Assembly: GCA_964016885.1 (NCBI GenBank)
Contig: OZ024750.1
Span: forward strand, 40,672,001-40,736,000
DNA from: Eledone cirrhosa
Lineage: Eukaryota
Direction of reading: 5' to 3'
DNA length: 64,000 bases
Positions within the stretch are counted from its first letter, which is position 1. The number at the start of each line of letters is the position of its first letter. Positions 1-64,000 of the stretch are shown piece by piece. A program made the position numbers and the translations under genes. The notes under the pieces were generated by a model. The model searched no databases. It had not been told where the DNA came from and worked only from the letters and a program-made list of their open reading frames with translations.

Positions 1-13270: not shown

Positions 13271-14317
13271 TTATTTATTACACTTTTCCTACGTTCTTTT
13301 ATGCTCTCTGTGTCTCTAGCCAAAATCATTTCTGTATGAGCAATACATGGTCACCTGACTTGGCATTGCTCACAACAGGACAAGTCATCAAACCCATGCC
13401 AGTCAGTGTGAAAAAGTGGACGTTAAACGGTGTTGATGATATATGTATATAGATATATATATATATATACATATCCTATAGTACACTAAAAGAAATGTTA
13501 GACTGCTAGGTTTCACAAACCTATTAACTAACCTTCTGTTATATTTCTCTGAAGTTTTCATCAACAGCAGCTGTTTGTTTGAACTTGTCAATCCTTCCTT
13601 AAACCTACTCAACACTAAAGTTGCTTCTTCTCTCACACCTAGATCCCATACTGAAAGCTTTGTCCAATCCTTCTAGAACAATACACCTCTGTAGAACGTC
13701 ATACCTTCTACCCACTACCCTATAAATAGCTGACACACATCACTCTATACTGACCAATAACAACACTAATTCCACCCAGGTAGGCTAATCCTACAGTTGA
13801 AGAAACACCTGAACAGAATACTTTTTTCCCCAGACTAACAAATGATGAAGATGCATGGCTTAATGGTTAAAGAATTGGATTCATAATTGCGAGGTTGCGA
13901 GTTCAATTTCTGGACCGGGTGATGCGTTATGTCCTTGAGCAAGACACTTTATTTCACCTTGCTCTTTCTGCCAAGAGCTGCAACTGGTTCATAGTAACAG
14001 CAATGGAAAGACCAATGGAAACATTGCTTCCTTGGTCCAATTTGCCGAGTTCCACTCCACTTGGCAAACAAGTGAGATCTGGGATCTTGTCCATTATTAA
14101 AGAACATTTTTTTAAATGATTTCTAATTTAGGCACAAGGCCAGTAATTTGTGGGGAGGGGAAAGTTGATTAAATCCACCCCGGTACTTTAATGGTACTTT
14201 ATTTTATTGACCCCTGAAAAGATGAATGGCAAAGTTGACTAATAATAAAAGAAGCTACTGAAATATCTAGGGGTTATTTCTAGTCCACTGGTGCAAATAG
14301 AGAAGATACTCTTTTAA

Positions 14318-14575
14318 CCCTTTCATTACCATATTTCTAATGAAAGATATTCCTTATAATTTTTCAAATGATTTTGAAAATAATCAAGAATTTGAAGGGA
14401 ACTAACTTCCTCTTTATTAAGTTGTGGTTTAGAATGTAACTTAACAAAGGTTCCTGCATAAAATTAGGATGAAAGATTCTGAGATAATTGTATACACCGT
14501 AAAACAAATAGTTTTATATCAGAGAACCAGGGGCGGTTTCAGGCAGGGTTTTTTTATTTTTTGGTATCAAAAGGG
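14318..14575. mobile_element. Second TTAA/CCCTTT MITE family
   Basis: TTAA|CCCTTTCATTACCA ... TGGTATCAAAAGGG|TTAA. Related ends near 17700, 19257, 22650 and 47930. Confidence 0.7.
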
Positions 14576-16783
14576 TTAATTTTGATAGTCAACCTTTTCA
14601 ATTATCATCTAACAAACATGACTACAGACAGAAGCTATGGTAAAGATACTTATCCAAGATACCATACTGTGGGATTGAACCCATAAAATGATATAGGGAG
14701 GTTGCCATGTCCTTCAGTTGTGTCAAGGACATGACAACCTCCCTAGTGTTTGGGACCTATATGATAAACACACCCAGTACAATAACTTAAAGTTATGCAA
14801 TATAGAATCTCAAACTTTTATTCCCTGATATTAAACCTGGGACAACTTGATAAATTCCGACCTCACACACTTACACCTCTCCAAGGCAATGTCACTGGAC
14901 CGAGAGCTTTGGCGCTACGCAGTAATAGAGAAGACCCGCCTTACCTAAGTACAAAGTGAAACCTACTACAGTCAGTAGGCACCTCTAACAAAATACACCC
15001 CCGTCCCACTACCCCCACCCCATCCACACCACCCCTTCAATGTAAAGTTATGTTGGTGTCACAACATCCAGCCCGAAACAAATGAGGTCGTGTAGGTGTC
15101 ACGACAAAAAAAACACACAGTCCACGCTGTAATGTGGCCGTGTAGGAAACACGGTAAAAACCTCCCAGTTCCACACTGTAAATGTGGTTGGTGTTAGGAA
15201 GGGCATCCAGCCGTAGAAAACCCGCCAGACAGTCCTATGCGAGCAAGACAACCACTCTTGCCTCAAGAGGGAAAACTCCCGTCCACACCCATACAAGCGT
15301 GGAATATGGACGTTAAACGATGATGATGATTGTGTGACTCCAAACCTAGCTCTTTATTCTATTTCATTGTCATTGCTATCAGAGAAATTCTAAATCTTTG
15401 AACGAATTCAGTGGTTCCCATTTCCTCTGTCAGTTCAGCAATTTGAGAAGATTCTCACAACCTCCATCCAACAACTATTGATATAGTTGGGTGCTCCAGT
15501 ATTTCATTTGATATATATTATACACTGTAGTTGGGTTTATTGGTATTTCAGTTGATATATAATGGAGGCACATGGCTTAGAGGTTAGAGCATTGGCCTTG
15601 CAATCGAAAGGTTGTGAGTTCAATTCTCAGACCATGTGATGTGTTGTTTCCTTGAGCAAGACACTTTATTTCACATTGCTCCAGTTTACTCAGCTGTAGA
15701 AATGAGATGATAGGGGTCCCTATCATTCCACTGCAAAGTGGTCGTGCAGGTGCCACGGCAAAAAAGCACCCAGCACTCACTGTAAATGAGGTTGGTGTTA
15801 GGAAGGGCATCCAGCTGTAGAAATCAAGCCTGAATCAGTTCCCGTCCCACCCTTGCAAGCAGGGAAAAAGCGGACGTAAAATGAAATGATGATGAATGAT
15901 GATGATATACTGTAAATGTGGTTGGTGTTAGGAAGGACATCCAGCTGTAAAAACCCTGCCAGAGACACTTCCGTGCGAGTGACCACTCCCGCATCAAATG
16001 GAACAAACCCATCTAACCCATGATAGCATGGAAGATAGACGTTAAACTCATTCATCATCTCATTTCTATAGCTGAGTAAACTGGAGCAATGTGAAATAAA
16101 GTGTCTTGCTCAAGGAAGCAACACATCACCCGGTCTGAGAATTGAATTCACAACCTTCGATTGCAAGCCCGATGCTCTAACCACTAAGCCATGTGCCTAA
16201 TATATACTATTTATTTATACATAGTATATATTGTATTATTTATTATATATAAATTAATGATTTTATTTATTATATATTATTTACAATTTGTGTGTAGGTA
16301 AGTCTCTCTGGAAATAGGATTGGGTGGGGCGCTGAGGATATTACCTGACCGTGAGGGTGGCGGTGGCCCAAAAGTTTGAGAGTCTCTGCTCTAAATATAT
16401 CTGTTATAAAATTGTTGCTACAGACAGTAGAATGAAGATTTTCTCAGAGAAAATGAGAGGATAATTCTGGAATGATGGCCCAGTTCCAACAAGGTTTAGA
16501 ATTAAAAGATTAAAAGATCTACTGTTGAGAGTGTTGCTCTCTGTCAAAGAAAGTGTTTGTTTACAAACTAATGCACCAAATTACTAACAGACAATACTAG
16601 AAAAAGACCAGTTTATATTAATTAGTGTCTTTCTAATTGAAAATAAACTTATTATTACAATCCTGTTTGGTTTGACTTAAACAAAGACATGTAATCATAA
16701 AAGAGAACAGAAACGTTGTGACAAAATAATATTTGCAGGAAGCAGTTTCTACCAAAATTTCCTGTAGTAATTGAGCAGAAATT

Positions 16784-16991
16784 ATTTAAACCAGCCATAT
16801 CCGGCTAGAATCTCTCACCTCTTTCTGTTCAAATCAGCTGTAACCGGCCAATCATACTTATGTTAAGGTACTGTTTCCAAAATAAATATCAAAATCTCAT
16901 AGATTTGATATTATGTGAAATAATTATGTGAGGTAAAGCTTTTACCATGAAAATATAATAATATATATAGAGTAATGTAAATGTTAAAGGG
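16784..16991 (-). mobile_element. Same MITE family, single-unit copy
   Basis: Unique tail plus one unit, ending AAAGGG|TTAA; the other TIR is missing. Confidence 0.7.
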
Positions 16992-17460
16992 TTAAAGACT
17001 GGTTTGTTAATTCCAATGTTTATTGTATCTTTACTAGTGGACAGATTGTAAAACATTTCCAATATTTGAGCAAAAAATTTTGTTAATGTTTTGGTGCTTT
17101 TCAACTGTATCTTGCTAATGTGGTTTTATGTGGTTTGTTAATTCAAATGTTTATAATATCTTTGCTAATAGACAGATTGTTGTGAAACATTTGCAGTATT
17201 CAAGTAAAATCTTTATTTCTTAATGTGGAAAAAAAGAAAAAAAAGCACCCAGCACTCACTGTAAATGAGGTTGGTGTTAGGAAAGGCATCCAGCTGTAGA
17301 AATCAAGCCTGAATCAGTTCCCGTCCCACCCTTGCAAGCAGGAAAAAGCAGATGTAAAATGATGATGATGATGCAGCCTTAGATCTCTTTTTTTTAAATG
17401 TTGTCCTAATGTGGTTTCATGTGGTACAGGACATTAAGTTAAAGCTATTATATTTCTCAG

Positions 17461-17615
17461 GTACCATAAACCTCACCCTCCAGATACCGTCAGCCCTCCT
17501 GGAAAACTGAAACGTTATCTTGTAGATAATTGTGTACGATTTGCGGAGTCATATGAAAGGTTCTTAGAGAAACGCTATCCAAAAGTTTTTGAGGTCTACA
17601 GGATGTTTAAAGTTG
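17461..17615 (+). CDS. LETMD1: LETMD1-like exon 2
   Basis: ttctcag|...|gtatgt. Encodes YHKPHPPDTVSPPGKLKRYLVDNCVRFAESYERFLEKRYPKVFEVYRMFKV(G), resembling vertebrate LETMD1 [22 protein letters not shown] (recalled sequence). Confidence 0.88.
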
Positions 17616-17824
17616 GTATGTATTTCAAAATAACTATAAAAAGCATGCCACTTAATTTATAGTTTTAGAAACAATGATTTTCTATTTTTTTTTCTAATTT
17701 TAACCCTTTTATGACCATATTTCTATGTGTTTCATTTAATGTTCAAGACTTTTGAGGGATTTAGTAAAATAATTTTTAAGATGATGTTTGGAGTATTATC
17801 ATTATTATTTTTTTATGTCTAGAT

Positions 17825-18164
17825 GAAGGCGCATGGCTTAGTGGTTAGAGCATTGGGCTTGCAATCGAAAGGTTGTGAGTTCAATTCTCAGACCGGGTGA
17901 TGTGTTGTTTCCTTGTGCAAGACACTTTATTTCACATTGCTCCAGTTTACTTAGCTGTAGAAATGAGATGATAGGGACTGGGGTCCCTATCATTCCACTG
18001 CAAAGTGGTCGTAGAGGTGCCACGGCAAAAAAGCTCCCAGCACTCACTGTAAATGAGGTTGGTGTTAGGAAGGGCATCCAGCTGTAGAAATCAAGCCAGA
18101 ACCAGTTCTTGTCCCACCCTTGCAAGCAGGGAAAAGCGGACGTAAAATGATGATGATGATGATG
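17825..18164 (+). mobile_element. tRNA-derived SINE with RTE-derived tail (family A)
   Basis: A-box TGGCTTAGTGG and B-box GAGTTCAATTC; tail CCCACCCTTGCAAGCAGGGAAAAGCGGACGTAAAA(TGA)n matches the RTE 3' end. Other copies near 11064-11365, 15564-15907, 28937-29278 (+) and 11910-12215, 16060-16197, 19590-19863, 32851-33196, 43820-44220 (-). Confidence 0.85.
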
Positions 18165-18729
18165 AGGCTCCCATGGCAGTCCAAGTGGTGCCCCTTCATG
18201 TGGGGCCCATGGCACGTGCGATGCTTGCCATACCCTAGCTATACCTCTGTATGTATGTGATAGGGAGCTGTACCATGTCACTTGTAGTTTCTCTTTAAAA
18301 CTTTCATTACCATATTTCACAGGAAAGACTGTCTGTGATATTTAAATAATTTAGAAACTAAACATTTGAAGAGATTTTCTAATATGACAAATGTTCTTGT
18401 TATTAAACTGGCATTAATTGCAATGGATTGGCAGAGTTCTTGGAGAGTATCAGACAAATTCTTAGCAGTATTTGTTCCAGCACTTTACTCTGAGTTCAAA
18501 TCCTACCAATGTCAATTTTATCTTCCATTCTTCCGAGGTTGATAAAATGAAATACCAGTTATAAATTTGGGATTAATAAAAGCACAACTCAACGAAAAAA
18601 AAAAAAAAAAAAAAATGTTGGCCCTGTGCCAAAATTTTGAAATTATTATAAAGCTGCTGTTTGTAATATAACAAAAAACTTACATAGCATTCTCGTGAAC
18701 GGTTTTTTAGATAGATATAAACATCTTAA

Positions 18730-19208
18730 CACTTTGGTATTTAAACTGACCATATCTGGCCAGAGTTCCCTCACCTCTTTCTGTTCAAACTGGCTGTAAC
18801 TGGCCACTCATACTTATGTTAAGGTATTGTTCTTAAAATAAATAATATCAAAATCTCATAGATTCGATATGTGAGATGATTATGTAAGGTAAAGCTTTTA
18901 TCATGAAAATACAATAGTATATATAGAGTAATGTAAATATTATGTGAGGTAAAGCCTTTACTGTGAAAATACAATAGTACATATAGAGTAATGTAGATGT
19001 TATGTGAGGTAAAGCCTTTACTGTAAAAATACAATAGTATATATAGAGTAATGTAAATGTTATATGTGATATGTGAGGTAAAGCCTTTACTGTGAAAATA
19101 CAATAGTATATATAGAGTAATGTAAATGTTATGTGAGATATTACGTGAGGTAAAGCCTTTACTGTGAAAATACAATAGTATATATAGAGTAATGTAGATG
19201 GTAAAAGG
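18730..19208 (-). mobile_element. Same MITE family, empty, degenerate TIRs, 60/72-bp units
   Basis: TTAA|CACTTTGGTATTTAAA ... GTAAAAGG|TTAA, about 5 units. Confidence 0.8.
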
Positions 19209-19334
19209 TTAAAACACAGTTTAGTACCATAGAGCCAGGTGGATGGTATGAAAAGGGTTAAGTAAATTATAACTATTTCTTCTATTACCTGTATTTACCT
19301 TGAATTAATCCACATTTCATTTTGACTTTTTCAG

Positions 19335-19447
19335 GTATCAGGGATTTTATTTCTGACACCAAAAGCTATTACAATGTGACTACAGAGTTGTGGACAGGTA
19401 AAAGTTTGAGCTGCTTCACACGTAAAGAACTTGAGATTTATAAACAG
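19335..19447 (+). CDS. LETMD1: LETMD1-like exon 3
   Basis: tttttcag|...|gtaaga. Encodes (G)IRDFISDTKSYYNVTTELWTGKSLSCFTRKELEIYKQ; phase-compatible with both neighbouring exons. Confidence 0.88.
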
Positions 19448-20008
19448 GTAAGAAATCAGCAGTGTTTCTGGAAGAAATCAGTAGTGTTCAGACCTAAGAG
19501 GGATGGTCTCTGCCAGGTTTATAATGCCCAAGACATATGTCACTATGGTGCCGCTAAGGCTCCACAAGGAGTTAAGGGTTCATATATATATCATCATCAT
19601 CATCATCATCATTTTACGTCCACTTTTCCCTGCTTGCAAGGGTGGGACGGGAACTGACTCTGGCTTGATTTCTACAGCTGGATGCCCTTCCTAACACCAA
19701 CCTCATTTACAGTGAGTGCTGGGTACTTTTTCCGTGGCGCCTGCACGTCCACTTTACAGTGTGGGCTGGGTGTTTGTTTTTTGCCGTGGCACCTCCACGA
19801 CCACTTTACAGTGGAATGATAGGGACCCCAGTCCCTATCATCTCATTTCTACAGCTGAGTAGAAATATATATATATGTAAAAGTTCTATTTAAATTGTTG
19901 GGATACAACAAGCAAATATTTTTATAACTGATATAAAGCACTCAACAAATATTTGGAGTAAAAATACGATATTAATAAATGGAAACTATATTTATAAAAC
20001 CATATTTA

Positions 20009-20069
20009 TTTCATTATACATATTTCAAGGACACCAAGTTAAATTATGGTGTGCTTTCATCAGATAAAA
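20009..20069 (-). ncRNA. Type I hammerhead motif
   Basis: Minus strand reads UUUUAU-CUGAUGA-AAGCACACCA...UGGUGUCCUU-GAA-AUAUGUAU-A-AUGAAA. Confidence 0.68.
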
Positions 20070-20146
20070 TATAATATAGATCAGTTTTATAAATAAATAT
20101 TGACATACCCTTAAAGAATGCAACCATTACTGTTGGAAGCTCCTGG

Positions 20147-20232
<86 letters not shown>

Positions 20233-21142
20233 AAGTCCATAGAATCATTAGATAAAATGTATACAGTATTTCTTCTCCCAATCAGCATAAATCAACCACA
20301 CAAAAAAATTATTTAAACGAGGCTATAAGTTTAAAATATACTTATGAAGAAACAATAGATAAATGATATAGTTGTTTATCTGCGACTCACAGCTACAGAA
20401 AATTTACCTAGTATTTCTGATAGCCTGTAGAAATTGACTAGACATATAGTTAACTATACATAATTAGGTACAAAATCCAAGTTAGAAGAAAAAATGTACA
20501 TAAACATACCGAAATCATCAAAATATCTCTACCCCCGGCAGTTTCAGTCCATTTTTGGATATATCATATCTTGGATAAATCAACGAGGTTGGAAATCATC
20601 AGGAGATAAACTCAATTGGACAAAGATTTTTCTTACATGATCCCCGCCAGAAACGAATTCAAAATGGCTAAGAATCATCACGTTGCTAGTGGTCAAGGCA
20701 GAAAGTTTGTGATTGGTGCCTGTTGGCGAGTAGGCTGGTTGCTAGAAAGCGCAGCCGAATACTGCCTAAAGTTTTACTCAACCTTACAGGAGTATATAAA
20801 ATTTAAATGGTATATAGATATAAACTGGACAAAGCCATATATATATATATATAAGTTTTTGGCAACCATTCACAGTGTGGCTCAATGACGAATTAATTAA
20901 ATAATTAATAATCAGAGCAATATATAAAAAGTAAGTCCATAGAATCATTAGATAAAATATATACAGTATTTAGTATATATATAATATATAGAAAACCCGC
21001 CAGACAGTCCTATATGAGCAGGACAACCAATCTTGCCTCAAGTGGGAAAACTCCCGTCCAAACCCATGCAAGCGTAGAAGATGGACGTTGACGATGATGA
21101 TGATGATAATGATATATATTATATATATTATATATATCATTA

Positions 21143-21800
21143 TTGATAGACACATTTTTCAAATGCAGGAGGGCGCTATAGAAGTGGTGGATAGCTTCCG
21201 GTACCTAGGAGATCAGATTAGCATGGGAGGAGGGTGTTCCGAGGCCATAGTATCTAGAATAAGGACGGGTTGGAAGAAGTTTAGGGAGCTGCTTCCTCTG
21301 TTGACGAAGAAGGGTTTCTCCCTGCGTACGAAAGGCCGGTTGTATGATGCCTGTGTGAGGAGCGCGATGCTGCATGGTAGTGAGACATGGGCAGCAACTG
21401 CAGAGGATATGCGACGGCTGGAGAGAAATGAGGCAAGCATGCTCCGTTGGATGTGCAGTGTAAATGTGCGTGAGCGACCTGGCATAAATGTGTTGAGAGA
21501 GAAATTGTGTCTGAGAGGGATAGAATGTAGTGTACGGGAGAGGAGACTGAGGTGGTATGGACATGTGATGCGCATGGAGGATGACCGATGGGTGAAGAAG
21601 TGCCAGGAAATGCCAGTTGAAGGAAGATGTGGTAGAGGTAGACCACGGAAAACATGGGCGGAGGTGGTGAGAACAGACCTCAGATCATTGAAGCTCACGG
21701 TGGAGATGACGAGGGACCGTGACGAGTGGAGAGATGCTGTGCTGAATAAGACTCGTCCCACCCTTGCAAGCAGGGAAAAGCGGACATAAAATGATGATGA
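21143..21800 (+). mobile_element. 5'-truncated RTE-clade LINE fragment with (ATG)n tail
   Basis: FRYLG, LHGSETW, RRLRWYGHV and RGRPRKTW motifs of the RTE/BovB-like ORF C-terminus. Confidence 0.88.
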
Positions 21801-22531
21801 TATATTACCTTCAACAATTTACTTGTTATAGAACGAATAGCAAGTATCAATGTTAACATATTCAGTTGAATATAGAATGTTTGTTTTTTACTTAAAGTAG
21901 AAAATGCACCCAGTACACTCTGTAAGATGTTTTGGATGCATTGAATCTTGCTAATTCATTGTGATAGATTGGCACTTTATTTATCTCTAAAGAAGTGAAG
22001 GGTAAAGTGGACCTCAACAGGATTTGAACTCAGAGCACAGAGAGCTGGAATAAATACCACAAGGTATTTTCATCCAACATTCTAACAACTCTACTTTTAG
22101 TAGTAGTAGTAGTGGTGGAGGTAGTAGTAGTGGCAGTGGTAGTAGTTTTGGTGGCAGTCGGTGTAGTAGTAGTAGTAGTGGAGGTGGGGGTAGTGGTGGT
22201 GGTAGTTTTGGTGGCAGTGGGTGTGGTAGTAATTATGGTGAGGATGGCAGTAGTATATGTTGTTATAAGTGGGGTGTTTCAAAGAATTTGATATCATTTG
22301 AGATGTAAATATTCCAAAGACTATAAAGTCTAGGAGAACGAGACTCAGCGGTCTTAATGTGAGCAACATATGCTTTATTCCTCAAATTTTGAATGAGAAA
22401 TTCAAATTTATGTAGATTCCATGACCAATTTCTGGGATATTTACATTTAAATGATGTCTACTTTTTTAAAACACTCTGTATATCTCATTAAGATTTCTAA
22501 TATTTCATGACTGTACATATTTTATCTTCAG

Positions 22532-22614
22532 TATCCAAAGGATGTGTGGAAGGTGTCACCTACATTGATAATTTCAGCTTTACCATTTGCTAACTATGTT
22601 GTCTTCCCAATCGC
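22532..22614 (+). CDS. LETMD1: LETMD1-like exon 4 (LETM1-family transmembrane segment)
   Basis: cttcag|...|gtaagt. Encodes YPKDVWKVSPTLIISALPFANYVVFPI(A), matching the IISIPPFANY motif of LETMD1. Confidence 0.92.
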
Positions 22615-23056
22615 GTAAGTTATATTTATAACTGTTTTATTTTCATCTTAGCCCTTTCAGGACCACATTTCTAATGAAATACACTCTTTCAATTAGTTAA
22701 TGAACAATTTTGAGCGATTTATTAAAATTATCAATTATTTTATTACTGAGATAGTAACTTAACCCTTTACCAGTTACATTACTCTATATATACTATTGTA
22801 TTTTCACAGTAAAGGCTTTACCTCACATAATATCTCACATAACATCTCGTATACGAGAGACGTGTGTTGACGTGTGTGAACAAGCTCGGCTACCGAGTCG
22901 GATTTACTTACTCAAAAAGTGAGTTTTGATTAATTTTTTTATACTGTAATATACGTTAACCCCTTGCCTTGGTCGTCAAACTTTGAGTTTATTTATTTTC
23001 GCCCCTTTTTGGGGCGAATTTTCCAGTTAAAAATTTATTACGGCAAACTAATAGAA

Positions 23057-24784
23057 ATGGACGGAATTTTCACATCTCATCCTAACGTGAAAGCCACGCC
23101 CCCTAAGAAAGGTGATACAGAGAAGCTAGAAGCACAAGGCTCTAAGTCTTCCCTCCTGACTTCTGCAAAAGAAACATGGAACACGGAATTAAAAGAAAAA
23201 TTTGTAAAAATGGGTGAAAACCCAGAAAGTCACATAAACGCAGACAAAAACAACAACGACAATAACAGCAATAGTCACAACACCAACCAAGGAAAAAATA
23301 ACGATAACACCAAACAAAGCGAACCCACTACTGGTGCCTCCTTTGCACAGGCGGTCCGGAAAACACAAACCTGCAAGCAACTGGACATTACAACTCTGAG
23401 AGAAAAGATGAAGGAAGCGAAACAGTATGTAACTTTCAAAGAAGGAGGAGACTTCACAATCACCTCCCCACAAGAAATCAAAAGAGACACGACGCTAAGA
23501 ACGATATCTTTCAGAACAATTTCCAACATAACAAGGAAACCAACTCAATTATCCCAAAAAGAGATTGAGCTGGTCCTAAAAAATGTGTGGAGTGATATAT
23601 CGTTCATACAAAAAGGGCCACTCTATGGGAATATAACGGTCCTAATGAAGGATCAATTGACGGCCAGGAAATACTCTGTGGCACCAATTGTTTCCAAGCT
23701 ACATACATTTTTCCCCACATATTTAGGGAAAAGAACGCAGAAGATAAGGGTCTCCGGAATCCGGCCAAATGCATGCATTTCCTGGGTACTAACAGGATTT
23801 TTAGAAGACGAGGACGGAATCCTCTCAGTAGGAGAAGTCACCACAGACGTTTTCGGCGGTTTGAGCGTGGAGGTTCTGGTCCAAATGAGACCAGAACGAA
23901 TAGCTAGAATACCACAGAGGGTGTCCCTCGATGGAGAAACATTTATATATATTTCAGCCGAGGGTAGGAGGCCCATATGTTACTACTGTTCAAGCAGGGG
24001 TCATCTAAGGGCTGCTTGTCCTCAATTGACAAAAAAAAAGGCTCTTTTGCCTACACCCCACACACCACCACTGCCACCACCACCACCACCTCCACCACAA
24101 CAACAACAAAAACAACAGGGAAAAATAACACAAGACACGGCCCCACCCAAAACAACTCCCAAAACACACACAAATACAACAAAACCCCAAAATACACCAC
24201 TACCCGACAGCACGGACGAGGACCCAGCGGAAACGGCACCTAGTGACGAAGAGGGGGAACCCTTCCAACCTGTAAAAAGGAAAAAAAGAAAGCACCACTC
24301 GAACATAAACGAAACAAACACACAACCACCAACAAAAACAAAACAAACAGAACAAACAAAATCCGCCCCACCCCAAAACATAACACATACAACAAAACGT
24401 AAGCACACACAAGAACAACAAACAAACACAACACAAATAAAACAGTATACATACATTAACACAAATAACAAAGAACTAGTAAAAACAATACACAAAGACC
24501 CTTTGGTGGAAACTGAAGGGCAATTCTTTGCAAGCGCGGCCAACAAACCGCATTTAAAAATGATAAGACTCCCAATGGACACCTATGCAAAACTAAGAGA
24601 GAACTTTCCTGAGGACGTGGGGAAAACATGTACTCGACCCTATAACCGCGTCCTCTTGAAACGTTTCCCCACCCACACCTCACCAAACACCCCCACTCCA
24701 CCACAGAACAACACCCCACCAAACAACCCCTCCAATACGCCCATGGATATTGTGCAACCTGCTCCTCAGGAGCCGAACAGGTAG
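23057..24784 (+). CDS. Tx1-like ORF1 (gag-like, CX2CX4HX4C zinc knuckle)
   Basis: First in-frame ATG at 23057; CYYCSSRGHLRAAC knuckle followed by a P/T/Q-rich tail; stop codon 21 bp before ORF2. Confidence 0.88.
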   Translation: MDGIFTSHPNVKATPPKKGDTEKLEAQGSKSSLLTSAKETWNTELKEKFVKMGENPESHINADKNNNDNNSNSHNTNQGKNNDNTKQSEPTTGASFAQAVRKTQTCKQLDITTLREKMKEAKQYVTFKEGGDFTITSPQEIKRDTTLRTISFRTISNITRKPTQLSQKEIELVLKNVWSDISFIQKGPLYGNITVLMKDQLTARKYSVAPIVSKLHTFFPTYLGKRTQKIRVSGIRPNACISWVLTGFLEDEDGILSVGEVTTDVFGGLSVEVLVQMRPERIARIPQRVSLDGETFIYISAEGRRPICYYCSSRGHLRAACPQLTKKKALLPTPHTPPLPPPPPPPPQQQQKQQGKITQDTAPPKTTPKTHTNTTKPQNTPLPDSTDEDPAETAPSDEEGEPFQPVKRKKRKHHSNINETNTQPPTKTKQTEQTKSAPPQNITHTTKRKHTQEQQTNTTQIKQYTYINTNNKELVKTIHKDPLVETEGQFFASAANKPHLKMIRLPMDTYAKLRENFPEDVGKTCTRPYNRVLLKRFPTHTSPNTPTPPQNNTPPNNPSNTPMDIVQPAPQEPNR

Positions 24785-24805
24785 GTCCTTCCTCTTTTAA
24801 CCAAC

Positions 24806-36731: not shown

Positions 36732-36764
36732 GTTAGTATTATTAACACCTATTAGATTATCCTC

Positions 36765-37510
36765 ATCCTCACCATCACCACCATCCTCACCATCACCACC
36801 ATCACCACCAACATCATCGTCATGATGATGATGTTGGTGATGATAATGTTGGTGGTGAGGATGGTGGTGATGGTGATGTTGGTGATGGTGATGGTGTTGG
36901 TGGTGAGGATGGTGGTGATGTTGGTGGTGAGGATGATGTTGGTGGTGATGTTGGTGGTGGTGATGTTGGTGGTGATGATGATGTTGGTGGTGATGATGTT
37001 GGTGGTGATGATGTTGGTGGTGAGGATGGTGGTGGTGGTGGTGAGGATGTTGGTGGTGAGGATGGTGATGATGATGATGGTGATGGTGGTGGTGATGATG
37101 ATGGTGGTGGTGATGATGATGGTGATGATGATGTTGGTGGTGATGGTGGTGATGATGGTGGTGATGTTGGTGGTGGTGAGGATGGTGGTGGTGGTGCTGC
37201 TTGCAGTGGTCATGCTGATGGTGGTGGTGGTGCTGTAGAGGTACCGTAGTGATATATAATGTCTCTTGGCAAAGTCCATCTCCTCTCCAGATCTGAATAG
37301 AGGCTGATTTCTTCCAAAGAGGAAGAGGAAGTGAGGAAGCGATTTAGAGGAAGTGAGGAAGAGATTTAGAGGAAGAGGAAGTGAGGAAGAGATTTAGAGG
37401 AGGAGGAAGTGAGGAAGAGATTTAGAGGAAGAGGAAGTGCGGAAGAGATGAAGAGGAAGTGAGGAAGAGATTTAGAGGAAGGGGAAGTGAGGAAGAGATT
37501 TAGAGGAAGA
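36765..37510. repeat. (GGT/GAT)n triplet tract followed by a purine-rich GAGGAAGTGAGGAAGAGATTTA repeat
   Basis: Directly visible. Confidence 0.9.
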
Positions 37511-37705
37511 CTCAACCCCAGTACTAGACTGGTATTTATCAACCTCGAAAGGGTGAAAAGTAAAGTTGACCTTGGTGGGATTTGAACTCAGAACATAGAG
37601 AGGTAGAACAAATACTGCAAAACCTTCTCTCTGCCAATTCACCATCTTTTTATGTGTATTTTTATATAAAAATCTGCTATAATAATTTTATGTAAGAACT
37701 TTTAA

Positions 37706-38273
37706 CCCTTTAGCATTTAAACCAGCTGTATCCGGCCAGAATTTTTACACCTCTTTCTGTTTAAACCGACTGTAATCGGCTGCTCATACTGATGTTAAGG
37801 TATTGTTCTCAAAATAAATAGTAACAAAATCTCATAGATTCAATATCATGTGAGATAAAGCCTTTACCGTGAAAATACAATAGTTAATATAGAGTAATGT
37901 AAATGTTATGTGAGATATTATGTGAGGTAAAGCCTTTATTGTAAAAATATAATAGTAAATATAGAGTAATGTAAATGTTATGTGAGATATTATGTGAGGT
38001 AAAGACTTTACTGTGAAAATATAATAGTATATATAGAGTAATGTAAATGTTATGTGAGATATTATGTGAAGTAAAGCCTTTACTGTGAAAATACAATAGT
38101 AAATATAGAGTAATGTAAATGTTATGTGAGATATTATGTGAGGTAAAGCCTTTACTGTGAAAATACAATAGTATATATAGAGTAATGTAAATGTTATGTG
38201 AGATATTATGTAAGGTAAAGCCTTTACTGTGAAAATACAATAGTATATATAGAGTTACATAAACGGTAAAGGG
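37706..38273 (-). mobile_element. Same MITE family, empty, about 5-6 repeat units
   Basis: TTAA|CCCTTTAGCATTTA ... GGTAAAGGG|TTAA with an internal 72-bp array. Confidence 0.88.
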
Positions 38274-39265
38274 TTAAGTTACATTCCAAACACCAGATAA
38301 TGTCAACTATGCCTTCTTTCGACACTAGGTCTACCAAGATAAATTTCTCTTACTCTGAACACAGAAATATGTTAGTATATATGATGATGATGATCATCAT
38401 CATCATTTTACGTCTGCTTTTCCCTGCTTGCAAGGTTTGGACAGGTCTTATTCAGCACAGCATCTCTCCACTTGTCCCGGTTCTTTGTCATCTCCTCGGT
38501 GAGTTTCAGCGATCTGAGGTCTGCTCTCACCACCTCCACCCATGTTTTTTGTGGTCTTCCTCTACTGCGTCTTCCCTCCACTGGGACTTCCTGGCACTTC
38601 TTCACCCATCGGTCATCCTCCATGATGTATATATATAATGTACTTCAACCTTTGCTAGAAGGAAAACAGATGTTAAATAATCTCTTCTATCTCTGCCAAT
38701 ATACTTCATTGTTTTATTGTTAATCCCCTCTTATTGGGATAATCTTGATTATTTCTTCTTACAATGTTAATGGTGGTACTTCATTGGTTTCCAAAACACG
38801 GTGGGGGGGGGGGGGGGGGCGCTACTTATACTTTAATATATACAGAAACTAAAAAGTCTAAAGTCTATCTTGAAGCTCATCAGGCAGGTGTTTATCCCGG
38901 TTTCTGTGGCATGAAGCGATTAAGAGTTTTAAACTTCCCTTGGACAAGATGCCAGTCCATCACAGGGTTAAATCTCTAGCTATTGTTGGTAGTAATTTTT
39001 AGCTGAGTATACTCGAACAATGTGAAATGAAGTGTTTTGCTCAAGAACACAACACAACCCAGCCCACAACATTATTATTAGTCCAACACCCTTACAACTA
39101 GGCCACACCCCTGCATTAGTCCAACACCCTTACCACTAGGCCACGCTCTCCTCCAGTCCAACACCCTTATAACTAGGCCACACCCCTGCATTAGTCCAAC
39201 ACCCTTACCACTAGGTCACGCCCCTCCACTTATATTAACTGACCTGATTTATTTCCTATTTCCAG

Positions 39266-39362
39266 GCATGCTATGATCGGTTTTTAAATCCAGTTGGTGT
39301 CCCTCATAAAGAACAACGTCATCATCTTTGTCAATGGTTAGAAGTCAGTAAGGAAGTTAATG
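39266..39362 (+). CDS. LETMD1: LETMD1-like exon 8 (terminal exon not found in window)
   Basis: ttccag|...|gtaagt. Encodes ACYDRFLNPVGVPHKEQRHHLCQWLEVSKEVN; compare LETMD1 ACYLRGLN...LGEWLQIS. Confidence 0.9.
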
Positions 39363-39627
39363 GTAAGTCATTCTAAACATATGTTGTTGTTGTTCCTGTT
39401 TAAATAAATGATATATGCTATATTACAAACTGTGTTATGGTGCTGTCTTATTGTCATTACTTCAGCAGATTTTCTTGTTTTTGATGAATTCCTTAATTGC
39501 TTCAAATAATTTTGTCTTGTTGAAGAATCTATTTTTGACGGTAACATGTTTATGTCAAACCTCTTTTAAAATGTCAACTGTTGTTTTGTTCCTCACTGAC
39601 AGTTAAAGCATTGATCCAGTTTTTCCT

Positions 39628-40147
39628 GGCTGCCTTGACCCTGAACAGTCAAAGTACTGGCTACCTTGACCAATGACAGTCAATATACTGGTTACCTTGA
39701 CCAATGATAGTCAGTGTACTAGCTACCTTGACCAATGACAACCAGTGTACTGGCTACCTTGACCAATGACAGTCAGTGTACTAGCTACCTTGACCAATGA
39801 CAGTCAGTGTACAGCTACCTTGACCAACGACAGTCAGTGTACTAGCTACCTTGACCAATGACAGTCAATATACTGGCTACCTTGACCAATGACGGTCAAT
39901 ATACTGGTTACCTTGACCAATGACAGTCAGTGTACTAGCTACCTTGACCAATGACAGTCAGTGTGCTGGTTACCTTGACCAATGACAGTCGGTGTACTGG
40001 CTACCTTGACCAATGATAGTCAGTGTACTAGCTACCTTGACCAATGACAGTCAGTATACTGGTTACCTTGACCAATGACAGTCAGTGTACTAGCTACCTT
40101 GACCAATGACAACAGTGTACTAGCTACCTTGACCAATGACAGTCAGA
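39628..40147. repeat. 31-bp minisatellite, about 17 copies
   Basis: Unit GCTACCTTGACCAATGACAGTCAGTGTACT(A/G). Confidence 0.92.
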
Positions 40148-40271
40148 ATAGCCACCAGTTTCATTGAAGATGTCCACAACATGTTGACCACCAGTTACTG
40201 ACCATCTAACTGCAGTAACTATGGCTTGATATGGACATTTCAGTTTATGAAGTTGGACATTTCTTAATTGT

Positions 40272-40836
40272 ATGTCTGGTGATAAACCTTCCATTTAACC
40301 ATCACAATCATATATCTGGTGATAAACCTTTCTATTTAACCATCACAATCATATATCTAGTGATAAACCTTTCTATTTAACCATCACAATCATATATCTG
40401 GTGATAAACCTTTCTATTTAACAATCACAATCATATATCTGGTGATAAACCTTCCATTTAACCATCACAATCATATATCTGGTGATAAACCTTCCATTTA
40501 ACCATCACAATCATATATCTGGTGATAAACCTTCCATTTAACCATCACAATCACATATCTGATGATAAAACCTTTTATTTAACCATCACATTCACATATC
40601 TCATGATAAAACCTTTTATTTAATCATCACATTCACATATCTCATGATAAAACTTTCTATTTAACCATCACATTCACATATCTGATGATAAAACCTTTTA
40701 TTTAACCATCACATTCACATATCTCATGATAAAACTTTTTATTTAACTATCACAATCACATATCTGATGATAAAACCTTTTATTTAACCATCACAATCAC
40801 ATATCTGGTGATAAACCTTTCATTTAACCATCACAA
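40272..40836. repeat. 40/41-bp minisatellite, about 14 copies
   Basis: Unit ATATCTGGTGATAAACCTTCCATTTAACCATCACAATCAT. Confidence 0.92.
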
Positions 40837-42444
40837 CAGATCTTAAGATAACAAGATCAATTAGTTATTTCTAGTTTACCTGAGTTAGAATATAATATCG
40901 AACATGATATCGATTTAAATAGTCTCGCACTTCCGTTTATCACGTAAAACTATTAATTTTATTTTTAGTTAATTACCTCCCTTTGATTAAATATTATCTC
41001 CCTTTAGTGTGGGGATATAACTGGAAACGCGTACATTTAAACACATACGATAATGATTTCCGATTTAGGCACAAAACCAACAATTTTGGGAGGGGGGCAA
41101 GTCGATTAAATCGACCTCAGTGTGCTACTGGTATTTTATTTTATCGACTCCAGAGGATGAAAGGCAAAGCTAACCTCGGCGGCATGTGAAATCAGAACGT
41201 AAAGGGCCATAACTACATACTGCAAAACATGGTGTCTGACGCTCTACCAATTACTGCCAATCCACCGATTGCGGTATACAATAATTGTTTCTACTTTTGG
41301 CACGCCAGCAAATTACCCCAGTGCATTACTGGTACTTTATTTTATCGACCCTGTAAGGATAAAATGCAAAGCTTAAACTCGGCCGGATTTGAACTCAGAA
41401 CGTAAAGGGCCACAACTATATGCCACCAAGCATAATGTCCGACGCTCTACAGATTCTGGCAATCCACCTCCCTTCCCGTTTGTAATAAGCCTGTCATTAT
41501 CGAAATTAATCTAGCCTCACTTGTCTCCCTTTTATTGGCTTCACGAGATTTTCACAGTTGCGTCCCTTACGTTATAAATATCACTCTTTAATTCTTAACG
41601 TCCTGTACCACTCGAAACCGCATTAGGAAGACATTCTTGAACAGTACAAAACAACACTATGACTGCATCACATTAAAAATGAAAGTCTCTGTTTTAATTC
41701 ATTGAACATTTTCCCTACGACCTGTCCACTATTAGAGATACTACAATTATTTGAATTAACATATTTCCTGCTAAATCATTACATGATGTCAAGTATTAAA
41801 GCACTTAATTTTGTCTCCCTAATGAGATGGAGTTTGTTTTTCTTTCATTCAAACTTTTGAACCACCGCCCCACTCACAGCCACGTAATACCCTCAGCACC
41901 CCCACCCCTATTTCCAGAGAGACCTACCTACATACAAATTGTAAATAATATATAAATAAAATTGTTAATTAATATATACTATGTATATATTTTTTATTTT
42001 ACTATATTTATATATAATGTATATCATTTGATATTTAATATACTATTATATCATCTCTACTGCCCCTACCACTCTCTGGACCTTCTTAGCGGCCCCAGCG
42101 TGCGGTAGCACCCACTTTGAGAACCTCTGCTCTAGGAGAGATAAATTAAACGCCAGAGTGGCATCAACATCTATTTAGTGATCTAAATAGAGCCAAACGT
42201 ATCTCCCTATCACAAGAAGTTGAACCAGGTGTAAAACACAATGTATTTATCAACACATCTTCAAAATCAATTAAGTTTTAAAAAAAGAAACCATGTCAGT
42301 TTTTCTTACAAAGTAAAAAAAAAAAACATTTTAACAAATCGTAAATAGTTAAACATACATTTCTTTTATCAGGTAAAAGTATTTTTTATGTTTATGTGAA
42401 GAGGTGTAGAAGATTATCTGGTTAAATTACCTTTGGTTTGTTAA

Positions 42445-43190
42445 CCCTTTAGCAGTTACATTACTCTATATATACTATTGTATTTTCACAGTAAAGGCTT
42501 TACCTCACATAATATCTCACATAACATTTACATTATTCTATATATACTATTGTATTTTCACAGTAAAGGCTTTACCTCACATAATATCTCACATAACATT
42601 TACATTATTCTATATATACTATTGTATTTTCACAGTAAAGGTTTTACCTCACATAATATCTCACATAACATTTACATTACTCTATATATACTATTGTATT
42701 TTCACAGTAAAGGCTTTACCTCACATAATATCTCACATAACATTTACATTACTCTATATATACTATTGTATTTTCACAGTAAAGGCTTTAAACCTCACAT
42801 AATATCTCACATAACATTTACATTACTCTATATTTACTATTGTATTTTCACAGTAAAGGTTTTACCTCACATAATATCTCGCATAACATTTACATTACTC
42901 TATATATACTATTGTATTTTCACAGTAAAGGCTTTACCTCACAATATCTCGCATAACATTTACATTACTCTATATATACTATTGTATTTTCACAGTAAAG
43001 GCTTTACCTCACAAAATTATCTCACATAACATTTACATTACTCTATATATACTATTGTATTTTCACAGTAAAGGCTTTACCGCACAAAATTATCTCACAT
43101 AATATCGAATCTATGAGATTTTGATATTATTTATTTTGAGAACAACATCAGTATGAGTGGCCAGTTACGGCTGGTTTGAACAGAAAGAGG
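42445..43190 (+). mobile_element. Same MITE family, empty, about 9 repeat units, right end truncated
   Basis: TTAA|CCCTTTAGCAGTTA, then the 72-bp array, then the unique tail ending AAAGAGG|TTAA. Confidence 0.85.
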
Positions 43191-45669
43191 TTAAATTATC
43201 TTTGGTATTTTAAGAAGTGTATATGACTAATTACAAAGATAGGGTGTCAGACTAAATCAGAATCTGCCCCCAACACGTTACTGTAAGCATGACTAAGGTT
43301 GTTACTTTGAGTTGATTCTACCTATACAACTGTAAATAAAAATGTCTGTATCACGACAGCATGTCACAACAGCATCCCAAGATATACCGTGTGTCAGGAC
43401 TGTGCCACAAGACATGCCATGTGTCAGGACTGTGCCACAAGACATGTTGTATGTCAGGATGGCACTCCAAGACTTGTCATGTATCACAACAATGGAACTC
43501 CACAACAATGGAATTCCATGTCAACAAAGGAGACTTAGTTTAAGAAACACAACAAAATTAATCCTAGTCTCTTCTCCCTGCTTCTTCATTCATTTTCATC
43601 TGACACCAGCTAGGCTTATGACCTGTCATACCTATGACCTATCAAGCCTATGACCTATCAAGCCTATGACCTGTCAAGCCTATGATCTGTCAGGTCTGAA
43701 TTTCAAGAACAAGGCCTTCTCTTTTATTTTACATCATTGGCTTGGCCTGTCATAACTAATACCACCAATGTTGTCCAAGGGAGAGCCAAAGACTGATTCA
43801 GCTTGGCACAGTAACATCACATCATCATCATCATTTCATCATTTCATTTTACGTCCGCTTTTTCCCTGCTTGCAAGGGAGGGACGGGAACTGATTCTGGC
43901 TGATTTCTACAGGTGGATGCCCTTCCTAACACCAACCTCATTCACAGTGAGTGCTGGGTGCTTTCTTTTTCCGTGGCGCCTACACATCCACTTTACAGTG
44001 TGGGCTGGGTGCTTTTTTGCTGTGGCACCTCCACGACCACTTTGCAGTGGAATGATAGGGACCCCAGTCCCTATCATCTCATTCCTACAGCTGAGTAAAC
44101 TGGAGCAATGTGAAATAAAGTGTCTTGCTCAAGGAAACAACACATCACCCGGTCTGAGAATTGAACTCACAACCTTTCGATTGCAAGGCCAATGCTCTAA
44201 CCACCAAGCCATGTGCCTCCACATATATATATATATCATCATCATCATCATCATCATTTTATGTCCACTTTTCCCTGCTTGCAAGGGTGGGACGGGTCTT
44301 ATTCAGCACAGCATCTCTCCACTCGTCACAGTCCCTCGTCATCTCCACCGTTAGCTTCAATGATCTGAGGTCTGTTCTCACCACCTCCGCCCATGTTTTT
44401 CATGGTCTACCTCTACCACGTCTTCCTTCAACTGGCAATATATATATATGTGTGTTGGATGCTTAAAGCGTCCGTATGCGGTAGGCCATAATATGTCCAA
44501 TAAATTCCATTCGTCACAACACTGGTTCTCTTTTTTTCTGTGATATATATATATATATATATACAATGTTGTTCAAGGGAAAGGCAAAGACTGATACAGC
44601 ATGGCACCAGTGATGTTGTGACTGATACAGCTTGGCACCAGTGATGTTATGACTGATTTCTACAGCTGAGTGAACTGGTGGAATGTAAAATAAAGTGTCT
44701 TGCTCAAGAACACAACGTATCATCAAGTTTGAAAATCAAACCCACAACCTTACGGTTGTTAATCTCTCTACCCACTAAGCTAACCTTCACTGCCTGCTTC
44801 ATCAATATTAATCTATTGAACCAAATATTGATAAATATTTATAGATGTACTTTAATTGTTCACAGAGAAATCCTTTTTTTTTTTTTTTTTTTCATATAGT
44901 TATTGTTGCATGTCACTTGAGTGAGAGTTGGGAATGACACATACTTTCATTGAGTGTCACTTGAGAAGGTTGGGAATGACTCACACTTTCATTGAGTGTC
45001 ACTTGAGAGGGAAGAATAACATCCTTTTATCTTTGTAGTCTGTCATTGAGTGAGAGTTGGGAATGATTTAGTCTTCATTGAGTGTCACTTGAAAGGGAAG
45101 AATGACTTTCAATTAGATGAAATGAAAGTATGGTGAAGTAATTATCACCTATTTCAGCTTTTAAAAAAATACACCAAATTTTAACACCACAAAATAAATG
45201 AAAAGTGTTTACCTTGTTTTGTTTTTTTTTAATGACTAAAATGTAATTGCTTCAGTTTGAACACATGGTCTCAAATGAAGTCACTAAATATATGCAACTT
45301 TGAAACTGCCACAGTTACTGCGTACTGACATGAAATTTAATGCTGGAAACTGTCAGACATTTTTACTATTGTTAACTATATAGGCTTTATATGAACAGGG
45401 TAGGACTGTGTAAGATGCTGTGAAGGCAACCTGCCTAGGAGAGTAGTCACTCGGTTAAAAACTAATAGAGGGTAGAGAGGACTGTGTAAGATGTGAAGGC
45501 AACCTACCTAGGAGAGCAGTCACTCAGTTAAAAACTAACACAGTGAAATTCCGTTATAATGAAATTCACGGGGTATAAACAAATTTGTTGTAACGAAGAA
45601 TTCTTTATAACGAGATCAACCAAAACAAATTGAGCGTTTGTTTGTTATTACCTTGGGGATTAAAAAAAA

Positions 45670-46193
45670 AGTAGCAGCTCTACCTGGAGTGACTCTCCAG
45701 TGATTCTTTCCTGAGACATTCTAACCACATGTCCATAGTATCAGAGCTGTGGTCTCTCAATTCAGAGAAGTAGCAACTCTACCTGAAGTGACTCTCTAGT
45801 GATTCTTTCCTGAGACATTCTAACCACATATCCATAGTATCAGAGCTGTGGTCTCTCAATTCAGAGAAGTAGCAACTCTACCTGGAGTGACTCTCCAGTG
45901 ATTCTTTCCTGAGACATTCTAACCACATATCCATAGTATCAGAGCTGTGGTCTCTCAATTCAGAAAAGTAGCAGCTCTACCTGGAGTGACTCTCCAGTGA
46001 TTCTTTCCTGAGACATTCTAACCACATATCCATAGTATCAGAGCAGTGATCTCTCAATTCAGAGAAGTAGCAGCTCTACCTGGAGTGACTCTCCAGTGAT
46101 TCTTTCCTGAGATATTCTAACCACATATCCATAGTATCAGAGCAGTGATCTCTCAATTCAGAGAAGTAGTGGTTCTACCTGGAGTGACTCTCT
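45670..46193. repeat. 99-bp minisatellite, about 5 copies
   Basis: GTAGC recurs at 45671, 45770 and 45869 onward. Confidence 0.9.
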
Positions 46194-48463
46194 GGTCTCC
46201 GAGCTACGCACACTATTGAACAACTTAAGTGTCCTGACTAGCAATATAGGTTGGTGTACTAGAAACATGGTAGCCTGAGTAAAAATGAGAAGGAGAAAGT
46301 TTAGCGAGCTATCACCTCTACTGGCAGCAAAGAAATCCCTCTTCATGGGAAGGTTTGGTATGGCTGTTGTGTACAAAGTGCAATGTTACGTGATAGGGAA
46401 ACATGAGTAGTGGGTGGAGAGGATGGAAATAAATAAGGTGAGCACCCTTCATTAAATGTGTAATGTTAGACTACAGGAAAGACATAACACAAATAAACTG
46501 AGAGACAAACTGTGTATAAGAGAAAACAAATTTAATGTGCGAGAGAGAGGACTGCACTGGTGTGGACATGTGATGTGTATAGAGGAGGATAGTTGGATAA
46601 AGAAGTGCTAAGGAAGAGGAGGACTGGGGAACATACGACAAAAGTGTTGAAAGCTAGCAATCTGTGTGGAAGGAAGCTTAGAAAGAGGAGGATTGAGGGG
46701 GGGGGGGGGTATGATTAAAGTGTTGAAAGCTAATTTAAGAAATTTGGATCTTCTGAAAGAGATGATGAATGATTGTGACAAGTGGTGAGATGCTGTGTTG
46801 GGGGAGAACTCATTGAACCCATGAAAGCATGGCAAAATAGACATAAAATAAATGATTGAAATCCTCTGAATCTGTGAATATTTATGGAGTCTCTCCTATC
46901 ACAGCGTTTTTATCATTTAACTGAAGGAATTATTTATTTCTTATGTTTAAAATTATAAATTGAATTAATATAACTTTGGAAAATGATTGCCAAGACATTA
47001 TTCTAAGCACATCAGGATTAAGCTGCCACTGTGTTAAGTTGTTAATAAAATGTTGCTCCAGTATGTTAAGGGAATTGTTTTATTTCGGATATGAAATATA
47101 CTTTTAACACTTTACTTGCAGAATTTTAGGAAGATAGGTGTATTTTGTATATAAATACATGTTATGCATTTGGTGTCACTTTTACAAATTGAAGCAAAAC
47201 CAGTTAGCTACAATTTTGCAGTGTGTATGTATGTATATATATGTGTGTGTGTGTGTGTGTTTCAGTGACAAAAATCATCTACTTCTTCCACTGTAAACAT
47301 ATATTTAAGGAAATAAGATTTTTTTTCTGTGGGAATCATTCGCTTCCTTTCACATTTAATTTTCTCTGAGAGTGTCTTTGGAAAGAGAATATCTGTTGAG
47401 CTTGCTTTATCTGTGACTATAAAATGTCAATTTTGTTGTAATTAGCCATAGTTTTAGCATTATCCAGTCAAATTCTTAATTCCTCACTTTTATTTCATTC
47501 ATTTCTGCTTTCTTCTCCAGTTTTTTACATTCATTTGGTGGGTGAATTGAATTTAACCATTTAGAAATTATAATATTGTTTATTGTGAAACTTGCTTTTA
47601 TTCCCTTCATTTGTGTATTGGTTCTTCGTTAATTACATTTTGTAGAGTTAAAAAAAAAAAAAATTTAATTTCTTTGAAAAAATTTCATTCCTAAATTTTT
47701 GAAATAGGAAGTTGGTAAAAGCCACTTAACAAAGTAAAACTGGAGGAAAATAGATTTATTTGGTATTTGAAGAAAAAAATGACAGGTAAACTGTAAACAA
47801 GTGAAATATTATGACAGGTGCAAAGATGCACATCATGGCAGTGGAGTGCATCCTTGTGTTGATCATTCCATGAAACTCATAGCAATTGTTCATCTATGAT
47901 TACAGATGTCTAATAAGTATAGCTTCTTTAACCCCTTTGATACCAAACTACCTGATACTGCTCAGGATTTATCACACAAGGATGATAATCTTTAAATGTT
48001 TTGTTATTAAAGCCTGTCATCATAATTTTATTTTAGAATTTTTTTTCAAGAAATGCTTTTAACATCAACTTCTAAAAAAAATATAACTTAATTGTTTCAT
48101 TAGATTCCTTCAAATTCTTTGATTGTTTTTTAAATTAATTGAAACATATATGTAGTAATGAAGGTGTTAATATATCTTACTGTTGTGTCTACCAGACATC
48201 TTGATAAACACTGTTGCTTCTGTATTCTAGCAGCTCTTAACATCTCTTTCAACAGACAACACTGCTCTCTAATATATATGTTTGTATACACACATACACA
48301 CAACCCATGATAGCATGGAAAAATGGACATAAAAAGGTGATGATGATGATGATATATATATATACACAAACACATCAAGCGCTAAACTAATATATTCCTT
48401 CCATATACTGTACCGTTTGTGTTGTTATTTCTGTTTACCTTTTACATACACACACACACACAC

Positions 48464-48496
<33 letters not shown>

Positions 48497-49213
48497 ACAG
48501 ATGGCACTATCTATGTGAACCCTGTTTGATTTTCCCCATTCAATAGACTTCACTATGTACACTGTAAAATATTTTCCAACGTTTCGTCTCATGGCTATTA
48601 CAGACTCTCTTAATATCGGTTATCTAGCTTCTACCTTACTACTTTTATTTCCAATATGATTGATCGTAGTATTGATATATATATATTGATTTAGCACTAG
48701 TCAGCAAAGCAAATTTGAAAAGGGTGAACACATTTTTACATAGTGAGGTAGAAGAAAAAAAAGAAATGCTAACATAAACATTCTGTTATATATTGAGATG
48801 AAGTGTTAGCTCAGCAGCCTTTCTAAAAACAGTCAGAAAAAAGGGAAAAAAACTCACAGAAATGCCCCCATAATTTAAGAACCTAGTTACATCAGAATAA
48901 TTTACTTAATCTGTCATCAGTACAATTAGAGAGAAGAGAACTCTGAGAACGCATTTAAGATTATTTCTGAAAAAAAACAAAAACATTGGAAAACAAAATA
49001 AGCTACTTGTAAAAATCCCTGATTCTGACATAATATTCTCTCTGGCAGTCTGTTGAAATGGTAAAAGCAAGAAATAATTTAGAGCTTACTTTATCAAATG
49101 AAGCACAAAAGACAAACAGCTTTAACACATGTGGCATTATTGGTTATATGTGTAGATTAATGTGGTTTAAACTCAGAACCTTATGGTGGTGAAGCAACCT
49201 TACTACATGTTAA

Positions 49214-49507
49214 CCCTTTAGCATTTACATTACTCTATATATACTATTGTATTTTCGTGGTAAAGGCTTTATCTCACATAATATCTCACATAACATTTAC
49301 ATTACTCTATATATACTATTGTATTTTCGTGGTAAAGGCTTTATCTCAAAATAATTACTTCACATAATATGGAATCTATGAGATTTTGATGTTATTTATT
49401 TTGAGAACAATGCCTTAACTTCAGTATGAGTGGCCAGTTATGACTGGTTTGAACGGAAAAAGGTGAGAGAATTCTGGCCGGATATGGCTGGTTTAAATGC
49501 TAAAGGG
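49214..49507 (+). mobile_element. TTAA-flanked piggyBac-type MITE with internal 72-bp tandem repeat (empty, about 2 units)
   Basis: TTAA|CCCTTTAGCATTTA ... TAAATGCTAAAGGG|TTAA: perfect 14-bp TIRs and TTAA TSD; non-coding. Confidence 0.9.
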
Positions 49508-49675
49508 TTAAGTTAGGCTGATTGTTTAAGATGTTTACTTTACAACCATGTGGTCCCAGATTTCATCCCACTGTGTCACATCTTGGTCAAATGTCTCTTA
49601 TTATATAGCTTCAGGTTGACCAAAACCTTGTGGGTGAAATTGGGTAGACAGAAACTATTTGGGAGCTTATTGAAT

Positions 49676-50383
49676 CAGAGGCATAACTTGGGAAAATAGC
49701 CCCTATGGCAGGCAGTGAAACCGTGACCCCTGTCCAGAGGCATAACTTGGGAAAATAGCCTCTATGGCAGGCAGTGAAACCGTGACCCCTGTCCAGAGGC
49801 ATAACTTGGGAAAATAGCCTCTATGGCAGGCAGTGAAACCATGACCCCTGTCCAGAGGCATAACTTGGGAAAATAGCCTCTATGGCAGGCAGTGAAATTG
49901 TGACCCCTGCCCAGAGGCAAAACTAGGGAAAATAACCCCTATGGCAAGCAGTGAAATTGTGACCCCTGCCCAGAGGCATAACTAGGGAAAATAGCCCCTA
50001 TGGCAAGCAGTGAAATTGTGACCCCTGCCCAGAGGCATAACTAGGGAAAATAACCCCTATGGCAAGCAGTGAAATTGTGACCCCTGCCAGAGGCATAACT
50101 AGGGAAAATAGCCCCTATGGCAAGCAGTGAAATTGTAACCCCTGCCCAGAAGTATAACTAGGGAAAATAGCCCCTATGGCAAGCAGTGAAATTGTGACCC
50201 CTGCCCAGAGGTATAACTAGGGAAAATAGCCCCTATGGCAAGCAGTGAAATTGTGACCCCTGCCCAGAGGCATAACTAGGGAAAATAGCCCCTATGGCAA
50301 GCAGTGAAATTGTGACCCCTGCCCAAGGTATAACTAGGGAAAATAGCCCCTATGGCAAGCAGTGAAATTCCACCCCTGCCCAG
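49676..50383. repeat. 59-bp minisatellite, about 12 copies, two sub-types
   Basis: Unit CAGAGGCATAACT(T/A)GGGAAAATAGCCCCTATGGCA(G/A)GCAGTGAAA...CCCCTG. Confidence 0.92.
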
Positions 50384-51315
50384 CACTGTATTTTTACCTA
50401 TGGAGGTCTAATAATTTATATAAATGGTTTAATGATCCAGCCACCATAGTGTTCTCACCCATGACAGAGACAGATCATACATCTGAAGGAGTTTCTTTTT
50501 TGTCCCCTCTCTGACGAGGCTTATTTGACTTTAATAAAACCTGCTCCTAGTCCAAGTGGCACCCACTTCATGTGGCACTCATGGCACGTGCCATGCTTGC
50601 TATACCCTAGTTACGGCTCTGTATTGTACCTATAATTCAAAGGGTCAGCTCATTGAGTGTATTGTACCTGTAATTCAAAGGGCCAGCCTTGTAAAACACT
50701 GGATCATATTGACTCTTTCTGAGATTTATGTTAATACAACTAAGACTGTCAATTGTCTTAACTTGTAACTATATAAATCCACAAAACCCAAGCCAGACAT
50801 AAACCAAACATCTACACAACCCCTTGAACCAACCCCTCTAAAAGTGCTTCTGGTTCTATAAAATAAAAACCACCCATTTTAAACGGTTCCTATTTAACCC
50901 TTTAGCATTTAAACCGGCCATATCTAGCCGGAATTTTCTCACTTTTTTCTGTTCAAACTGGCCTTAACTGGCCACTCATACTGATGTTAAGGTATTGTAC
51001 TTAACATAAATAATATCAAAATCTCATAGATTCGATAATGTGTGAGATATTATATGAAATAAAGCTTTTACCACAAAAATACAATAGTATGTATAGAGTA
51101 ATGTAAATATTATGTGAGATATTATGTGAGGTAAAGCCTTTACTGTGAAAATACAATAGTATATATAGAGTAATGTAAATGTTATGTGAGATATTATGTG
51201 AGGTAAAGCTTTTACTGTGAAAATACAATAGTATATATAGAGTAATGTAAATGTTATATGAGATATTATGTGAAGTAAAGCCTTTACTGTGAAAATACAA
51301 TAGTATATATAGAGT

Positions 51316-54300
51316 GGTTTCTTTATTTGCCACTAGGGCACAAAAGGTAGGGACAGATACAAGGGGGGAAGTTTACATATAATTAACGAGTACAAAAATA
51401 TAACAATGAAATAACAACAACAAACGAAGTCCTCAATAGGGAGGGGGCATTAACATGGGTCGCACACACCCCGGAAAAAATGTGTAACCCTTCTCCTCAG
51501 GAGCACAAAGAGTAGGTGCTTCCCTCGTCTCCTCTTTTTCCTCTTCTTTCACCTACAGGCTGATATAGAGAGAAGACCCATTCACTCTGGCCATTCTCCC
51601 TACTTTCACCCACCTTTCATAAAACTTGCTGGGGTAGAGCATCTCTCTCTCCATTCTGATCCTTCTTTTAAAATGGTATTTGAAAAAGGGGACCAGTTGT
51701 TGGCCGGAGAGAAAGGTGTCTGACCTCAGCCCTTTCAGCCTCGTCCACCATACAACTTCTTTAGCCATGGCTACCACACAGAGAAAAACCGCCTCTCCTT
51801 CGTTTTTGAAAGGGGGAGGCGGTTTGATCGTGACAATGGACTCGGTGGTCAACCGGATTGGTCCCACCCTCGACAGTAGTCGTTCCACATAGCCCCACAG
51901 GTCAGCAATGCCTGGGCAGTGTACGAATGCGTGCGCAACGGTTTCGTCATCATGCACGCATCTCGGACAGATCTTATTCAAAGGATCTCTACCCAGGCTC
52001 CCATGCCTGTGGAGCTTGTCTCGAACGGGTAGAGCCCCTCGGTAGCACTGCCAAGCCAGGGACTTTTGGAAGTTGTCCATCGGTCCAGGACCAAACGTCC
52101 TACCGAACAGACTGGCCAGTTCATCTTCCTCCATGCCTAGAGCTTCTCCGAGAGCATCGTCGCACCTGCTGCGTACCAACCCTCTATAGAATGTCGACGT
52201 GGAGTCTCCACTGATTGCCGGGTCCGCTTTCCAGAGGGCCGTGAGCACCTAGGCACATTCAATGTGCCAGTCGCCCACTTTTCTCGGTCTTTGCTTGACC
52301 CAGGATTGCAGCTCGGTGAGCGAGACGAGTCTGGGAAAGGCTCGCCTCACAAACGGGGCCCACACCGGTTGACCGGTGAGGAATACCTGGAGGTGCCGTA
52401 GCCTTAATGCGTGTTTACGCATCTGTAGCCACGGCATCCCCAGCCCTCCTTTCGAAGGGTGTTGACAGCAGATGGATCTCCTCACCAAAGGGGTCCGCTT
52501 GTTCCAAAGAAATTGGAACAGCGCGCACTCCATTTTGGCGAGTCTTTTCACTGGGCAAGGCACGACGGTCAAGCGGTAGTAGATGACGGATGCTATATAA
52601 GTATTCGCCACCTCCGCTCGACCTTTCAGGGATAGTTTGCACTGGGCCCACTTCTGGGTGAGTGCAAACACCCTGGCCGTTACCTCGTTCCAGTTTTTCT
52701 CCACCTGGAGGTCTGGTCCGAACCAGACCCCAAGCAGCTTCACCGGGCCCTCCGTCCAGCGTCCGACGACGTCGTTGGAGGGCATCGGTTTGCCTCTCCA
52801 TGTTCCGAGTTGCAAACCGACGGACTTGTCCCGGTTCAGCTTGGCTCCTGTAAACCTTTCATATTCCTCCAGTAAGGTGCCGATCTCACCGATTTGTGAG
52901 GTTTTCGACACCATTACTGTCACGTCATCGGCGTAGGCCGACGCCGCTTTCTGCAATCCCGGTTCCAAAGGGATGCCCTGCAACCGCTCCAACTTCCGCA
53001 GTAGTGGCTCAAGAGCCAGCACATACAGTAGGGAGGAGAGAGGGCATCCCTGTCGGATGGATCGCATGATTTGGAACGGCTCCGAGAGGTGGCCGTTCAC
53101 CTTGACCCTTGAGCAGACGTTGCTGCTGTGCATCGCAGCAATCCAACCCCTGAAAACGGGTCCGAAGCCTGCCGCCGCGAGCACCGCATCCAGGTAACGA
53201 TGGTCAACCCTATCGAAAGCTTTAGATTGATCCAAGTTGATCAGGGCCCCACCAAAGCCGGGTTCATTCCCTACCCTCTCTATGATGTATCGCATAAGGT
53301 GGAGATTGTCGTGAATGGACCTGGACGGGATTGCGCATGTCTGCGCTTCTCCCACCAGGTTTCCAACGACAAGCGCCAACCTCTTCGCTAACACCTTGGC
53401 CAAAATCTTTAACTCTGTATTTAGCAGAGTTATGGGTCTGAAGTTACTTATGTCATCCCCCTTGTTCTCATCCTTCCTCACCAGCATAACTACGCCCTTG
53501 GTCACAGAACTGGGAATTCTCCCGTTCTGCTGCCAGTTGCAGTAGACCGCTTCGAGGATATCGGAGAACAAGTCCGGCATCGCTACATATAGCTCGTATG
53601 GTAGACCATCGAGACCCGGGGATTTGCGTTTGCCGCATTGGCTCAGCGCCGCCCCTATCTCAGCAGCTGAAATCGTCCTTTCGCAGGACTTCGCGTCCGA
53701 GAGGCGCGGCAGACCGTCGAGGTATGGATTGAAATCCATAGTCTCACCCGGCGCGCCGCCCCTCTCGAACAGTCGTGCAAAGTGCCGCTGAAAGGCCGCA
53801 CACATCTGCCCAGGTTCAAGGATCACACGCCCATCCTGGTCCTTCAAAGACCGAATCGTGGACTTGTTCCCACTTTTTGCCTCTGTCACTCGGGCCCAGC
53901 TCACAGCTTTGGCTCCCTCATTACCCAGAGCACGTATTTTACTTCTGACAACGCAGCCTTCATGCTTCACCTCAAAGAACTGGTCTAAGGCCATTCTTGA
54001 TGCCAGCACGCCGGCTACATTGCCACTCCTAATCGCCTCTTCTACTCTATCTACTAATTCCCTTTCCGTCTTGATCCTATCCCTTGCTAATTCCTGACTA
54101 AAACCTATCGATTCTATTCTAATTGCTCTCTTAAGAGAGCTCCACCACCTGTTGTTGACAATTGCCCCTGTCAAACTCTGCTTAACTAACGTGCTAATCC
54201 GTTTACTGTAAGCTTTGCTTCTCGGTAAGGACAAGTTCAGTTTCCAGTAACCGGGTCCCTGTCTATGGGTTCTATCAAGGTTGGCTATGCAGGTCACTAA

Positions 54301-56838
54301 CTTGTGATCCGAATAGTCAACCATGAACATTTTTGGACAGCTAAATGTGTCCCTATCGTTCTCTCTAACTAGGACCCTATCTAGGTACGACCTAGATGTT
54401 CCACTGCGATTGGTCCACGTCCATAGTGGTACAGTCGGAAAATCTAGTCGATATCTATCGGCCAGGTCAAATCGGCCGATTAACCTTTTGAGGCTTTTAC
54501 ACCCCCCTCTATTGGCACATGCCCCTACATAGTCCCAACGTGCATCCAGGATACCATTCCAGTCCCCCACTAAAAGCAAGGAGCGGGACGTTCCCAGAAA
54601 AGTTTCCAGACGTTGGAAGTATTCCGGCCGCGCTGCCCAAAAAGGGGCGTACACAGCTATTAGTCTAAGGGCTCCACTTTCACTACTGCCGACGTCTAAA
54701 ACCACCAGTCGACCCTCCGGGTCCAGGTGCACCTTCTGTATGGCGAGGCCCAGGTATTTTCGCAGCAGAACGACAACTCCACCCCCACCCCCCGGTTGAC
54801 AGAGAGATGCGAAGATCTCAAAGTCGTCGAAGAGGGGCGCCAGTTGGTGCTCGCTGCTGATCCTGGACTCGCAAATAGCCATTACATCCATTCTATGCGA
54901 CCTGAGATCGTTTAAAAGTTTGCCTTGTTTCCAAGACAGTCCCAGGCCACGTACATTCAGACACCCAACTCTTATATCAGCCATGTTGGTTAAAAGAGGA
55001 AGGACCTACCTGTTCGGCTCCTGAGGAGCAGGTTGCACAATATCCATGGGCGTATTGGAGGGGTTGTTTGGTGGGGTGTTGTTCTGTGGTGGAGTGGGGG
55101 TGTTTGGTGAGGTGTGGGTGGGGAAACGTTTCAAGAGGACGCGGTTATAGGGTCGAGTACATGTTTTCCCCACGTCCTCAGGAAAGTTCTCTCTTAGTTT
55201 TGCATAGGTGTCCATTGGGAGTCTTATCATTTTTAAATGCGGTTTGTTGGCCGCGCTTGCAAAGAATTGCCCTTCAGTTTCCACCAAAGGGTCTTTGTGT
55301 ATTGTTTTTACTAGTTCTTTGTTATTTGTGTTAATGTATGTATACTGTTTTATTTGTGTTGTGTTTGTTTGTTGTTCTTGTGTGTGCTTATGTTTTGTTG
55401 TATGTGTTATGTTTTGGGGTGGGGCGGATTTTGTTTGTTCTGTTTGTTTTGTTTTTGTTGGTGGTTGTGTGTTTGTTTCGTTTATGTTCGAGTGGTGCTT
55501 TCTTTTTTTCCTTTTTACAGGTTGGAAGGGTTCCCCCTCTTCGTCACTAGGTGCCGTTTCCGCTGGGTCCTCGTCCGTGCTGTCGGGTAGTGGTGTATTT
55601 TGGGGTTTTGTTGTATTTGTGTGTGTTTTGGGAGTTGTTTTGGGTGGGGCCGTGTCTTGTGTTATTTTTCCGTGTTGTTTTTGTTGTTGTTGTTGTGGTG
55701 GTGGTGGTGGCGGTGGTGGTGTGTGGGGTGTAGGCAAAAGAGCCTTTTTTTTTTGTCAATTGAGGACAAGCAGCCCTTAGATGACCCCTGCTTGAACAGT
55801 AGTAACATATGGGCCTCCTACCCTCGGCTGAAATATATATAAATGTTTCTCCATCGAGGGACACCTTCTGTGGTATTCTAGCTATTCGTTCTGGTCTCAT
55901 TTGGACCAGAACCTCCACGCTCAAACCGCCGAAAACGTCTGTGGTGACTTCTCCTACTGAGAGGATTCCGTCCTCGTCTTCTAAAAATCCTGTTAGTACC
56001 CAGGAAATGCATGCATTTGGCCGGATTCCGGAGACCCTTATCTTCTGCGTTCTTTTCCCTAAATATGTGGGGAAAAATGTATGTAGCTTGGAAACAATTG
56101 GTGCCACAGAGTATTTCCTGGCCGTCAATTGATCCTTCATTAGGACCGTTATATTCCCATAGAGTGGCCCTTTTTGTATGAACGATATATCACTCCACAC
56201 ATTTTTTAGGACCAGCTCAATCTCTTTTTGGGATAATTGAGTTGGTTTCCTTGTTATGTTGGAAATTGTTCTGAAAGATATCGTTCTTAGCGTCGCGTCT
56301 CTTTTGATTTCTTGTGGGGAGGTGATTGTGAAGTCTCCTCCTTCTTTGAAAGTTACATACTGTTTCGCTTCCTTCATCTTTTCTCTCAGAGTTGTAATGT
56401 CCAGTTGCTTGCAGGTTTGTGTTTTCCGGACCGCCTGTGCAAAGGAAGCACCAGTAGTGGGTTCGCTTTGTTTGGTGTTATCGTTATTTTTTCCTTGGTT
56501 GGTGTTGTGACTATTGCTGTTATTGTCGTTGTTTTTGTCTACGTTTATGTGACTTTCTGGGTTTTCACCCATTTTTACAAATTTTTCTTTTAATTCCGTG
56601 TTCCATGTTTCTTTTGCAGAAGTCAGGAGGGAAGACTTAGAGCCTTGTGCTTCTAGCTTCTCTGTATCACCTTTCTTAGGGGGCGTGGCTTTCACGTTAG
56701 GATGAGATGTGAAAATTCCGTCCATTTCTATTAGTTTGCCGTAATAAATTTTAAACTGGAAAATTCGCCCCAAAAAGGGGCGAAAATGAATAAACTCAAA
56801 GTTTGACGACCAAGGCAAGGGGTTAACGTATATTACAG

Positions 56839-56874
<36 letters not shown>

Positions 56875-56957
56875 CAAAACTCACTTTTTGAGTAAGTAAA
56901 TCCGACTCGGTAGCCAAGCTTGTTCACACACGTCAACACACGTCTCTCGTATACGAG
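51316..56957 (-). mobile_element. Tx1-like LINE copy 2 (full length, defective)
   Basis: Near-identical to copy 1. ORF1 is frameshifted in an A-run near 55745-55754; ORF2 has a CAG>TAG stop at 52249-52251. Confidence 0.93.
51553..54984 (-). pseudogene. ORF2 of copy 2 with premature stop
   Basis: 911-aa and 231-aa segments in the same frame, split by TAG after HIECA. Confidence 0.9.
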
Positions 56958-57022
56958 ATGTTATGTGAGATATTATGTGAGGTAAAGCCTTTACTGTGAA
57001 AATACAATAGTATATATAGAGT

Positions 57023-60000
57023 GGTTTCTTTATTTGCCACTAGGGCACAAAAGGTAGGGACAGATACAAGGGGGGAAGTTTACATATAATTAACGAGTAC
57101 AAAAATATAACAATGAAATAACAACAACAAACGAAGTCCTCAATAGGGAGGGGGCATTAACATGGGTCGCACACACCCCGGAAAAAATGTGTAACCCTTC
57201 TCCTCAGGAGCACAAAGAGTAGGTGCTTCCCTCGTCTCCTCTTTTTCCTCTTCTTTCACCTACAGGCTGATATAGAGAGAAGACCCATTCACTCTGGCCA
57301 TTCTCCCTACTTTCACCCACCTTTCATAAAACTTGCTGGGGTAGAGCACCTCTCTCTCCATTCTGATCCTTCTTTTAAAATGGTATTTGAAAAAGGGGAC
57401 CAGTTGTTGGCCGGAGAGAAAGGTGTCTGACCTCAGCCCTTTCAGCCTCGTCCACCATACAACTTCTTTAGCCATGGCTACCACACAGAGAAAAACCGCC
57501 TCTCCTTCGTTTTTGAAAGGGGGAGGCGGTTTGATCGTGACAATGGACTCGGTGGTCAACCGGATTGGTCCCACCCTCGACAGTAGTCGTTGCACATAGC
57601 CCCACAGGTCAGCAATGCCTGGGCAGTGTACGAATGCGTGCGCAACGGTTTCGTCATCATGCACGCATCTCGGACAGATCTTATTCAAAGGATCTCTACC
57701 CAGGCTCCCATGCCTGTGGAGCTTGTCTCGAACAGGTAGAGCCCCTCGGTAGCACTGCCAAGCCAGGGACTTTTGGAAGTTGTCCATCGGTCCAGGGCCA
57801 AACGTCCTACCGAACAGACTGGCCAGTTCATCTTCCTCCATGCCTAGAGCTTCTCCGAGAGCATCGTCGCACCTGCTGCGTACCAACCCTCTATAGAATG
57901 TCGAGGTGGAGTCTCCACTGATTGCCGGGTCCGCTTTCCAGAGGGCCGTGAGCGCCTGGGCACATTCAATGTGCCAGTCGCCCACTTTTCTCGGTCTTTG
58001 CTTGACCCAGGATTGCAGCTCGGTGAGCGAGACGAGTCTAGGAAAGGCTCGCCTCACAAACGGGGCCCACACCGGTTGACCGGTGAGGAATACCTGGAGG
58101 TGCCGTAGCCTTAATGCGTGTTTACGCATCTGTAGCCACGGCATCCCCAGCCCTCCTTTCGAAGGGTGTTGACAGCAGATGGATCTCCTCACCAAAGGGG
58201 TTCGCTTGTTCCAAAGAAATTGGAACAGCGCGCACTCCATTTTGGCGAGTCTTTTCACTGGGCAAGGCACGACGGTCAAGCGGTAGTAGATGACGGATGC
58301 TATATAAGTATTCGCCACCTCCGCTCGACCTTTCAGGGATAGTTTGCACTGGGCCCACTTCTGGGTGAGTGCAAACACCCTGGCCGTTACCTCGTTCCAG
58401 TTTTTCTCCACCTGGAGGTCTGGTCCGAACCAGACCCCAAGCAGCTTCACCGGGCCCTCCGTCCAGCGTCCGACGACGTCGTTGGAGGGCATCGGTTTGC
58501 CTCTCCATGTTCCGAGTTGCAAACCGACGGACTTGTCCCGGTTCAGCTTGACTCCTGTAAACCTTTCATATTCCTCCAGTAAGGTGCCGATCTCACCGAT
58601 TTGCGAGGTTTTCGACACCATTACTGTCACGTCATCGGCGTAGGCCGACGCCGCTTTCTGCAATCCCGGTTCCAAAGGGATGCCCTGCAACCGCTCCAAC
58701 TTCCGCAGTAGTGGCTCAAGAGCCAGCACATACAGTAGGGAGGAGAGAGGGCATCCCTGTCGGATGGATCGCATGATTTGGAACGGCTCCGAGAGGTGGC
58801 CGTTCACCTTGACCCTTGAGCAGACGTTGCTGCTGTGCATCGCAGCAATCCAACCCCTGAAAACGGGTCCGAAGCCTGCCGCCGCGAGCACCGCATCCAG
58901 GTAACGATGGTCAACCCTATCGAAAGCTTTAGATTGATCCAAGTTGATCAGGGCCCCACCAAAGCCGGGTTCATTCCCTACCCTCTCTATGATGTATCGC
59001 ATAAGGTGGAGATTGTCGTGAATGGACCTGGACGGGATTGCGCATGTCTGCGCTTCTCCCACCAGGTTTCCAACGACAAGCGCCAACCTCTTCACTAACA
59101 CCTTGGCCAAAATCTTTAACTCTGTATTTAGCAGAGTTATGGGTCTGAAGTTACTTATGTCATCCCCCTTGTTCTCATCCTTCCTCACCAGCATAACTAC
59201 GCCCTTGGTCACAGAACTGGGAATTCTCCCGTTCTGCTGCCAGTTGCAGTAGACCGCTTCGAGGATATCGGAGAACAAGTCCGGCATCGCTACATATAGC
59301 TCGTATGGTAGACCATCGAGACCCGGGGATTTGCGTTTGCCGCATTGGCTCAGCGCCGCCCCTATCTCAGCAGCTGAAATCGTCCTTTCGCAGGACTTCG
59401 CGTCCGAGAGGCGCGGCAGACCGTCGAGGTATGGATTGAAATCCATAGTCTCACCCGGCGCGCCGCCCCTCTCGAACAGTCGTGCAAAGTGCCGCTGAAA
59501 GGCCGCACACATCTGCCCAGGTTCAAGGATCACACGCCCATCCTGGTCCTTCAAAGACCGAATCGTGGACTTGTTCCCACTTTTTGCCTCTGTCACTCGG
59601 GCCCAGCTCACAGCTTTGGCTCCCTCATTACCCAGAGCACGTATTTTACTCCTGACAACGCAGCCTTCATGCTTCACCTCAAAGAACTGGTCTAAGGCCA
59701 TTCTTGATGCCAGCACGCCGGCTACATTGCCACTCCTAATCGCCTCTTCTACTCTATCTACTAATTCCCTTTCCGTCTTGTTCCTATCCCTTGCTAATTC
59801 CTGACTAAAACCTATCGATTCTATTCTAATTGCTCTCTTAAGAGAGCTCCACCACCTGTTGTTGACAATTGCCCCTGTCAAACTCTGCTTAACTAACGTG
59901 CTAATCCGTTTACTGTAAGCTTTGCTTCTCGGTAAGGACAAGTTCAGCTTCCAGTAACCGGGTCCCTGTCTATGGGTTCTATCAAGGTTGGCTATGCAGG

Positions 60001-62558
60001 TCACTAACTTGTGATCCGAATAGTCAACCATGAACATTTTTGGACAGCTAAATGTGTCCCTATCGTTCTCTCTAACTAGGACCCTATCTAGGTACGACCT
60101 AGATGTTCCACTGCGATTGGTCCACGTCCATAGTGGTACAGTCGGAAAATCTAGTCGATATCTATCGGCCAGGTCAAATCGGCCGATTAACCTTTTGAGG
60201 CTTTTACACCCCCCTCTATTGGCACATGCCCCTACATAGTCCCAACGTGCATCCAGGATACCATTCCAGTCCCCCACTAAAAGCAAGGAGCGGGACGTTC
60301 CCAGAAAAGTTTCCAGACGTTGGAAGTATTCCGGCTGCGCTGCCCAAAAAGGGGCATACACAGCTATTAGTCTAAGGGCTCCACTTTCACTACTGCCGAC
60401 GTCTAAAACCACCAGTCGACCCTCCGGGTCAAGGTGCACCTTCTGTATGGCGAGGCCCAGGTGTTTTTGCAGCAGAACGACAACTCCACCCCCACCCCCC
60501 GGTTGACAGAGAGATGCGAAGATCTCAAAGTCGTCGAAGAGGGGCGCCAGTTGGTGCTCGCTGCTGATCCTGGACTCGCAAATAGCCATTACATCCATTC
60601 TATGCGACCTGAGATCGTTTAAAAGTTTGCCTTGTTTCCAAGACAGTCCCAGGCCACGTACATTCAGACACCCAACTCTTATATCAGCCATGTTGGTTAA
60701 AAGAGGAAGGACCTACCTGTTCGGTTCCTGAGGAGCAGGTTGCACAATATCCATGGGCGTATTGGAGGGGTTGTTTGGTGGGGTGTTGTTCTGTGGTGGA
60801 GTGGGGGTGTTTGGTGAGGTGTGGGTGGGGAAACGTTTCAAGAGGACGCGGTTATAGGGTCGAGTACATGTTTTCCCCACGTCCTCAGGAAAGTTCTCTC
60901 TTAGTTTTGCATAGGTGTCCATTGGGAGTCTTATCATTTTTAAATGCGGTTTGTTGGCCGCGCTTGCAAAGAATTGCCCTTCAGTTTCCACCAAAGGGTC
61001 TTTGTGTATTGTTTTTACTAGTTCTTTGTTATTTGTGTTAATGTATGTATACTGTTTTATTTGTGTTGTGTTTGTTTGTTGTTCTTGTGTGTGCTTACGT
61101 TTTGTTGTATGTGTTATGTTTTGGGGTGGGGCGGATTTTGTTTGTTCTGTTTGTTTTGTTTTTGTTGGTGGTTGTGTGTTTGTTTCGTTTATGTTCGAGT
61201 GGTGCTTTCTTTTTTTTTCCTTTTTACAGGTTGGAAGGGTTCCCCCTCTTCGTCACTAGGTGCCGTTTCCGCTGGGTCCTCGTCCGTGCTGTCGGGTAGT
61301 GGTGTATTTTGGGGTTTTGTTGTACTTGTGTGTGTTTTGGGAGTTGTTTTGGGTGGGGCCGTGTCTTGTGTTATTTTTCCGTGTTGTTTTTGTTGTTGTA
61401 GTGGTGGTGGTGGTGGTGGTGGTGGTGGCGGTGGTGGTGTGTGGGGTGTAGGCAAAAGAGCCTTTTTTTTTGTCAATTGAGGACAAGCAGCCCTTAGATG
61501 ACCCCTGCTTGAACAGTAGTAACATATGGGCCTCCTACCCTCGGCTGAAATATATATAAATGTTTCTCCATCGAGGGACACCTTCTGTGGTATTCTAGCT
61601 ATTCGTTCTGGTTTCATTTGGACCAGAACCTCCACGCTCAAACCGCCGAAAACGTCTGTGGTGACTTCTCCTACTGAGAGGATTCCGTCCTCGTCTTCTA
61701 AAAATCCTGTTAGTACCCAGGAAATGCATGCATTTGGCCGGATTCCGGAGACCCTTATCTTCTGCGTTCTTTTCCCTAAATATGTGGGGAAAAATGTATG
61801 TAGCTTGGAAACAATTGGTGCCACAGAGTATTTCCTGGCCGTCAATTGATCCTTCATTAGGACCGTTATATTCCCATAGAGTGGCCCTTTTTGTATGAAC
61901 GATATATCACTCCACACATTTTTTAGGACCAGCTCAATCTCTTTTTGGGATAATTGAGTTGGTCTCCTTGTTATGTTGGAAATTGTTCTGAAAGATATCG
62001 TTCTTAGCGTCGTGTCTCTTTTGATTTCTTGTGGGGAGGTGATTGTGAAGTCTCCTCCTTCTTTGAAAGTTACATACTGTTTCGCTTCCTTCATCTTTTC
62101 TCTCAGAGTTGTAATGTCCAGTTGCTTGCAGGTTTGTGTTTTCCGGACCGCCTGTGCAAAGGAGGCACCAGTAGTGGGTTCGCTTTGTTTGGTGTTATCG
62201 TTATTTTTTCCTTGGTTGGTGTTGTGACTATTGCTGTTATTGTCGTTGTTGTTTTTGTCTGCGTTTATGTGACTTTCTGGGTTTTCACCCATTTTTACAA
62301 ATTTTTCTTTTAATTCCGTGTTCCATGTTTCTTTTGCAGAAGTCAGGAGGGAAGACTTAGAGCCTTGTGCTTCTAGCTTCTCTGTATCACCTTTCTTAGG
62401 GGGCGTGGCTTTCACGTTAGGATGAGATGTGAAAATTCCGTCCATTTCTATTAGTTTGCCGTAATAAATTTTAAACTGGAAAATTCGCCCCAAAAAGGGG
62501 CGAAAATGAATAAACTCAAAGTTTGACGACCAAGGCAAGGGGTTAACGTATATTACAG

Positions 62559-62594
<36 letters not shown>

Positions 62595-62677
62595 CAAAAC
62601 TCACTTTTTGAGTAAGTAAATCCGACTCGGTAGCCAAGCTTGTTCACACACGTCAACACACGTCTCTCGTATACGAG
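57023..62677 (-). mobile_element. Tx1-like LINE copy 3 (ORF2 intact, ORF1 frameshifted)
   Basis: ORF2 of 1143 aa intact; ORF1 has +1 A in the run near 61210-61218 (real or sequencing homopolymer error). Confidence 0.93.
57260..60691 (-). CDS. Intact ORF2 of copy 3 (APE-RT-CCHC)
   Basis: Same motifs as copy 1; 6-bp deletion relative to copy 1 (SDAKS vs SDAEAKS). Confidence 0.92.
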   Translation of the reverse strand: MADIRVGCLNVRGLGLSWKQGKLLNDLRSHRMDVMAICESRISSEHQLAPLFDDFEIFASLCQPGGGGGVVVLLQKHLGLAIQKVHLDPEGRLVVLDVGSSESGALRLIAVYAPFWAAQPEYFQRLETFLGTSRSLLLVGDWNGILDARWDYVGACANRGGCKSLKRLIGRFDLADRYRLDFPTVPLWTWTNRSGTSRSYLDRVLVRENDRDTFSCPKMFMVDYSDHKLVTCIANLDRTHRQGPGYWKLNLSLPRSKAYSKRISTLVKQSLTGAIVNNRWWSSLKRAIRIESIGFSQELARDRNKTERELVDRVEEAIRSGNVAGVLASRMALDQFFEVKHEGCVVRSKIRALGNEGAKAVSWARVTEAKSGNKSTIRSLKDQDGRVILEPGQMCAAFQRHFARLFERGGAPGETMDFNPYLDGLPRLSDAKSCERTISAAEIGAALSQCGKRKSPGLDGLPYELYVAMPDLFSDILEAVYCNWQQNGRIPSSVTKGVVMLVRKDENKGDDISNFRPITLLNTELKILAKVLVKRLALVVGNLVGEAQTCAIPSRSIHDNLHLMRYIIERVGNEPGFGGALINLDQSKAFDRVDHRYLDAVLAAAGFGPVFRGWIAAMHSSNVCSRVKVNGHLSEPFQIMRSIRQGCPLSSLLYVLALEPLLRKLERLQGIPLEPGLQKAASAYADDVTVMVSKTSQIGEIGTLLEEYERFTGVKLNRDKSVGLQLGTWRGKPMPSNDVVGRWTEGPVKLLGVWFGPDLQVEKNWNEVTARVFALTQKWAQCKLSLKGRAEVANTYIASVIYYRLTVVPCPVKRLAKMECALFQFLWNKRTPLVRRSICCQHPSKGGLGMPWLQMRKHALRLRHLQVFLTGQPVWAPFVRRAFPRLVSLTELQSWVKQRPRKVGDWHIECAQALTALWKADPAISGDSTSTFYRGLVRSRCDDALGEALGMEEDELASLFGRTFGPGPMDNFQKSLAWQCYRGALPVRDKLHRHGSLGRDPLNKICPRCVHDDETVAHAFVHCPGIADLWGYVQRLLSRVGPIRLTTESIVTIKPPPPFKNEGEAVFLCVVAMAKEVVWWTRLKGLRSDTFLSGQQLVPFFKYHFKRRIRMEREVLYPSKFYERWVKVGRMARVNGSSLYISL

Positions 62678-62742
62678 ATGTTATGTGAGATATTATGTGA
62701 GGTAAAGCCTTTACTGTGAAAATACAATAGTATATATAGAGT

Positions 62743-64000
62743 GGTTTCTTTATTTGCCACTAGGGCACAAAAGGTAGGGACAGATACAAGGGGGGAAGTT
62801 TACATATAATTAACGAGTACAAAAATATAACAATGAAATAACAACAACAAACGAAGTCCTCAATAGGGAGGGGGCATTAACATGGGTCGCACACACCCCG
62901 GAAAAAATGTGTAACCCTTCTCCTCAGGAGCACAAAGAGTAGGTGCTTCCCTCGTCTCCTCTTTTTCCTCTTCTTTCACCTACAGGCTGATATAGAGAGA
63001 AGACCCATTCACTCTGGCCATTCTCCCTACTTTCACCCACCTTTCATAAAACTTGCTGGGGTAGAGCACCTCTCTCTCCATTCTGATCCTTCTTTTAAAA
63101 TGGTATTTGAAAAAGGGGACCAGTTGTTGGCCGGAGAGAAAGGTGTCTGACCTCAGCCCTTTCAGCCTCGTCCACCATACAACTTCTTTAGCCATGGCTA
63201 CCACACAGAGAAAAACCGCCTCTCCTTCGTTTTTGAAAGGGGGAGGCGGTTTGATCGTGACAATGGACTCGGTGGTCAACCGGATTGGTCCCACCCTCGA
63301 CAGTAGTCGTTGCACATAGCCCCACAGGTCAGCAATGCCTGGGCAGTGTACGAATGCGTGCGCAACGGTTTCGTCATCATGCACGCATCTCGGACAGATC
63401 TTATTCAAAGGATCTCTACCCAGGCTCCCATGCCTGTGGAGCTTGTCTCGAACAGGTAGAGCCCCTCGGTAGCACTGCCAAGCCAGGGACTTTTGGAAGT
63501 TGTCCATCGGTCCAGGGCCAAACGTCCTACCGAACAGACTGGCCAGTTCATCTTCCTCCATGCCTAGAGCTTCTCCGAGAGCATCGTCGCACCTGCTGCA
63601 TACCAACCCTCTATAGAATGTCGAGGTGGAGTCTCCACTGATTGCCGGGTCCGCTTTCCAGAGGGCCGTGAGCGCCTGGGCACATTCAATGTGCCAGTCG
63701 CCCACTTTTCTCGGTCTTTGCTTGACCCAGGATTGCAGCTCGGTGAGCGAGACGAGTCTAGGAAAGGCTCGCCTCACAAACGGGGCCCACACCGGTTGAC
63801 CGGTGAGGAATACCTGGAGGTGCCGTAGCCTTAATGCGTGTTTACGCATCTGTAGCCACGGCATCCCCAGCCCTCCTTTCGAAGGGTGTTGACAGCAGAT
63901 GGATCTCCTCACCAAAGGGGTTCGCTTGTTCCAAAGAAATTGGAACAGCGCGCACTCCATTTTGGCGAGTCTTTTCACTGGGCAAGGCACGACGGTCAAG
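62743..64000 (-). mobile_element. Tx1-like LINE copy 4 (3' part; continues beyond window)
   Basis: Same 3' UTR and ORF2 C-terminus (62980-63999). Confidence 0.92.

Follow-up and report, generated by a model that had tools for sequence, protein, structure and literature searches.

A 64,000-nt stretch of the Eledone cirrhosa genome, hereafter called the window, raises the question of how much of the sequence in front of a retrotransposon belongs to the receiving site and how much has arrived with the element. A LINE is present four times in the window, once on the plus strand (E1) and three times on the minus strand (A, B and C, the last of which runs past the window end). The 65-mers at 22781-22845 (+), 56958-57022 (-) and 62678-62742 (-) are identical and each is followed by the element start CTCGTATACGAG. 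On the 3' side, the unit 28481-28545 differs from them at unit position 55 (TATCACAC), a difference shared by the next unit 28553-28617, and the unit 51251-51315 carries two substitutions, at positions 42 and 58. From these observations, all of which recur here, a sequence-only reading had argued against a 65-bp TSD and had proposed that either the transcript carries a copy of the target at its 5' end and rebuilds the site upstream at each insertion, or every insertion deletes the 7 bp TTACATT. Its caution that identity with the MITE consensus is weak proof was well founded, as 36/127 5' flanks and 66/348 ordinary neighbouring units equal the reference unit. Identity with the reference being this common, the window alone cannot decide, and the three 65-mers are not fully independent because the copies of the cluster lie together in the element tree.

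The element is, to judge from its sequence, a young site-specific LINE of the L1 superfamily, 5.6 kb in length with ~300 genome copies, and probably belongs to the Tx1 clade, a placement derived from its domain build, the ORF1 motif and the sequence-specific target. ORF1 is a separate reading frame with a nucleic-acid-binding motif, a zinc knuckle of the pattern CX2CX4HX4C, as is characteristic for the L1/Tx1 superfamily; its Pfam search gave 0 matches. ORF2 matches PF03372, PF00078 and PF13966, of which PF13966 alone is marginal (28.6 versus a cut-off of 27.5). The best solved relative of ORF2 in the PDB is human L1 ORF2p (E 2.4e-53, residues 4-857), whereas R2 proteins are matched over the RT portion only (E 3.1e-23), which places the protein nearer to L1 than to R2. 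A homologue search with the LINE protein recovered 84 proteins, 82 of them unnamed and two distant plant proteins, with a named Tx1 reference absent from this set. The ATG of ORF2 is situated 21 bases past the ORF1 stop and in-frame with ORF1 (window 24782-24808).

In the genome of 3.0 Gb, the first 21 bases of the element have 302 exact matches and the 3'-end 21-mer has 261. The 94 whole copies compared diverge from the column majority by a median of 0.28%, and 53 of them retain an open ORF2 frame of at least 1140 aa; the copies in the window differ by 0.5-0.6% (E1-A 29/5620, A-B 30/5641). The 5' end is missing at 11 of the first 100 listed 3' ends, paired by coordinates or by sequence, so that ~89% keep it. 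A T-run at element base ~82-88 differs in length, with 7 T in E1 and 28 T in A and B (window 56842-56869 and 62562-62589). The 3' ends of several diverged copies (L246, L254, L257-L265) read AAGAAATT or AAGAAATC, those of young copies AAGAAACC; the ATT ending found among them equals the end of the TTACATT target spacer.

Table 1. Features of the window around the plus-strand copy E1 and the minus-strand tandem cluster (positions in the window).
Feature	Position	Strand	Remarks
Host MITE left end	22759..22773	+	TTAA + terminal inverted repeat CCCTTTA(C)CA
TTACATT spacer ahead of first 72-bp unit	22774..22780	+	
Upstream unit of E1, local part, positions 1-40	22781..22820	+	Genome-wide variation like ordinary units
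Target-derived arm of E1, positions 41/43-65, donor-type	22821..22845	+	Boundary between 37 and 43; putative RNA 5' end
LINE copy E1, full-length, 5635 bp	22846..28480	+	No poly(A) tail, AATAAA just before 3' end
ORF1 of E1, 575 aa	23057..24784	+	CCHC zinc knuckle at residue 308
ORF2 of E1, 1145 aa	24806..28243	+	APE-type endonuclease, reverse transcriptase, zf-RVT
Downstream local units of E1, from nick ACTCTA	28481..28676	+	Not a duplicate of the 5' flank
Host MITE right end, tandem cluster	50894..50911	-	TIR + TTAA
Downstream unit array of copy A	51035..51315	-	
Copy A, full-length	51316..56957	-	ORF1 frameshifted, stop in ORF2
Minimal carried arm of copy A, 23 nt, positions 43-65	56958..56980	-	
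Junction unit A/B, positions 1-42	56981..57022	-	Doubles as 3' flank of copy B
Copy B, full-length	57023..62677	-	ORF2 open, ORF1 frameshifted
Junction unit C/B	62678..62742	-	Arm at 62678-62700
Copy C, 3' part	62743..64000	-	Continues beyond window

Each of the two identical minus-strand 65-mers in the window (Table 1) is shared by two tandem neighbours, bordering one at its 5' end and the next at its 3' end. The tandem run reaches five copies past the window (G000:C10:40723316-40752437, window 51316 onward; L090, L099, L045, L046), the third and fifth of which are near-identical with the same upstream variant, which suggests a local duplication of ~12 kb, or an assembly duplicate, and not five independent insertions. 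Elsewhere (G000:C1:4.22-4.26 Mb; L095-L098), one MITE array contains six full-length copies, one pair of which is split by a single 65-mer. Five host MITE copies in the window are empty, with 1-9 units each (16909, 18865-19190, 37831-38255, 42463-43104 and 49232-49368), some of these units having 3- or 12-bp deletions, and another common family of LINEs bears a (CAT)n tail (window 20992-21789 and 32067-32831).

The target repeat unit measures 72 bp, the 65-mer plus TTACATT, and is arrayed inside a TTAA-bounded MITE with the inverted repeats CCCTTTAGCATTTA (66 left and 45 right ends). TT precedes AACCCTTTAG in 64/66 left ends per column and AA follows AAAGGGTT in 43-44/45 right ends, termini that are those expected of a non-autonomous piggyBac-type element with TIRs starting with CCC. 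The insertion point is TTACATT^ACTCTA, with ACTCTA directly after 124 of the 126 distinct 3' ends and ACTCTATATATAC after 112, and the exact 33-bp empty junction occurs 22,311 times in the genome. In the 3' flanks, positions 1-8 of the first downstream unit are unusually conserved (0.3% versus 0.9-2.0%), which may reflect recognition by the endonuclease or the transport of a few bases of the target on the 3' end of the RNA.

Junctions were collected from the loci L001-L220 and the window, with 128 distinct 5' junctions, 126 3' junctions and 106 pairs as the outcome. The loci comprise top BLAST matches, first-listed pattern matches and deliberately chosen unpaired 3' ends, a non-random sample in which local duplicates were kept. 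Units were recognisable in 127/128 5' junctions, one with a 1-base deletion being left out, and on both sides in 105/106 pairs; neighbouring units within the sample served as the control for positions 43-65.

Upon comparison with these neighbours, the upstream 65-mer falls into two parts. At positions 1-42, substitutions amount to 147/5321 (2.76%) in the 5' flanks versus 149/4728, 155/5197 and 131/4643 (2.8-3.2%) in neighbouring units, while at positions 43-65 the 5' flanks have 7/2908 (0.24%) versus 40/2481, 61/2673 and 61/2477 (1.6-2.5%). The block 43-65 is perfect in 119/127 5' flanks versus 186/348 neighbouring units (Fisher p 2e-18), and the perfect 23-mer is found at 268/302 exact 5' ends genome-wide. 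Thus, the expectation set against the idea of a travelling target, that the flanks would vary as much as ordinary units, holds at positions 1-42 and fails at 43-65. Variants of the next upstream unit recur in the 5' flank in 53/149 cases at positions 1-42, about the rate of ordinary neighbours, and in 0/40 at 43-65, where ordinary neighbours share variants in 11/56 and 9/44 cases. Individual arrays display the same pattern. At L183, 13/13 other units displayed have an extra T inside the arm region that the 5' flank lacks; at L093, T41 and T46 are present in 9/9 other complete units and both are absent from the 5' flank, which retains five local variants up to position 28; and at L203, T44 is present in 12/13 other units and not in the 5' flank. 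Array variants missing from the arm indicate replacement of the local sequence and not choice of the target.

By likelihood, the change from local to donor sequence is located between positions 36 and 43. Position 41 is non-C at one junction among ~297 genome-wide, and as this single odd junction is a three-repeat unit, the arm probably comprises at least 25 nt. The junctions thus assign 23-29 nt to the donor-type arm and the first ~36-42 nt of the 65-mer to the local upstream unit. The divergence of the arm, 0.24%, is comparable to that of the element itself (0.45% in bases 1-36, median 0.28%). T42 occurs in 5/93 5' flanks versus 7/611 other units and is mostly absent from the local upstream units; its carriers are not clustered in the element tree, and no arm variant was traced along an element lineage. 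At L084 and L225 the junction is 12 bp shorter, compatible with a short local unit or with pairing at the other internal repeat of the unit; the T at position 65 is missing from a single exact 5' end genome-wide. The loci L232 and L246 (the latter at G000:C2:401.85 Mb), considered as a bare 23-nt arm on foreign DNA, were rejected as evidence for the arm length because an antisense LINE fragment bearing a (CAT)n tail has later inserted between positions 39 and 43. Equally left out of the arm analysis were L111-L113 (G000:C1:10.99 and 11.03 Mb), where an LTR-like element with two similar ends of ~270 bp abuts a perfect 65-mer before a full-length copy; the 65-mer behind non-MITE DNA was assigned to an LTR-like insertion or rearrangement. 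L112 has in addition a lone 150-bp element 5' end upstream.

The claim that the target travels with the element hence stands for the last 23-29 nt and not for the whole 65-mer. With the first ~36-42 nt local, the unit count is most likely unchanged by an insertion and TTACATT is lost, so that carried piece and 7-bp deletion, presented by the sequence-only reading as alternatives, are each partly true and likely one event. The idea that the site is rebuilt upstream at each insertion had to be abandoned, since the array already contains the upstream TTACATT^ACTCTA and the site that is nicked is lost.

The 5' junction is uniform, with the same small deletion throughout: the 7-bp TTACATT is absent from all full-length copies, and TTACATT joined to the element start is found in 0 copies genome-wide with up to one mismatch allowed. 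Inspection of 5'-truncated copies, as had been suggested, revealed another type of junction, which lacks the arm and keeps the TTACATT spacer in 9 of the 12 copies seen without a 5' end. The spacer-keeping copies are preceded by 1, 2, 2, 6, 6, 9, 10, 14 or 16 bases of the unit start, with microhomology of 1-3 bases in five of the nine. L166 and L169 are located at the first unit of their MITE, and their preceding bases read as true short TSDs; at L168 the 16 preceding bases carry an upstream-type variant, and truncated copies inside arrays may involve deletion of most of a unit. Upstream of these copies, the arm sequence is mutated, 12 bp shorter or absent in 6/9 and perfect in 3/9 versus 119/127 for full-length copies (p 3e-5); as six copies have no intact arm upstream, the nick is independent of the arm sequence. 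Among the remaining three, L163 has the 65-boundary without the element 5' end, through an internal deletion or a template jump, L180 is joined at position 41 with four extra bases and L170 has an unrelated repeat upstream. The truncated copy L067 (G000:C25:6.55 Mb) combines a 14-bp duplication with an inversion of its 5' segment, as known from twin priming in L1.

Explanations without a carried arm, or with the entire 65-mer carried, have to be weighed against these observations. A true long TSD, of 65 bp or of ~40 bp adjoining a carried arm, would account for the 12/105 pairs in which the 5' 65-mer equals its own 3' unit, but this number falls to 2/95 where either differs from the reference, and variants of the 3' unit recur in the 5' flank in 1/14 cases at positions 1-16 and 45/127 at 1-36, the level of ordinary neighbours; the probability that we leave to it is next to nil. 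Scarcely better placed, and very hard to believe, is the transport of the whole 65-mer with no TSD and one unit added per insertion. The three identical window flanks fit such transport, as does the finding that carriers of G23 resemble one another in element sequence more than expected at random (p 0.009), a result from one of nine tests that includes a local cluster; among the nine shared variants tested, no convincing co-segregation of flank variants with the element tree was found. Against it, positions 1-42 are as variable as in ordinary units and have variants in common with their neighbours, and at positions 1-36 a flank is no closer to the flank of the nearest-related element (2.01 mismatches) than to a random one (2.14), with 1.44 mismatches to its own downstream unit.

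Gene conversion between copies after insertion could likewise have spread ~25 bp into the 5' flank and homogenised the arm, for which the copies, >99% alike and in local clusters of shared lineage, would offer the opportunity. A matching effect is lacking on the 3' side, though, where the first downstream unit is normal from position 9 (1.5% at 9-16, 5.1% at 17-30), the boundary is sharp and already present in the youngest copies, and the uniform 7-bp loss is left unexplained, so that we regard conversion as very improbable. The fixed junction, the missing TTACATT and the local positions 1-42 are all accounted for by a pure target deletion, in which nothing is carried, the protein recognising a perfect sequence at positions 43-65 and cleaving the second strand 7 bp upstream of the first. 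Such recognition, though, demands a rare consensus unit exactly upstream where all others differ (13/13 at L183, 9/9 at L093), and six of the nine spacer-keeping truncated copies inserted where the supposedly recognised sequence is mutated, 12 bp shorter or absent; pure deletion is therefore improbable, if somewhat less so than conversion.

What can be read from the junctions, fixed ends on both sides with the 5' one 7 bp upstream of the 3' one, a donor block of 23-29 nt and local sequence before this block, makes it quite probable that the RNA carries a short target arm, through which the cDNA end anneals to the homologous upstream target and is attached precisely at its 5' end in an R2-like manner. 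In such a cycle, the APE domain would nick the bottom strand at GAGT/AATG and prime reverse transcription at a fixed RNA 3' end. With a transcript starting at approximately unit position 37-43, the cDNA would end in target sequence 7 bp short of the nick and could pair with the upstream unit at positions ~41-65; the target in between, TTACATT included, would be trimmed, the donor arm would overwrite the local arm and the annealed cDNA end would prime second-strand synthesis. The 7-bp deletion would represent a one-time ancestral junction copied in each cycle, and insertion at adjacent unit boundaries would create head-to-tail copies separated by one 65-mer. Reverse transcription that stops early would produce no arm, leaving the spacer with 1-16 bp of the next unit, which reads as a short TSD. 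An arm-duplicated junction was found neither among ~150 junctions viewed, about half of the copies, nor by a directed search (4 matches, none of this type), and the same junctions include no copy with the arm on non-target DNA.

How the RNA 5' end might be formed was approached by structure. Rfam gave sub-threshold matches only for a ribozyme at the 5' end (E 1.4 and 2.3), and a home-made descriptor for HDV-like ribozymes, lacking validation by a positive control, gave 0 matches. A 121-nt segment folds with z -2.9 into a hairpin that has position 43 as its first base and in which the arm is paired with element bases 9-34, with predicted stem pair probabilities of 0.8-0.97; when 5611 windows are ranked by their pairing with the arm, element bases 12-35 come 12th. 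Yet a fold just as good was obtained in ~35% of 1000 trials in which either side was dinucleotide-shuffled, and the predicted pairing may be only a matter of CA-rich against GU-rich composition. As a source of the RNA 5' end, a promoter, internal or flanking, is no less likely than the hairpin structure. That R2-style homology-directed 5' attachment has arisen independently in an APE-type LINE whose RNA 5' end is produced by a non-HDV structure is a speculation that we consider unlikely; if true, the hairpin could be a new self-cleaving or protein-processed RNA, half of it built from target sequence.

The endonuclease of R2 elements is restriction-like. In springtail, silkmoth and earwig, R2 elements with a ribozyme that cleaves upstream in the 28S gene have 9-36 nt of upstream target on the RNA, and all springtail R2 junctions have a 7-bp deletion propagated via a cDNA-target heteroduplex; models of this kind have been hypothesised for L1 and R1, too (the sections considered of Eickbush et al., 2013, PMC3774820). 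As far as these sections describe R2, the likeness consists in target sequence on the RNA, here deduced from junctions, uniform 5' junctions and a propagated fixed deletion, whereas the present LINE differs by its APE domain, two ORFs and a polymorphic MITE repeat as the target, in place of 28S rDNA and an HDV-like ribozyme. A tandem duplication of the arm, seen in a minority of R2 junctions, was not found for the LINE in the ~150 junctions viewed. By analogy, the element works like an R2 with upstream-cleaved RNA, yet is not an R2.

Tx1L makes a TSD of ~23 bp, whereas the full-length copies described here are without TSD. On the other hand, Xenopus Tx1L, a member of the Tx1 clade that inserts into the non-autonomous piggyBac family Tx1D, resembles the present element, in what the excerpts used describe, as an APE-RT LINE whose sequence-specific site lies within a non-autonomous DNA transposon of the TTAA type (PMC4494074; PMC1950540). 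The crocodilian Tx1-Mar and SINEU target Mariner-N4_AMi with TSDs of ~16 bp, and for these, the excerpted text reports tandem copies that sandwich the target, proposed transcription from flanking target DNA and 5' target extensions (Kojima, 2015, PMC4494074). On this account, the targeting of a DNA transposon, tandem copies around the target and a 5' target extension are shared, but the extensions of Tx1-Mar and SINEU are long and sporadic, while a short fixed arm is present here in nearly all full-length copies. Human L1 has in common with the present LINE the domain order, a T/AA-type nick and, in truncated copies, a short TSD with microhomology; the LINE departs from it by the missing poly(A) tail, a strict site, ~89% of copies that keep the 5' end and full-length copies without TSD. 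A carried target arm in an element of the Tx1/L1 clade was not found in the partial Tx1/APE and R2 literature covered, outside of which the main Tx1 papers fall.

The attachment of the 5' end and the priming of the second strand constitute the least understood step of LINE retrotransposition. The 28S rDNA target of R2 is nearly invariant, so that the boundary between donor and target is unreadable from genomes; here, the target is polymorphic, and its >22,000 exact empty sites together with ~300 young insertions narrow this boundary down to a few bases. Apparent long TSDs in tandem targets can equally be mosaics. One and the same family would achieve two outcomes, an arm-guided precise junction with loss of 7 bp and, when truncated, microhomology joining with a short TSD. 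As a site-specific APE-type LINE with ~89% of copies full-length and ORF2 open in 53/94, the element offers a tractable model and a possible tool for precise insertion outside the R2 clade.
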